Translations under genes and position numbers: made by a program
DNA from: an uncultured virus (IMG/VR IMGVR_UViG_3300023198_000928)
Taxonomy: Duplodnaviria > Heunggongvirae > Uroviricota > Caudoviricetes
Length of the DNA: 33,887 nucleotides
Reading direction: 5' to 3' (one strand)
Virus record (IMG/VR): IMGVR_UViG_3300023198_000928
Notes under the pieces: model-generated
The model's database searches: none
The model's input: only the letters and a program-made list of their open reading frames with translations
Told to the model about the DNA's origin: nothing
Shown here: positions 1-33,887 of the stretch, one piece after another
Layout: each line of letters starts with the position of its first letter
Position numbering within the stretch: position 1 is the stretch's first letter

Positions 1-2
1 AA

Positions 3-692
3 TACTCTATTTAATAATAAAAATATTACTGAGTCTGAATCTTCTTTATCTAGGAGCACCTTTCTACCTCTAGAGTTTAATCTTTTTTTATCAATATTTT
101 TTCTAATGAATGGATTACTTAATGAATAGGAGATATAAATTTTATAGTTATTTTTAATATTATTAATAACTTCTTCACTAATAGTTACTTTTTTACCTAT
201 TAATAATATATTTTTCGTATCTTGATTAATTAAATTAAATCCTTCAGGGCTAATATATCCTAACATCTTTAAAATTTCTATAGCTATATTATAAAGAGAG
301 TAGTCATTTTGATTAATTTCCCATAATGCAATTGGATCATCCACTTCTAGTACTCGTGATTTGTGTAATTCTCGGACCATCTCTGTCAACGTAATATAAG
401 GAATTACTCTACCTTTATCTACCTTTTCTATAAACTCATCAAATTTTCCTCCAGGTTTAAACCATTCTGTACCACCATTTCCTTTATATCTAGGATGTTG
501 AATTCTATTCTGCCTATACATAAAATGAAGATCACTTTCAATATCTCTACTAATTAAAGCAATAGGTATTACCTCATTACGAATACATAATGATTTAAAA
601 CGCTGATGTGGGGAGGTTGTCTTTCCTATCTTATAGATTTTTTCTTTAAGATCTTTCAAGACATAGGTATATACTAATTTCTTAGTACTCAT
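3..692 (-). CDS. T5orf172/MUG113 (GIY-YIG-like) domain protein, runs off the window start
   Basis: Hand-translated from ATG at 692: MSTKKLVYTYVLKDLKEKIYKIGKTTSPHQRFKSL...IESDLHFMY...GGTEWFK, matching the Y.Y...KIG.T...R...E..LH...EWF pattern. No stop before base 1. Absent from the ORF track. Confidence 0.75.
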   Translation of the reverse strand, partial: MSTKKLVYTYVLKDLKEKIYKIGKTTSPHQRFKSLCIRNEVIPIALISRDIESDLHFMYRQNRIQHPRYKGNGGTEWFKPGGKFDEFIEKVDKGRVIPYITLTEMVRELHKSRVLEVDDPIALWEINQNDYSLYNIAIEILKMLGYISPEGFNLINQDTKNILLIGKKVTISEEVINNIKNNYKIYISYSLSNPFIRKNIDKKRLNSRGRKVLLDKEDSDSVIFLLLNRV

Positions 693-700
693 ATATAGGG

Positions 701-1534
701 TTACTTAGTTCGAAATGGTTTATCCTCGCCTATAGTGTTAATTTTCTTCTTTAATATTACAATCTCATCTTTTAATTCTTCAATATATGCAAGTAATTCT
801 AAAATTCTAGTAGTCTGTTCTTGAATAGTAGTATTCTTATCTGACTCTGATTGTCTAGCTTCTTCAAGTTCTTCCTCTAAATCAAGTTGACGTCTTACTA
901 ATCTGCTTTTAGAATCTAACATTATTCCTTCAACATCTAATGCATATATACCATCTTCATCAGAATCAATCACATACCCAAGAGTATCTAATTCATCTAT
1001 AGACTTTCTTATAGCTTTCCTACTCATACCAGTCTCCTTCATTAATTCTTTTATATTACCTATATTAGTAATTCTATAGGTACCCAACATTATAATCTTA
1101 AGGATCAACGCTTTAGCTGGATTAGATATATCTGATCTAGATATATAAGAATATGTTATAATCTGATAAGTCTCAGAAAGTTTTAAAATATTGGCAATAT
1201 AAGCTTTACCGGATCTTCCTTTATTGATAGTAGTGATTATTTTTCTATCTTCAAGATCTTTAATTGCTCTATTAATAGTTCTTTTGCTAAATTGAAGCAC
1301 TCTAGCAATATCAGACGTTTTTGTAATTCGTCTAGGTCGTTTTCTTTTGAACCACAGGTCAGTATACTGATCCATATCAATATACGCTAATACTAAGAGA
1401 CTAGTGGTACTTAGGTAGTCTAGTTTAATAGTTACCCGTGAATGTAATCCATAATCAATAATTGAATCCCCTCGATGAAGATTAATTTTAAACTTAAATT
1501 GATTATCTAGGCCTTTCTTTTTATTTATACTCAT
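701..1534 (-). CDS. Tandem winged helix-turn-helix DNA-binding protein with C-terminal coiled coil (regulator or replication-initiator-like)
   Basis: Two HTH-like segments (SDIARVLQFSKRTINRAIKDLEDRKII and KELMKETGMSRKAIRKSIDELDTLGYV) followed by a heptad-rich tail. Confidence 0.65.
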   Translation of the reverse strand: MSINKKKGLDNQFKFKINLHRGDSIIDYGLHSRVTIKLDYLSTTSLLVLAYIDMDQYTDLWFKRKRPRRITKTSDIARVLQFSKRTINRAIKDLEDRKIITTINKGRSGKAYIANILKLSETYQIITYSYISRSDISNPAKALILKIIMLGTYRITNIGNIKELMKETGMSRKAIRKSIDELDTLGYVIDSDEDGIYALDVEGIMLDSKSRLVRRQLDLEEELEEARQSESDKNTTIQEQTTRILELLAYIEELKDEIVILKKKINTIGEDKPFRTK

Positions 1535-1592
1535 AATCTATAATTTATATACAAGATACAAAATTAACAGTAATGAAGCAATAAAAAACAGC

Positions 1593-1697
1593 ACTTTTTG
1601 TCGCTAAATAAACTACGAATATTTAAGTCAGAAAAATGATGAATTAATAAAATAAAAGGGAACTTTTGGCGCCAATAAGTGAACCTTTTGTCGCTGA
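1593..1697. repeat. Three imperfect direct repeats (TTTTGKCGCY) upstream of the HTH gene
   Basis: actttttgtcgcta at 1593, ggaacttttggcgcca at 1659, gaaccttttgtcgctga at 1681. Confidence 0.5.
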
Positions 1698-1944
1698 TTA
1701 AATCGCTTAGCCCTTAGTATCATTGGCCGGAGCGCTCCTCTAACAGTATAACAGGGTGAACTCCACCGATTTTCACAATTGTTCTCCCCCGCAGGGGTTG
1801 TAAAATCGACGCAGTCCTAACCATCCACCCTTTAAATTTGCATTTAATCCCTCCTTCCTTTTTAATACTTTAGTCCCTACTTTCTATTTATGATTTTTTA
1901 TAGTATTATATTATTATAGCTATAACAATTAAATCTATAATATT

Positions 1945-2394
1945 ATGAAATACGATTCACCAAAGACTCCGGCTATTAAGTATGCTAAAGGAGGATTAAT
2001 GCTTTCTAATAAAGGAAAGAAGAAAATGAAATATGCTAAAGGGAAGAAATTAGTATCTAGACATACTCCTATGGGAGAAATTGACGTTACTGATGAATCT
2101 ACCGTAGGAACTACTAAACCCAAAATGATGGGTGGAGCTAAGATGGGCTATCCTGGTAAAAAAATGGGCGGATGTGCAGGATGTGGTAAAAAGATGGCTG
2201 AAACAGGGATGAAAGTATCTCCTGAAACTGACTCAAATGCTACAGCTACTAATAATAGTGGAAATAAAGGATTTATGCCTGGAGGAAAAATGCCTAAAAA
2301 GAAAACTGTACGCAAATCTAGAAAAGTAGCAAAGAAAGAACAGCTACTAGCTAGAGAGAAAGCAATGAATGCTCGAAAAAAGATGAGTTACTAA
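1945..2394 (+). CDS. Basic low-complexity protein with repeated GG motifs (putative virion/core protein)
   Basis: KYAKGG, KYAKG, KMMGG, KKMGG and FMPGGK repeats; Lys/Met/Gly-rich. Confidence 0.6.
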   Translation: MKYDSPKTPAIKYAKGGLMLSNKGKKKMKYAKGKKLVSRHTPMGEIDVTDESTVGTTKPKMMGGAKMGYPGKKMGGCAGCGKKMAETGMKVSPETDSNATATNNSGNKGFMPGGKMPKKKTVRKSRKVAKKEQLLAREKAMNARKKMSY

Positions 2395-2405
2395 ACTAAA
2401 TCTAT

Positions 2406-4109
2406 ATGTCTTCTATAAAAATTAAAGGTGGGATATTATATAAGAAAATGCAGATTGGAGGATCCATTTCTTTAAATAATAAAATTGGAAAAGAATTTAC
2501 TCGTAATTGGTTAAATAGTCCAATAACACAGGAAAAATATGCTGATAATCTTAGAGAAATGAGTACTGGAACTACAGAAAAATTCGAAAACCCATTACTT
2601 AAATCCAATTATTTGCCCTCTAGTTTAAATAGAGATAAATATCAACGCAAAGCTCAGGCAAATTTACTAAGTGGAGTACAAAATATAAATAAATCTAAAG
2701 TCAGAGTTCTTCCTCAACAACAAGGTCCTACGGCAGAATATACACCTTTTAACAAAACTGTAAATTATTATAGAGAAAATCCTACCGCAGGCACTGCTAC
2801 TCATGAATATACCCATGTAGGTAGTGATATAGGTAAGGAAAAAGGTATTGACAGACAATTAACAGAATATGTGATAGATAAATTTGGATTTAGTAGGGCC
2901 ATACGAGAAAAACATCCTACTGCTCCAACTACTCGAGAAGCTGTAAAAAAAGAATTTAATGTTAATGGTAATTTATTTCTTAATGACAAAATGAGAAATA
3001 TTGAGTATAAAACTCAAAAAGGTGAATTATATCCTAGATTTATGGAGATGAGACAATTTTTAAATGTTCAGCCAGGACAACCTATTGATGACATAATGAT
3101 TGACAAACTAATGAATAACAAGAAAACAGGAAGTACTGCTAGATTCTATACAAAAGAAAAACTTAAAAATATATTAAATACTATTGCATTTAACGATGCT
3201 CAATCTAATATGGGTAACACAAGAACTGCAGCTGCAGGAGGAATATTATATAAGAAAATGCAGTCAGGAGGCCCTGTAGTAGAACCTTTAGTACAAGAAG
3301 CTGCCAAAGATAAGATAGGGAATGTTAACTTTAATACTCCTGATTTATACCAAATTCCCACACCCACACCTCATATGAACCCCGAGCCTTCGGCTCCTTC
3401 TGACTTTAGTAATCTACAACGACTAAATAAGGCTATTGGTGGAGGTGTTGATTTTGGAAAAGTAATGGGATTTTTCGGGCAATTAGCTGAGGCTGAGAGC
3501 TTTGGAGGGAAGGAGTTAACGAATCCAAAAAGCAGTGCTCAAGGATACTTCCATTTCTTAATCGATAACGGTGGTGGATATAATAAAGCCGGTTCTAAGA
3601 TATATGGAGGAAACTATGACTCTAAAGGAAAGATAGCTAATTCTAGTTTTGGCTCAGCTAAACAGAGGATAAGAAATCTAAAAGATACTGCATATGCTCA
3701 AGCAATAGATAGGGATCCTCAATTGAAAGCTACTCTAGATAAAATATCCTCTACTAATAATATAAATGACTTAAATCCTGAAGAACAAGCAATGCTTGCA
3801 TATGTAAGTCTGAAGATGAAGAGTAATACTTTTAGTGACTTTTTAAGGGATGAAGAAACTGCTGAAAATGTATATATAAAAGATTGGGTTACATTGTCAG
3901 GGAAACATACTAAAAAGGGAATAAATAAAAATTGGAGAGACGCAGCAATTAGACGACAGCCGGGAGGAGAGGCATTCAACTTAGTAACCAGAGGTACATT
4001 AGATGAAGCTCTATTTGGTATAAAGTCATATAGATTAGGAGGTAAACCGCTTCCATCGCCTGCTACTGAATTTATAAATAAAATAAAAGAAGCTAATAGG
4101 TTAGTATAA
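2406..4109 (+). CDS. Putative virion protein: zincin metallopeptidase-like domain plus lysozyme/lytic transglycosylase-like domain
   Basis: THEYTH (HExxH) with downstream GELYPR; AEAESFGG...NPKSSAQGYFHF resembles the SLT ES...SSA.G.FQF motif; GGILYKKMQ.GG precedes each domain. Confidence 0.65.
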   Translation: MSSIKIKGGILYKKMQIGGSISLNNKIGKEFTRNWLNSPITQEKYADNLREMSTGTTEKFENPLLKSNYLPSSLNRDKYQRKAQANLLSGVQNINKSKVRVLPQQQGPTAEYTPFNKTVNYYRENPTAGTATHEYTHVGSDIGKEKGIDRQLTEYVIDKFGFSRAIREKHPTAPTTREAVKKEFNVNGNLFLNDKMRNIEYKTQKGELYPRFMEMRQFLNVQPGQPIDDIMIDKLMNNKKTGSTARFYTKEKLKNILNTIAFNDAQSNMGNTRTAAAGGILYKKMQSGGPVVEPLVQEAAKDKIGNVNFNTPDLYQIPTPTPHMNPEPSAPSDFSNLQRLNKAIGGGVDFGKVMGFFGQLAEAESFGGKELTNPKSSAQGYFHFLIDNGGGYNKAGSKIYGGNYDSKGKIANSSFGSAKQRIRNLKDTAYAQAIDRDPQLKATLDKISSTNNINDLNPEEQAMLAYVSLKMKSNTFSDFLRDEETAENVYIKDWVTLSGKHTKKGINKNWRDAAIRRQPGGEAFNLVTRGTLDEALFGIKSYRLGGKPLPSPATEFINKIKEANRLV

Positions 4110-4119
4110 TAAAAATCAC

Positions 4120-4127
4120 TATATTTG
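4120..4127 (+). promoter_or_regulatory. Bacteroidota sigma70-type -7 element for tRNA block 1
   Basis: TATATTTG matches TANNTTTG, 30 nt upstream of leader ORF 1. Confidence 0.6.
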
Positions 4128-4157
4128 TGTAACGAATTTACGAATTATAATTTAACT

Positions 4158-4244
4158 ATGAACAATATACAACTGCATATCGAGCGCCAGGAACCGTTAC
4201 AAAGTAATGGAAGGATCTCTGTATGTGGAGTCGATGGTTTATAG
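4158..4244 (+). CDS. Attenuator leader peptide 1 (MNNIQLHIERQEPLQSNGRISVCGVDGL)
   Basis: Codons 5-15 (caa ctg cat atc gag cgc cag gaa ccg tta caa) match the downstream Pro, Glu, Gln, His, Leu, Leu and Arg tRNAs. GAAGGATC 4210-4217 is complementary to the terminator 5' arm. Confidence 0.8.
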   Translation: MNNIQLHIERQEPLQSNGRISVCGVDGL

Positions 4245-4271
4245 CCCTTGGTGTAACATAATTAAAAAGAT

Positions 4272-4302
4272 GATCCTTCTAAGAAATTAGAGGGATTTTT
4301 TT
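4272..4302 (+). terminator. Intrinsic terminator (attenuator 1) just before tRNA-Pro
   Basis: GATCCTTCTAA-gaaa-TTAGAGGGATT stem followed by a T-run. Confidence 0.85.
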
Positions 4303-4312
4303 ATATCAAATT

Positions 4313-4386
4313 CTAGGTGTAGCGTAGTCAGGTAACGCGCGTGCTTTGGGTGTACGAGAACGGGAGTTCGAATCTCTCCATCTAGA
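4313..4386 (+). tRNA. trnP: tRNA-Pro(TGG)
   Basis: Cloverleaf; acceptor ctaggtg/catctag, anticodon loop tttgggt, T-loop ttcgaat. Confidence 0.93.
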
Positions 4387-4441
4387 CAAAAGGTTTTAGC
4401 CCTTCCCCGTGTGAGTAATTGACACAAAATGAAGAGCATCT

Positions 4442-4514
4442 GGCGCGGTCTTCTAGTGGATCAGGAATCCGGGTTTTCATCCCGGCAACCGGAGTTCGAT
4501 TCTCCGTCGCGCTA
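4442..4514 (+). tRNA. trnE: tRNA-Glu(TTC)
   Basis: Acceptor ggcgcgg/tcgcgct; anticodon arm ccggg-ttttcat-cccgg. Confidence 0.93.
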
Positions 4515-4605
4515 CAAAATGGTCACTATAGTAGCTAATAGTCGGTAAAAATCCGATTAATAGCTACCAGAGTAGCTAACTATTCGTGATTCGCGAATTG
4601 GAAAT

Positions 4606-4677
4606 TGGGTCGAAGTGTTATGGATGTGCACATCGGTTTTTGGTACCGAAAGACAGGGTTCGATGCCCGCGGCCCAC
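4606..4677 (+). tRNA. trnQ: tRNA-Gln(TTG)
   Basis: Acceptor tgggtcg/cggccca; arm tcggt-ttttggt-accga; bulged T-stem. Confidence 0.85.
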
Positions 4678-4679
4678 CT

Positions 4680-4753
4680 GTGTATGAAGCTAAAGTGGCC
4701 GAAGCGTCGGTTTGTGGTACCGAAGATAGGGGGTTCGAGTCTCCTCATACACC
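4680..4753 (+). tRNA. trnH: tRNA-His(GTG), no encoded G-1
   Basis: Acceptor gtgtatg/catacac with C73; arm tcggt-ttgtggt-accga. Confidence 0.9.
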
Positions 4754-4758
4754 CAAAA

Positions 4759-4843
4759 GCAGTAGGGAGGAATTATACTAGTTGATATAGCCTCGCCGCC
4801 CCGTGGAGGGAGGAAAAGCTCAGACTTATCACTGAGATACTGC
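4759..4843 (+). ncRNA. Putative structured multibranch RNA between tRNAs
   Basis: Closing stem gcagta/tactgc encloses hairpins gagg..cctc and ctcag-acttatca-ctgag. Confidence 0.4.
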
Positions 4844-4848
4844 AAAAT

Positions 4849-4933
4849 GCTCCTATGGCGGAACTAGGTAGACGCTCTAGATTTAGGATCTAGTATCAGT
4901 AATGGTGTGAGAGTTCGATTCTCTCTGGGAGTA
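4849..4933 (+). tRNA. trnL: tRNA-Leu(TAG)
   Basis: Acceptor gctccta/tgggagt; arm ctaga-tttagga-tctag; long variable arm. Confidence 0.93.
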
Positions 4934-4938
4934 CAATA

Positions 4939-5037
4939 GTCAGGATAGACGTGCAGTGATGTATGGATTACGCCTAGTATAGATTAATTATCTATTGATG
5001 AGGGGATAGAAATGAGAGGTTCCCTTTAAGTCCTGGC
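4939..5037 (+). ncRNA. Putative structured RNA between tRNAs
   Basis: Closing stem gtcagga/tcctggc; internal atagat-taatt-atctat and agggga..ttccct helices. Confidence 0.35.
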
Positions 5038-5048
5038 GACGTTATAAT

Positions 5049-5134
5049 GCCTTCGTGATGGAACTGGTAGACATAGCGGACTTAAAATCCGTGGGTCAGG
5101 AATGGCCGTGAGGGTTCGACTCCCTTCTTAGGTA
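5049..5134 (+). tRNA. trnL: tRNA-Leu(TAA)
   Basis: Arm gcgga-cttaaaa-tccgt; long variable arm; two acceptor mismatches. Confidence 0.9.
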
Positions 5135-5142
5135 CTAAATAC

Positions 5143-5216
5143 GGCTTGCTAGCTTAACTGAACAAAGCACTTGATTACGGCTCATGAGATTCGGGGTTTG
5201 AATCCCTGGCAGGCTT
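5143..5216 (+). tRNA. trnR: tRNA-Arg(ACG)
   Basis: Acceptor ggcttgc/gcaggct; loop ttacggc; T-loop tttgaat. Confidence 0.88.
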
Positions 5217-5270
5217 CTGATTTTCACTATTTTAATAGTATTATATTAATATAATTTATACCTTTAAGAT

Positions 5271-5516
5271 ATGAAAGTAAACACAAGACTTATAGAAGTT
5301 ATCGCCACTGATAAGGTTGATGTGGCAGATATGAAAGATGTACCAATTGTAACCTTTGCGGACTACTGGTATCATAAAAACGATCTTGCTATCTCAGAAG
5401 ATGGCACTAACACGATTCTTATAGGATTCAATGTGGGTAAAAATACTAATTCCTTATTTTTAAAGGATAGAGATGTTAAAGCTGGAGAAAAGTACAGATT
5501 AAAATTAAAAGATTAG
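5271..5516 (+). CDS. Hypothetical protein
   Basis: 81-aa ORF in a gap between tRNAs, preceded by a GTATTATA motif. Confidence 0.6.
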   Translation: MKVNTRLIEVIATDKVDVADMKDVPIVTFADYWYHKNDLAISEDGTNTILIGFNVGKNTNSLFLKDRDVKAGEKYRLKLKD

Positions 5517-5537
5517 TATATATTAGAATAATTTTCA

Positions 5538-5545
5538 TATATTTG
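5538..5545 (+). promoter_or_regulatory. Bacteroidota sigma70-type -7 element for tRNA block 2
   Basis: TATATTTG(TGTA), same context as 4120 and also 30 nt upstream of its leader ORF. Confidence 0.6.
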
Positions 5546-5575
5546 TGTAGGTTTAATAAAACATTTTAGCATTCA

Positions 5576-5656
5576 GTGAATTTAAGTATAAATATAGCGA
5601 CAAGAATTATGGTCGGGACGGATAAGTCTCCGAAAGGATCTTGTTGGTATGGATAA
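5576..5656 (+). CDS. Attenuator leader peptide 2 (GTG start; MNLSINIATRIMVGTDKSPKGSCWYG)
   Basis: Codons 7-17 (ata gcg aca aga att atg gtc ggg acg gat aag) match the block 2 tRNAs. AAGGATCTT 5634-5642 is complementary to AAGATCCTT 5680-5688. Confidence 0.8.
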   Translation: MNLSINIATRIMVGTDKSPKGSCWYG

Positions 5657-5681
5657 GTAAATTCACATACAATATAATAAA

Positions 5682-5714
5682 GATCCTTCTAACTTCCATT
5701 TAGAGGGATTTTTT
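5682..5714 (+). terminator. Intrinsic terminator (attenuator 2) just before tRNA-Ala
   Basis: GATCCTTCTAA-cttccat-TTAGAGGGATT plus T-run; stem arms identical to attenuator 1. Confidence 0.85.
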
Positions 5715-5725
5715 AGTTAACAACC

Positions 5726-5798
5726 GGCCCTGAAGCTCTACTGGCTGAGCATCTCCCTTGCACGGAGAAGGTTGCGAGTTCGAGTCTCGTCAGGCCCA
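5726..5798 (+). tRNA. trnA: tRNA-Ala(TGC), C3:C70 in place of G3:U70
   Basis: Arm tctcc-cttgcac-ggaga; acceptor ggccctg/caggccc. Confidence 0.85.
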
Positions 5799-5884
5799 CA
5801 ATAATGATTAGAAGATTATGTATTTAAGTAAGAAGAAATATAAACAGTAATTAGCCCTTTGAGAAATGAGGGTGTTATTTATAT

Positions 5885-5956
5885 GCCTTCGTAGCTTAAT
5901 GGTAAAGCAACTGACTTTTAATCAGTAGACCAAGAGATCGGTACTCTTCGAAGGTA
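5885..5956 (+). tRNA. trnK: tRNA-Lys(TTT)
   Basis: Acceptor gccttcg/cgaaggt; arm actga-cttttaa-tcagt; atypical T-loop atcggta. Confidence 0.88.
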
Positions 5957-5982
5957 CAAAGAAAGATTGGGCTAAATAAAAT

Positions 5983-6054
5983 TGGGTTATAGCTCAGGGG
6001 TAGAGCAGCTGTCCGATACACAGCAGGTCATCAGTTCAAATCTGATTAATCCTA
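5983..6054 (+). tRNA. trnI: tRNA-Ile(GAT)
   Basis: Arm gctgt-ccgatac-acagc (C33); T-loop ttcaaat. Confidence 0.88.
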
Positions 6055-6065
6055 CAAAAGAAAAC

Positions 6066-6138
6066 GCAGGTATAGTGTTAGCGTGTAGCATGCGAGCCTT
6101 CCAAGCTCAGGGGGTCAGTTCGAATCTGGTTACCTGCA
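6066..6138 (+). tRNA. trnG: tRNA-Gly(TCC)
   Basis: Acceptor gcaggta/tacctgc; loop cttccaa. Confidence 0.9.
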
Positions 6139-6149
6139 CAAAATTAAAT

Positions 6150-6221
6150 AGTGACGTAGCTCAGTGGTAGAGCAGTCGGTTCATATCCTTCAGGTCACGG
6201 GTTCAAATCCCGTCGTCGCAA
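6150..6221 (+). tRNA. trnM: tRNA(CAT), probably elongator Met
   Basis: Loop ttcatat; weak anticodon stem gtcgg/ccttc; canonical D and T arms. Confidence 0.75.
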
Positions 6222-6233
6222 CAAAGAAAAAAT

Positions 6234-6306
6234 CGCGAGGTAGAGCAGGGGCCAGCTCGTTGGGCTCATAACCCAGAGGTCGGCGGTTCGAATCCGTCCC
6301 TCGCTA
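6234..6306 (+). tRNA. trnfM: Initiator tRNA-fMet(CAT)
   Basis: C1:U72 mismatch; three consecutive G-C pairs in ttggg-ctcataa-cccag. Confidence 0.92.
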
Positions 6307-6364
6307 CTACAAATAAAGATAAGTTCAGGGCTTTCCCCCAGCGCGGGTTTTAGATTGAACAAAC

Positions 6365-6440
6365 GGTGGCGCAGCATACATGGGAGCATGGCGTCTGCCT
6401 GTCACGCAGAAGATTGCGGGTTCGAGTCCCGTCGTTACCG
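6365..6440 (+). tRNA. trnD: tRNA-Asp(GTC)
   Basis: Acceptor ggtggcg/cgttacc with G73; arm tctgc-ctgtcac-gcaga; atypical D-arm. Confidence 0.88.
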
Positions 6441-6454
6441 CAAAGTTTAGGAGA

Positions 6455-6537
6455 TATCCTAGACAACTATTAGAGTAAGGAGACCACTGTCCTACAGGTA
6501 GTGATCGACGCAGCAGGACCTTAACTCTCTTAGGATA
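6455..6537 (+). ncRNA. Putative long-hairpin RNA between tRNAs
   Basis: Nested stems tatccta/taggata and agagtaagg/ccttaactct. Confidence 0.35.
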
Positions 6538-6538
6538 A

Positions 6539-6611
6539 TCCGGAATAGCTCAATCGGTAGAGCAGCTGTTTTGTAATCAGCAGGTCGTCAGTTCGAGCCT
6601 GACTTTCGGAT
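6539..6611 (+). tRNA. trnT: tRNA-Thr(TGT)
   Basis: Acceptor tccggaa/tttcgga; loop tttgtaa. Confidence 0.9.
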
Positions 6612-6712
6612 CAAATAGTACTTAGAACACCTCTCGTGAAGTCTTGAAGTGTCCCAATCTAAGTCTTTTACGAGGAGATAGGTTACACGTGGCCGGGAAA
6701 GTCTCCTCACTT

Positions 6713-6786
6713 GCAGTGGTAGCTCAGGGGTAAAGAGCATCTGTTTTACATGCAGAGGGTCGATGGTTCGAATCCATCTCACTGTA
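6713..6786 (+). tRNA. trnV: tRNA-Val(TAC)
   Basis: Acceptor gcagtgg/tcactgt; arm tctgt-tttacat-gcaga. Confidence 0.92.
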
Positions 6787-6797
6787 CAAATTTACCA

Positions 6798-6871
6798 GGG
6801 ACTGTAGCTCAACTGAACAGAGCAGCATGCTTCTATCTTGCCGGTTGGGGGTTTGAATCCCTTCAGTCTCT
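6798..6871 (+). tRNA. trnR: tRNA-Arg(TCT)
   Basis: Acceptor gggactg/cagtctc; loop cttctat; T-loop tttgaat. Confidence 0.88.
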
Positions 6872-6877
6872 CTAAAT

Positions 6878-6951
6878 CGTCCTATAGCTCAGTAGGTCAG
6901 AGCAGGTCACTCATAATGATCAGGCCCTCGGTTCGATCCCGAGTAGGACAA
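6878..6951 (+). tRNA. trnI: tRNA(CAT), probably Ile2 (lysidine type, reads ATA)
   Basis: Arm ggtca-ctcataa-tgatc with A73; third CAT tRNA in the block. Confidence 0.75.
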
Positions 6952-7028
6952 CTAAATAGTAGCTATCATCATTACTTTGTCATATAAATTTTGTATTATA
7001 TAGAAGTAACATTCAATTTAAATTATAT

Positions 7029-7376
7029 ATGATTTACTACAAGAAAACCAATCGACCAGATCCCCGCCACACTCGCACATCATTTCAATCATTCAAAACC
7101 GGAGGTAACATTCTTTTAGGAGTAAAGAAGATCCCTAGCAGTATGAAAGAAACTATTAGTCCTTACATTATTAAAAGTAGTAAGTATCACGGTAAAAATG
7201 GAATAATTACTGGGCTAAGAAAACCATTAAATATGGACTCTGATGCAAGGGGACTAGGATTCGGTGCGGACAAGGATGGATTTTTTGTACATACTCATAG
7301 AGCTCGTAGTAAATCTTATCCTACTCCGTTCAAAATTCCTAAGGATAAAATTAAATTTATAAAATCCACTGGATAA
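7029..7376 (+). CDS. Basic hypothetical protein with a GG motif
   Basis: 115 aa; FKTGGNILL motif; GTATTATA upstream. Confidence 0.65.
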   Translation: MIYYKKTNRPDPRHTRTSFQSFKTGGNILLGVKKIPSSMKETISPYIIKSSKYHGKNGIITGLRKPLNMDSDARGLGFGADKDGFFVHTHRARSKSYPTPFKIPKDKIKFIKSTG

Positions 7377-7424
7377 TTCAAATATTTTTGTATCTTTATT
7401 ACTTAATATTAAAGACCGATATAC

Positions 7425-7577
7425 ATGGATTTTATTTTTGGATTACTAATAGGAGCTGTACTTGGAGGATTAATTGGAATCTTAGTGTACAGAAACAACG
7501 AAGAAAAAGCGAGTAAAATAGCAGATAAAGTTGACGATGTCGTAGAGGATATTAAAGATATAGGAAAAAAAGAATAA
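7425..7577 (+). CDS. Small membrane-anchored protein (YtxH-like pattern)
   Basis: MDFIFGLLIGAVLGGLIGILVYRNNEEKASKIADKVDDVVEDIKDIGKKE; stop lies 2 nt before leader 3. Confidence 0.7.
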   Translation: MDFIFGLLIGAVLGGLIGILVYRNNEEKASKIADKVDDVVEDIKDIGKKE

Positions 7578-7579
7578 TC

Positions 7580-7654
7580 ATGAAAGCAATTTATTGTACA
7601 TATAATAGTTTTAATTTTTGGTCGAATCGTTCGAGCAAGACTTCTATTGTATGA
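7580..7654 (+). CDS. Attenuator leader peptide 3 (MKAIYCTYNSFNFWSNRSSKTSIV)
   Basis: Codons 5-16 (tat tgt aca tat aat agt ttt aat ttt tgg tcg aat) match the Tyr, Cys, Asn, Ser, Ser, Phe and Trp tRNAs. GCAAGACTTC 7635-7644 is complementary to GAAGTCTTGC 7692-7701. Confidence 0.82.
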   Translation: MKAIYCTYNSFNFWSNRSSKTSIV

Positions 7655-7691
7655 TGTAAATTGAAAAACATATACTAATACTTAACCTAAG

Positions 7692-7720
7692 GAAGTCTTG
7701 CAGAAATGTAGGACTTTTTT
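7692..7720 (+). terminator. Intrinsic terminator (attenuator 3) before tRNA-Tyr
   Basis: GAAGTCTTGCA-gaaa-TGTAGGACTTT followed by a T-run. Confidence 0.85.
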
Positions 7721-7737
7721 ATGGTCTATAATAATCT

Positions 7738-7804
7738 GGATTAGCGGTGGTAGGGGCCGAGTCTGTAAAACTCTAGCCGGAAGGTTCGAATCCTTTCTAG
7801 TCCA
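7738..7804 (+). tRNA. trnY: tRNA-Tyr(GTA), atypical (reduced D-arm, short variable region)
   Basis: Acceptor ggattag/ctagtcc; arm gagt-ctgtaaa-actc; T-arm gaagg-ttcgaat-ccttt. Confidence 0.7.
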
Positions 7805-7862
7805 CAAAGTAAACGTATAAGTATACAAAACTCGAAAAAAGTAAACGTATGGCTGTACAAAC

Positions 7863-7951
7863 GGAAGGTGAAGCAGTGGCATTGGAGCTGCGACTAGTCT
7901 TGAAAACTAGGGGTCATTAGGTTGGCTGGGGATCGGGTCCTCCTCCTTCTT
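7863..7951 (+). tRNA. trnS: tRNA-Ser(TGA)
   Basis: Arm ctagt-cttgaaa-actag; long variable arm; atypical T-loop atcgggt. Confidence 0.8.
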
Positions 7952-8022
7952 CGTAGACAATGAGTGTTCAATAGTTGGTAGCTATAGCAGGACTGGTAAT
8001 CCATGGCTCATTGTACTTGTGT

Positions 8023-8107
8023 AGAGAGTAAACTGGACAGGCGCGCCAGATGCGATTGCTAATCGTTATGAGGGTAATACCTTTCGGTTCGAGACCGATT
8101 CTCTCTT
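8023..8107 (+). tRNA. trnS: tRNA-Ser(GCT)
   Basis: Acceptor agagag/ctctct; arm gcga-ttgctaa-tcgt; variable arm present. Confidence 0.82.
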
Positions 8108-8226
8108 CTAAATGAAGTAATAAGTTTTGAGCCGAATAAATTAAGTAATCAGCTCATGAAAAGTGAGAATGCAGCTCAAAATGATATGATAATGAGCCGT
8201 ATATATTAGTTTAGTGAGCAGTAAAT

Positions 8227-8298
8227 GTCTTGGTAGCTCAGTGGTAGAGCGTTTGCCTGTTAAGCAAGTTGTCGTGAGTTCGAATCTCACCCTTGACT
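8227..8298 (+). tRNA. trnN: tRNA-Asn(GTT)
   Basis: Arm tttgc-ctgttaa-gcaag; canonical D and T arms. Confidence 0.9.
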
Positions 8299-8385
8299 CA
8301 ATAAATGTTAAAATGTAGTAGATTATTATAATTATGTGATATATTTTTAGTAATATTGTATATATAATTATTAAAATACTATATT

Positions 8386-8715
8386 ATGGATGACAAGAAA
8401 ACAGAAAAAGTATTAGTAGGAGTTAGAATAGGAACTAAAGTAGAAGAAGGAGATCCTAAAATGTCATATAGACAAAGTATTAAGGCCTTTGGAAGTTTAG
8501 GTAAAGAAGTTAAGATTAGTCCTAAAGCACATGTGGTGTTAAATAAAGCTGGTTACAATGTAAAATATTATGTTGACAGTGTTAGTGTGACTATTGGAAT
8601 TGGAAATGATCATTCAGCTAGATTAGTTATGAGTGTAGATGCGTGGAATGCGCTTAATGATGGAGAGAAAATTAATGTGACGACTGTTAAAGAATTTGAA
8701 AGAGATTTTAGATAA
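8386..8715 (+). CDS. Hypothetical protein
   Basis: 109-aa ORF inside the tRNA array. Confidence 0.7.
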   Translation: MDDKKTEKVLVGVRIGTKVEEGDPKMSYRQSIKAFGSLGKEVKISPKAHVVLNKAGYNVKYYVDSVSVTIGIGNDHSARLVMSVDAWNALNDGEKINVTTVKEFERDFR

Positions 8716-8727
8716 TAAATAAAGTAT

Positions 8728-8800
8728 GTGTCTGTGTCCGAGAGGCTAAGGTAGATGGTTGCAACCCTGAAGATCGCTGGTTCGAGTCCAGTCAGACATT
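8728..8800 (+). tRNA. trnC: tRNA-Cys(GCA), weak anticodon stem
   Basis: Acceptor gtgtctg/cagacat with U73; loop ttgcaac. Confidence 0.8.
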
Positions 8801-8886
8801 CAAATAGACATCCTTATTATAGAAAATGGGGATAAATGAAAATAAGAGTAATCGCTAATTAAGAAAAGAGGCGAAAACTTAAATAA

Positions 8887-8959
8887 GCTTCAGAGACCCT
8901 CTGGGAAGGGTAGCAGCCTCCAAAACTGCTAGTTGTGGGTTCGAATCCTACCTGTCGCG
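8887..8959 (+). tRNA. trnW: tRNA-Trp(CCA)
   Basis: Loop ctccaaa; G73; T-arm gtggg-ttcgaat-cctac. Confidence 0.85.
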
Positions 8960-9107
8960 CAACTATATGTAAATGCGTATAGCGAAAACGGTTCTATTGG
9001 GCTGCGGACGATTACTATACGTAATAGCATATAATGGGGTGTATGATATATCATGCTAAGAGGACCATATTAAAGCTCTTTGAATGAGATACTGTACATA
9101 ATTAATT

Positions 9108-9180
9108 GGGTTAGTAGCAAAGGCGGTCAATGCAGCGGACTGAAAATCCGTAGATGGTGGTTCGATTCCACTCTATCCCA
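9108..9180 (+). tRNA. trnF: tRNA-Phe(GAA)
   Basis: Acceptor gggttag/ctatccc; arm gcgga-ctgaaaa-tccgt. Confidence 0.92.
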
Positions 9181-9212
9181 CTAAAGTAGATTATTTTCAG
9201 TATCTTTATATT

Positions 9213-9353
9213 ATGAAAGAAGTTAAAAGATGTTCAAAATGTGGTAAGAAACTATACGACAGTTTTACTAACCAGAATCACGACGAGAAATCATGTAAAG
9301 GAAAAAATACTACTCCTCCACCAGCAATAACTTATTCACCTGACTGCGCTTAA
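9213..9353 (+). CDS. Small putative zinc-binding protein
   Basis: MKEVKRCSKCGKKLY...H....C, 46 aa, hand-translated. Confidence 0.5.
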   Translation: MKEVKRCSKCGKKLYDSFTNQNHDEKSCKGKNTTPPPAITYSPDCA

Positions 9354-9362
9354 CCTAATTAT

Positions 9363-9671
9363 ATGAAGACGATTAGAAAAGTAGAACTTGAAAGAATTCA
9401 ATATCAGGACGAACTACCTGAACACGAGAAATTGGAAGAAAGAGTGCTTTATGTATCGAGAGAATATGACGTATCTAAACATAATTGTCTTTGCGGCTGC
9501 GGCGAATTGGTAGTACTCCCTTTCAATAATATCATAAATGGTGTAGACTACGGCTGGAAACTAATAGAGCACCCATCTGGTAAAATAACTATCACCCCAA
9601 GCGTCGGAAGTTTTTCTTTACCCTGCAAATCCCACTATATAATCACTAAGAACGTGGCTAATTTCGTATAG
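9363..9671 (+). CDS. DUF6527-like protein
   Basis: LYVS...H.CLCGCGE.VVLP...W.L...ITITPSVG...PCKSHYII pattern. Confidence 0.75.
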   Translation: MKTIRKVELERIQYQDELPEHEKLEERVLYVSREYDVSKHNCLCGCGELVVLPFNNIINGVDYGWKLIEHPSGKITITPSVGSFSLPCKSHYIITKNVANFV

Positions 9672-9931
9672 CTTCACTCCCCACTAAAGTACCCAAAAAA
9701 AAATAAATTTTATTGTAGCGACTTTGGACATTAAATTTTTGTCTGGTTGTAGGGAAATGAAAAGTTTGGAGAGGGACGGGCGTGCTGAACCCCTATACTC
9801 ATTTGGCCCCGACCCGAATTTCAGGGGAAACGTTTTTCGCTTCAATCGACGGGTAGGTCCATTCGTATATGCACTTCGTGAACCGGTGTAGGTCTCTCAC
9901 GATATCGCGATAGTCTTGCTCAACCTCCATC

Positions 9932-9960
9932 GGTTTAAGGCTCCGCTTGTCTTAATTTTT
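9932..9960 (+). promoter_or_regulatory. TTAAGGC-N7/8-GTCTYAA hairpin element, copy 1 (others at 10998-11020 and 11810-11841)
   Basis: Same imperfect inverted repeat lies upstream of three consecutive gene groups. Confidence 0.5.
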
Positions 9961-10032
9961 AATTATGTATAAAGTATAGTTACTTATTGTACGTTTATCT
10001 TAACCTATTAATAATATATTAAACTAAATATC

Positions 10033-10356
10033 ATGAATATAAAAATTAATCAAATTAGTAAAGCGTTGACTAATGCTGCTACACACATTGAACTGTTATC
10101 ATTAACAAATGAACAACAACAACTCGTTGATGCAGTAGCTTCAAGTAATACTATAATGGCTGATGCTATAACTAAGCTAATGCAAGGGCATACGCAGTTC
10201 ATCAAACAACAACAGTTGATAATGGACATAGAGATAGCTAAGAAACAGAATTATAGTAAACTACAACGTAGAGTAACCTTCTATAAAAATAGAGGGTATA
10301 ATCACGGTGAAGCTTACACATTAGCTAAGAAATGGATTAACAATCTAAATAAATAG
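10033..10356 (+). CDS. Hypothetical helical protein
   Basis: 107-aa ORF with an A-rich start context. Confidence 0.7.
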   Translation: MNIKINQISKALTNAATHIELLSLTNEQQQLVDAVASSNTIMADAITKLMQGHTQFIKQQQLIMDIEIAKKQNYSKLQRRVTFYKNRGYNHGEAYTLAKKWINNLNK

Positions 10357-10358
10357 TT

Positions 10359-10475
10359 ATGAGTAAAAAAGTCAAATACGAAAGTGATAATGAGCATTGG
10401 CTAAGAGATGTAATTATAGCTATAATTATAATATTGGTCTTCGGGTATATTGCCTCAGGACCTCATACAAGATAA
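10359..10475 (+). CDS. Small membrane peptide
   Basis: 38 aa with VIIAIIIILVFGYIA; fits tightly between its neighbours. Confidence 0.55.
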   Translation: MSKKVKYESDNEHWLRDVIIAIIIILVFGYIASGPHTR

Positions 10476-10477
10476 TT

Positions 10478-10609
10478 ATGAAAATAATAGACATGTACTT
10501 AGAAGATGGTGTGATTGTTATGATTATTGAGGGACCATTTAGGGTATATCTTGATAATCATTCAGATAATAGACGCCTTCTTAAGGAGTTTAATAAAAGA
10601 AAATTATGA
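10478..10609 (+). CDS. Small hypothetical protein
   Basis: ATG 10478 follows the stop at 10475; its stop overlaps the next ATG. Confidence 0.55.
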   Translation: MKIIDMYLEDGVIVMIIEGPFRVYLDNHSDNRRLLKEFNKRKL

Positions 10610-10869
10610 ACAAAAAATCATTACACTACTTAGGATCCATTCAGAATGAATTCTTCGCATTTACATTAGGAACTTCTATTATAGTCTGGTGTACAGATGA
10701 TGGTGATATCTACAGTGTAGATCATCCATCTAGTATGGCTACAATAGAAGGATTAAAGAATACACCTCCACCAAAGGTGTTGAAAATAACAAAGGATACT
10801 ATTGAAGCCCATAAAGCTTTGAATAATCCATTTGTTAATGCAGCCATAGAAAGAGTGGCAAAATTATAG
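10606..10869 (+). CDS. Hypothetical protein
   Basis: 87-aa ORF coupled to the upstream gene. Confidence 0.65.
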   Translation: MNKKSLHYLGSIQNEFFAFTLGTSIIVWCTDDGDIYSVDHPSSMATIEGLKNTPPPKVLKITKDTIEAHKALNNPFVNAAIERVAKL

Positions 10870-11094
10870 TACGAATAAATAATCTTATACTCTATGAGTG
10901 AGCTAGTTGAAAGCAGTTCCAAATTAGAGTACGAGTAACTCGAATTAAAGCGTTTCTTTCGAGTCTAAATAATGAAGCCGCTAAGTAGTAATGAAGATTT
11001 AAGGCTTAACTGGTCTTAAACTTTCAATATGTATATATAAGTAACTAACTATGTACATTTAACATATAATTAATAATAAATAATTAAAAGTAAA

Positions 11095-11694
11095 ATGAGC
11101 ACAAAAACAAAAAACGTAGCGATTAGTACAAAAGGGTATGAACTTTCAGATGAAAATATGTCCTCTATTATTAGAGAAGCAAAATTTTCAACGATTGACC
11201 CTATTGTAGGTGAAACATTATCTATGAATCGTCCTATCTTGAGTGAAGATGGAGATTTACTAGGATTCGTGTTTGACTCAACAAAACGTCCTCCTGTAAG
11301 AATTAACTTAAGTGATCTTAAAAGATTTACCAATAGTAAAATTCCTATCACGGAAAGTTTTAGAAATGGTGAAGGAAAACCTTTTGTCGCGAGACAATTT
11401 ACGGTTAAAGGACACGCTGAATATCTTAACAGAGATAAACAACGTGTGTATCCATTGTGGTGTTATACTGAGTATGATAGTATTATCGAAGCTCGAGGAG
11501 ATGATGACTTAATCTCTTCAGACTTTCGATCTATCTATGAATCAGAAGTTCTATCTGAGCATGTAGATAAATATTATCGTGCAGTGGATATTGATAAATC
11601 AATTATCTATTTCCCTCAGTCTACGCCTATTGCGTCTACTATCCCTAAGAAGCGTAAGCCTAGGAGAGCTAAAGCAACTACTGCTACTAAGTAA
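11095..11694 (+). CDS. Hypothetical protein with basic C-terminal tail; probable paralog of 11931..12671
   Basis: RQFTVKGHAEYLNRDKQRVYPLWCYTEY aligns with RKFEIVHAEERTNEQGDVLYPAYYYVDF. Confidence 0.75.
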   Translation: MSTKTKNVAISTKGYELSDENMSSIIREAKFSTIDPIVGETLSMNRPILSEDGDLLGFVFDSTKRPPVRINLSDLKRFTNSKIPITESFRNGEGKPFVARQFTVKGHAEYLNRDKQRVYPLWCYTEYDSIIEARGDDDLISSDFRSIYESEVLSEHVDKYYRAVDIDKSIIYFPQSTPIASTIPKKRKPRRAKATTATK

Positions 11695-11701
11695 GTACTA
11701 C

Positions 11702-11738
11702 AGGACAATTCAGAGAGATCTGGGTTGTCCTTTTTTTT
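11702..11738 (+). terminator. Intrinsic terminator
   Basis: aggacaattcag-agagat-ctgggttgtcct followed by a T-run. Confidence 0.85.
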
Positions 11739-11930
11739 CTCCTGCCCTAGACCGATTTAAACCCACCCACTAACCCCTATTCGAAGGTAGCATTGGAGTA
11801 TTAGTCTGGGTTAAGGCTCCACCTTGTCTCAACTTTTTTTTGTCGCTCCCGCATGAGGTGACATCCGTGTCGTTTGACATGGTACTTAGAACATGCAGTA
11901 ATTACGTAATAACTAAATAATTAATTAATT

Positions 11931-12671
11931 ATGACACCAGAAGAAAAAGCGAAAGCACGAAAAGAGAAAGCAGCAGCAACAAGAAAAGCTAACCAAGCAA
12001 AGAAAGCTGCTCAGTCAACCGCGACTGTAAAAGCGAAAGCTCCTCTTAAACCTGTAGCAGTCAAAATTAGCTTAGATAACTTAAACTTATTGACGCCACA
12101 ACGTCAGATGTTGTTATCTTCAATTAATGACTTACAAGGTAAAGTATTTGTTTTAGGAGGCAAAATGACCGCTGATCCATCCATTAGTACTAATATGGAA
12201 GGTGAAAACGAAGATATTCAAAGAATTAAGCTTAAATTCATCGAAGAGGTGAACAGAAAGCACTTAGCTATGAATGTTAGAGGGTTGTTGAATCTTGAAG
12301 TGATGGCAGACGGAACTGGTAAATTCAAAAAAGGTGAAACTCAGACTATTCGAGTGTATGAACACATGCAAGAAGAGTCAGCAGGATCAAACAAATCAGT
12401 TGAATTTCCAAGAAAGTTTGAAATCGTTCACGCTGAAGAACGTACTAATGAGCAAGGAGATGTCTTATATCCAGCATACTACTATGTTGATTTCAATAAC
12501 CGAGAGAAAGAATTGCGAGAAGCATTCACAATTTCTAATCCAGGTGAAGAATTCGATCGTGGAGTTATGTATCAAGATCAAGACTTCCTTAATGAGTTGA
12601 ATGGCACGGCCAAAGCGCCACGCTACGAAACTGCTGAAGCTCAGAAATCAGTGGTAATAAGAATTCTATAA
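11931..12671 (+). CDS. Hypothetical protein with Lys/Ala-rich N-terminus; probable paralog of 11095..11694
   Basis: 246-aa ORF sharing the R.F....N.....YP...Y motif. Confidence 0.75.
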   Translation: MTPEEKAKARKEKAAATRKANQAKKAAQSTATVKAKAPLKPVAVKISLDNLNLLTPQRQMLLSSINDLQGKVFVLGGKMTADPSISTNMEGENEDIQRIKLKFIEEVNRKHLAMNVRGLLNLEVMADGTGKFKKGETQTIRVYEHMQEESAGSNKSVEFPRKFEIVHAEERTNEQGDVLYPAYYYVDFNNREKELREAFTISNPGEEFDRGVMYQDQDFLNELNGTAKAPRYETAEAQKSVVIRIL

Positions 12672-12679
12672 ATAGACAC

Positions 12680-12715
12680 TACTCTCATTCTCTCCGGAGG
12701 GTGGGAGTAATTCTT
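12680..12715 (+). terminator. Probable terminator hairpin
   Basis: tactctcattctc-tccg-gagggtgggagta. Confidence 0.6.
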
Positions 12716-13074
12716 ATTATATGAGCAGCTTTTGCCCACATTATGAGCGCATTAATGTCGTTATTAATTCAATATGGCACCATAATTAACAATATCGCAG
12801 TATTCTGTGACAATTATTTAACGTAATTTTACTAAAAACATTAGAAAATATTAAAAAATGATAGAGATCATCATCGGCTTAGTTACCCGTAGTCTCTGCT
12901 CATGATTAGTTAATATTATTATTATATGTAGTCTGATAAGCCGGCATGATGAGGTTCTCATTGTGTCGGGGTTAGGCATTTAGAAAGTATTATGAGTACT
13001 AGACCTAAGCATATAAAAGATAAACACTAACTAATTGAAAAACATAACTCATACGATAATGTGAGTCCATATTT

Positions 13075-13133
13075 CCAACATTCACGTCAACACTACAAGA
13101 GAGTAGCAACACTGACAATCACGTGAATGTTGG
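13075..13133 (+). other. Perfect 13-bp inverted repeat (structured RNA or terminator)
   Basis: ccaacattcacgt/acgtgaatgttgg with an internal ctac/gtag hairpin, followed by ttatttt. Confidence 0.5.
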
Positions 13134-13181
13134 TTATTTTTATAACTACACAACAATAATAACTATATAATAATAACAACT

Positions 13182-13460
13182 ATGAAGGCAAAAAAGTTTA
13201 AAAAATTAAGAAAGCTGATAAATCGATACGATGTTGAAGTAACCAAAGGACTATTTGGTGAATTTGATAACTTCAATGGTTCATTTATAACAGTAATGGC
13301 ATTAAGCTATGAAAATGCTTGTAAGAGAGCAGTTAGAAGAGGTGTTGGATTAAACCATCGACGCTTGTATAAATCTACCACAGAACAATGGGGAAGATTC
13401 GCTGTAAAACTACACTCTAAATCTAATCACTGGAAAAATATATTATACTTCGGAAGCTAA
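13182..13460 (+). CDS. Basic hypothetical protein
   Basis: 92-aa ORF. Confidence 0.7.
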   Translation: MKAKKFKKLRKLINRYDVEVTKGLFGEFDNFNGSFITVMALSYENACKRAVRRGVGLNHRRLYKSTTEQWGRFAVKLHSKSNHWKNILYFGS

Positions 13461-13594
13461 TGAAAATAAGAATAGAACGTACAGTTAGACAGCTGGAATT
13501 GCATGAAGAAATAAACATGATTAAAGCATCCACTACACTTACAGAGGATGAGAAAGAAAATTTATTAGCTATCATCTATGCTAAAGTTAATTAA
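13460..13594 (+). CDS. Small hypothetical protein
   Basis: 44 aa; TAATG overlap with the upstream stop. Confidence 0.55.
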   Translation: MKIRIERTVRQLELHEEINMIKASTTLTEDEKENLLAIIYAKVN

Positions 13595-13606
13595 AACAAT
13601 AAAGCA

Positions 13607-14032
13607 ATGAAACAGATTGAAATAATAAATCAAATAGGTTCTTTACATAATTTTAATAAAAAAGTAAATGAGTTTATAGCTTCAACTACAAATATAATAT
13701 CCATTGAATTCAATACTGTACTTAAGAGTCATTCTAGAATACTTATTCATTCAGTAATGATAGGATATGATACTGACATCATTGAAGAGAAAGCTGTTAA
13801 AGATTTAACCTTATTATCAGTAAGAATGGCTGAAGTAAAGCTACCAAAACAGGTAATATCCATATTAACAGATGAATATATGTATCGTACTAGAAGTGAA
13901 AAAGTAAGATATCCTCCATTTAAATATGTGGAAGAAATCACTGAACGTGGGTTTCTTAAATTATATATGGCAGGTCGTAAAAACTGGGAAGCTTTAGTAG
14001 AGGCAATGCCGGAATTAAAGAACAAATATTAA
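13607..14032 (+). CDS. Protein with RNA polymerase alpha-subunit CTD-like (HhH) C-terminal domain
   Basis: LSVRMAEVKLP..VISIL...ITERGFLKLYMAGRKNWEAL resembles the alphaCTD L..R..N.L...TE.ELLK..NLGKKSL.EI pattern. Confidence 0.55.
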   Translation: MKQIEIINQIGSLHNFNKKVNEFIASTTNIISIEFNTVLKSHSRILIHSVMIGYDTDIIEEKAVKDLTLLSVRMAEVKLPKQVISILTDEYMYRTRSEKVRYPPFKYVEEITERGFLKLYMAGRKNWEALVEAMPELKNKY

Positions 14033-14152
14033 TTGACAACAAATGATACTTTGAAGCAATGCTATGCCTATGGTGCCCGTCCTGTACATAGAGGTATTAA
14101 ATCCTTAGTGGTGATAGTATTGTGGAGTATCAAATAACAACAACAAACTATT

Positions 14153-15070
14153 ATGAAAAAAAGTATTAACAGTATCCACATTGCTGCCCCGATGTTAGGA
14201 TTACAAAATGAATACAATAGGGGTAAGATAGTACCTTCACCGGTATTTAAAGAACAAGAGCTAGCCATACTAACTCATGGTGGCATATTCCACGCAGACG
14301 AAGTTTGCGCAATAGCATTATTGATAGTGAGTCATAATCCAAGCTTCGTTAATATTTACCGAGCACCAAGAAAAGAATTGGATAGTGGTAAATTTGCAGT
14401 GGCTTCAAGTAGAGGACTAAAACAATTAGTTACTGATAATACAGAAGCTAATTTCTTTGTACTAGACTGTTTAGGTACTTATGATACTGATGAATTCTTC
14501 TTTGACCATCATCAAAATGCTGAATTGGAAGCTACAAATGTATTGATAGCACAACATGAATTCACTGAAGATTACTTCAAATTTATTAAAGATTTCTTAT
14601 ATCGTGTTAGTGATGTAGATAGAAACAGAAGTGGGTTAGAAGAAGTGGAACAACCAACTGAAATTACTGCTATTATTCGTAGTCTTAATTCAGTAGAGAA
14701 TGGATTTATTTTAGCTGTTACAATGTTGGTTAAATATTTTGTATCAACAATCAATCAGTATAATAAATACATAGTGTCCAGGAAATCTTATATTAATATG
14801 GAAAGAGTAGGTAATATTAAATTTACTACTACTCCTATGAGATTAGTGAATTGGCAACCTGATGCTAAAGATGAAGAAGTTGATGTAATAGTACTTCCAG
14901 ATGGTGAATCAGATTCTGATGGGTATATTGCTCTTAGTAGAAGTACTAAAGACTATATTATACCTGAAGATGGTGATCATTCATTCAGGCACAACAGTGG
15001 GTTTTTAGCTAAATATCCATCATTGATTGTAGCATTGAAATCGTTGAATGCAATAAGTATTAGTAAGTAA
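14153..15070 (+). CDS. MYG1/UPF0160 family DHH exonuclease-like protein
   Basis: THGGIFHADEVCAIALL, VLDCLGTYD, FDHHQ and FRHNSGF motifs. Confidence 0.85.
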   Translation: MKKSINSIHIAAPMLGLQNEYNRGKIVPSPVFKEQELAILTHGGIFHADEVCAIALLIVSHNPSFVNIYRAPRKELDSGKFAVASSRGLKQLVTDNTEANFFVLDCLGTYDTDEFFFDHHQNAELEATNVLIAQHEFTEDYFKFIKDFLYRVSDVDRNRSGLEEVEQPTEITAIIRSLNSVENGFILAVTMLVKYFVSTINQYNKYIVSRKSYINMERVGNIKFTTTPMRLVNWQPDAKDEEVDVIVLPDGESDSDGYIALSRSTKDYIIPEDGDHSFRHNSGFLAKYPSLIVALKSLNAISISK

Positions 15071-15185
15071 TAATTAAAAATATAAAAACAACGCATATGT
15101 TGATTACACTTTAAGGGGTTATAGAGTAATTCAATTTATAAGTGCGTTGTTTTTCTTTTAATATAAATTAATAAAATCATATAAT

Positions 15186-15413
15186 ATGGCAATGATAAAA
15201 AAAATATCTGATGATGTGTTCAATGGTGAACATCCTAATGGTGTTGTAGCAGGGTATGTTAAGAAATTAGATATCGCTGCTAAAGATCCAGTTGTTGGCG
15301 AAGTATACTGGTTTGGTAAATTTCGTACGTCGAAAGTAACTGAAATAATCGCTTCATCTGGTAGAGTAACAAAATTCAAGACTAAGAACTCTACTTATAT
15401 ACTTAGCAAATAA
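15186..15413 (+). CDS. Hypothetical protein
   Basis: 75 aa; FRTSKV...FKTKNSTY. Confidence 0.7.
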   Translation: MAMIKKISDDVFNGEHPNGVVAGYVKKLDIAAKDPVVGEVYWFGKFRTSKVTEIIASSGRVTKFKTKNSTYILSK

Positions 15414-15417
15414 ACTA

Positions 15418-15729
15418 TAAACTCTCGTTCTTCGATAGCTTTGAAGACTCCCCATTGATACACTTAGAACGAATTCATATATTCGCACGGTAGTACGATA
15501 CGCGTGGTTCAGCTTATTACTGACATTCAAGGATAGCAACCTTGCGAGAGTTTATTAAAATATAGATAAGACTAGATTCGCTATCGAAAAGGAGTTAGCT
15601 CTACTCCCTGTCTTATCTTAAAACAATATTAATATTACACTAGTGATGCTAGCAGTTAAAACGAGTTGTGTGCTGGGGTAAAATGTCCACCTATCGACGG
15701 AGGGAACTAATCAAACACTCACTGCTAGC
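15418..15729 (+). ncRNA. Cluster of three putative structured RNAs
   Basis: Closing stems taaactctcg/cgagagttta (15418-15554), agataagac/gtcttatct (15564-15618) and gctagcagt/actgctagc (15648-15729). Confidence 0.45.
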
Positions 15730-15842
15730 TATTTTAGAAATTAAACTAATTCAATTCAATTATGTAAACATAGCAGACATATTATAGGGGTAGTGACAAC
15801 AGCTGCCCCTTTCGGTATCTTTACATATAAATATATTTTAAC

Positions 15843-16007
15843 ATGTTCTGGATAATAGTAATAATAGTAGTAATATTGTTCGCCATTGATGGTGATGATT
15901 CAAATACAAACACAGCTGGAATAACTATCTTTCATTTTCTAGGATGTGTATTTCAAATAGCCTTGGCAATAGCAGGAATAGCATTTATTCTGTCACTGCT
16001 TGGGTAA
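15843..16007 (+). CDS. Small two-TM membrane protein
   Basis: 54 aa with two hydrophobic stretches. Confidence 0.55.
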   Translation: MFWIIVIIVVILFAIDGDDSNTNTAGITIFHFLGCVFQIALAIAGIAFILSLLG

Positions 16008-16050
16008 TAAAACGACAACAACAATAATAATTAAATAACTATAAACCATT

Positions 16051-16308
16051 ATGAAAATACTTAACAATCTTCCAACAGCGATAATTTCAGCTATTATCAC
16101 ATTAGTATTAGTGTATGCAATTACTAAACCAATGGGTCGTTCAGAGGCTTATTCAATATTATCTAGTGCTGGCACAATTGTCAGTGTTGATAATACTCTT
16201 ACTTATTACACTACTGAAGTAATGCTGGAATTGGAGCTAGAAGCATTAGCTAAATTACATTCCAATTATGAGAGTGTACGAGTTGTAACTAATACTGTTA
16301 AACAATAA
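16051..16308 (+). CDS. Membrane-anchored hypothetical protein
   Basis: N-terminal hydrophobic helix. Confidence 0.65.
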   Translation: MKILNNLPTAIISAIITLVLVYAITKPMGRSEAYSILSSAGTIVSVDNTLTYYTTEVMLELELEALAKLHSNYESVRVVTNTVKQ

Positions 16309-16436
16309 TGAGCCTTTACAAAGCTTATAGACTTTCAACATTAGGGTGTATAATCGCTCTATTAGCTATATTATTATGTGCTGCCATGATTATCTTATTT
16401 TTATTAGATTTATTCTTTAATATTAATCTATTATAA
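16308..16436 (+). CDS. Small membrane peptide
   Basis: 42 aa, hydrophobic; TAATG coupling. Confidence 0.55.
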   Translation: MSLYKAYRLSTLGCIIALLAILLCAAMIILFLLDLFFNINLL

Positions 16437-16640
16437 TGGGACATTATGACCACAACCAGACAGGAGGAGGATGCGTAAACATTTTTTGTCTATTGCTTTA
16501 TTGCCATTTTACGGTCTTTCTCCTTTTATTTTGAGTTTCAGATTAGATAATTAACTCAATTAGTTCATTTTTATAATTAATTTCAATTCCCGGTAGTGTG
16601 TCGCCATATTGCTGGGTTTTTGATACTAAAATTAACTGCC

Positions 16641-16769
16641 ATGACATATAAAGAATATTTCAAATCATTAAGTTTAGTTAAAAAATTAGTAGCAATATAT
16701 GTTACACTATCAGCCATTGCTGCAATAATATTAGTAATATATAGTGTATTTTTAATAATATATGATTAA
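16641..16769 (+). CDS. Small membrane peptide
   Basis: 42 aa, single TM segment. Confidence 0.55.
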   Translation: MTYKEYFKSLSLVKKLVAIYVTLSAIAAIILVIYSVFLIIYD

Positions 16770-16790
16770 ATAACCAGTAAACAAACCCTT

Positions 16791-17072
16791 ATGAAGACAA
16801 CAACTGTTCAACAACAATTAAAACCGAAGCTGACAAAAATTTTAACCGCTAAGAAAAAAAAGAAAAAGAAATCAAACCCAACCCTTGAAATTACATTAGC
16901 ACTAAGTGTAGGATTAGAAACTATTCTTAGAACTTTCAAAACAGGAAGATGTACAAAGAAAGGTGTTCCAGCATTTGTAAAGAAAAAGTATTCTTCTATT
17001 ATAAATTTTGGTGGAAAAGTAAAGGTACAGAAGATATTAACCTATGATTCTGCTACCGGCAAGTTTATTTAA
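16791..17072 (+). CDS. Highly basic hypothetical protein
   Basis: Poly-Lys tract, 93 aa. Confidence 0.65.
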   Translation: MKTTTVQQQLKPKLTKILTAKKKKKKKSNPTLEITLALSVGLETILRTFKTGRCTKKGVPAFVKKKYSSIINFGGKVKVQKILTYDSATGKFI

Positions 17073-17158
17073 GATACAGATATGTGTATATTTAAGATTA
17101 AATTGCGTATTATAATAGTAATCGTTATATTAATTAATTAATTTTAAATATACACATT

Positions 17159-17647
17159 ATGTTATCAACTAAAGTTTTACATTTATTAAATAGACAGATA
17201 AGATTAGAGGGTGAATCAGCTCAGATATACTTATCAATGCATACTTGGGCCGCAGATTATGGACTAGAAGGTACTGCTAAATGGTTCTTGGAACAATATC
17301 AAGAAGAAAAAGTTCACATGCTTAAATTTGTTAAATATATAAATGATAGAGGTTCTAGAGCAAATGTATCTCAACTGGATGCACCGGCTCAAGAGTTCAC
17401 TAACTGTCTTAATGTATTTGAGGAAACTCTTAAACATGAGACATATATTTGTAAAAGTATTAAAGAGATTATTAAAGTAGCTGACACTGAAGGCGACTTA
17501 CAAACCTGTGCATTTCTTCATTGGTTCATGATTGAACAGAATGAGGAAGAAGAGAGTGTTCGTAGAATACTAGATAGAGTCAAATGGTCCGAAGGCGATA
17601 AGGCAGCAATATTAGCTACTGATTGTTGGATTGGCAAATTAAGATAG
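17159..17647 (+). CDS. ftnA: Non-heme ferritin
   Basis: LNRQIRLEGESAQIYLSM, QYQEEKVHMLKF, HETYI and FLHWFMIEQNEEE ferroxidase motifs. Confidence 0.92.
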   Translation: MLSTKVLHLLNRQIRLEGESAQIYLSMHTWAADYGLEGTAKWFLEQYQEEKVHMLKFVKYINDRGSRANVSQLDAPAQEFTNCLNVFEETLKHETYICKSIKEIIKVADTEGDLQTCAFLHWFMIEQNEEEESVRRILDRVKWSEGDKAAILATDCWIGKLR

Positions 17648-17714
17648 ACTATCATATAAAATATTAATGCAAGTGGTTTTGTTATTAATGTAGTTCAAGT
17701 TGTTATTTATAATT

Positions 17715-17744
17715 GCGGTATGGGTTGGTTACTCGTGCCGCTTT
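17715..17744 (+). terminator. Intrinsic terminator
   Basis: gcggtatgggt-tggtt-actcgtgccgc followed by tttt. Confidence 0.75.
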
Positions 17745-17894
17745 ATTATTGTACAGAACTATTTAATCTTTAAAGTAAGTAAGTAAGTAAATAAATATTT
17801 TCAACAACTGCCGCCCATAAATTTAATCATCTGTCTCATAGATTTTTATGTTTAAGGTTTGTACAAATGGGCGGCACCCTTAAACCCTCACACT

Positions 17895-18233
17895 ATGGAT
17901 CCAAATTTTAGAACAAAAGACCAAATATTAAAGATAATTATTGTAGTATCACTTGTCTTAATGGGAGAATTTACTAAAGACTCTACAGCATTTTTTACAG
18001 TAGATTTTTTATTTATGATGATTATTATAGTTTCAATTGAATCTCTTGTCAGATTACATACTAATTATGCCCTTGATGAATTTATTGATTATGCATTTCC
18101 TTTTAAGACTACAATGAGATGTGTTAGATGTAAAGGTAAAGGCGAGTATAAAGGGGAGACATGCCCTATATGCAATGGTGATAAAAAAGTTGAAGTAATA
18201 ATAACTAAAGAAAAGGAGGATACTGATGTTTAA
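17895..18233 (+). CDS. Two-TM protein with DnaJ-type zinc finger
   Basis: CVRCKGKG...CPICNGDK; ATG 17895 preferred over the upstream TTG. Confidence 0.65.
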   Translation: MDPNFRTKDQILKIIIVVSLVLMGEFTKDSTAFFTVDFLFMMIIIVSIESLVRLHTNYALDEFIDYAFPFKTTMRCVRCKGKGEYKGETCPICNGDKKVEVIITKEKEDTDV

Positions 18234-18558
18234 TATTACTCTAAGATCAAGACAAATAGCTGCTTTAAAGAAAGTACTTGTAGTATTAGATGAAGCTATT
18301 GAAAAGAAGAAGCCTTATAATGTGTACATATGTAATGAACTAGCAGTATTAGGAGCACATAGAACTATAGATCTTTTTAAAAAGCATAAGCCAACTATAA
18401 GGAGATATTCAGAATTCTACTATCATAGAAATTTTTCAGGTACAACAGTGTGGTGGACACCTTTTACAAGGAATAATGAAGATATGCCAACTCAATTTGT
18501 TAACTGTAATATACAGCGAAGTGAATTTTTAAGAAAACTAATAACAATATTAAGATAA
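18226..18558 (+). CDS. Hypothetical protein (tandem paralog 1)
   Basis: IC..L, KP...F, WW and CN.QR..FL..LI motifs shared with the next gene. Confidence 0.75.
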   Translation: MFNITLRSRQIAALKKVLVVLDEAIEKKKPYNVYICNELAVLGAHRTIDLFKKHKPTIRRYSEFYYHRNFSGTTVWWTPFTRNNEDMPTQFVNCNIQRSEFLRKLITILR

Positions 18559-18563
18559 CCCAT

Positions 18564-18917
18564 ATGAAAAAAGAATTAAGCCATGTAGCGAAATTAGAAA
18601 TCTTAGCCATCTTTGAAAAGGTGGTTATGGATATTAAGAAAGATATAAGACAAGAAACTACAATATGTAAGATTCTATCTCATAAATTTAAGAATAATAT
18701 TTCTGCTTTAGAATATTTACAAGAAAATAGACCATCAATGTCTAAGCATGGTTCTTTCTTTATTCACGCTTTATATAGCCCTCATAGATATATTTGGTGG
18801 CAGACTGGTGACCAGAGCAAGAGAAGTTATATAGAAAAGAGAGCACAAGTAGAACGATGTAATGAACAACGTGTTAAGTTTCTAGAACATTTAATTGAAC
18901 AACTAATAAGTAAATAA
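18564..18917 (+). CDS. Hypothetical protein (tandem paralog 2)
   Basis: Same motifs as the previous gene. Confidence 0.75.
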   Translation: MKKELSHVAKLEILAIFEKVVMDIKKDIRQETTICKILSHKFKNNISALEYLQENRPSMSKHGSFFIHALYSPHRYIWWQTGDQSKRSYIEKRAQVERCNEQRVKFLEHLIEQLISK

Positions 18918-18936
18918 CTAACCTTAAATAATAATT

Positions 18937-20946
18937 ATGTTCATAGACATTAAAAAACAAGTGCAAGAAAATTTTGCTGAGATGATATCCGGCAATAACC
19001 CACTATTTATTACTAATGTAGTTAAAGATAGTTTATGGGATACCTATTTAAATTCTTTCGAAGATCCTGATATTCGACAGGGAAATAACTGCAATAGCTG
19101 TAGAAGTTTCTTACGTCAGTATGGTAATATAGTATCAATCAAGGACAATAAGATAGTAACATTATGGGATTTTGAATGTGATGATGAAGAGTATGCTCCT
19201 GCTGTTAAAGCTTTGCGTAGATTGGTAGCATCTTCAGAGATTAGAAGTAAGTTTTTATCTCAATATGCTAAGTTAGGTGTTGATAAAAATAAGCAGACAT
19301 TAGAGAATGGTGAAATATTAATGTGGAATCATTTTCATATTAAATTACCTAGAAAATTTGTCTCTTCTAATGTTGATACAGTAATAGGTAAAGCTAGAGA
19401 TACTAGAAATATGTTTAAACGAGCATTAGATGAACTTACAGTTGATGCGTGTAAAACAGTGCTAGAATTGATTGGCCAGAATTCATTATATAGAGGTTCT
19501 GAATTTAAAACCTTAGTAGAACAATTCTTAAAAGCTAAGCTTGCTTATGATAAAGTAGCGGAAGAGCAGAAAAATAATTATGTATGGCTTACTAATGAAA
19601 TTACTCCAACATCTATAACTACTCTTAGAAACTCATCTATTGGTAAATTATTGATAGATTTATCTAAAAATGTTGAATTAGATAGAGCAGTTAAATCATT
19701 TGAAACCATAGTTGCTCCTACTAATTATAAGCGCCCAACTGCCTTAATAACTAAAGGTATGATTAAAGAAGCTGAGGCTAAAATAAAAGAAATGGGGTTA
19801 GAGAGCTCATTATCTAGAAGAATGGCAACTAAAGATGACATTAGTGTAAGTAACTTATTGTTTGTTGATAGAGGAACTAAAATAGCTGTAGAAGATCAAT
19901 CTCCTTTGGATGTACTAGCAGGAATGTCTGACAATGTACCAGTTAATCCTAAGAGTTTACAAAAGGTTGAAGAAATATCTATCGATGAGTTCCTAGATAA
20001 AGTTGTGCCTACTATTGAGAGTGCGGAAGTATTTCTTGAAAATAAGCATAATAACAATCTTATGTCTTTGGTTACTTCTGAAAATAATGATGCTCCTCCT
20101 CTATTTAAATGGGATAGTCCTGTTTCTTGGTCATATGTAAATAATGTGACTGACAGTATTAAAGAGCGTGTTAAAGCTCAGGGTGGTAATGTTACTGGTG
20201 AATTAAGATGCTCATTATCTTGGCATAATTATGATGATTTAGATATTCATATTAATGAGCCTGGTGTTGGTGGAAAGATTTATTATGGAAGTAAACGTTC
20301 TATCACTGGAGGTACTCTTGATGTTGATATGAATGCCGGAGGTAGGAGAAGTAAAGCTCCTGTTGAGAATGTAATATGGACCAATCCTACTAAAATGAGG
20401 GAAGGTGAATATTCTGTTACTATTAATAACTATGCACGCAGAGGAAATACTGACGTAGGCTACACTGTTCAAATAGAATGTAAAGGAGAGATCTTTGAAT
20501 TTTCACAAGCTAAATCACCTGGTAATCATAAATCTGCTAAACCTATTAAATTTACATATAGTAGAGCTGAAGGAGTTAAGTTTACTTCTGATGTTAAATC
20601 TAATGTAGTTAGTAAGGAAGTTTGGGGTATGGATACTAACATGTTCCATAAAGTTAATATGATTTTGAAGTCACCTAATTATTGGGATAAGACTATAGGT
20701 AATATGCACACATTCTTTATCTTAGACGACGCTAAAAGTGATGAGGCACCTAGAGGATTCTTTAATGAATTCTTAAAGACTGACTTAGAGAAGAACAGAA
20801 AGGTATTTGAAGTACTAGGTTCTAAACTTCAAGTTAATTTGAGAGAAGAGCAATTGAGTGGTATTGGATTTTCAAGTACTCAAAGAAATCATGTTATCTT
20901 ACGGGTTAACAGTAGATTTAGTAGATTATTAAAAGTAAAGTTTTAA
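18937..20946 (+). CDS. Large phage protein with N-terminal CxxC and C-terminal YfaP/DUF2135-like domain
   Basis: NCNSCRSF; SLSWHNYDDLDIH...GGTLDVDMNAG...VENVIW. Confidence 0.7.
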   Translation: MFIDIKKQVQENFAEMISGNNPLFITNVVKDSLWDTYLNSFEDPDIRQGNNCNSCRSFLRQYGNIVSIKDNKIVTLWDFECDDEEYAPAVKALRRLVASSEIRSKFLSQYAKLGVDKNKQTLENGEILMWNHFHIKLPRKFVSSNVDTVIGKARDTRNMFKRALDELTVDACKTVLELIGQNSLYRGSEFKTLVEQFLKAKLAYDKVAEEQKNNYVWLTNEITPTSITTLRNSSIGKLLIDLSKNVELDRAVKSFETIVAPTNYKRPTALITKGMIKEAEAKIKEMGLESSLSRRMATKDDISVSNLLFVDRGTKIAVEDQSPLDVLAGMSDNVPVNPKSLQKVEEISIDEFLDKVVPTIESAEVFLENKHNNNLMSLVTSENNDAPPLFKWDSPVSWSYVNNVTDSIKERVKAQGGNVTGELRCSLSWHNYDDLDIHINEPGVGGKIYYGSKRSITGGTLDVDMNAGGRRSKAPVENVIWTNPTKMREGEYSVTINNYARRGNTDVGYTVQIECKGEIFEFSQAKSPGNHKSAKPIKFTYSRAEGVKFTSDVKSNVVSKEVWGMDTNMFHKVNMILKSPNYWDKTIGNMHTFFILDDAKSDEAPRGFFNEFLKTDLEKNRKVFEVLGSKLQVNLREEQLSGIGFSSTQRNHVILRVNSRFSRLLKVKF

Positions 20947-20964
20947 TTAAATAAATAATAACAG

Positions 20965-21342
20965 ATGTTTGAAAAAGCAACCCGATTGAAATTGCGGTTT
21001 AAACTACACAATGGTATGGTTTCAACTGAAGATTTATGGGATTTATCCCTTGAAAGATTAGATACATTAGCTAAAACCCTAAATAAAGAGGTGGAAACTT
21101 CTAAGGAAACTAGTTACATTAAAACTGTTAGCAGAGCAAGTACTGTTGCTAAATTAAAGTTTGATGTAGTGATAGCTGTAATTAATCATAAACTAGCAGC
21201 AGCTGAAGCTAAAACTAGTAGAAAATTACGTGCTCAAAAGCGTGCTCAATTACAAGAACTTATTGACAAGAAAGTTGTTAGTGTTCAAGAAAGTAAGTCA
21301 ATCCAAGAGTTGGAAAAAGAACTTGCTGAGTTAGAAGACTAG
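20965..21342 (+). CDS. Coiled-coil phage protein adjacent to the YfaP-like gene
   Basis: MFEKATRLKLRF...STEDLWDL. Confidence 0.7.
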   Translation: MFEKATRLKLRFKLHNGMVSTEDLWDLSLERLDTLAKTLNKEVETSKETSYIKTVSRASTVAKLKFDVVIAVINHKLAAAEAKTSRKLRAQKRAQLQELIDKKVVSVQESKSIQELEKELAELED

Positions 21343-21364
21343 TAAGGAAGTAATAGTAAGAATA

Positions 21365-21392
21365 AGGGCTACTGAGTGATTGGTAGCCTTTT
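21365..21392 (+). terminator. Intrinsic terminator
   Basis: agggctactga-gtga-ttggtagcctt followed by tt. Confidence 0.65.
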
Positions 21393-21403
21393 AATTTGTA
21401 TTT

Positions 21404-21586
21404 ATGAGTAAAGAAACAGTAGTACAATACATTGTAGCTGAAGGCCCTTCTGTTGTAGAATTAGAGCAGAGTGTAAGTAGATATCTAAAGCAGGGATTTA
21501 TTCCTCAAGCAGGTATATGCCATAATCCATTTCCAGATATTAGAACTGGTTCTAGATTTCTTCAGGCAATGATTAAAACTGAATAA
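21404..21586 (+). CDS. DUF1737-like small protein
   Basis: Y.V......ELEQSVSRYLKQGFIPQAG....QAMIK. Confidence 0.6.
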   Translation: MSKETVVQYIVAEGPSVVELEQSVSRYLKQGFIPQAGICHNPFPDIRTGSRFLQAMIKTE

Positions 21587-21605
21587 TAATAAATAACAAC
21601 AATTT

Positions 21606-21995
21606 ATGAAAAATGAACTGGCTAAAACAGATGAGAATGCTGTTGAAGTAGTAGGGTATCTAGATGATAGCTTATCAAGAAGTAACAAGGCGATTAGAGC
21701 TGAAAGAGGTGAGGCAGTAAAAGAAGACCTAGCCTTAATTTACAAACGTGAAGTGGAAGACATTGAAATGCAAGTAATCCGCTTGAACAGAAAGAGATTA
21801 AACATGTTTGATTTCTCTCCTACAAATGCTCAATCTTTGGTTATGGCTAAAGAAATTGATGCAGTTGAGATTAAAAATGAAGATATTAAAATCAGATTGA
21901 CAATCAGAAACACTAAGATTAAATTAGGGATTGCTAAAGCTGCATTTAATTTCTTATTTGGTGAGGTGTATATAATTGCTGAAGACGAAAGATAA
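21606..21995 (+). CDS. Coiled-coil hypothetical protein
   Basis: 129 aa, coupled to the vWA gene. Confidence 0.75.
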   Translation: MKNELAKTDENAVEVVGYLDDSLSRSNKAIRAERGEAVKEDLALIYKREVEDIEMQVIRLNRKRLNMFDFSPTNAQSLVMAKEIDAVEIKNEDIKIRLTIRNTKIKLGIAKAAFNFLFGEVYIIAEDER

Positions 21996-22891
21996 TGGGA
22001 TATAGCAGTTATAGCACGTCGAACGCACACAGTACTAGATCAGCAAAGAGTACTTTTACTAATAGTGTGGATATGAACTTTAAGCAAAACTTGAAGAGAG
22101 AGTCTCATAGCACAATGTCCGCTAAAGGTATTGTATTAAGAGAAGCTAGAGATAGTGAAGCTCATCCTAATGCCTATCCTATTATTATAGCTCTTGATTT
22201 GACCGGGTCAATGCAAGATATTCCTCAAAATTTAATCAGAGATGGTTTACCTAAATTAATCAGTGGTATTATTCAAGGAGGTATTCAATCACCTAGTTTA
22301 TTATTCTTAGGTGTTGGAGATCATGAATGTGATACTGATCCGTTACAGGTTGGTCAATTTGAAAGTGGTGATGAGGAGTTAGATCAGTGGTTAGAAAGAA
22401 CATACCTTGAAGGAGGTGGTGGTGGAAATGAAGGTGAGTCTTATGGCTTAGCTCATTATTTTGCTGCTCGTCATACAGCTACAGATCATTGGGACAAAAG
22501 AAGTCAAAAAGGTATTCTTATTACTATTGGTGATGAGCCTAACTTAGCGACATATCCTTCTGCAGCATTGCAACAAATTATGGGTAATAAAGATATCAGT
22601 GCTTCTACTGATGTTAAATTACTAGAGGCTGCTCAAGAAAAATGGGAAGTATTTCATATTAATCCAAGGGGTAATCAAGATTGGAGAAATACTAACGGTT
22701 ATTGGGGACAATTATTAGGACAAAGATTTATTAAACTTGATACATATACTGAAATTCCTGACACTGTTAAGAAATTAGTATTAAAGTATGGTTTAAAATC
22801 TCTTAACGAGCCAGATCCACCATCAGAATATACTCATCCAGAATTAGATGGAACTAATGATTCTGATGAACCAGAAGAAACAATTTTATAA
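21995..22891 (+). CDS. von Willebrand factor A (MIDAS) domain protein
   Basis: IIIALDLTGSM, EGGGGGNEGESY and ITIGDE motifs. Confidence 0.85.
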   Translation: MGYSSYSTSNAHSTRSAKSTFTNSVDMNFKQNLKRESHSTMSAKGIVLREARDSEAHPNAYPIIIALDLTGSMQDIPQNLIRDGLPKLISGIIQGGIQSPSLLFLGVGDHECDTDPLQVGQFESGDEELDQWLERTYLEGGGGGNEGESYGLAHYFAARHTATDHWDKRSQKGILITIGDEPNLATYPSAALQQIMGNKDISASTDVKLLEAAQEKWEVFHINPRGNQDWRNTNGYWGQLLGQRFIKLDTYTEIPDTVKKLVLKYGLKSLNEPDPPSEYTHPELDGTNDSDEPEETIL

Positions 22892-22915
22892 ACAAACCTT
22901 AAAAACAATAAATAA

Positions 22916-24313
22916 ATGTTTACACTTATTGGAGCAGTCCTTATAATACTAGCAATTTATCAATATTCAGCAATAAAATTCAACAAATTAAGAACTGAAG
23001 AAAATGCTGAGAAGACAGACCCATATTATCATAAAAGTTTATTGCCTTTAATTTTACCTACTAAACCTAAAATCACGGGAATTATTGGTGTATCTATATT
23101 ATTATTAAATGGGTTTTTCTTTATAAATCCTGCGGGTACAATTACATCTGTCCAGTATTTATGGGGTGGAGATACAATGGTAGAAACTCAAGGTGTTAAA
23201 GTTAAAGCTTGGGGTAGAACTATTCCTTTATCTTATGAAATTAGTATTCAAGATGTTATTGTAAAAGGTGACGAGCAATTAGCAGGAAATTCACCAGGGA
23301 TCTACAATAGATTAGCAGATAAATGGGAATTTGCAGATGCGATTAAAGCTGATATATCTACTGCAGTTATCATTGAGATAATTACAGATAATGATTCTAC
23401 ATTCTTAGCTATGGCTGATAGAAATAGATCAGAAGGTAAATTAATTGGAGGAAGAGTATTACCATCAATTGATGCAGCGTTGAAGAACACTTGTAAGTTA
23501 ATGGATGCACAAGATTATATTTCAGGAGCGTCGTCTGAGTTTGATAGATATTTCAGAGATCAGTTACAAAATGGTATGTATATCGTAGAAGAATATTATG
23601 AAACTGAAAATATTCCTCAAATTATTGGTGATACACTGGCAGTGAGAACTGTAGGTGCTGCAACTAATGGAAGACAGGTATCTAAACAAAAGAAATATAA
23701 AATTAAGAGAGATAGTTCAGGAGAACCAATGAGAGATAATGCATCTAATTCATTGAAGAATTATGGAATTAAGTTTGTTCAAGCAATGGTTACATCTATT
23801 GATTGGGAAGATTCTTTTGATACACGACTAGATAAGCAGAAAGATGAAGTAGCTAAGACTCAGCTAGAGAAGCAGGAAGCTGAAAGACAGTATTATACTG
23901 CTAAGAAGAATGAGGCTGAAGCTGAATCTAATAAAGTTGCAAGAAGAGGTGTATTAGAGTTAGCTCAAATTGAATCTACTATTGCTGCAGAAACTAAAGC
24001 AAAGTCAGCTAAATTTAAGGAAGAAGAGGAAGATAATTTATTAGCTGCTGCTAGTAAAGAGGCTAAGAGAATTAAGATTTTAGCTGATGCTGAAGCTTAT
24101 AAGAACCATAAATTAGTTATCTCAGGGTTAACACCTCAAGAACGTAGAACTATGGATGAGAAGATGAATGAGGATAAGTGGAAATATTTATCTCAAATGA
24201 AGTTCGATGGTGTTTATATGATGGATGGAACTAAAAGTAAAGGTGGTGATGGCTTGTTAGGTGCTTTGTTAGGTGCTGATGTAGCGAGAAATATGAAAAG
24301 TACAGGTAAATAA
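22916..24313 (+). CDS. SPFH/band-7 (flotillin-like) membrane protein
   Basis: Two N-terminal TM segments, an SPFH-like core and a long Ala/Glu coiled coil. Confidence 0.75.
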   Translation: MFTLIGAVLIILAIYQYSAIKFNKLRTEENAEKTDPYYHKSLLPLILPTKPKITGIIGVSILLLNGFFFINPAGTITSVQYLWGGDTMVETQGVKVKAWGRTIPLSYEISIQDVIVKGDEQLAGNSPGIYNRLADKWEFADAIKADISTAVIIEIITDNDSTFLAMADRNRSEGKLIGGRVLPSIDAALKNTCKLMDAQDYISGASSEFDRYFRDQLQNGMYIVEEYYETENIPQIIGDTLAVRTVGAATNGRQVSKQKKYKIKRDSSGEPMRDNASNSLKNYGIKFVQAMVTSIDWEDSFDTRLDKQKDEVAKTQLEKQEAERQYYTAKKNEAEAESNKVARRGVLELAQIESTIAAETKAKSAKFKEEEEDNLLAAASKEAKRIKILADAEAYKNHKLVISGLTPQERRTMDEKMNEDKWKYLSQMKFDGVYMMDGTKSKGGDGLLGALLGADVARNMKSTGK

Positions 24314-24371
24314 TTAATAAATAGGGTGTTAGTGTTAGTCATTGGCACCCTATCTATTTAAAATCACACTT

Positions 24372-25163
24372 ATGAGAAAAAAATTAATTGGAGAACTTAG
24401 AGACAATAAGGATAAATATCGTAGAGGCCTTATAGAGAATAACACAAACAGAGAAGCTCAAACATTAATGTTAGGTGCTAAAAGTGAGGATATAGCAGTA
24501 TTAGAAACTTTGGGTCTTGATCATCATATTAAATACAATCAAGCAGTTGAAGTCAAGTTAAGTAGAACGACAGCAATTGAAAAGATTTATGCTCGAGAGT
24601 CATTTACGGGTAAAGAAATTAAGAAGCTTTGTTTAAAATATTATTTGAAGATGCTTCATGTAGATGCATATAATGGACCTGTACCAAAAGAATTGACTAA
24701 AGCAATCAATGAGTTTAGAGATGAAAATGATGCAGTTAAAATAACGACTAATAATTTCTTTATTTTAGCGCCTGTTAAACAATTTGAAGATGTAAAGACT
24801 GTCAAAGCTTACGGTGATCCTATCTTATTTTACAGAGAAGATAATAATTATAGTAGTTATAAAACAGAAGCAGAAACTGATGAGGTATTTAGTCAGTTAT
24901 ATACATGGGGAGATGGATTTTCACCACTCAGACAGTATCATATATTATTTGATAAAAACTGTAATAAAATGGGTTCTGATGAAGCATTATCGCCTGCAGC
25001 CAGAACAGTAATGTCAATTATGTTTTATATACTAGCTTTTATGTTATCTATTCTTGGATTTCCAGGATGGGGTATGGCGTTTGTAATAATAGCTATGATA
25101 CCAATTTCAACAATATTTATGTCTAAACAAAAAGCAGATAAAAGATGGAACGTACCAAATTAA
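24372..25163 (+). CDS. Hypothetical protein with two C-terminal TM helices
   Basis: ATG 24372 preferred; hydrophobic C-terminus. Confidence 0.7.
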   Translation: MRKKLIGELRDNKDKYRRGLIENNTNREAQTLMLGAKSEDIAVLETLGLDHHIKYNQAVEVKLSRTTAIEKIYARESFTGKEIKKLCLKYYLKMLHVDAYNGPVPKELTKAINEFRDENDAVKITTNNFFILAPVKQFEDVKTVKAYGDPILFYREDNNYSSYKTEAETDEVFSQLYTWGDGFSPLRQYHILFDKNCNKMGSDEALSPAARTVMSIMFYILAFMLSILGFPGWGMAFVIIAMIPISTIFMSKQKADKRWNVPN

Positions 25164-25438
25164 TGTTTATCCTATTATTTACAATGTTATTAGTATTTTC
25201 TTTATTCGATTGGTATGTAAATATCAATATAGGAGATGATGGAAGACCTATAGAACCAGAGATTAGATTATCTGATGAAGAAGCTAAATTAGTTATTGGT
25301 TCTGCAGCTAAATCTTATAGAAAATATTATTGGAAACAAAAGTCAGTAGTAGTAACTAAAAGAACTCTTATACCATTTGTATATACTAGAGATACGTTGT
25401 ATAAAGGTAAAGTAGAGTATTATTCACGAGAAAAATAA
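25163..25438 (+). CDS. Membrane-anchored hypothetical protein
   Basis: TAATG coupling; N-terminal TM segment. Confidence 0.65.
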   Translation: MFILLFTMLLVFSLFDWYVNINIGDDGRPIEPEIRLSDEEAKLVIGSAAKSYRKYYWKQKSVVVTKRTLIPFVYTRDTLYKGKVEYYSREK

Positions 25439-25452
25439 CAACAAAGACAACA

Positions 25453-26595
25453 ATGAAAGCAACAATAGTAATAGACCTTGGATACGGAGACAGTGGAAAA
25501 GGTATAGCAACAGATTATTTATGTGACCAAGCTAAGAACCCGGTAGTAGTAAGATTTTCGGGAGGTCAACAAGCAGGTCATACAGTAGTAAGAAATGGTA
25601 AGAAGCATACATTTTCAAACTTCGGATCAGGGACCTTTCAAGATGTACCCACATATTTTACAGAGCATACAACAGTTTATCCTAGTGCCATTGCAAGAGA
25701 GCAAGATAGATTAGCTGATTTAGGTGTTGAACCATTATTGGTAATTCATCCTTTAGCTAGATTAACAACTCCATATGATGTAATGCATAATAGAACGTGT
25801 ACTGATAACAAAGCACACGGCACTTGTGGAATGGGTGTTGGTAAAACTCACCATAGACATAATACTTCTGGATACAGACTCTATGCAGTGGACTTATTAT
25901 GTCCAGAGATATTACGGCAGAAGATGGAAAGAATTCGTGATGAATATTATGAAGCAGAATTTGGTGGAGATTTAGAATTAGATCTAATGTTGGAATTAGA
26001 AGAAGAGGAAAGAATATTTATGCAAGCTGTAAAAGGGCTTAAATGGATTATCAAAGGATATGAATTCTTAGAATGTTTTCACACTTTAGTATTCGAAGGT
26101 TCTCAAGGCGTTATGTTAGATAAAGATCACGGAGTATTTCCTCATGTGACATATTCTAATACTACATCTAAAGTTCCAATGGAGATCTGTGATAAATTAA
26201 ATATCTTAGATAGACAAGTATACCACGTTACTAGAGCATACTCTACAAAACACGGTTCCGGGCCTTATAATTCTTCAGGTAGACTAATTACTCTACAGAA
26301 TAATGATAAAGAGCATAATGTGACAAATAAATTTCAAGGAGAATTTTTAACCTCTCCCATGGATTATGAGATATTAAATCAAGCAATTCGCGTAGATGAA
26401 AGTTACACTAAAGGATACATGACTAATTTAATTGTTACATGTAATGACCAAATTGTTTTTCCTGAAAATGATTTTGATATTAACCAAGTAAATAAAAACT
26501 ATTATGAGGTTATGTATTCATATTCAGCTGAAACAATGGAATTAGTTGTAGCTAAAAAAGCAGTATTTAAACAGCGAGTTAACGCAGAAATTTAA
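25453..26595 (+). CDS. purA: Adenylosuccinate synthetase family protein (PurA-like, divergent)
   Basis: DLGYGDSGKG, RFSGGQQAGHT, HGTCGMGVG, FEGSQGVMLD, PHVTYSNT and TRAYSTKHGSGP motifs. Confidence 0.85.
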   Translation: MKATIVIDLGYGDSGKGIATDYLCDQAKNPVVVRFSGGQQAGHTVVRNGKKHTFSNFGSGTFQDVPTYFTEHTTVYPSAIAREQDRLADLGVEPLLVIHPLARLTTPYDVMHNRTCTDNKAHGTCGMGVGKTHHRHNTSGYRLYAVDLLCPEILRQKMERIRDEYYEAEFGGDLELDLMLELEEEERIFMQAVKGLKWIIKGYEFLECFHTLVFEGSQGVMLDKDHGVFPHVTYSNTTSKVPMEICDKLNILDRQVYHVTRAYSTKHGSGPYNSSGRLITLQNNDKEHNVTNKFQGEFLTSPMDYEILNQAIRVDESYTKGYMTNLIVTCNDQIVFPENDFDINQVNKNYYEVMYSYSAETMELVVAKKAVFKQRVNAEI

Positions 26596-26702
26596 AAGTA
26601 TCCTTGTGAGTAGGAGGTAAACTCTCAACTTTTTCATAGCAATTTTCCCCACTTTTAATTGAGTGGGGTTTCAAATTTAAAATAACACTTAAACCCTATA
26701 AT

Positions 26703-27284
26703 ATGGACTTAACTGAAAAATTTATAATAGATCATCAAGTTGAAATTAACAAATTCATAAAAGAATATTTACCTAAGTTTAGAGGAATATTAGAAACTGA
26801 AGGAATACAGAAAACAGTAGATATTGCATATAATTTAATGGATAGTATTAATGAAGATACAGGATTAAATGATAGAACTACATGTGCAGGAGCAGGATGT
26901 AATTTTTGTTGTTATGGTGAGATATCCCTATCTTCTTTAGAGGCTAGCTATATTCATTCTTATATAAATCAGGTAGAAATTCCTTTTGATAAAAAATTAG
27001 TAGAACGGCAAAATTTAAAGCCACATAAAGACTTAGCATATGCTAATAAAAGATGTGCTATGTTAAATGCTGAAGGAAAATGTAGAATATATGAAATTAG
27101 ACCTAGTATTTGTAGACTACATAACTCTACATCTGAACCACAACAATGTGATGAAAGAAAAGGACCTCCATCTATACAAACTCTTAGAACTATAGAAACT
27201 TTTGGTATAGCTGGTATTTTATATCTTTTATCAGATGAAAAGGTTTATAAACTTCAAAATATATTATTTGAGTACAATATGTAA
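26703..27284 (+). CDS. YkgJ family (CxxCxxCC) cysteine-cluster protein
   Basis: CAGAGCNFCC...CAML...CRIYEIRPSICR. Confidence 0.88.
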   Translation: MDLTEKFIIDHQVEINKFIKEYLPKFRGILETEGIQKTVDIAYNLMDSINEDTGLNDRTTCAGAGCNFCCYGEISLSSLEASYIHSYINQVEIPFDKKLVERQNLKPHKDLAYANKRCAMLNAEGKCRIYEIRPSICRLHNSTSEPQQCDERKGPPSIQTLRTIETFGIAGILYLLSDEKVYKLQNILFEYNM

Positions 27285-27305
27285 ATAAACTAAACAACGA
27301 CAACA

Positions 27306-27740
27306 ATGAGCAAGCCATACAAAAACGTAGAAAATAGTCTTAATTCTAGAGACATGAAATTTTATAGTAAATTAGAGGATGGTACTATTTTACCTTTCCC
27401 TAAGTCTGCTAATTCATTTTATAATATCAGTATGCATTTAATCAGATATTTTACTGAATATTATATTGCTGAAATATTACCTCATAATGATGGGGTTAAA
27501 TTTGGTGTACAAAGTAGAATTATGATGCTTAAAGATTTATTACGAAGACAAGAAGACAGTAACTATGTCATTGCAGATTGTCCTCCTATTATAGCTAATC
27601 TTATACTAGCTAAATTTAATATTCTTAAAGGATCTACTTACGATTATTTAAGCTATAGAGAAGAAAGACAAATAGAATTTCACATTAAAAAGAATTTTGA
27701 ACTAATTCTGAAAGGTGAGGGATATAATATTAATAATTAA
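27306..27740 (+). CDS. Hypothetical protein
   Basis: 144-aa ORF. Confidence 0.7.
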   Translation: MSKPYKNVENSLNSRDMKFYSKLEDGTILPFPKSANSFYNISMHLIRYFTEYYIAEILPHNDGVKFGVQSRIMMLKDLLRRQEDSNYVIADCPPIIANLILAKFNILKGSTYDYLSYREERQIEFHIKKNFELILKGEGYNINN

Positions 27741-27751
27741 ATGAATAACAA

Positions 27752-28111
27752 ATGACAAGAAACGCCACTATTGCCCAAGGAAAGCACTTTGTAAAAGAAG
27801 TGATTGCTCGTCTTAAACAAGATGACGACAAAGCCATTGCTGAAAAGAATGCTAGAATAGCTATTCAGTCTGTTAAAGGACAGTTATCAGCATTAGATTG
27901 GAAATTAATTAAAGCTGAAGGAGAACTTGAGAAAGCACAAGGTAATCTTCATAATGCTACATATCCAATTGTAGAAATTGAAAGCCCTGAAGATTATATT
28001 AAAGGGATTAAAGATGCTAAATTTGTATGTGATACAGCTACTGAAGATTATGATCAGTTAAAAGAGTCAATCGAATACTTTCAAAAATTATTAGATAAAT
28101 TCTTAAAATAG
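27752..28111 (+). CDS. Coiled-coil hypothetical protein
   Basis: 119-aa ORF. Confidence 0.75.
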   Translation: MTRNATIAQGKHFVKEVIARLKQDDDKAIAEKNARIAIQSVKGQLSALDWKLIKAEGELEKAQGNLHNATYPIVEIESPEDYIKGIKDAKFVCDTATEDYDQLKESIEYFQKLLDKFLK

Positions 28112-28120
28112 AGCTATATT

Positions 28121-28258
28121 ATGACTCCAAGATCCAAAGGAAGACAGATTAAAAGATTACAAAATCAACAATTAAGGGTTATGAATAATCCTAGTAGATT
28201 TGAAAATCTTCAAAAAAGAATTGATACTTTAGTAAATACAAAAGACGGTAAAAGATAA
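28121..28258 (+). CDS. Small basic protein
   Basis: 45 aa, hand-translated. Confidence 0.5.
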   Translation: MTPRSKGRQIKRLQNQQLRVMNNPSRFENLQKRIDTLVNTKDGKR

Positions 28259-28404
28259 AAGCACCCCTAAGTGAAGTGCTCTTGTTTTATTATTTACGAT
28301 TAACGAGTTGTTTAAAAGTAGGGTAATGAAAGACCAAAGACATTACCAATTATTAAATAAACATATGCTAATGTAATGAATAATTTTAATAAAAACGGAC
28401 TATT

Positions 28405-28533
28405 ATGAAAAAATTAAGAAAAAAAGGTAGAAAAAAGAGTGAAAAGTTTGTTGCTACCCTTAATATGGTAGTTCAACTTAGGTCAGCATTTGCACAAATA
28501 CCGAAAACTAAAATATTTAAACATTTATCGTAA
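28405..28533 (+). CDS. Small basic protein
   Basis: 42 aa, hand-translated; followed by a terminator. Confidence 0.45.
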   Translation: MKKLRKKGRKKSEKFVATLNMVVQLRSAFAQIPKTKIFKHLS

Positions 28534-28559
28534 GGTTTGTTGCCTTATTATTGTTGTCT

Positions 28560-28586
28560 GGGCTGGTGTAAAAGTCAGCCCTTTTT
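28560..28586 (+). terminator. Intrinsic terminator
   Basis: gggctggt-gtaaaa-gtcagccc followed by ttttt. Confidence 0.75.
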
Positions 28587-28613
28587 AAACCCAAAATAAA
28601 ATAAAATTAAAAA

Positions 28614-29564
28614 ATGAAAAATAATACCGAAGATTCAAAAGTGATGATAAATATCGTCAAAAAAGCATTATCAATGACAACGATTACAGCTCTTGCATTG
28701 AGACGTACAAATACACCAATTGATCAAGGCGTCGAAAATGTCGCTGATACGTGTGTAAAATTTGCTAATACATTCTTAAATGAATACACTAAAAATTTAT
28801 TCTTGAATAACCTTCATTATAATATTATGACTGCTGAGAAATATATTACCGATGAGGATATAAAAAGATGTGATGATGAAGAACAGAGAATGTTAATTAT
28901 CGCAAGAATAGTAGAAGAGATGACTGAAGAATGTGAGACTGTATATGATCATATTACTACTATCTGTTTTCCAGGATCAATCCTTAATTTAGAAGAAATA
29001 AATTTCAATAAAAGCTTTTCTTTTGAAAATTATGGAGACGCTGACGAAATTATGAGAGATGTATTAGGTCTTAATGATAATGATGACCATTATGATGAAA
29101 ATACGGAAGAAAATTCTAACGTTCAGTTTTTAGATCCTAATAATTTGCCTGATGATGTTCCAGATGAAATTAGAGATTTCCTTGCTAAACTTTCTAATGG
29201 TGAAATAGGAGATATTAATCCACGAACTGATATTAACAGAGAAAAAATAGAGATTGGAGATAAAATAATTCTTCATAAAGAGTTATTTACTTCGATGCTA
29301 ATTAATGAAGATGGTACTCAAGTTTGGAAAAAATCAGATGGACCTAAGAATTATCCAATGATTCGTCTTTTAAATAAAGAGGCTACAGTTATAGATAGCG
29401 GATTAGAAGTAGATTACATGTGTGCTAATTGTACAGGTATTCATCAAGCTAATCTAAAAGTTCATTTTACTGAATCTGATGAAATTTTCTTTATCGACAG
29501 TGATTATACAATTCCTTTATCTAAATATACAGCAGAAGATTATGGCAAGGAAATGGGTAATTAA
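28614..29564 (+). CDS. Acidic hypothetical protein with C-terminal CxxC...H motif
   Basis: 316-aa ORF. Confidence 0.75.
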   Translation: MKNNTEDSKVMINIVKKALSMTTITALALRRTNTPIDQGVENVADTCVKFANTFLNEYTKNLFLNNLHYNIMTAEKYITDEDIKRCDDEEQRMLIIARIVEEMTEECETVYDHITTICFPGSILNLEEINFNKSFSFENYGDADEIMRDVLGLNDNDDHYDENTEENSNVQFLDPNNLPDDVPDEIRDFLAKLSNGEIGDINPRTDINREKIEIGDKIILHKELFTSMLINEDGTQVWKKSDGPKNYPMIRLLNKEATVIDSGLEVDYMCANCTGIHQANLKVHFTESDEIFFIDSDYTIPLSKYTAEDYGKEMGN

Positions 29565-29850
29565 TGATAAAATGCTTAAATTAGCTAATGTAGAACTTCA
29601 TAGAGATATTAGTGAGGACAATACTACCACAGTGGGTGGAGGTTTTTGGGAAGTACTTGAAAACGGTGATATCTTATTATATGATCAAAGTTATGATTTT
29701 GGACCTATTACCCATCATGAATTTCTTATTACAGAAATGCCTAGAGCACTTAAACGAAAAGGAGTTACTTTATATTTTAGTATTAAAAAGACCCTAGTAA
29801 GTGCTAAGAAAGATATAGAGGATGGAATAGCTTTAATTAAGACAGAATAA
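29542..29850 (+). CDS. Hypothetical protein
   Basis: MARKWVI...HRDI...GGGFW...SYDFG; ATG 29542 preferred. Confidence 0.7.
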   Translation: MARKWVINDKMLKLANVELHRDISEDNTTTVGGGFWEVLENGDILLYDQSYDFGPITHHEFLITEMPRALKRKGVTLYFSIKKTLVSAKKDIEDGIALIKTE

Positions 29851-29947
29851 TAATTTCGAGAGTAAATAACAAAAGGGTGTGGGGTCCTTTAGATCATTTT
29901 CTTCAAATAATGAATCGCGTTATTTACTCTCTTTAAAAATCAAATCA

Positions 29948-30091
29948 ATGGGAGTAACTATTATTAAACGAGGAGGAAAAACAATTAAGATTGATTCAAC
30001 ATTTGCAAATGCTTTAAATTTTAAAGAAACTGTTCGCCACATAGTTAAAGATATTGAACAAAATAATAACGGTTATGAGAAAAAACGTTAG
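29948..30091 (+). CDS. Small hypothetical protein
   Basis: MGVTIIKRGG...; A-rich start context. Confidence 0.5.
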   Translation: MGVTIIKRGGKTIKIDSTFANALNFKETVRHIVKDIEQNNNGYEKKR

Positions 30092-30096
30092 CTTAT

Positions 30097-30894
30097 ATGA
30101 GTAAATTATACAAGAAATGCCCTACCATAGTCAAATTAATAGAGACTGAGGTACCAAAAATTGGACTAGACTATACTATTACAAAAGTATTAGAGAAAAA
30201 ATTAAAAGAACATAGACCTGATGTTGACGTACTTAGATTTGATGAGGATTTTAAAACTTACATTGTTAGCAAAAATATTTTAGAGACTGTTAAAACAATA
30301 GATATTAATGTGGCAAAAGACCATATGACATCTGAACATTTAACCGGTACTAAATTTTGCTTTGTCTTAGGTAATGATAATGATGGTTTATTATCTGTAG
30401 AAATAATAGAACTAGATGTAAAAGATACTGTTGTTAGTATTTTAGCTGTATTTAATTATCAATCAGGTAGTGGATTAAATACTGCTTTAGAAGATGTACT
30501 AGTAGGTTATGCTGATTTAGTAAATACTGAAATTATAACCATGTCTAAAGGTAAAGCCAGTACTGATGTTGAAGCTGAAAAAATAGGTACATTAGTAATG
30601 CAGCTAATTATATATCTTTATTACGGAGATATTGTTACAAAACATTATGCCCCTAATGAAAATATTCAATATTCATCTACTGAATTAGTTAAAAATACAC
30701 TTAAAACTCCTGTAATTTATCTTAATACTTTATGGAAGCAAAGAGTATCTGTAGGAGGATTTAAGGTTAAAGGACATTGGAGAATGCAAGCGTTCGGTAA
30801 AAGACATAAAGAACGGCAACTTAAATGGATCGAAGGATTTAATAAAAAAGGCTATAATAGAAAGGCTACAAAAGAAATAGTAGATGAACTATAA
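30097..30894 (+). CDS. Hypothetical phage protein with V.GHWR.Q..G motif
   Basis: C-terminal VKGHWRMQAFGKRHKERQLKWIEGFNK. Confidence 0.75.
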   Translation: MSKLYKKCPTIVKLIETEVPKIGLDYTITKVLEKKLKEHRPDVDVLRFDEDFKTYIVSKNILETVKTIDINVAKDHMTSEHLTGTKFCFVLGNDNDGLLSVEIIELDVKDTVVSILAVFNYQSGSGLNTALEDVLVGYADLVNTEIITMSKGKASTDVEAEKIGTLVMQLIIYLYYGDIVTKHYAPNENIQYSSTELVKNTLKTPVIYLNTLWKQRVSVGGFKVKGHWRMQAFGKRHKERQLKWIEGFNKKGYNRKATKEIVDEL

Positions 30895-31102
30895 AGTAAC
30901 AGTATATGTAATGACTCCTTATTACACAGTTGTAGAGGATGTTGAAACAGAAGAAGAGGCTGTTAAAATAGCTCTTGAAAGACAAGGACCTGCAATGCCC
31001 TCTAATCTATACAATTATGCAGAGGAAGAATGGGTAGCAGATGGAGTGTGTGAGTTTCCTAATTTGGGAAAGGATGAAAAACCTGAAGTAGAAGAGAATT
31101 AA
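30884..31102 (+). CDS. Small acidic protein
   Basis: 72-aa ORF overlapping the upstream stop. Confidence 0.7.
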   Translation: MNYKVTVYVMTPYYTVVEDVETEEEAVKIALERQGPAMPSNLYNYAEEEWVADGVCEFPNLGKDEKPEVEEN

Positions 31103-31132
31103 ATAAATATTTAAAATTTAAAGATTAAAGAA

Positions 31133-31765
31133 ATGGCTAAACAAAAAATGACCATCCACAGAGCATTATCAGAATTGAAATTGATTGACTCTAAAATTGA
31201 TAAAGGTATCCATGACCTCGATCCTATGGGATTGCAACAAGAAGGTAAATTGGTAAACAATAGATATCCTTTAGATGAATTTAATACTAGAGTTACTGGT
31301 AAATATCAGTCTATTACAGATTTGATTGAGAGAAAAATAAACATCAAACAGGCTATTATGTTTTCTAACTCTGTAACTATGGTGAAAATTGGTGATAAAG
31401 TAATGAAAGTAACTGATGCAATAGCATTTAAAGATATAGTTACTATGAAAGAGAGAGTAGCTAATAGAATGTTAATGAAGTCAAAAACAGTTGTGAATAA
31501 ATTTAACACTGAAAATGAGAGAGTTGAAGCTAAAGCACTTGAAAATGCTAAAATTATGGTAGGTAAAGATAATACCAAAGTTTCTGATAAAGAGGTTAAA
31601 GATTTAATGGAACCATTTATTAAAAGAAATTCCTATAAATTAATTGATCCTTTAGATGTTACTAATATTTTAGACGCTTTGACTAAAGAAATTGAAGAAT
31701 TTAAATCGGAGGTTGATGCTATACTCAGTGAGTCTAATGCATTAACATTCATAGAAATAGATTAA
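31133..31765 (+). CDS. Coiled-coil protein resembling the DIP1984/DUF6847 ('septicolysin'-annotated) family
   Basis: MTIHRALSELKLIDSKI...KINIKQAIMFSNSVT.V...EVDAILSESNALTFIEI. Confidence 0.7.
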   Translation: MAKQKMTIHRALSELKLIDSKIDKGIHDLDPMGLQQEGKLVNNRYPLDEFNTRVTGKYQSITDLIERKINIKQAIMFSNSVTMVKIGDKVMKVTDAIAFKDIVTMKERVANRMLMKSKTVVNKFNTENERVEAKALENAKIMVGKDNTKVSDKEVKDLMEPFIKRNSYKLIDPLDVTNILDALTKEIEEFKSEVDAILSESNALTFIEID

Positions 31766-31782
31766 CTTAAACAATTAACCAA

Positions 31783-32079
31783 ATGAGGCTAGCGGTACGA
31801 AAAATCCACACTTGATCCATCACACCATAAGATGTAAACAGCATGGTATTAAACACGCACTTTATAGCGTATACAAAAACTATATATAAAGCCACGAAGA
31901 TGGCAACCTATAAAAGTTTAAATGTTAAAGCTTAAAGTTTAAAGTGTAAAGATCAAAGATTAAATTATTAAATATTAAAGGCTTTAAAGTAAAAAGTTGG
32001 ATCAAATCCAAAATAAAAGTTTTAAATGTATTGATTAATTGACATGGGTTTTGAATTTGGCTGTACCGTTCAGTCTCAT
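31783..32079 (+). ncRNA. Putative 300-nt structured RNA with about 12 heptamer (YAAAGNN) repeats
   Basis: Ends pair (atgaggct/agtctcat and gcggtac/gtaccgt); repeats span 31912-31998; internal caaatccaaaat/gttttgaatttg stem. Confidence 0.65.
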
Positions 32080-32100
32080 ATTAAAAAAATGTGTACCATT

Positions 32101-32355
32101 ATGACACACGATGAAAAAATAAATTATATGAGGATTGCTGCAGGCATGGCATCCTTTAATCTCACAAATGCTCACTTAGATTTATTAGTAAGTCTTTATG
32201 AGCTAGTTATTAAAACAGAAGGAGAGGGAACTATTTCAGATGCTGTTGAAATTGAGATGGCTGTAGAACAAAGAGCTTTAGAGGCAGAAAAAATAGCCCT
32301 TATCAAAAGAAAACAAGCATTATTAGATGAGGTTTCTGAAAAAGTAGAGAACTAA
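32101..32355 (+). CDS. Hypothetical protein
   Basis: ATG 32101 (MTHDEKINYMRIA) preferred because 32044 lies inside the RNA element. Confidence 0.7.
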   Translation: MTHDEKINYMRIAAGMASFNLTNAHLDLLVSLYELVIKTEGEGTISDAVEIEMAVEQRALEAEKIALIKRKQALLDEVSEKVEN

Positions 32356-32366
32356 TTATGCACACA

Positions 32367-32439
32367 GGCTTGATAGCTCAGTTGGTAGAGCAAAGGATTA
32401 AACGTCCGAGTGTCCTAGGTTCGATTCCTAGTCGAGCCA
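32367..32439 (+). tRNA. Orphan tRNA-Phe-like gene with aberrant anticodon arm (apparent AAA anticodon)
   Basis: Acceptor ggcttga/tcgagcc and canonical D/T arms; anticodon arm aagga-ttaaacg-tccga. Confidence 0.7.
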
Positions 32440-32455
32440 CTAAATAATATAAGTT

Positions 32456-32707
32456 ATGGCAAATGCAAAAGCAACAGTTGAAAGGATTGAGTTTATCCTT
32501 GAAGAAAAATTTACCCATTGTAATATATTTTACATAAGTAATGAACCTAATACATTTTGGGGAGGTGGTTGGAAAACTAAGACATACCCAGCATCTACAA
32601 CAGTTATTGATATTCTAAATAAAGAGGTAATAAATTATCTTTATTGGGATAATGGTAGAACTTTAGGAGGAACTGAAAAATCTGTAAATGGAATACAACA
32701 AAATTAG
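32456..32707 (+). CDS. Hypothetical protein
   Basis: 83-aa ORF. Confidence 0.7.
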   Translation: MANAKATVERIEFILEEKFTHCNIFYISNEPNTFWGGGWKTKTYPASTTVIDILNKEVINYLYWDNGRTLGGTEKSVNGIQQN

Positions 32708-32710
32708 ATT

Positions 32711-32986
32711 ATGGAAATTCAAACAACAAAACATCAAGAAGAAAGACCACCTACAAGATTAACCGATTCTAATAATGTACCATTTAATGTAGGTGATACA
32801 GTTGCTTATAATTATATGGGAATGGTTATTAAAGGTAAGATAGTATCATATGAATCAGGTTGGAGAGAAACTAGACCGGGAGTAGATAATAAAATGTGGT
32901 GGAGTATAAAATTTAAAATGGAGGTTAGAAATGAAGAAGGTCATATATCTACTTTAAGTAATCCTAACAGTTTTATAATAATATAG
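32711..32986 (+). CDS. Hypothetical protein (SH3/KOW-like pattern)
   Basis: DSNNVPFNVGDTVAY...GKIV. Confidence 0.65.
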   Translation: MEIQTTKHQEERPPTRLTDSNNVPFNVGDTVAYNYMGMVIKGKIVSYESGWRETRPGVDNKMWWSIKFKMEVRNEEGHISTLSNPNSFIII

Positions 32987-33089
32987 TGTAAAGTGATCAG
33001 TACGTACAATCCTGCAGGTGAGATGGACTAGCTCCAGTACGTGTTAGAAACTGTTTAATGGTAAATGCTCAGACATTCAGCTTTACACT
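32985..33089 (+). ncRNA. Putative structured intergenic RNA
   Basis: Closing stem agtgtaaag/ctttacact; internal tacgtac/gtacgtg helix. Confidence 0.4.
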
Positions 33090-33104
33090 TATATAAATTT
33101 ATTT

Positions 33105-33329
33105 ATGAATAAAAGAATGTTTTTTGATAAGAGAAATGCTAGAAATTTTGCACTATTAGTTAATTCTATAGCAGTAAAAGAACCTAGAGAATCCGTTTAT
33201 AGATTTAGTGTAGTTATTCCCTCCCAAGGGTTAGCCTACACACAATTTAAAACAACCGTCCCTAATGTAAATGAATATGAATTTAACTTATGGTTAACAA
33301 ATATTCGAAATAAGCATAAACTAAACTAA
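33105..33329 (+). CDS. Hypothetical protein
   Basis: 74-aa ORF. Confidence 0.65.
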   Translation: MNKRMFFDKRNARNFALLVNSIAVKEPRESVYRFSVVIPSQGLAYTQFKTTVPNVNEYEFNLWLTNIRNKHKLN

Positions 33330-33335
33330 TTTAAA

Positions 33336-33791
33336 ATGACTGAAGTTAGAACTAGACCTAGAAGAGTAATGAACAATATTCCTAGCAGATTTAAACCAAA
33401 ACCTAAACGTACATTCCAAGAGTTTTGGGTTTTAGACAGTAATGATGAATACCAAAAAATTGAAAAGGTAGTAACATTGATTGATTTTGCTAAATATATG
33501 TTGAAAGATGTTATGCACGCAAATGATTTAAGATTTATAACAAAAGAAAAAAAGAGATTTACTGAGATGTGGAAAGCTTGGTTAATAGGCGATAACCCTA
33601 AGAATAAGGATCTAACCCCTAGGCAATATGCAGATATTATAGCTACAGAGATACTTAGTGGTTATAATATTAAACATAGAAAAGCTAATAGCCATCCTAG
33701 TATGATAGCTTTACCTATTAATAGTAGGTATAAGCAAAGAGTACATTATTGTTTGAAGGTCTTTTTAACGAAGATTATAGAACAAGATTAA
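33336..33791 (+). CDS. Basic hypothetical protein
   Basis: 151-aa ORF followed by a long hairpin (agtccttggcatt/aatgtcaagggct). Confidence 0.7.
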   Translation: MTEVRTRPRRVMNNIPSRFKPKPKRTFQEFWVLDSNDEYQKIEKVVTLIDFAKYMLKDVMHANDLRFITKEKKRFTEMWKAWLIGDNPKNKDLTPRQYADIIATEILSGYNIKHRKANSHPSMIALPINSRYKQRVHYCLKVFLTKIIEQD

Positions 33792-33887
33792 ATATAAGTC
33801 CTTGGCATTTTTATAATTATACTAACGTTGATTCTATTTTGAACTAATGTCAAGGGCTGATTTAATTATTTTTTAGTAATTTTATAT

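What the first reader, a model, noticed from the sequence alone, without database searches (positions are those of the whole stretch)
4120..9180. Codon-matched leader-peptide attenuators controlling three phage tRNA blocks: a candidate tRNA-depletion sensor
Seen: the 25 tRNAs form three blocks, each preceded by a 24-28 codon ORF and an intrinsic terminator ending 10-17 nt before the first tRNA. Leader 1 codons 5-15: 10 of 11 are read by block 1 and all 7 tRNAs are sampled (Pro, Glu, Gln, His, Leu-TAG, Leu-TAA, Arg-ACG). Leader 2 codons 7-17: all 11 belong to block 2 (Ile2, Ala, Thr, Arg-TCT, Ile-GAT, Met, Val, Gly, Asp, Lys). Leader 3 codons 5-16: 11 of 12 belong to block 3 and all 7 are sampled (Tyr, Cys, Asn, Ser-GCT, Phe, Trp, Ser-TGA). 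Isoacceptors split correctly too: CGC in leader 1, AGA in leader 2. About 7 nt after each codon run sits an 8-10 nt segment perfectly complementary to the terminator 5' arm. Established: this is the architecture of trp/his/thr-type ribosome-mediated attenuators. Inference: stalling on any depleted, cleaved or uncharged tRNA causes read-through and supplies the block containing its replacement. That would act as an OR-gate counter-defence against anticodon nucleases (PrrC, RloC, PARIS/AriB, VapC-type) or starvation. I am not aware of leader-peptide attenuation being described for phage tRNA arrays.
Basis: partly seen in the sequence, partly recalled or inferred. Interest (0 to 1): 0.97.

Follow-up and report, generated by a model that had tools for sequence, protein, structure and literature searches.

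The report
Leader-peptide attenuators gating phage tRNA blocks
This phage places a tiny test gene, spelled almost entirely in the codons read by the tRNA genes that follow it, plus a switchable transcription stop in front of each of its three tRNA blocks, so it probably makes a block only when ribosomes decode those codons slowly; this control logic is well known for amino-acid operons, but I could not find it described for tRNA genes.

Summary
Three short ORFs (4158-4244, 5576-5656, 7580-7654) each precede an intrinsic terminator and a tRNA block of 7, 11 and 7 genes. Under strict wobble, the codon runs match their own block at 10/11, 10/11 and 11/12 codons. Shuffling tRNAs among blocks never reached the observed fit (0 of 200,000). 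Each leader folds as a long hairpin (z -3.7 to -6.5). With a ribosome modelled on codons 5-13, an 8-10 nt segment pairs with the terminator's 5' arm. Without a ribosome, or with one further downstream, it does not.

The same design occurs in cultured Cellulophaga phages phi17:2 and phi4:1, in one IMG/VR contig and in two metagenome contigs. That gives 13 units in 5 genomes, with 107 of 116 block anticodons sampled. In two of these genomes the tRNAs are partitioned differently, and the leaders follow the new partition.

Best reading: ribosome-mediated attenuators that feed decoding speed back onto tRNA supply. The anti-defence reading is possible but untested. There are no expression data. Nine literature searches found no published account. 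Earlier notes from this scan describe the same kind of element on other DNA.

The parts
4120..4129 (+). Promoter-like motif TATATTTGTG, 38 nt upstream of the leader 1 start
   Evidence: This 10-mer occurs exactly twice in the 33,887-base window, at 4120 and 5538. Each copy lies 38 nt before a leader start codon. It contains TAnnTTTG, the Bacteroidota -7 box, which I name from recall. On the + strand of 3900-9400, TAnnTTTG occurs only at 4120, 5538, 7383 and 7433, so none lies between a terminator and its tRNAs or inside a block.
4158..4244 (+). Leader ORF 1 (28 codons, MNNIQLHIERQEPLQSNGRISVCGVDGL). Test-codon run is codons 5-15 (4170-4202).
   Evidence: 10 of 11 codons are cognate to block 1 and 7 of 7 anticodons are sampled.
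4208..4218 (+). Region 2 of attenuator 1 (antiterminator strand); perfect 8-nt complement at 4210-4217
   Evidence: It pairs with the terminator 5' arm when a ribosome is modelled at codons 5-13. With no ribosome it is held in the leader hairpin.
4272..4302 (+). Intrinsic terminator 1 (11-bp stem, GAAA loop, 7 T)
   Evidence: -13.1 kcal/mol. tRNA-Pro starts 10 nt after the T-tract.
4313..5217 (+). tRNA block 1: Pro-TGG, Glu-TTC, Gln-TTG, His-GTG, Leu-TAG, Leu-TAA, Arg-ACG
5538..5547 (+). Second copy of TATATTTGTG, 38 nt upstream of the leader 2 start
5576..5656 (+). Leader ORF 2 (26 codons, GTG start, VNLSINIATRIMVGTDKSPKGSCWYG). Run is codons 7-17 (5594-5626).
   Evidence: 10 of 11 cognate under strict wobble and 11 of 11 by amino acid. 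The homologous leaders in L001 and L019 also begin with GTG.
5634..5642 (+). Region 2 of attenuator 2 (9-nt perfect complement of the terminator 5' arm)
5681..5714 (+). Intrinsic terminator 2 (12-bp stem, 7-nt loop, 6 T)
   Evidence: (-12.1 kcal/mol).
5726..6952 (+). tRNA block 2: Ala-TGC, Lys-TTT, Ile-GAT, Gly-TCC, three CAT tRNAs, Asp-GTC, Thr-TGT, Val-TAC, Arg-TCT
   Evidence: Which CAT tRNA is initiator, elongator Met or Ile2 was not determined.
7383..7390 (+). TAnnTTTG motif before the 50-aa ORF 7425-7577. Leader 3 starts 2 nt after that ORF's stop codon.
   Evidence: Leader 3 has no TATATTTGTG copy of its own and is probably co-transcribed with that ORF. In the close relative L019, leader 3 has its own repeated promoter-like motif.
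7580..7654 (+). Leader ORF 3 (24 codons, MKAIYCTYNSFNFWSNRSSKTSIV). Run is codons 5-16 (7592-7627).
   Evidence: 11 of 12 cognate and 7 of 7 anticodons sampled.
7635..7645 (+). Region 2 of attenuator 3 (10-nt perfect complement at 7635-7644)
7692..7720 (+). Intrinsic terminator 3 (11-bp stem, GAAA loop, 6 T)
   Evidence: (-12.7 kcal/mol).
7734..9181 (+). tRNA block 3: Tyr-GTA (short, weak call), Ser-TGA, Ser-GCT, Asn-GTT, Cys-GCA, Trp-CCA, Phe-GAA. An inserted 109-aa ORF lies at 8386-8715.

Best explanation
Each tRNA block is a transcription unit gated by a classical ribosome-mediated (leader-peptide) attenuator.

Proposed mechanism:
1. Transcription starts at a promoter about 38 nt upstream of the leader.
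2. A ribosome loads on the nascent leader and translates a run of 11-12 test codons. Together these sample essentially every tRNA species encoded in the block behind it.
3. If all of those codons are decoded quickly, the ribosome leaves the run. The 5' half of the leader (region 1) then pairs with the 3' half (region 2), the terminator hairpin forms, and transcription stops 10-17 nt before the first tRNA.
4. If any one of the codons is decoded slowly, because its tRNA is scarce, cleaved or uncharged, the ribosome sits on region 1. Region 2 is then free to pair with the terminator's 5' arm, and RNA polymerase reads into the tRNA genes.

The net effect is negative feedback. The phage makes a block of tRNAs when, and only as long as, the cell's capacity to decode that block's codons is limiting.

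The 25 tRNAs form a one-per-codon-box decoding set for all 20 amino acids plus an initiator. The three leaders together therefore monitor the whole code.

Shown here: the anatomy, the statistics, the thermodynamic switch and the comparative covariation. Inferred: translation of the leaders, the kinetic coupling, and the physiological trigger.
For: 1. Codon-to-block match far beyond chance in the window.
- 10/11, 10/11 and 11/12 cognate codons on own block; at most 6 of 11 on any other block.
- 0 of 200,000 tRNA-to-block permutations reach the observed fit.

2. Terminator and antiterminator geometry.
- 8, 9 and 10-nt perfect complements to the terminator 5' arm lie 7-8 nt after each run. Shuffles reach these lengths in 371, 142 and 10 of 20,000 trials.

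3. Fold switch in all three window leaders, on transcripts cut before the terminator 3' arm.
- No ribosome: long 1:2 hairpin, and the terminator arm does not pair with region 2.
- A-site at codons 5-13: region 2 pairs with the terminator arm over 9-11 bp.
- A-site at codons 15-17: region 2 is masked.

4. The leaders are strongly structured: z = -3.69, -6.54 and -4.95, with 0 of 200 shuffles folding as well.

5. The same design occurs in other genomes.
- Cellulophaga phages phi17:2_18 and phi4:1_13, locus L019 and loci L004 and L006.
- Permutation tests: L001 0/100,000; L004 9/100,000; L006 0/100,000; L019 0/100,000.

6. Leaders follow changed block content.
- In L006, Leu and Arg sit with Phe, Tyr, Ser, Trp and Cys, and the leader run reads LYSRCLSLWFR. 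Pro, Glu, Gln and His sit with Ala, Gly, Asp, Ile, Val, Lys, Met and Thr, and the leader run reads KIQHMAPATAIINQVEGKD, sampling 13 of 13 anticodons.
- In L004, Gln, Leu, Ser, Arg, His, Asn and Trp sit together, and the leader run reads LNHLHSNSNWLLRQSNR, sampling 9 of 9.
- Over 13 units, 107 of 116 distinct block anticodons have a cognate codon in the run.

7. Sequence evolution fits selection on set membership.
- Window versus L019: 13 of 17 replacements at in-set positions stay within the block's amino-acid set.
- The indel in the leader 1 run is an in-frame 3 nt.
- The region 2 and terminator part is nearly invariant, while the run region varies.

8. No bypass promoter motif was found. No TAnnTTTG motif lies between a terminator and its tRNAs or inside a block.

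9. Negative control. The same script finds no such unit in the phage T5 tRNA region: one weak hairpin, and a best small-ORF score of 7 of 11.
Against: - There is no expression, Ribo-seq or Term-seq evidence. No sequencing run could be listed for the stretch.
- The switch is an equilibrium MFE model with an assumed 30-nt ribosome footprint. Real attenuation is kinetic.
- With full-length RNA the terminator is always the most stable fold.
- In leader 1, a ribosome parked on the stop codon also gives the antiterminator in the model.
- In relatives the modelled switch is clean in only 2 of 7 units (L004 leader 1, L006 leader 1). In L001 leaders 2 and 3, L004 leader 2 and L006 leader 2 the terminator arm pairs upstream even without a ribosome. 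In L001 leader 1 the pairing is weak. L019 was not folded.
- Four of the 25 window tRNAs are sub-threshold or relaxed calls.
- Three relatives' tRNAs had their anticodons read by eye after I had seen the leaders: L004 Pro, the L004 CAT tRNA and L006 Tyr.
- One CAT tRNA per genome is assumed to be Ile2.
- Leader 3 has no promoter copy of its own.
- Amino-acid starvation would also cause read-through and futile tRNA synthesis.
- Five other fetched loci with tRNA arrays show no such units: L005, L009 and L012 (the same sequence), L010 and T5. The design is therefore lineage-restricted.
Confidence: 0.78

Rival explanations
1. Same device, but its selected function is specifically counter-defence. 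Cleavage or depletion of any one host tRNA by an anticodon nuclease (PrrC, RloC, PARIS, VapC-type) stalls the leader ribosome and triggers resupply of the block holding the replacement, acting as an OR gate.
For: Near-complete sampling of one test codon per tRNA (107 of 116) is what an any-one-missing detector needs. The 25 tRNAs form a full decoding set. Phage tRNAs acting against tRNA-targeting defences is established knowledge that I recall; I read no paper on it here.
Against: Nothing in the sequence separates this from plain supply-and-demand feedback. No nuclease, host or defence context is known for this window. I did not compare the anticodon loops with host tRNAs. The same checklist design also serves general homeostasis.
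Confidence: 0.2
2. The terminators are constitutive or leaky insulators between units, and the short ORFs are untranslated or encode unrelated micro-peptides. On this view the codon match is coincidence or a by-product of composition.
For: There is no direct evidence of translation. Short ORFs are common in AT-rich DNA: 266 ORFs of 20-45 codons occur in the window.
Against: Permutation and random-peptide tests reject chance. Only 2 of the 266 other small ORFs score 10 against any block, and neither lies before a tRNA. Leaders change with block content in L004 and L006. Replacements stay within the block's amino-acid set, and the leader 1 indel is in frame.
Confidence: 0.03
3. Ribosome-independent RNA sensing. 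The codon run pairs directly with tRNA anticodons, like a multi-specifier T-box, or the leader acts in trans as a small RNA or decoy.
For: The run is by construction complementary to the block's anticodons. Terminated leader RNAs of about 150 nt would accumulate.
Against: No T-box or other riboswitch family matched in 3900-9400 at E <= 0.1. The matching triplets are all in one frame, bounded by a start and a stop codon that are kept across 5 genomes. The match follows wobble decoding, for example CGC with anticodon ACG, rather than Watson-Crick pairing. The region 1:2, 2:3 and 3:4 layout is that of ribosome-mediated attenuators.
Confidence: 0.03

Closest known systems
Multivalent leader-peptide attenuators of enterobacterial amino-acid operons (thr leader with Thr and Ile codons; ilvGMEDA and ilvBN leaders with Ile, Leu and Val) and the single-amino-acid trp, his, leu and pheA leaders. 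Named from recall.
   Same: A short translated leader; a run of regulatory codons; a region 1:2 hairpin, a 2:3 antiterminator and a 3:4 intrinsic terminator; stalling on hungry codons gives read-through. All of these structural features were found here.
   Different: The regulated genes are tRNA genes, not biosynthetic enzymes. The run is not a repeat of one to three amino acids but a checklist of 6-10 different amino acids, about one codon per downstream tRNA and resolved to isoacceptor level. The product (tRNA) feeds back directly on the sensed quantity (decoding speed). The system is phage-borne and modular: three units cover all 20 amino acids. No Rfam leader family matched.
pheST (phenylalanyl-tRNA synthetase) operon attenuator of E. 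coli. Named from recall.
   Same: Leader-peptide attenuation applied to a gene of the translation apparatus rather than to biosynthesis.
   Different: It senses a single amino acid and regulates a synthetase protein, not tRNA genes.
T-box riboswitches of Gram-positive bacteria. Named from recall.
   Same: They sense the state of a specific tRNA and switch a terminator or antiterminator in front of translation-related genes.
   Different: T-boxes bind uncharged tRNA directly without a ribosome, use one specifier codon and have a conserved T-box sequence. None was detected here.
Phage tRNA arrays without this control, for example phage T5 (NC_005859).
   Same: A large array of about 23-25 tRNA genes, interspersed with small ORFs and HNH endonuclease genes.
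   Different: In T5 the annotated promoters sit directly before tRNAs, and my scan found no leader-terminator unit or codon-matched ORF.
Earlier notes of this scan on other DNA (e1-5836933, e1-6154969, e1-5870437, e1-6011797, e1-2978539).
   Same: They describe codon-matched leader-peptide attenuators in front of phage or spare tRNA blocks.
   Different: They concern other genomes. No look-alike stretch of this window is on record. They are unchecked AI notes and not independent evidence, and I could not examine their sequences.

Membership tests
Ribosome-mediated (leader-peptide) transcription attenuators | A short ORF with start and stop codons in the 5' leader of the regulated genes, conserved as an ORF in relatives | tested here: met
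   ORFs of 28, 26 and 24 codons. Homologous ORFs occur in L001/L002 and L019, and analogous ones in L004 and L006. The indel in the leader 1 run is in frame.
Ribosome-mediated (leader-peptide) transcription attenuators | Enrichment of regulatory codons that report on the regulated pathway | tested here: met
   10/11, 10/11 and 11/12 codons are cognate to the downstream tRNAs. 0 of 200,000 permutations reach this.
Ribosome-mediated (leader-peptide) transcription attenuators | An intrinsic terminator between the leader and the first regulated gene | tested here: met
   Stems of 11-12 bp followed by 6-7 T, ending 10-17 nt before the first tRNA. One search listed only the first; the others come from folding.
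Ribosome-mediated (leader-peptide) transcription attenuators | An antiterminator: a leader segment that pairs with the terminator 5' arm, mutually exclusive with the terminator | tested here: met
   Perfect complements of 8, 9 and 10 nt. Shuffles reach these lengths in 371, 142 and 10 of 20,000 trials. The segment pairs over 9-11 bp in constrained folds.
Ribosome-mediated (leader-peptide) transcription attenuators | An anti-antiterminator (region 1:2) that overlaps the regulatory codons, so that a stalled ribosome frees region 2 | tested here: met
   The switch is seen in all three window leaders and in L006 leader 1 and L004 leader 1. It is not clean in the 5 other relatives' units that were folded.
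Ribosome-mediated (leader-peptide) transcription attenuators | Read-through responds to the supply of the cognate charged tRNA and requires leader translation | not testable with these tools
   No RNA run could be listed. This needs reporter, Term-seq or in-vitro tests.
T-box riboswitch | Conserved T-box leader structure with specifier loop and T-box sequence | tested here: not met
   The Rfam scan of 3900-9400 at E <= 0.1 gave only tRNA matches plus two spurious low-score hits.
Rfam-curated amino-acid leader families (His_leader, Thr_leader, Trp_leader, Leu_leader and the like; names recalled) | A match to the family covariance model | tested here: not met
   No such match, nor in the 8 related loci scanned at E <= 1.

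The most novel reading that the evidence does not exclude
The leaders are per-tRNA checklists: about one test codon for every tRNA species in the block, with 107 of 116 sampled over 13 units. The phage therefore runs a continuous, isoacceptor-resolved audit of the cell's decoding capacity. It resupplies exactly the module in which any single tRNA is depleted, cleaved by an anticodon nuclease, or lost through phage-induced host shut-off. That would be the first case of tRNA genes controlled by the translation speed of their own codons. It would also be a built-in, self-limiting counter-measure to tRNA-targeting immunity, modular enough to be re-partitioned in evolution, with leaders and blocks co-evolving.
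Probability: 0.3. Interest if true: 0.95.

Novelty: new variant of a known kind. Interest (0 to 1): 0.9.

Why it matters
How phages control their tRNA genes is largely unknown, and tRNA genes in general are thought to be governed by promoter-level growth-rate and stringent control. A leader peptide that samples every tRNA of the block behind it would have three consequences:
- It extends attenuation from metabolite supply to the decoding machinery itself.
- It offers a mechanism for on-demand tRNA production during infection, relevant to host shut-off, codon-usage mismatch and tRNA-cleaving defence systems.
- It provides a natural multi-input OR-gate sensor of codon-specific translation speed that could be reused as a reporter.

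The design is present in cultured Cellulophaga phages with laboratory hosts, so it can be tested directly. The co-variation of leader and block content also gives a sequence-only way to predict which tRNAs are co-transcribed.

Tried and rejected
- Whole-genome context: no genome is held for this window.
- Sequencing runs: none was listed for 4100-9200, and no RNA holder was listed.
- The upstream 567-aa tail-like protein has no relatives in viral contigs.
- The 669-aa phrog_1735 protein is too widespread to mark close relatives: 553 records, all below 60% identity.
- His/Cys D-arm pattern searches:
  - The 23-nt form found only phi4:1 in viral contigs.
  - The 21-nt form found 9 metagenome loci, of which two (L004, L006) carry units. 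L011 is an L004-like array cut at the contig end. L007 is too short. L008 has no tRNA there. L005, L009 and L012 (the same sequence) and L010 show ordinary genes in the gaps and no units.
  - In viral contigs, L014, L015 and L017 carry the pattern outside tRNAs. L016 has the same length and match position as L011 but was not analysed.
  - There were 0 matches in genome contigs.
- crAss-like phage cr115_1 has only scattered tRNAs and was not informative.
- Phage T5, used as a control, has no units.
- RNA covariation from the two-sequence window/L019 alignment is uninformative. Only 2 of 38 pairs show double changes, and region 2 and the terminator are invariant.
- Chance, a T-box-like sensor and insulator-only readings are rejected for the reasons given under the rival explanations.
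- Literature. Nine full-text searches and a term search inside PMC6409571 (0 hits for attenuat, terminator, leader and promoter) found no account of leader-peptide attenuation of tRNA genes. For all other papers I saw only search listings and abstract starts. Subscription journals are not covered. The search for leader peptides in Bacteroidetes returned nothing useful, so the statement that the host phylum uses leader-peptide attenuation rests on recall.

Full report
**What is there.** The window is a fragment of a low-GC (29-41%) tailed-phage genome. Between 4120 and 9181, all on the + strand, lie 25 tRNA genes in three blocks. ARAGORN at default settings finds 21 of them. Rfam adds Gly-TCC (45.1 bits), Cys-GCA (36.2 bits) and a short Tyr-GTA (25.1 bits, below the gathering score of 29). 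ARAGORN with a lowered threshold adds Ser-GCT and confirms the other three.

The set has one tRNA per two-codon box, one U34 tRNA per four-codon box, Arg-ACG and three CAT tRNAs. That is a full decoding set for 20 amino acids plus an initiator. Which CAT tRNA is Ile2 was not determined.

Each block is preceded by a short ORF (4158-4244, 5576-5656, 7580-7654) and a hairpin followed by 6-7 T. The T-tract ends 10-17 nt before the first tRNA.

**Is the codon match real?** Under strict wobble rules, the best runs are:
- leader 1, codons 5-15: 10 of 11 cognate to block 1, all 7 anticodons sampled;
- leader 2, codons 7-17: 10 of 11 (11 of 11 by amino acid; GTC needs extended U34 wobble);
- leader 3, codons 5-16: 11 of 12, all 7 sampled.

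Arg isoacceptors are split correctly: CGC in unit 1 and AGA in unit 2. The leader-by-block matrix of best 11-codon windows is 10/10/10 on the diagonal and at most 6 off it. Random peptides drawn from the phage's own codon usage reach the observed values with P = 2.5e-5, 5.7e-3 and 0 of 200,000. Shuffling the 25 tRNAs among blocks of 7, 11 and 7 never reached the observed sum of 30 in 200,000 trials; the maximum was 26. Among 266 small ORFs in all six frames of the window, only two others score 10 against any block, and neither lies near a tRNA.

**Is it an attenuator?** Each leader region is far more structured than shuffles (z = -3.69, -6.54, -4.95; 0 of 200 shuffles fold as well). In the full-length fold, the whole leader ORF forms one long hairpin in which the 5' half pairs with the 3' half. 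In leaders 1 and 2 the start-codon region lies at the base of that stem. The terminator hairpin follows.

A segment 7-8 nt after each run is perfectly complementary to the terminator 5' arm over 8, 9 and 10 nt. Shuffled leaders reach those lengths in 371, 142 and 10 of 20,000 trials.

I then folded transcripts cut before the terminator 3' arm, which is the state in which the decision is taken, with a 30-nt stretch masked as a ribosome. All three leaders behave alike:
- with no ribosome, the leader hairpin forms and the terminator arm does not pair with region 2;
- with the A-site at codons 5-13, that segment (4208-4218, 5634-5642, 7635-7645) pairs with the terminator arm over 9-11 bp;
- with the A-site at codons 15-17, the segment is covered and the pairing is lost.

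This is the region 1:2, 2:3 and 3:4 logic of the classical trp, his and thr attenuators. The caveats are real. These are equilibrium folds with an assumed footprint. With full-length RNA the terminator always wins. For leader 1, a ribosome parked on the stop codon also gives the antiterminator in the model.

**Promoters.** The 10-mer TATATTTGTG occurs exactly twice in the 33.9-kb window, each time 38 nt before the start codon of leader 1 or leader 2. It contains TAnnTTTG, which I recall as the Bacteroidota -7 box. Within 3900-9400 that motif occurs on the + strand only at 4120, 5538, 7383 and 7433, so none lies between a terminator and its tRNAs or inside a block. Leader 3 starts 2 nt after the stop of a 50-aa ORF (phrog_3879) and probably shares that ORF's promoter. 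No terminator follows blocks 1 or 2, so transcripts that read through one block should run on to the next attenuator.

**Relatives.** The nearest GenBank records are Cellulophaga phages phi17:2 and phi4:1 (Lightbulbvirus; 72-73% identity, tRNAs only). They have the same block order. At the same three places they carry leaders with different sequences but the same composition: MKIQRLHLQELEQPIISGGTGV, a GTG-start leader with TKTGITVIDKTKGAR, and MKTNYCTYNNSNWSFSY..., each followed by a terminator.

A spacer-motif scan found a closer relative, L019, with leaders MIKVLRHIELLEQPLQ..., VNSVMDIATIVRVGGIDK... and MKAIVCSYSNYNFWS.... A scan for an unusual His/Cys D-arm motif found two metagenome loci, L004 and L006, whose arrays are partitioned differently.

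In L006, one unit holds Phe, Tyr, Ser, Trp, Cys, Ser, Leu, Arg, Arg and Leu behind a leader run LYSRCLSLWFR, which samples 10 of 10 anticodons including both Arg isoacceptors. The other holds Pro, Ala, Gly, Asp, Ile, Val, Ile-TAT, Lys, Met, Glu, Thr, Gln and His behind KIQHMAPATAIINQVEGKD, which samples 13 of 13.

In L004, one unit holds Pro, Tyr, Lys, Phe, Asp, Ala, Thr, Gly, CAT, Cys, Ile and Val behind MNTFIPTYTTCDYGFIKPVVGDYM. The other holds Gln, Leu, Ser, Leu, Ser, Arg, His, Asn and Trp behind LNHLHSNSNWLLRQSNR, which samples 9 of 9.

Permutation tests give 0/100,000 (L001), 9/100,000 (L004), 0/100,000 (L006) and 0/100,000 (L019). Over the 13 units in 5 genomes, 107 of 116 distinct block anticodons have a cognate codon inside the run.

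Two cautions apply. The anticodons of three tRNAs in L004 and L006 were read by eye after I had seen the leaders. Blocks were defined as all tRNAs between successive leader-terminator units.

**How the leaders evolve.** Between the window and L019, 13 of 17 replacements at positions occupied by an in-set residue stay within the block's amino-acid set. The leader 1 nucleotide alignment shows one in-frame 3-nt indel in the run, many changes in the run, and near-invariance of region 2 and the terminator. The two-sequence RNA covariation is uninformative. Codons 2-4 of the leaders are mostly AAT, AAA or ATA-type and not block-matched. I read this as fitting an A-rich initiation region; that is an inference.

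**Limits and negatives.**
- The modelled switch is clean in only 2 of the 7 relatives' units folded.
- Other fetched tRNA arrays show no such units: L005, L009 and L012, L010 and phage T5, used as a control. The design is lineage-restricted.
- No whole genome, no sequencing run and no RNA data were available.

**What it most likely does.** The best reading is ribosome-mediated attenuation that makes each tRNA block inducible by slow decoding of that block's own codons. This is a negative feedback on decoding capacity (confidence 0.78).

The trigger could be decay of host tRNAs during infection, a mismatch between phage codon demand and host supply, or cleavage by anticodon nucleases. The sequence cannot tell these apart. 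Starvation is a poor rationale, because more tRNA does not cure a lack of amino acid.

**Known or new.**
- The mechanism belongs to a known kind, leader-peptide attenuation. All structural membership features were tested and met; the functional one cannot be tested here.
- What differs from every described member I know is the target (tRNA genes), the checklist composition (6-10 amino acids, about one codon per tRNA, isoacceptor-resolved) and the modular phage setting.
- No Rfam leader or T-box family matched.
- Nine full-text searches and one in-paper term search found no published account. Subscription literature is not covered.
- Notes from this same scan describe the same kind of element on five other stretches of DNA. 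They are unchecked AI notes on other genomes, and no look-alike of this window is on record.

**Verdict.**
- Observation: confirmed.
- Attenuator reading: well supported in silico.
- Defence reading: open.
- Novelty: new variant of a known kind.
- Interest: high, because the design is present in cultured Cellulophaga phages and can be tested directly.

Noticed in passing
window 6620-6700; L001 7620-7700; L019 5995-6075: A non-tRNA stretch of about 26 nt (ACACCTCTCGTGAAGTnTTGAAGTG) in the spacer between tRNA-Thr and tRNA-Val is conserved in the window, the Cellulophaga phages and L019, although the surrounding spacers are not. In the window and L019 a downstream segment looks able to pair with it, which I judged by eye only. 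It might be a small RNA or a processing signal.
   Followed up: partly
window 7734-7807; L006 4338-4408; L019 7420-7500 and 7955-8038: The window's tRNA-Tyr is a roughly 70-nt form without the long variable arm that bacterial tRNA-Tyr normally has (the norm is recalled). Its Rfam score is only 25.1 bits. A similar short form is in L006. In L019 a truncated copy is followed by an HNH endonuclease ORF and then a normal 84-nt Tyr tRNA.
   Followed up: partly
L004 898-1346 and 2766-3250; L019 7502-7951; window 8386-8715: ORFs sit inside tRNA blocks in the relatives. I judged them HNH-type homing endonucleases by eye from Cys and His motifs; no family search was run. L011 has the L004-like array without the insertion. 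The window's in-block 109-aa ORF has no PHROG match.
   Followed up: no
window 32367-32440: A lone tRNA-like gene far from the array, called Phe with anticodon AAA by ARAGORN. Its anticodon stem-loop does not fold canonically by eye. It could be a suppressor-like or degenerate tRNA.
   Followed up: no
window 25453-26595: A 380-aa protein matches phrog_1211, labelled '2-aminooxy adenylosuccinate synthetase' (E = 1.6e-54). This PurZ/PurA-like enzyme might point to a modified adenine in the phage DNA.
   Followed up: no
window 18937-20946: A 669-aa protein (phrog_1735, E = 2e-244) has 43-46% identical homologues in the listed Klebsiella, Salmonella, Serratia and Proteus phage records (553 records in all, every one below 60% identity). 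It is annotated variously as hypothetical, DUF2135 or DNA-directed RNA polymerase. If it is a phage RNA polymerase, which polymerase reads the tRNA units becomes a question.
   Followed up: no
window 4684-4704 and His/Cys tRNAs of L001-L012: The D-arm motif GAAGCTAAAGTGGNCGAAGCG is shared by phage His and Cys tRNAs in several unrelated contigs. It has 0 matches in the representative genomes of 185,579 prokaryote species, so it looks like a phage-specific tRNA signature.
   Followed up: partly
L005 1590-1780 (- strand): A group I intron match (Rfam 73.6 bits) lies within a metagenomic phage tRNA array.
   Followed up: no
window 4156-4244, 5576-5664: In the full-length folds of leaders 1 and 2, the start codon is paired with the stop-codon region at the base of the leader hairpin. 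Only a ribosome that loads during transcription could then translate the leader. This may restrict sensing to one pioneering ribosome per transcript. In leader 3 the start codon is unpaired in the minimum-energy fold.
   Followed up: no

Follow-up and report, generated by a model that had tools for sequence, protein, structure and literature searches.

We analysed a stretch of 33,887 nucleotides from an uncultured virus (IMG/VR IMGVR_UViG_3300023198_000928; hereafter, the window), an AT-rich (approximately 30% G+C), phage-like sequence that is part of a 157,887-bp contig. The window carries 25 tRNA genes clustered at positions 4313–9181 and arranged on the plus strand in three blocks. Block 1 (4313–5217) contains tRNA-Pro(tgg), Glu(ttc), Gln(ttg), His(gtg), Leu(tag), Leu(taa) and Arg(acg); block 2 (5726–6952) contains Ala, Lys, Ile(gat), Gly, Met(cat) in three copies, Asp, Thr, Val and Arg(tct); and block 3 (7734–9181) contains Tyr(gta), Ser(tga), Ser(gct) and Asn, followed by an ORF (8386–8715), a Cys-like tRNA with an anticodon loop of 6 nt, Trp and Phe(gaa). 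The Tyr gene of block 3 was detected by aragorn at a lowered threshold only. Considering the synteny of the array with tRNA arrays in phages that infect marine Flavobacteriia, the host of the window's phage is probably a flavobacterium. Upstream of the array lies an ORF (2406–4109) that matches phrog_24249, a tail-protein family; a protein search with this upstream 567-aa ORF gave seven distant relatives with 36–42% identity over less than half of its length. A search of a phage collection with the window returned tRNA-level matches only, and scans of IMG/VR with the upstream 567-aa protein, an exact 29-mer, a terminator pattern, a leader-3 pattern and a tRNA-His pattern returned either nothing or phage phi4:1 alone.

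The spacer between the tail-protein-like ORF and tRNA-Pro (start, 4313) is 203 nt long and holds a unit that we term A1 (4120–4302, plus strand). A putative leader ORF (L1; 4158–4244, with ATG at 4158 and TAG at 4242–4244) comprises 28 codons plus the stop (MNNIQLHIERQEPLQSNGRISVCGVDGL) and, like the other genes of the window, lacks a Shine–Dalgarno sequence; an A is present at −3. Codons 5–15 of L1 form a putative sensor run, or checklist (4170–4202), in the 5′ strand of a protector (1:2) hairpin (4156–4243; −26.0 kcal/mol), the 3′ strand of which holds the antiterminator strand. This antiterminator 5′ strand (region 2; 4207–4226, within L1 codons 17–23) can pair with region 3 (4256–4282), which joins ACATA (4256–4260) to the 5′ arm of the terminator. 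The intrinsic terminator (4272–4302) consists of a hairpin (4272–4297; loop GAAA) and a run of seven T (4296–4302), the first two of which are also the last two bases of the hairpin. It ends 16 nt upstream of tRNA-Pro and lies 163 nt downstream of the stop codon of ORF 2406–4109, with no further terminator in between according to a pattern scan.

The first-pass annotation had proposed such a set of mutually exclusive helices, and the pairings were found where it had placed them: ctgcatat (4173–4180) with gtatgtgg (4221–4228) in the protector (8 pairs, 3 of which are G–U); ccgttac (4194–4200) with gtaatgg (4204–4210) in the inner hairpin; GAAGGATC (4210–4217), the exact complement of GATCCTTC (4272–4279), in the antiterminator, together with the supporting helix of TATGT (4222–4226) and ACATA (4256–4260); and a terminator hairpin of 11 pairs with a 4-nt loop, on which an independent pattern scan agrees. 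Folding of the 203-nt spacer gave −46.6 kcal/mol (z = −3.00; 1 of 200 shuffles as stable), and the minimum-free-energy structure of the whole region is the protector with its inner hairpin plus the terminator. Folded alone, the protector hairpin (4153–4247) has z = −2.80 (1 of 200 shuffles) and the terminator z = −3.95 (0 of 200 shuffles). The antiterminator duplex (4207–4220 with 4269–4282) reaches −15.8 kcal/mol, a value equalled by 1 of 1,000 shuffles of the upstream segment.

Ahead of L1 is a candidate promoter −7 box (TATATTTG; 4120–4127, plus strand) of the Bacteroidota sigma-A type, TAnnTTTG. PMC6847099 describes the flavobacterial sigma-A −7 box as TAnnTTTG with a G at −5, and Flavobacteria as having TAnnTTTG promoters and no Shine–Dalgarno sequences. 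From the position of the box, the A1 transcript would start near 4132, which would leave a 26-nt 5′ untranslated region before the ATG; a −33 promoter element was sought for A1 and none was identified convincingly. An identical 12-mer (TATATTTGTGTA) occurs in A1 and in a second unit, A2, in each case 30 nt before the leader start codon. The box was absent from the first-pass annotation; with it, the unit is a self-contained promoter–leader–terminator cassette.

Leader codons and tRNA blocks

The leader codons had been linked to tRNA supply in the first-pass annotation, and the link proved much stronger than claimed. The checklist of L1, CAA CTG CAT ATC GAG CGC CAG GAA CCG TTA CAA (QLHIERQEPLQ), has a cognate codon for all seven tRNAs of the block downstream, all of which are reached within nine codons. 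Ten of the 11 codons are cognate to block-1 tRNAs, and the one foreign codon is Ile ATC (codon 8). When both strands and all frames of the window were scanned, this was the single position of 67,722 at which block 1 is fully covered in at most nine stop-free codons. L1 covers 7/7 anticodons of its own block and 6/9 and 3/7 of the others.

Two sister units head the remaining blocks (A2 block 2, and A3 block 3), and each leader lists its own block. Unit A2 (5538–5714, plus strand) comprises a −7 box (5538–5545), a leader with a GTG start (5576–5656; MNLSINIATRIMVGTDKSPKGSCWYG, with M written for the assumed GTG start) and a terminator (5680–5712, T-run to 5714) that is nearly identical to that of A1. 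Its checklist lies at 5594–5626 and its antiterminator strand at 5633–5643, and the run IATRIMVGTDK covers all nine distinct block-2 anticodons (Ala, Lys, Ile, Gly, Met, Asp, Thr, Val and Arg-tct). A start of this leader at ATG 5609 (MVGTDK...) was considered and dropped, given that GTG 5576, upstream and in frame, is the earliest start codon of the predicted transcript and makes the list complete. Unit A3 (7580–7720, plus strand) comprises a leader ORF (7580–7654; MKAIYCTYNSFNFWSNRSSKTSIV) with its checklist at 7592–7636 and its antiterminator strand at 7634–7646, and a terminator (7692–7717, T-run to 7720). The leader covers all seven block-3 tRNAs (Tyr, two Ser, Asn, Cys-like, Trp and Phe). 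Both arms of the A3 antiterminator differ from those of A1 and A2 yet still pair through compensating changes (GCAAGACUUC with GAAGUCUUGC), forming a duplex of −18.5 kcal/mol that none of 1,000 shuffles matched. The z-scores of the three protectors are −2.80, −6.51 and −4.03 for A1, A2 and A3, respectively.

Comparison of the three leaders with the three blocks gave 7/7, 9/9 and 7/7 on the diagonal and 1 to 6 anticodons off the diagonal, and each checklist is the sole full-coverage position among approximately 67,700 in the window (both strands, all frames). Judged from codons and anticodons, the three leaders would jointly cover the whole array, isoacceptor by isoacceptor.

Related arrays, conserved pairing and modelled stalling

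Leaders of this design are also present in two Cellulophaga phages (phi4:1 and Calle_1), in Maribacter phage Panino and in one metagenome contig (L003), the one contig that a metagenome scan for relatives yielded; these four arrays and that of the window share ancestry and do not represent five independent inventions. Phage phi4:1 has the tRNA order of the window and three leaders of the same kind. In Calle_1, the blocks are ordered 2, 3, 1, each behind its matching leader, and at least two leaders of the kind occur in Panino, one of them annotated as hypothetical protein CDS0063. A promoter box lies 4 nt upstream of the leader ATG in both Calle_1 and Panino, a spacing at which the predicted transcripts would be leaderless mRNAs. 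Contig L003 sorts its tRNAs into blocks differently from the window, and the leaders change accordingly. Its leader 1 (MNNTLYSRCLSLWFRPDPEMTML, which begins MNNTLYSRCLSLWFR) precedes Phe, Tyr, Ser, Trp, Cys, Ser, Leu, Arg, Arg and Leu, and ten consecutive codons cover these ten tRNAs; codons 3–22 of its leader 2 are all cognate to the 14-tRNA block behind it (Pro, Ala, Gly, Asp, Asn, Ile, Val, Ile, Lys, Met, Glu, Thr, Gln and His). The Tyr of L003 was assigned from an anticodon loop read by eye and an odd aragorn call at low threshold, as was the Ala of Calle_1, also read by eye, and Rfam at its gathering score listed neither; the Asn of L003 was assigned from an Rfam tRNA match and an anticodon loop read by eye.

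In a full-coverage test of eight leaders, seven cover every distinct anticodon of their block and the eighth covers 8/9. The match extends to isoacceptors. A CGN Arg codon is present in all five leaders whose block has Arg(acg), and AGA is the codon used where the block has Arg(tct); both Leu codon families are found in 5/5 relevant leaders, both Ser codon families in 4/4, and ATA plus ATY in 5/5. The exception is one Calle_1 leader with an Arg codon of the wrong family (AGA). Outside the helices, the sequence of the leaders is unconserved; what is kept is the reading frame and its codon content.

An automatic screen found a codon-matched leader at none of six tRNA blocks of crAss-like, T4-like and Bacillus phages; the best control block had 7/9 anticodons covered, a level reached by 81 of 300 shuffles. 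The screen missed leader 3 of the window and leader 1 of L003 because weakly scoring tRNAs broke the block definition, and both were found by the coverage test. For small blocks, the mononucleotide shuffles of the screen provide a weak control (116 of 300 for the 4-tRNA block of Panino). The huge phage LR745206.1 has only small tRNA blocks with few isotypes.

Across 13 leaders, an intrinsic terminator (hairpin plus U-run; −11.9 to −20.1 kcal/mol) is present in every case, starting 20–50 nt after the leader stop codon and, in 12 of the 13, ending 6–20 nt before the first tRNA. In all 13, the final third of the ORF also contains an antiterminator strand whose pairing partner is the terminator 5′ arm (duplexes of −9.4 to −18.5 kcal/mol). 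The numbers of shuffles per 1,000 that match the antiterminator energy are, leader by leader, 1, 24, 0, 38, 169, 8, 61, 45, 59, 8, 7, 4 and 11; 12 of the leaders thus have at most 61, and leader 2 of phi4:1 is the weak case (169). Given that the helix sequences differ between leaders, the antiterminator pairing is kept by compensating changes. The stop codon lies 6–14 nt past segment 2 in 9/13 leaders.

These data bear on an alternative reading of the locus, in which an ordinary terminator of the tail gene, or an insulator, stands before the array, and the small ORF and the alternative pairings arose by chance in an AT-rich spacer. Such a reading would account for a terminator 163 nt past the tail-gene stop with none other between them, and small ORFs are frequent in the window, the first 9 kb of which contains 93 that are 20 aa or longer. 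It is nevertheless highly improbable in our estimation: the L1 checklist is unique among 67,722 positions, a promoter box stands between the tail gene and the leader, the antiterminator has been kept through compensating changes, and the design heads three blocks of the window and recurs in four further sequences, the codons of the leader tracking the content of its block.

To model stalling, we set the ribosome at each codon in turn and folded only the RNA ahead of it; an earlier version with a masked 29-nt ribosome footprint was dropped because it let RNA on either side of the ribosome pair, an implausible arrangement on physical grounds. In this model, the 5′ arm of the terminator is sequestered at all A-site positions through the end of the checklist, and sequestration is lost within approximately 1–4 codons past the checklist in 10/13 leaders. 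In the remaining three (L1 of the window, leader 3 of phi4:1 and leader 1 of L003), pairing is predicted to persist or return further down the ORF; with the A site at codons 19–22 of L1, pairing with upstream RNA again takes up 8 to 6 of the 11 bases in the terminator arm. The checklist therefore appears, in most leaders, to end where a stalled ribosome would begin to cover the antiterminator strand, and this is less clean in L1. The first four codons of L1 (M N N I) also fall inside the modelled stall window that frees the antiterminator. The behaviour that the first-pass annotation had ascribed to L1 is reproduced by the model: a ribosome placed on the Gln, Leu, His, Glu, Arg and Pro codons leads to the named antiterminator, and without a ribosome the protector and terminator form. 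The same ribosome-free outcome holds for all three leaders of the window, for which the full-length minimum-energy structure is protector plus terminator, and the three-helix attenuator model agrees with every computational test made. In minimum-energy folds of the free nascent leaders, the terminator arm is unpaired in 6/13 and paired with upstream RNA in 7/13. As only these six leave the arm free, the protector is the least general part of the model and is not uniformly predicted.

The same folds can be read in favour of a different output. The codon-matched leader may be real and yet act in tRNA-precursor processing or stability, in protection from Rho or in a switch of opposite sign; with the antiterminator already favoured by the energy model in 7 of the 13 free leaders, the default could be read-through, and single regulatory codons are unusual among attenuators. 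We regard this as improbable, given that a canonical hairpin and U-run are present in all 13 leaders and end just before the first tRNA in 12, that a helix competing for the 5′ arm of the terminator exists in every one, and that the end of the checklist coincides in 10/13 with the onset of antiterminator occlusion, a placement for which neither an opposite-sign switch nor a processing element would have any need.

Proposed mechanism and relation to known systems

The element is very probably a translation-coupled attenuator of the trp type (that is, ribosome-mediated) tuned to its own tRNA block, as judged from its sequence organization and the folding model. In the mechanism that we propose, transcription would start at the Bacteroidota-type promoter near 4132, and a ribosome would translate the 28-codon leader as RNA polymerase nears the terminator. 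If any of the seven aminoacyl-tRNAs were scarce, the ribosome would stall on the 5′ strand of the protector, freeing 4207–4226 to pair with 4256–4282; the 5′ arm of the terminator would then be sequestered and transcription would read through into the tRNA block. If all seven were plentiful, the ribosome would reach the stop codon, the protector would re-form behind it, the terminator (4272–4297) would fold and transcription would end 16 nt short of tRNA-Pro. In this way, the block would be under negative feedback from its own product, and A2 and A3 would act likewise for blocks 2 and 3. The attenuator would respond also to loss of host tRNA during infection, and may represent a viral sensor of tRNA depletion, whether the cause is a mismatch of codons between phage and host, host tRNA decay or host anticodon-nuclease defences.

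Several features would shape how such a switch behaves. The leader has just one or two codons for each tRNA, whereas classical attenuators use tandem regulatory codons, so that a mild shortage may give little stalling. The foreign Ile codon, together with the M N N I codons inside the predicted stall window, implies that block specificity would not be absolute. The antiterminator strand of A1 ends 24 nt short of the stop codon, and a ribosome at the stop would therefore leave the strand uncovered; termination would rely on re-formation of the protector, a kinetic assumption.

A ribosome reads only aminoacyl-tRNA ternary complexes, and to it low charging and low tRNA look alike. The leader could consequently be viewed as sensing amino-acid starvation or translation speed, as a growth-state or timing signal and not as a gauge of these particular tRNAs, a view that also accommodates the first codons (Asn and Ile), which are off-block yet within the effective window. 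There would be no cause for such a sensor to name precisely the isoacceptors that the adjoining block encodes, or for its list to follow the blocks when they are sorted differently, and its output would be mismatched to its input, as extra tRNA cannot relieve a shortage of amino acids. We consider starvation or speed sensing quite improbable, and favour attenuation governed by the supply of the block's own tRNAs.

Most of the hallmarks of leader-peptide attenuators are present in A1—a short ORF between promoter and genes, cognate codons, a terminator, an exclusive antiterminator and a 1:2 hairpin. It departs from them in what it would regulate, seven tRNA genes instead of genes for amino-acid biosynthesis, transport or aminoacyl-tRNA synthetases, which to our knowledge are the targets of all leader-peptide attenuators described. 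The enterobacterial ilvGMEDA leader (Leu, Val and Ile codons) and thr leader (Thr and Ile codons) are multivalent attenuators, and A1 resembles them in having a short leader, here presumably translated, between promoter and genes, in a 1:2 hairpin whose 5′ strand bears codons for two or more amino acids, and in its mutually exclusive antiterminator and intrinsic terminator, of which a stalled ribosome (in our case a modelled one) selects the former. Unlike those systems, the targets here are tRNA genes and not biosynthetic enzymes, so that the effector would be the direct gene product; a leader would sense 7 to 14 tRNAs, most of them through one or two codons and with isoacceptor resolution, whereas the known leaders contain runs for one to three amino acids; and the element is phage-encoded, occurs once per tRNA block and has a Bacteroidota-type promoter and no Shine–Dalgarno sequence. 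The four-segment logic (1:2, 2:3, 3:4) is that of Escherichia coli trpL, as are the small number of regulatory codons (two Trp codons in trpL) and, in the sister leaders with the stop 6–14 nt past segment 2, the nearness of the stop codon to that segment. A1 differs from trpL in the 24 nt between segment 2 and its stop codon, in its target, a tRNA block, and in matching no Rfam leader family.

T-box riboswitches likewise report on the state of a specific tRNA through a terminator–antiterminator switch. They bind uncharged tRNA directly without translation, each sense one tRNA, and control aminoacyl-tRNA synthetase and amino-acid genes; the element described here would need translation, and would sense many tRNAs and control tRNA genes. 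Across the whole window, neither T-box nor any Rfam leader family (Trp_leader, His_leader, Leu_leader, Thr_leader and similar) matched at the gathering score, and a search of 4050–7800 at E values up to 1 gave nothing beyond chance matches, below threshold, to unrelated sRNAs. Direct binding of tRNA or a protein by a structured RNA, in the manner of a T-box or riboswitch and with an incidental ORF, would fit the strong structure of the leaders (z = −2.8 to −6.5) and a position typical of riboswitches. With no Rfam family at gathering score (the best sub-threshold match reached 26.8 bits against a cut-off of 60) and with only the helices, the reading frame and the codon content kept between leaders while other sequence is not, we give direct binding the lowest probability of all the readings considered here, next to none. 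The evidence supports attenuation by leader peptides, here acting on phage tRNA arrays through a codon checklist that is resolved to the isoacceptor.

In the likely host lineage, a study of Flavobacterium psychrophilum (PMC9723704) reports signs of leader-peptide attenuation upstream of amino-acid operons, and its Table S7 comprises 64 structured 5′ regions. The signals at these operons represent the same kind of mechanism, but are host-encoded and located on amino-acid biosynthesis operons; they make the coupling of translation and termination plausible in flavobacteria. A search of openly available main texts found no account of control of tRNA arrays, tRNA operons or phage tRNAs by leader peptides, attenuation or terminators, and the passages considered from PMC8776804 (Calle), PMC11590407 (Panino) and PMC10264068 (phage-tRNA defence) do not tie leaders or attenuation to tRNA genes.

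On balance, we lean towards regarding these leaders as an undescribed class in marine-flavobacterial phages, in which isoacceptor-level checklists would turn a tRNA block on only when a listed tRNA is short. We know of no classical attenuator with multiplexing of up to 14 tRNAs per leader. The idea is directly testable in cultured pairs of carrier and host (phi4:1 and Cellulophaga baltica, Calle_1 and Cellulophaga sp., and Panino and Maribacter halichondriae). The leaders also offer a ready annotation rule, several being now filed as hypothetical proteins (Panino CDS0063 and the region of phi4:1 gp075), and could be engineered as tRNA-specific reporters. If the proposal is correct, leader-peptide attenuation would extend from amino-acid operons to non-coding genes, with direct feedback by the product. 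Why and when phages use tRNA arrays has been debated for decades; for these phages, tRNA supply would be a regulated variable, with each block switched on by slow decoding of its own codons.

Distribution of tRNAs among and beyond the blocks

The tRNAs of the three blocks (window 4313–9181, plus strand) are roughly partitioned by the first letter of the codon. Block 1 mostly serves codons that begin with C, together with GAR and UUR. Codons with A or G in the first position are read by block 2, and those with U, as well as AAY and AGY, by block 3. This first-letter partition is not kept in a metagenome contig that has the same leader design (L003). A tRNA at 8728–8801 (plus strand; aragorn; Rfam tRNA match, 36.2 bits) was considered Cys-like because its anticodon loop, drawn by aragorn with 6 nt, contains GCA. 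Cellulophaga phage phi4:1 carries a similarly odd tRNA (10337–10411, publicly annotated as a pseudo-tRNA) at the equivalent position of its array, and Cys codons are present in the matching leader of both the window and phi4:1. A single tRNA-Phe gene with anticodon AAA (window 32367–32440, plus strand) is isolated and distant from the array, and no leader of the checklist type was found at this gene. An A34 without modification is unusual.

Passenger gene and public annotations of the leaders

A 50-amino-acid ORF (window 7425–7577, plus strand; phrog_3879), the N-terminal stretch of which appears hydrophobic by eye, lies immediately upstream of the third leader, with 2 nt between the end of the ORF and the first nucleotide of the leader. 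In Maribacter phage Panino, a small protein that resembles the product of this ORF (CDS0064, about 5218–5367) is encoded directly before the second leader. The two ORFs represent a conserved passenger gene within the tRNA arrays. Three public gene calls look off: phi4:1 gp075 (7473–7592), which is the second leader and has as its annotated start a TTG within the promoter region; phi4:1 gp076 (9601–9702), which overlaps tRNA-Ser(tga) (9596–9679; aragorn); and Panino CDS0063 (4338–4433), which is the first leader. For Cellulophaga phage Calle_1, the coordinates of the annotation table lie around 52 nt below the aragorn and Rfam positions on the stored sequence throughout the locus, and those of the sequence were used.

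Other genes of the window, including a PurZ-like gene

At the start of the window, genes for a T5orf172/MUG113-domain protein (3–692, minus strand) and for another protein, which contains two winged-helix DNA-binding domains (701–1534, minus strand), are divergent from the tail gene and the tRNA region. Further downstream, the window encodes a 380-amino-acid adenylosuccinate-synthetase-like protein (25453–26595, plus strand) that matches Pfam PF00709 (6.8e-42) and has phrog_1211 ('2-aminooxy adenylosuccinate synthetase'; 1.6e-54) as its top PHROG. Judging from these matches, the protein is a PurZ-type enzyme, and the phage that encodes it may thus substitute 2-aminoadenine for adenine in its DNA.

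Follow-up and report, generated by a model that had tools for sequence, protein, structure and literature searches.

Putative leader-peptide attenuators with codons matched to the tRNA blocks of an uncultured phage and its relatives

Why phages carry tRNA genes, and when these genes are used, has been debated for decades. Current views include codon compensation and escape from anticodon nucleases, retrons and the PARIS defence (PMC10264068, PMC11555353, PMC11464382). The locus described here raises the question of timing. It lies in a 33,887-nt stretch of DNA from an uncultured member of the Caudoviricetes (IMG/VR record IMGVR_UViG_3300023198_000928), referred to below as the window, in which each of three tRNA blocks is preceded by a short open reading frame (ORF) and a terminator-like hairpin. 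What do these leaders do, and does the one before the second block, attenuator 2, decide when the tRNAs behind it are made? Sequence comparison and folding models together lead us to favor, with a probability of roughly 0.77, the reading that attenuator 2 is a ribosome-mediated leader-peptide transcription attenuator gating tRNA block 2, in a phage with Bacteroidota-type promoters.

The tRNA array and its duplicated leader module

Matches to PHROG families, among them a replication initiator, tail proteins and a 669-aa conserved phage protein, identified the window as phage DNA. Its 5' third holds approximately 29 tRNA genes in three blocks, which in combination cover all 20 amino acids. ARAGORN at default settings found 22 tRNA genes in the window, 21 of these in the array. 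Rfam added Gly(tcc) at 6066-6138 and a gene with a GCA anticodon at 8728-8800, and relaxed ARAGORN settings added Tyr(gta) at 7734-7803 and Ser(gct) at 8023-8108. The window tRNAs that depend on relaxed ARAGORN or on reading by eye are Tyr, Ser(gct) and the Cys-like gene, all in block 3; for all nine amino acids of block 2 the tRNA genes came from default ARAGORN or from Rfam at gathering score. No relatives of the protein encoded 5' of attenuator 1 (2406-4109) were found in viral_contigs.

Block 2 runs in the order Ala(tgc), Lys(ttt), Ile(gat), Gly(tcc), CAT, CAT (initiator-like), Asp(gtc), Thr(tgt), Val(tac), Arg(tct), CAT. When the CAT tRNAs were aligned, the gene at 6234-6307 showed the first-pair mismatch of an initiator as well as the three G:C pairs. 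The last CAT gene of the block (6878-6952) occupies the place that Ile(tat) holds in Cellulophaga phage Calle_1, and is probably Ile2.

A preliminary description of this DNA, made from the letters alone, had listed the elements of attenuator 2, and all of them were recovered in place (Table 1). It had also proposed that attenuators 1 and 2 have an upstream box, an antiterminator core and the terminator arms in common, and here too the sequence agreed. The box TATATTTGTGTA was present in exactly two copies in the window, at 4120-4131 and 5538-5549, compared to a chance expectation of 0.03, and none of 100 shuffles contained two matches. In both copies the gap from the end of the box to the leader start codon was 26 nt. 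Within the box, TATATTTG fits TAnnTTTG, which we take to be the Bacteroidota -7 motif. The core AAGGATC was found at 4211-4217 and at 5634-5640; its first nucleotide is the third of a codon in leader 1 and the second of a codon in leader 2, and because it is read in different frames it is conserved at the RNA level and not at the peptide level. The identical terminator arms, the pair GATCCTTCTAA ... TTAGAGGGATT, occurred twice, at 4272-4297 and 5682-5710, where 0.00 occurrences were expected. Sequence analysis thus establishes the parts and their duplication. With box, core and arms shared and a codon run that fits block 2, the locus has the appearance of a duplicated module with a rewritten sensor, as had been suggested.

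GTG 5576-5578 is the earliest possible start of leader 2, since an in-frame TAG (5567-5569) lies directly 5' of it. The frame ends at TAA 5654-5656, and 70 nt separate this stop codon from the first tRNA of block 2. Region 2 begins 6 nt past the end of the codon run. The terminator lies 11 nt 5' of block 2, and the distance from its hairpin to tRNA-Ala is 13 nt.

RNA covering 5550-5720 folded at -47.2 kcal/mol (z -5.83), and none of 200 shuffles was as stable. In the minimum free energy (MFE) structure one long hairpin encloses the ORF, with 5598-5605 paired to 5639-5646 as the earlier proposal of a protector had it, and the terminator hairpin follows. The proposed antiterminator is present as a 9-bp complement between 5634-5642 and 5680-5688, and it becomes the MFE pairing when a ribosome is modelled in the run. 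Fold z values for units 1, 2 and 3 were -3.8, -5.8 and -4.9, with 0 of 200 shuffles as good in each.

Table 1. Positions of attenuator 2, of its putative target block and of the other two units in the window. Functional names are predicted.
Feature	Position	Strand	Composition or basis
Promoter-like box TATATTTGTGTA, containing TATATTTG	5538..5549	+	Two exact copies in window
Leader ORF 2, peptide VNLSINIATRIMVGTDKSPKGSCWYG	5576..5656	+	GTG start, 26 codons, TAA stop
Putative sensing codon run, IATRIMVGTDK	5594..5626	+	Codons 7-17
Region 1 (protector 5' strand)	5598..5605	+	Within codon run; MFE pairing with 5639-5646
Region 2	5633..5646	+	5634-5642 antiterminator 5' strand; 5639-5646 protector 3' strand
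Intrinsic terminator (predicted)	5680..5714	+	13-bp hairpin 5680-5712 and U tract to 5714
tRNA block 2, putative regulated genes	5726..6952	+	11 tRNAs; ARAGORN, Rfam, relaxed ARAGORN, CAT-tRNA alignment
Attenuator 1, before block 1	4120..4302	+	Same box, leader ORF 4158-4244, same terminator arms
Block 1, behind attenuator 1			Pro, Glu, Gln, His, Leu, Leu, Arg(acg)
Attenuator 3, before block 3	7580..7725	+	Leader ORF 7580-7654 and terminator
Block 3, behind attenuator 3			Tyr, Ser, Ser, Asn, Cys-like, Trp, Phe

Leader codons and tRNA content in fifteen leaders

The 11 uninterrupted codons of the run in leader 2 cover nine of nine block 2 amino acids and contain no others. Run length and coverage together were equalled by 88 of 400,000 random peptides, drawn at the same length and with the composition of the phage's own amino acids. 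The longest run was 11 against the leader's own block compared to 1 against block 1 and 4 against block 3, which upholds the earlier claim that the sensing codons of this leader match block 2. Codons 2-4 and 6 (Asn, Leu, Ser, Asn) specify amino acids of the other blocks. Leader 1, MNNIQLHIERQEPLQSNGRISVCGVDGL, and leader 3, MKAIYCTYNSFNFWSNRSSKTSIV, also fit their own blocks, and their scores were equalled by 277 and 1 of 400,000 random peptides, respectively.

The match extends to single codons. By hand tally, 8 of the 9 anticodon species of block 2 have a strictly cognate codon in leader 2. The sole Val codon of the leader is GTC, which is not strictly cognate to Val(TAC), the only Val tRNA; extended wobble by this tRNA, as anticipated in the preliminary description, or a host tRNA would be required. 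Leader 2 of the Cellulophaga phage phi17:2 has GTT as its only Val codon. The two ATA codons in leader 2 are consistent with one of the three CAT tRNAs being an Ile2 of the lysidine type, and the GGG codon is accounted for by the Gly(tcc) gene that default ARAGORN had missed.

Comparison with relatives revealed what appears to be the same leader design in five other phage lineages. Besides the three leaders of the window, 12 further leaders of this build were found: three in phi17:2/phi4:1, three in Calle_1, two in LR745206.1 and two each in the metagenome contigs L008 and L010. Within the phage collection, the closest tRNA arrays belonged to Cellulophaga phages phi17:2 and phi4:1, whose tRNA genes share 70-77% identity with those of the window over the longer matches and whose blocks stand in the same order. 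In phi17:2, the run of leader 1 has 11 codons and covers 6 of 6 amino acids (equalled by 0 of 400,000 random peptides), that of leader 2, which has a GTG start, has 16 codons and covers 8 of 9 (79 of 400,000), and that of leader 3 has 10 codons and covers 5 of 6 (1 of 400,000). Calle_1, a Cellulophaga phage of a different family (Pervagoviridae), carries three leaders, preceded by three copies of one promoter module; runs of 14, 11 and 16 codons were equalled by 0, 610 and 0 of 400,000 random peptides. The two leaders of LR745206.1, a 635-kb uncultured phage, are weak (1133 and 2998 of 400,000).

L008 and L010 were found by scanning for a tRNA-His pattern. The first leader of L008 has a run of 22 codons with 11 of 12 amino acids covered (2 of 400,000) and the second a run of 17 with 7 of 7 (0 of 400,000); for L010 the corresponding values are 11 codons, 7 of 7 (0 of 400,000) and 20 codons, 13 of 13 (28 of 400,000). 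In viral_contigs the scan returned five loci, namely three chance matches in coding DNA, phi4:1, and L005, a cut-off tRNA array with no upstream DNA left on its contig. In metagenome_contigs it returned eight loci; leaders were present in L008 and L010 and absent from the tRNA arrays L009, L011, L012/L015 and L013, while L014 is the L005 contig. The tRNA array of the 642-kb phage LR756502.1 (L018) showed no such leader in the 16 kb examined. At the locus L019, in the crAss-like phage cr115_1, only two lone tRNAs are annotated; with it, the loci that have tRNA genes but no recognized leader number six.

Some tRNAs in the relatives were assigned by eye or by relaxed searches: an Ala-like gene and the anticodon of Leu(tag) in Calle_1, Pro and Leu(tag) in L008, and Tyr and the Asn anticodon in L010. 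The Ala-like gene of Calle_1 was found neither by Rfam nor by relaxed ARAGORN and is unannotated in the record. Some of the relaxed or by-eye tRNAs were sought after the leader had been seen; block 2 of the window is independent of all of them.

In all 15 leaders the longest run was the one against the leader's own block. L008 and L010 divide the amino acids between blocks in a manner unlike the window, and their leaders track their own division. Across the 13 blocks with strong leaders, 111 of 115 anticodon species had a strictly cognate codon in their own leader (hand tally). With U34 four-way wobble or lysidine reading allowed, the count rose to 114 of 115, the missing one being Ala in L008 leader 1. 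Every leader has at least one codon for the Arg tRNA of its own block, and the Arg codons within the runs are CGN ahead of blocks with Arg(acg) and AGA or AGG ahead of blocks with Arg(tct). The exception is the Pro-block leader of Calle_1, whose run also opens with AGA. In L010, the presence of an Asn codon in leader 2 hinted at a tRNA gene absent from the ARAGORN output, which Rfam recovers, with an anticodon read as GTT. Match, recurrence and covariation with block content are likewise established from sequence.

Short ORFs and hairpins abound in AT-rich phage DNA, so the leaders might be chance ORFs beside ordinary terminators of upstream genes, with the tRNAs transcribed from elsewhere. 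We regard this as extremely improbable. Chance matching would have to produce random-peptide counts of 0 to 2998 of 400,000 in 15 independent cases, and to make the leader's own block the best fit in every one. The gap from terminator to first tRNA is merely 4-20 nt in all 15, which leaves no room for a separate promoter. The distance from leader stop codon to first tRNA was 57-80 nt in the 10 leaders in which it was measured.

The real product might also be the short terminated transcript or the peptide, acting as a small RNA or micropeptide, with the adjacency to tRNA genes incidental. Leader RNAs and peptides of classical attenuators can act in trans, and such action is reported for peTrpL and rnTrpL (PMC7298713, PMC7968998). 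For the leaders described here we consider this explanation highly unlikely: homologous leaders differ in the order of residues and keep only the composition of the peptide, and in 15 of 15 cases this composition follows the tRNA genes downstream, a correspondence for which a product acting independently offers no explanation. Attenuation of the adjacent block is the reading that we carry forward.

Modelled switching of attenuator 2

We infer that leader 2 is translated, and likewise the direction of the switch and its physiological trigger. The proposed sequence of events is as follows. Transcription would start behind the box at 5538-5549, and the 26-codon leader would be translated from GTG 5576. 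If aminoacyl-tRNAs of the kinds encoded downstream were scarce, the ribosome would stall within codons 7-17. The stalled ribosome would melt region 1 and free region 2 (5633-5646), which could then pair with the 5' arm of the terminator; with that arm sequestered, RNA polymerase would continue into the 11 tRNA genes. A ribosome that had moved past the run would cover region 2, the terminator would form and transcription would stop 13 nt 5' of tRNA-Ala. When no ribosome is present, regions 1 and 2 would be paired with each other and the terminator would form too. Since the circuit would sense its own products, it would exert a direct negative feedback on the supply of tRNA, and a shortage for any of the nine amino acids would suffice (OR logic). 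With just 1-3 leader codons per tRNA, far below the tandem runs of the his and trp leaders, the sensitivity of such an attenuator is uncertain.

The layout needed for these steps was common to the set. All 15 leaders share one plan: a hairpin that encloses the ORF, a spacer, a hairpin of 7-16 bp followed by a U tract, and the first tRNA. From the leader stop codon to the terminator there are 13-49 nt across the 15 leaders, and in attenuator 2 the stop lies 22-24 nt before the 5' arm. Where the terminator was correctly placed, region 2 began 0-8 nt past the end of the run in 10 of 13 leaders.

Equilibrium folding of attenuator 2 with its full terminator gave a terminator probability of at least 0.90 at every ribosome position. 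Since the terminator dominates at equilibrium, the switch in attenuator 2 must be kinetic. Full-terminator folding was uninformative for this reason, and a truncated-transcript model was adopted in its place, in which the RNA ends before the 3' arm of the terminator and 28 nt masked around the A site represent the ribosome. In this model, the probability that the terminator 5' arm is sequestered by the segment from 5634 onward was 0.00 with no ribosome, 0.67 with the A site in the run and 0.03 with the ribosome past the run. The modelled ribosome positions correspond to the three states of a trp-type attenuator. Modelled sequestration of the 5' arm was greater with the ribosome in the run than past the run in 15 of 15 leaders.

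Shuffled controls gave a mixed result. The duplex between region 2 and the terminator 5' arm of attenuator 2 had a predicted energy of -11.9 kcal/mol compared to -7.3 ± 2.0 in shuffles, 9 of 300 of which reached it. Modelled sequestration in attenuator 2 was equalled by 20 of 100 shuffles, and 8 of the 15 leaders passed the sequestration control at 5 or fewer of 100. In these models, then, the antiterminator pairing of attenuator 2 is only modestly above shuffles. The modelled switch geometry is consistent and recurrent across the set and, taken individually, not decisive for attenuator 2.

The same parts could operate with the opposite logic: smooth translation of the leader, through coupling to RNA polymerase or through opening of the RNA, would let the tRNAs be read, and stalls would shut them off. 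The full-terminator equilibrium fold of attenuator 2 barely shifts with ribosome position, as this logic would allow, and the direction of the switch consequently follows from the kinetic model only. We nevertheless consider the opposite logic improbable. With the stop codon 13-49 nt before the terminator 5' arm, a ribosome terminating there could not cover the terminator, and the position of region 2 close behind the run is the placement expected of stall-induced antitermination. A positive loop would, moreover, starve the phage of precisely the tRNAs that are missing.

The combination of a GTG start with an initiator-like CAT tRNA in the block was seen also for phi17:2 leader 2, and so in two related lineages only. 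A role of the GTG start as a sensor of initiator tRNA is unlikely, because under the classical model failed initiation would lead to termination, the wrong direction for a homeostatic sensor.

Relation to known systems and possible role

Rfam searches of 4100-7750 and of the related loci gave no T-box match at gathering score or at E up to 5, and no match to the amino-acid operon leaders (Thr, His, Leu, Trp and similar) in the window or the related loci. The only sub-threshold Rfam matches on the leaders were to terminator-like sRNA models, with E of at least 0.5. A T-box, an amino-acid leader or another known RNA family was ruled out on these grounds.

These searches bear on a further explanation, in which sensing would be independent of translation: the triplets would bind anticodons directly, as in a T-box with many specifiers, or the RNA would be a riboswitch or a protein-binding site. 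The hand-tallied match of codons and anticodons at the level of isoacceptors would suit such an RNA sensor, as would the strong structure of leader 2. We judge it very unlikely all the same, as neither a T-box nor any other Rfam family was detected even at E up to 5, and a conserved motif for binding the tRNA acceptor end is not visible. All 15 leaders keep their triplets in a single frame, flanked by a start and a stop codon and at a fixed distance to the terminator, and the second codons are A-rich, as is typical of translated ORFs. Leader-peptide attenuation shares with T-boxes the sensing of a specific tRNA state by codon-anticodon pairing and the choice between antiterminator and terminator. 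T-boxes, in contrast, work without a ribosome and are marked by a conserved T-box sequence and a single specifier codon, whereas the codons here lie in an ORF.

The closest comparison is with the enterobacterial multivalent leaders of the thr operon, which has Thr and Ile codons, and of ilvGMEDA, with Ile, Leu and Val codons. As in those, the leader here is short and predicted to be translated and its regulatory codons stand for two or more amino acids; the pairings of protector, antiterminator and terminator are predicted to exclude one another, and in our model a stalled ribosome leads to read-through. Unlike in thr and ilvGMEDA, the regulated genes are tRNAs and not biosynthetic enzymes, so that the molecule sensed is the product. 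The leaders here address 6-14 amino acids with 1-3 codons each, compared to tandem repeats for one to three amino acids; they discriminate isoacceptors (CGN from AGA), are phage-borne, and show no sequence or Rfam relationship to the enterobacterial leaders. The pheST attenuator of E. coli controls a synthetase through Phe codons only. It resembles the present case as leader-peptide attenuation of a gene of the translation apparatus with feedback via charged tRNA, and differs in that here the tRNA genes themselves would be gated, a whole block at once.

In mycobacteria, leaderless short poly-Cys ORFs are described as Cys-responsive attenuators (bioRxiv 10.1101/834739). These, too, are very short ORFs, located at the 5' end of the transcript or close to it and serving as amino-acid sensors; they sense a single amino acid, have protein-coding targets and belong to a different phylum. 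Attenuation control of tRNA genes was not found described in full-text searches of the literature accessible without subscription. The attenuators of the window are thus, judging from sequence, probably leader-peptide attenuation in a form that we did not find described for tRNA genes.

If this reading is right, the phage would measure decoding shortage codon by codon and answer with the matching tRNAs. It would represent a direct product-feedback loop, the most multivalent leader-peptide sensor known to us, with up to 13 amino acids in one leader, and the first case that we could find of tRNA genes under attenuation control. More broadly, and as a tentative proposal to which we give somewhat less than even odds, codon-matched leader attenuators may be a general, modular phage route to on-demand tRNA arrays, forming an inducible circuit of counter-defence and supply and not a constitutive supplement to codon usage. 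The blocks would then be switched on only when ribosomes stall for those tRNAs, whether the host pool had been depleted after shut-off or attacked by defence nucleases that target tRNA, and the text of a leader would be a readable record of the tRNAs that its block should supply.

Three of the carriers, phi17:2, phi4:1 and Calle_1, are cultivated Cellulophaga phages, the first two with Cellulophaga baltica and Calle_1 with Cellulophaga sp. HaHa_2_95. The distance from promoter box to leader ATG is 4-5 nt in phi17:2 and Calle_1, which suggests that the leader mRNAs of these two phages are leaderless.

Leader text also has uses in annotation. It predicts tRNA genes that gene finders miss, such as Gly in the window and Asn in L010, and the leaders expose mis-annotated 'hypothetical proteins'. 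One of these is gp077 of phi17:2, under which name leader 2 of that phage is annotated from an upstream TTG located inside the promoter repeat.

Sequence elements of the leaders

Three leaders, the short ORFs whose codons match the tRNAs of the block behind them, have a nucleotide motif in common: the Asn-Ile-Ala codons AAY ATA GCG occur in the window, in Cellulophaga phage Calle_1 and in the 635-kb uncultured phage LR745206.1. The Tyr/Glu block behind LR745206.1 leader 1 contains neither Ile nor Ala. The motif might be left over from a common ancestor, or it might serve a structural role.

Promoter modules precede leaders in Cellulophaga phage phi17:2, where they were 98% identical across 46 nt, and in Calle_1, where the module is present in three near-identical copies. 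Comparison of these copies suggests that the modules are under concerted evolution within each phage. In both phages the leader ATG lies just 4-5 nt past the promoter box, which suggests that the leader mRNAs are leaderless. In the existing phi17:2 annotation, leader 2 is gp077, with a start that falls within the promoter repeat, and leaders 1 and 3 have no annotation whatever.

Coordinates of the features described (positions outside the window are those of the respective locus)
Feature	Locus	Position	Evidence or remark
AAY ATA GCG, leader 2	window	5591-5602	
AAY ATA GCG, Ala-block leader	Calle_1	about 1470-1481	
AAY ATA GCG, leader 1	LR745206.1	about 5857-5865	
Leader promoter modules	phi17:2	3503-3548, 4445-4490	
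Leader promoter modules	Calle_1	1400-1434, 2994-3029, 4234-4269	
gp077 (leader 2)	phi17:2	4473-4592	annotated start is an upstream TTG
gp078	phi17:2	6414-6515	overlaps tRNA-Ser(tga) from relaxed ARAGORN
tRNA-like gene, GCA anticodon	window	8728-8801	Rfam
tRNA-like gene, GCA anticodon	phi17:2	7074-7147	Rfam
tRNA-Phe, anticodon AAA	window	32367-32440	ARAGORN and Rfam
ORF preceding tRNA-Phe	window	32044-32355	
Group I intron	L009 (metagenome)	1590-1780, minus strand	Rfam RF00028, 73.6 bits
ORF matching PHROG 1211	window	25453-26595	E 1.6e-54
GC-rich non-coding islands 1, 2, 3	window	1690-1860, 9700-9960, 11700-11900	
Motif common to islands 2 and 3	window	about 9930-9960, 11808-11840	about 30 nt
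Direct repeat, 36 nt	window	2426-2461, 3236-3271	86% identical; within 567-aa tail-like ORF 2406-4109

Unusual tRNA genes and other features of the arrays

The tRNA-like gene with a GCA anticodon scored 36-40 bits in Rfam, was assigned no identity by ARAGORN and has a non-canonical anticodon stem-loop. It is kept in phi17:2, where the annotation lists it as a pseudo-tRNA, and leader 3 of both the window and phi17:2 contains a matching TGT codon.

A solitary tRNA-Phe(AAA) was found in the window 23 kb from the arrays; it is immediately preceded by an ORF and lacks a leader. A34 is uncommon in a Phe anticodon.

In Calle_1 (NC_062744.1), tRNA positions in the annotation table and those from ARAGORN/Rfam were offset by about 52 nt for the same genes. 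With relaxed settings, ARAGORN also detected genes for Tyr, Glu, Cys and Ile(tat), all absent from that annotation. The group I intron sits within a metagenomic phage tRNA array that lacks leaders (L009), and HNH-like ORFs are interspersed among the tRNA genes of a second metagenome locus (L008).

Other features of the window

The ORF matching PHROG 1211, an adenylosuccinate-synthetase-like enzyme (labelled '2-aminooxy adenylosuccinate synthetase'), hints that the phage DNA may contain a modified purine. Three GC-rich islands lie in otherwise AT-rich surroundings. None matched Rfam, and folding of island 2 gave no signal (z +0.28); islands 2 and 3 have a common motif at their 3' ends. The 36-nt direct repeat lies inside a tail-like ORF, and a peptide motif is therefore present twice in that protein.

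What the first reader, a model, noticed from the sequence alone, without database searches (positions are those of the whole stretch)
7425..7720. Attenuator 3: unrelated sequence, same logic, coupled to a small membrane gene
The terminator sequence differs from attenuators 1 and 2 but keeps a perfect 10-bp antiterminator (7635-7644 with 7692-7701). A protector is also present (ataatag/ctattgt, ttttg/caaga, tcgaa/ttcga). Conserved pairing without conserved sequence argues for function. The leader ATG is 2 nt after the stop of a 50-aa membrane ORF, which could load ribosomes by re-initiation. The Cys, Trp and Phe tRNAs lie beyond an intervening CDS yet are still sampled by the leader.
Basis: partly seen in the sequence, partly recalled or inferred. 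Interest (0 to 1): 0.78.

Follow-up and report, generated by a model that had tools for sequence, protein, structure and literature searches.

The report
Leader-peptide attenuator gating phage tRNA genes
An uncultured phage places a tiny translated "test" gene, written in the codons of the seven tRNAs that follow it, in front of a switchable transcription stop, so it probably makes those tRNAs mainly when ribosomes read these codons slowly.

Summary
A 24-codon ORF (7580-7654) starts 2 nt after a 50-aa membrane ORF. It is followed by a hairpin plus T-run (7689-7720) that ends about 14 nt before the first tRNA. The 10-bp antiterminator (7635-7644 with 7692-7701) is perfect and appeared in 0 of 2000 shuffles. 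A protector hairpin sequesters it.

Fourteen of the 23 leader codons after the start are read by the seven downstream tRNAs (Tyr, Ser-UGA, Ser-GCU, Asn, Cys, Trp, Phe). All seven species are sampled in codons 5-15. In a ribosome-masking model the antiterminator forms only while the A site is at codons 1-15.

The three leaders of the window each match their own tRNA cluster (3 of 20000 permutations). A related phage contig, L241, has a homologous leader that also begins MKAI. It is rewritten as SLYSYLYLSL in front of Leu/Leu/Tyr/Ser tRNAs.

My best reading is a trp-type, multivalent ribosome-mediated attenuator controlling tRNA genes. There are no expression data. Five literature searches found no paper on this. 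Earlier notes of this scan report the same logic on other DNA (103 notes).

The parts
7383..7390 (+). Putative promoter -7 box (TATTTTTG, Bacteroidota-type TAnnTTTG), 35 nt before the 50-aa ORF. Inferred only.
   Evidence: One search lists the motif here. Attenuators 1 and 2 carry TATATTTGTGTA 30-31 nt before their leader starts. The motif is not enriched in the window as a whole (34 found against 45.7 expected).
7425..7577 (+). 50-aa ORF with a hydrophobic N-terminal segment and a charged tail. Its stop codon lies 2 nt before the leader ATG.
   Evidence: ORF list. PHROG phrog_3879, E = 5.8e-10. No Pfam match. No hit at E <= 0.01 in the large protein collection.
7580..7654 (+). Leader ORF MKAIYCTYNSFNFWSNRSSKTSIV, stop TGA at 7652-7654.
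   Evidence: 14 of 23 codons after the start are read by the downstream tRNAs. All 7 of 7 tRNA species are covered.
7592..7624 (+). Sensor codons 5-15 (Y C T Y N S F N F W S). 10 of 11 are cognate to the cluster, and all 7 tRNA species are represented.
   Evidence: One search gives the counts. One search shows the antiterminator forming only with the A site at codons 1-15.
7587..7663 (+). Protector (anti-antiterminator) hairpin that sequesters region 2.
   Evidence: Minimum-energy and centroid fold. With no ribosome, 0 antiterminator pairs form.
7635..7644 (+). Region 2, the 5' strand of the antiterminator. It lies inside leader codons 19-22.
7692..7701 (+). Region 3, shared between the antiterminator and the 5' arm of the terminator.
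7689..7722 (+). Intrinsic terminator: stem, GAAA loop, and T-run 7715-7720.
7734..7804 (+). Probable atypical tRNA-Tyr (GUA) with a short variable arm. It begins about 14 nt after the T-run.
   Evidence: Rfam 25.1 bits, below the cut-off of 29. ARAGORN finds it only at ps80.
7863..7952 (+). tRNA-Ser (UGA).
8023..8108 (+). tRNA-Ser (GCU).
   Evidence: ARAGORN at ps95. Not called at default settings or by Rfam.
8227..8299 (+). tRNA-Asn (GUU).
8386..8715 (+). 109-aa CDS embedded in the tRNA cluster. It belongs to a conserved phage protein family of unknown function.
8728..8801 (+). tRNA with GCA in an irregular anticodon loop; probably Cys.
   Evidence: Rfam 36.2 bits. ARAGORN reports 'Ala|Cys' with a 6-nt loop.
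8887..8960 (+). tRNA-Trp (CCA).
9108..9181 (+). tRNA-Phe (GAA).

Best explanation
This is a ribosome-mediated (trp-type) transcription attenuator, multivalent, and what it controls is a block of phage tRNA genes rather than biosynthetic enzymes.

Inferred pathway. Transcription probably starts upstream of the 50-aa ORF. Ribosomes reach the leader ATG at 7580 by re-initiation or internal initiation. The outcome then depends on where the ribosome is.

- No ribosome on the leader: the protector hairpin (7587-7663) holds region 2, the terminator forms, and RNA polymerase stops at 7715-7720.
- Ribosome runs quickly to codons 16-25 or the stop: it covers region 2 and the terminator again forms.
- Ribosome lingers at codons 5-15 (Tyr, Cys, Asn, Ser-AGU, Phe, Trp, Ser-UCG): the protector is melted and region 2 is free. 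It pairs with region 3 before the terminator's 3' arm is made, and polymerase reads on into Tyr, Ser, Ser, Asn, the 109-aa CDS, Cys, Trp and Phe.

The product relieves the stall, so the circuit would act as a supply homeostat for exactly these tRNAs.

Shown here: the ORF, the three alternative pairings, their statistics, the codon-to-tRNA match, and the same design in related phages. Inferred: translation of the leader, stalling, readthrough, and the promoter.
For: Structure.
- 10-bp perfect antiterminator: 0 of 2000 shuffles.
- Terminator z = -6.07. Whole leader z = -5.91.
- 7630-7703 folds into the antiterminator at -17.9 kcal/mol, z = -4.06.

Ribosome-mask model.
- No ribosome: 0 antiterminator pairs.
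- A site at codons 1-15: 11 pairs.
- A site at codons 16-25: 0 pairs in the 7633-7646 / 7690-7703 register.

Codon match.
- 14 of 23 codons are cognate, against 5.06 expected; binomial 6.5e-5.
- All 7 of 7 tRNA species are covered. The same coverage occurs in 292 of 200000 random draws at CDS codon usage, 6 of 6107 CDS sliding windows, and 10 of 266 small ORFs.
- Composition control by dinucleotide shuffles: 59 of 20000 reach 14 or more cognate codons, 223 of 20000 reach 7/7 coverage, and 13 of 20000 reach both. The other two frames give 3 and 10 cognate codons.

System level.
- The three clusters partition all 61 sense codons.
- Each leader covers all species of its own cluster only (7/7, 9/9, 7/7).
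- The diagonal sum is 40 of 75 codons, reached by 3 of 20000 permutations.
- The Arg codon is CGC in leader 1 (tRNA-Arg ACG is in cluster 1) and AGA in leader 2 (tRNA-Arg UCU is in cluster 2).

No room for a promoter: about 14 nt separate the T-run from the first tRNA.

Relatives.
- L241 has four leader/terminator units. The diagonal sum is 49 of 90 codons, reached by 0 of 20000 permutations.
- Its unit d begins ATGAAAGCAAT like this leader, folds the same way, and has the same sensor boundary. It is written S L Y S Y L Y L S L in front of Leu, Leu, Tyr and Ser tRNAs.
- L216, L013 and L020 show the same logic.
Against: - There is no transcript or ribosome evidence. No sequencing run could be listed.
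- Only two distinct homologous leaders (L241, L245) and one analogue (L216) were found, so base-pair covariation could not be scored. The attempt was misregistered.
- The leader has no promoter box of its own and no Shine-Dalgarno motif. Only 2 of 40 ORFs in the window have a Shine-Dalgarno-like core, so this is the norm here. Its translation still rests on untested re-initiation.
- The Tyr tRNA is sub-threshold and the Cys tRNA has an irregular anticodon loop.
- Once the 3' arm exists the terminator is the more stable fold, so readthrough must be kinetic.
- The mask model uses a fixed footprint (-15/+12) and minimum-energy folds. It predicts antitermination for a ribosome anywhere in codons 1-15, including at initiation.
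- 8 of the 23 leader codons belong to cluster 2 and 1 to cluster 1. One of them (ACA, Thr) sits inside the sensor window.
- Against the null of 266 arbitrary small ORFs, 7/7 coverage is only 10 of 266.
- The TAnnTTTG motif is not enriched in the window.
- The simple terminator scan did not list this hairpin.
Confidence: 0.75

Rival explanations
1. General translation gauge. The leader is translated and the switch works as described, but it reports overall ribosome speed or availability (host shut-off, stress) rather than the supply of these particular tRNAs. The amino-acid bias would then be secondary.
For: In the mask model a ribosome anywhere in codons 1-15 opens the antiterminator, including at the non-cognate codons 1-4 and 7. 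9 of 23 leader codons are not cognate to the cluster.
Against: The codon sets differ between the three leaders of one phage and follow their own clusters (3 of 20000 permutations). The same holds for the four units of L241 (0 of 20000). The homologous leader in L241 was rewritten to Leu/Tyr/Ser together with its tRNA set. A general gauge needs no such matching.
Confidence: 0.1
2. Plain terminator. The hairpin simply ends the upstream unit (7029-7577). The tRNAs are made by constitutive leak-through or from an unrecognised promoter, and the small ORF and the complementarity are accidents of AT-rich sequence.
For: The hairpin follows two protein ORFs. Small ORFs rich in F/N/Y/S are common in this 33% GC DNA: 10 of 266 small ORFs cover all seven species, and frame +2 of the same stretch has 10 cognate codons. 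There are no expression data.
Against: The 10-bp complement to the terminator arm appeared in 0 of 2000 shuffles. Both codon criteria together were met in 13 of 20000 composition-preserving shuffles. The same three-part layout stands before all three clusters of the window and before tRNA clusters in L013, L020, L216 and L241. Only about 14 nt lie between the T-run and the first tRNA, and no promoter-like site was found on the + strand between 7034 and 8162.
Confidence: 0.07
3. Translation-independent RNA switch. The alternative hairpins respond to a ligand, a protein or an uncharged tRNA (T-box-like), or they serve as processing or stability signals for the tRNA precursor. The ORF is not read.
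For: Alternative pairings alone do not prove that a ribosome is involved. The leader has no Shine-Dalgarno motif and no promoter box of its own.
Against: No T-box, riboswitch or leader family of Rfam matched at gathering scores in the window or at E <= 1 in 7380-9250. This reading does not explain why the frame is open from an ATG exactly across the protector, why its stop lies just past region 2, or why its codons track the tRNAs. The peptide is not conserved between the homologous leaders of the window and L241, but the reading frame and the logic are.
Confidence: 0.05

Closest known systems
Multivalent leader-peptide attenuators of enterobacterial amino-acid operons (thrL sensing Thr and Ile; ilvL of ilvGMEDA sensing Ile, Leu and Val). 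Recalled from textbook knowledge; not fetched here.
   Same: A short leader ORF carries regulatory codons for several amino acids. Protector, antiterminator and terminator pairings exclude one another. The stop codon is placed so that an unstalled ribosome blocks the antiterminator. There is an intrinsic terminator with a U-tract.
   Different: The regulated genes are tRNAs, not biosynthetic enzymes. Six amino acids and seven tRNA species are sampled, mostly once or twice each, rather than in runs of one codon. The element is phage-borne. There is no sequence similarity, and no Rfam leader family matched. The leader follows a 50-aa ORF instead of a promoter of its own.
pheST (pheM leader) attenuator of E. 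coli. Recalled; not fetched here.
   Same: Leader-peptide attenuation is applied to a component of the translation apparatus. As I recall, the signal depends on the supply of charged tRNA-Phe.
   Different: It controls a synthetase, senses one amino acid, and is chromosomal. Here the tRNA genes themselves are controlled, which would close a direct feedback loop.
trp operon attenuator (trpL). Recalled.
   Same: The four-region logic (1:2 protector, 2:3 antiterminator, 3:4 terminator). Termination occurs both without translation and with fast translation. The terminator is more stable than the antiterminator, so the choice is kinetic.
   Different: It senses a single amino acid through tandem Trp codons and controls biosynthetic genes.
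T-box riboswitches. Recalled.
   Same: They couple the state of the tRNA pool to transcription readthrough of translation-related genes by a terminator/antiterminator choice.
   Different: T-boxes bind uncharged tRNA directly and need no ORF. No T-box match was found here, and an open frame spans the switch.
Earlier notes of this scan on other phage DNA.
   Same: Leader ORFs written in the codons of the tRNA cluster that follows, with switchable terminators, mostly in phages with Bacteroidota-type signals.
   Different: These are unpublished AI notes on other genomes. The present case adds a leader appended to a small membrane ORF. It also adds a homologous leader pair (window and L241) whose codon content differs in step with the tRNA sets.

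Membership tests
Ribosome-mediated (leader-peptide) transcription attenuator | A short ORF with start and stop codons inside the leader transcript | tested here: met
   ATG at 7580, TGA at 7652-7654, 24 codons. The start codon is unpaired in the minimum-energy fold.
Ribosome-mediated (leader-peptide) transcription attenuator | Regulatory codons cognate to what the downstream genes supply | tested here: met
   14 of 23 codons are cognate and 7 of 7 tRNA species are covered. Both criteria together are met in 13 of 20000 composition-preserving shuffles.
Ribosome-mediated (leader-peptide) transcription attenuator | An intrinsic terminator between the leader and the regulated genes | tested here: met
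   Hairpin at -19.4 kcal/mol, z = -6.07, followed by six T at 7715-7720. The first tRNA follows about 14 nt later. It was not listed by the simple scan.
Ribosome-mediated (leader-peptide) transcription attenuator | An antiterminator that shares a strand with the terminator | tested here: met
   7635-7644 pairs with 7692-7701 as 10 perfect pairs, seen in 0 of 2000 shuffles. It forms in the fold of 7630-7703.
Ribosome-mediated (leader-peptide) transcription attenuator | A protector pairing, overlapped by the ORF, that holds the antiterminator strand when no ribosome is present | tested here: met
   Hairpin 7587-7663. With no ribosome, 0 antiterminator pairs form.
Ribosome-mediated (leader-peptide) transcription attenuator | Geometry: a stall at the regulatory codons frees the antiterminator, and a ribosome at the stop codon masks it | tested here: met
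   Mask model: 11 antiterminator pairs with the A site at codons 1-15, and 0 in the 7633-7646 / 7690-7703 register at codons 16-25. The model is crude, with a fixed footprint and minimum-energy folds.
Ribosome-mediated (leader-peptide) transcription attenuator | Readthrough rises in vivo when the cognate charged tRNA is scarce; the leader is translated | not testable with these tools
   No sequencing run could be listed. The phage is uncultured.
Rfam leader families (Trp, His, Leu, Thr, Phe leaders) and T-box | A match to the family covariance model at its gathering score | tested here: not met
   All 21 matches at gathering score in the window are tRNA. At E <= 1 in 7380-9250 there is no leader or T-box family. 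The element works like these families but is not a sequence member of any of them.

The most novel reading that the evidence does not exclude
Phages of this group run a bank of codon-matched decoding sensors. Each tRNA cluster is gated by its own leader, which measures in real time how well the infected cell reads exactly those codons. The phage would then top up tRNAs that are scarce, degraded during infection, or cut by host anticodon nucleases, and stop once supply is restored. In this unit the sensor is also tied to translation of a small membrane protein. Leader codon content evolves in step with tRNA gene gain, loss and shuffling between clusters, as seen between the window and L241.
Probability: 0.35. 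Interest if true: 0.9.

Novelty: new variant of a known kind. Interest (0 to 1): 0.8.

Why it matters
How phage tRNA genes are regulated, and why phages carry them, remain open questions. A leader-peptide attenuator written in the codons of the tRNAs it controls would be direct evidence that phage tRNAs are made on demand, in response to decoding shortfall. It would give a feedback loop in which the sensed molecule is the product.

It would also extend a classic mechanism, known for amino-acid operons and a synthetase operon, to RNA genes and to viruses of hosts that largely lack Shine-Dalgarno initiation. Leaders of this kind would offer a readable record of which tRNAs belong to one transcription unit.

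The idea is easy to test with reporters. Five full-text searches (I saw listings and the starts of abstracts only) found no paper describing it.

Tried and rejected
- Close relatives of the window were not found. Megablast against the phage collection gave none. Blastn matched single tRNAs only (29 records). The 567-aa neighbour had no relative in IMG/VR or in the metagenome contigs. The 115-aa neighbour gave two loci without tRNAs. The exact terminator sequence gave 0 hits in IMG/VR.
- No whole genome is held for the window.
- Sequencing runs: none was listed and no RNA holder was listed.
- The 50-aa ORF had no hit at E <= 0.01 in the large protein collection and no Pfam family.
- The 109-aa ORF family was used as an anchor. 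Of 36 IMG/VR loci scanned, 4 had any tRNA. Of 80 metagenome loci, 3 had any tRNA, and two of those are the same contigs as L013 and L020. This protein is therefore not generally linked to tRNA clusters.
- The promoter-plus-ATGAACAAT pattern was too unspecific. Among the loci fetched from it, 1 had a tRNA cluster (L108).
- The pattern for the MKAI leader gave 13 loci. Two are real (L245, and L247 which is the L241 contig) and 11 are chance hits inside unrelated ORFs.
- The consensus fold of the window, L241 and L245 failed. I gave wrong minus-strand coordinates for L245, and MAFFT put the terminators out of register. No covariation claim is made from it.
- The Bacteroidota-type promoter motif TAnnTTTG is not enriched in the window (34 found against 45.7 expected). 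The promoter assignments are inference from position only.
- Earlier-notes look-ups by place and by sequence returned nothing.
- Own-cluster codon counts over the whole ORF are not significant for leaders 1 and 2 taken alone (binomial 0.054 and 0.31). The case for those two rests on coverage, on the best 15-codon window, and on the joint permutation test.

Full report
**Setting**

The window is AT-rich (33% GC) and phage-like. It holds a DnaD-like replication protein, tail proteins and a PurZ-like enzyme. The protein of 8386-8715 is on record on a single contig of 157,887 bases. No whole genome is held for the window.

The window carries 22 ARAGORN tRNAs, plus two seen only by Rfam and two seen only at relaxed settings. 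All but one lie in three blocks:
- 4313-5217: Pro, Glu, Gln, His, Leu-UAG, Leu-UAA, Arg-ACG.
- 5726-6952: Ala, Lys, Ile, Gly, three CAU tRNAs, Asp, Thr, Val, Arg-UCU.
- 7734-9181: Tyr, Ser-UGA, Ser-GCU, Asn, a 109-aa CDS, Cys, Trp, Phe.

Together the three blocks cover all 20 amino acids, and by wobble families every sense codon falls to exactly one block. Each block is preceded by a small ORF and a hairpin with a T-run. The finding I was given is the third of these.

**The observation**

All the stated pairings are real.
- 7635-7644 is the exact reverse complement of 7692-7701.
- The terminator is AAGTCTTGCA-GAAA-TGTAGGACTT followed by further T. The six T at 7715-7720 include the last two stem bases. 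The extended hairpin has -19.4 kcal/mol and z = -6.07.
- The minimum-energy fold of 7580-7725 is a long protector hairpin (7587-7663) plus the terminator. Energy is -42.1 kcal/mol, z = -5.91, matched by 0 of 200 shuffles.
- When the 5' part is left out and the 3' arm of the terminator is not yet present (7630-7703), the RNA folds into the antiterminator at -17.9 kcal/mol, z = -4.06.
- With the 3' arm present the terminator wins. As I recall, the same is true of the trp attenuator.
- With the terminator arm held fixed and 7580-7684 shuffled, a perfect complementary run of 10 never arose (0 of 2000). The best duplex energy was never reached either: -18.5 against -7.4 +/- 1.9.
- The 50-aa ORF ends with TAA at 7575-7577 and the leader ATG is at 7580.

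**The leader**

The ORF reads MKAIYCTYNSFNFWSNRSSKTSIV.
- Fourteen of the 23 codons after the start are read by the downstream tRNAs, against 5.06 expected from the phage's own coding usage (binomial 6.5e-5).
- Every one of the seven tRNA species is sampled.
- How rare full coverage is depends on the null: 292 of 200000 draws at coding usage, 6 of 6107 windows inside real genes, but 10 of 266 arbitrary small ORFs of this AT-rich DNA.
- A control that keeps the dinucleotide content of the leader itself gives 59 of 20000 for the count, 223 of 20000 for the coverage, and 13 of 20000 for both. The other two frames give 3 and 10 cognate codons.
- The stronger argument is the system. Each of the three leaders covers all tRNA species of its own block and of no other (7/7, 9/9, 7/7).
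- Redistributing the pooled leader codons among the three leaders reaches the observed diagonal (40 of 75) in 3 of 20000 trials.
- The Arg codons fit the isoacceptors. Leader 1 uses CGC before tRNA-Arg ACG, and leader 2 uses AGA before tRNA-Arg UCU.

**Geometry**

I masked the RNA from 15 nt before to 12 nt after the first A-site base, codon by codon. I folded the transcript up to the terminator loop at each position.
- Without a ribosome the protector forms and no antiterminator pair is made.
- With the A site at codons 1-15, eleven antiterminator pairs form.
- At codons 16-25, including the stop, none form in that register.
- Codons 5-15 are Y C T Y N S F N F W S. Ten of the eleven are cognate, and together they include all seven tRNA species.

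This is the layout expected of a working attenuator. The model is crude, however, with a fixed footprint and minimum-energy folds only. It does not separate an initiating ribosome from a stalled one.

**Relatives**

No close relative of the phage was found. Three routes gave more distant ones.

1. Through the family of the 109-aa protein.
   - L013 has the leader MIKRFQHNDQFQRRHPIILDR in front of Gln, His, Phe and Arg-UCU tRNAs.
   - L020 has MNNLSLHLQPQRTPLSREASGYCV in front of Pro, Gln, His, Arg-ACG and Leu-UAG tRNAs.
   - Both have a protector and a terminator.
   - L216 is a 1536-base contig. After the protein homologue it has a TATATTTG box and the leader MKTFASLYFSSCWYLLSRDYSGMSCNIS.
   - By my count, 16 of that leader's 27 residues are F, S, Y, C, W or N.
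   - L216 also has a protector, an antiterminator (CUCGGGC with GCCCGAG) and a terminator.
   - These are followed by a Phe-type tRNA, tRNA-Tyr, and the start of a tRNA-Ser homologous to the one in the window.
2. A 24-nt pattern from that tRNA-Ser found L241. It has 22 tRNAs in four blocks, each behind a leader and terminator:
   - MRMTSLYTFCWFSSSRHRWK before Trp, Phe, Cys.
   - MFTIRIIAMVGGTEKQSPGIPIV before Lys, Val, Arg-ACG, Met, Gly, Glu, Met, Ile, Ala.
   - MITNNHTTNQPNPQDCGRARYMDTDDKG before Pro, Asp, Asn, Thr, Gln, His.
   - MKAISLYSYLYLSLPTSRNSVAV before Leu, Leu, Tyr, Ser-UGA, and a Ser-GCU that I read by eye only.
   - The diagonal sum is 49 of 90 codons, reached by 0 of 20000 permutations.
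3. The fourth L241 leader is homologous to the one studied here.
   - Both begin ATGAAAGCAAT, and the stretch around region 2 aligns (CGAGCAAGA against CGAGCAGGA).
   - Both fold into a protector plus terminator, and the modelled sensor boundary is the same.
   - The terminator arms differ in sequence.
   - The sensor codons also differ. L241 has four Leu codons and no Cys, Phe or Trp codon. The window has no Leu codon but has Cys, Phe (twice), Trp and Asn (three times).
   - This matches where the Leu tRNAs and the Cys/Trp/Phe tRNAs sit in each phage.
   - L245 is a near-identical copy of L241 with one change.

I take this co-variation of leader content with tRNA content as the best available substitute for base-pair covariation. 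Base-pair covariation could not be scored with so few sequences; one search failed.

**The Cys, Trp and Phe tRNAs**

- They lie beyond the CDS 8386-8715.
- No terminator-like hairpin lies between the Asn tRNA and the Cys tRNA.
- No exact TAnnTTTG box lies on the + strand between 7441 and 14388.
- Only weak sigma-70-like sites (9 of 12 matches) occur at 8163, 8696 and 8793.
- In L241 the Trp/Phe/Cys tRNAs have a leader of their own. Here they have none, and leader 3 carries their codons. This fits one transcription unit from about 7400 to at least 9181, but it does not prove it.

**Host and initiation**

- Shine-Dalgarno-like cores precede 2 of 40 ORFs.
- The leaders of the relatives, and leaders 1 and 2 of the window, follow TAnnTTTG boxes.
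- The tRNA-Phe is most like those of crAss-like phages.

I infer a Bacteroidota-type host. This is inference, and the box is not enriched in the window.

Leader 3 alone has no such box. It is appended to the 50-aa ORF, which has TATTTTTG 35 nt upstream. The 50-aa ORF matches phrog_3879 (E = 5.8e-10), so it is probably a real gene. Coupling by re-initiation is plausible from the TAA-TC-ATG arrangement and nothing more.

**Comparison with what is known**

The element works like the multivalent leader-peptide attenuators (thr, ilv) and like the pheST attenuator. These are recalled, not fetched. It meets every sequence-level criterion of that class.

It is not a member of any Rfam leader family or of the T-box family. 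What is new is the target (tRNA genes), the breadth of the sensor (seven tRNA species, mostly one or two codons each), the phage setting, and the tie to a small ORF.

Five full-text searches returned no paper on such control. I saw listings and the starts of abstracts only.

Earlier notes of this scan describe the same logic on other DNA (103 notes in at least 98 genomes). They are unpublished and mostly unchecked, and I did not use them as evidence.

**Verdict**

My confidence that this is a working ribosome-mediated attenuator of the tRNA block is about 0.75. The rest is split between a general translation gauge, a plain terminator with a chance ORF, and a translation-independent switch.

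Noticed in passing
window 4120-4300 and 5538-5716: Attenuators 1 and 2 share the exact 12-mer TATATTTGTGTA 30-31 nt before their leader starts, and they have similar terminators (GATCCTTCTAA...TTAGAGGGAT). In the mask model the Asp and Lys codons of leader 2 (codons 16, 17 and 20) fall outside the productive window. The stop of leader 1 lies so far past its region 2 that a ribosome at the stop no longer masks it.
   Followed up: partly
window 25453-26595: Adenylosuccinate-synthetase-like gene that matches the PHROG family annotated '2-aminooxy adenylosuccinate synthetase', which I take to be PurZ-like (E = 1.6e-54). It also matches Pfam PF00709. This hints that the phage may replace adenine in its DNA by 2-aminoadenine. 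The neighbouring ORFs gave no informative PHROG match.
   Followed up: partly
window 32367-32440: A lone tRNA called Phe with anticodon AAA, and C at position 37 by my reading (Rfam 49.9 bits). It lies far from the three clusters, directly after an ORF, and has no leader or terminator.
   Followed up: no
window 5854-5873: A terminator-like hairpin followed by a T-rich tail, inside cluster 2 between tRNA-Ala and tRNA-Lys.
   Followed up: no
window 7953-8022, 8109-8226, 8961-9107: Long spacers between tRNAs of cluster 3. The first contains an 8-bp stem (ACAATGAG / CTCATTGT, by eye). No Rfam family matched except a sub-threshold microRNA hit that I take as spurious.
   Followed up: no
window 7622-7633: Both TCG codons of the leader lie in the inner hairpin TCGAA/TTCGA. 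TCG is the rarest TCN codon of the phage, 11 of 266 TCN codons.
   Followed up: partly
L108 4940-5400 and 5990-6125: L108 is an unrelated IMG/VR phage locus picked up by chance. Its Phe-Ile-Gln tRNA block follows a TATCTTTG box, a 31-codon ORF containing the run F-I-Q, and a terminator whose 5' arm can pair with the ORF's 3' end. Its tRNA-Lys follows a TATATTTG box directly, with no leader or terminator, so not every phage tRNA is gated.
   Followed up: partly
L216 1037-1113: The attenuator of L216 gives a weak sub-threshold match to the Rfam Thr_leader model (22.7 bits against a gathering score of 55, E = 0.17).
   Followed up: no
L020 (- strand) 2256-2120, L216 948-963, L241 96-111: In several relatives the leader ATG lies only 4-5 nt after the TTTG of the promoter box. 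These leaders may be translated from leaderless or nearly leaderless transcripts.
   Followed up: no
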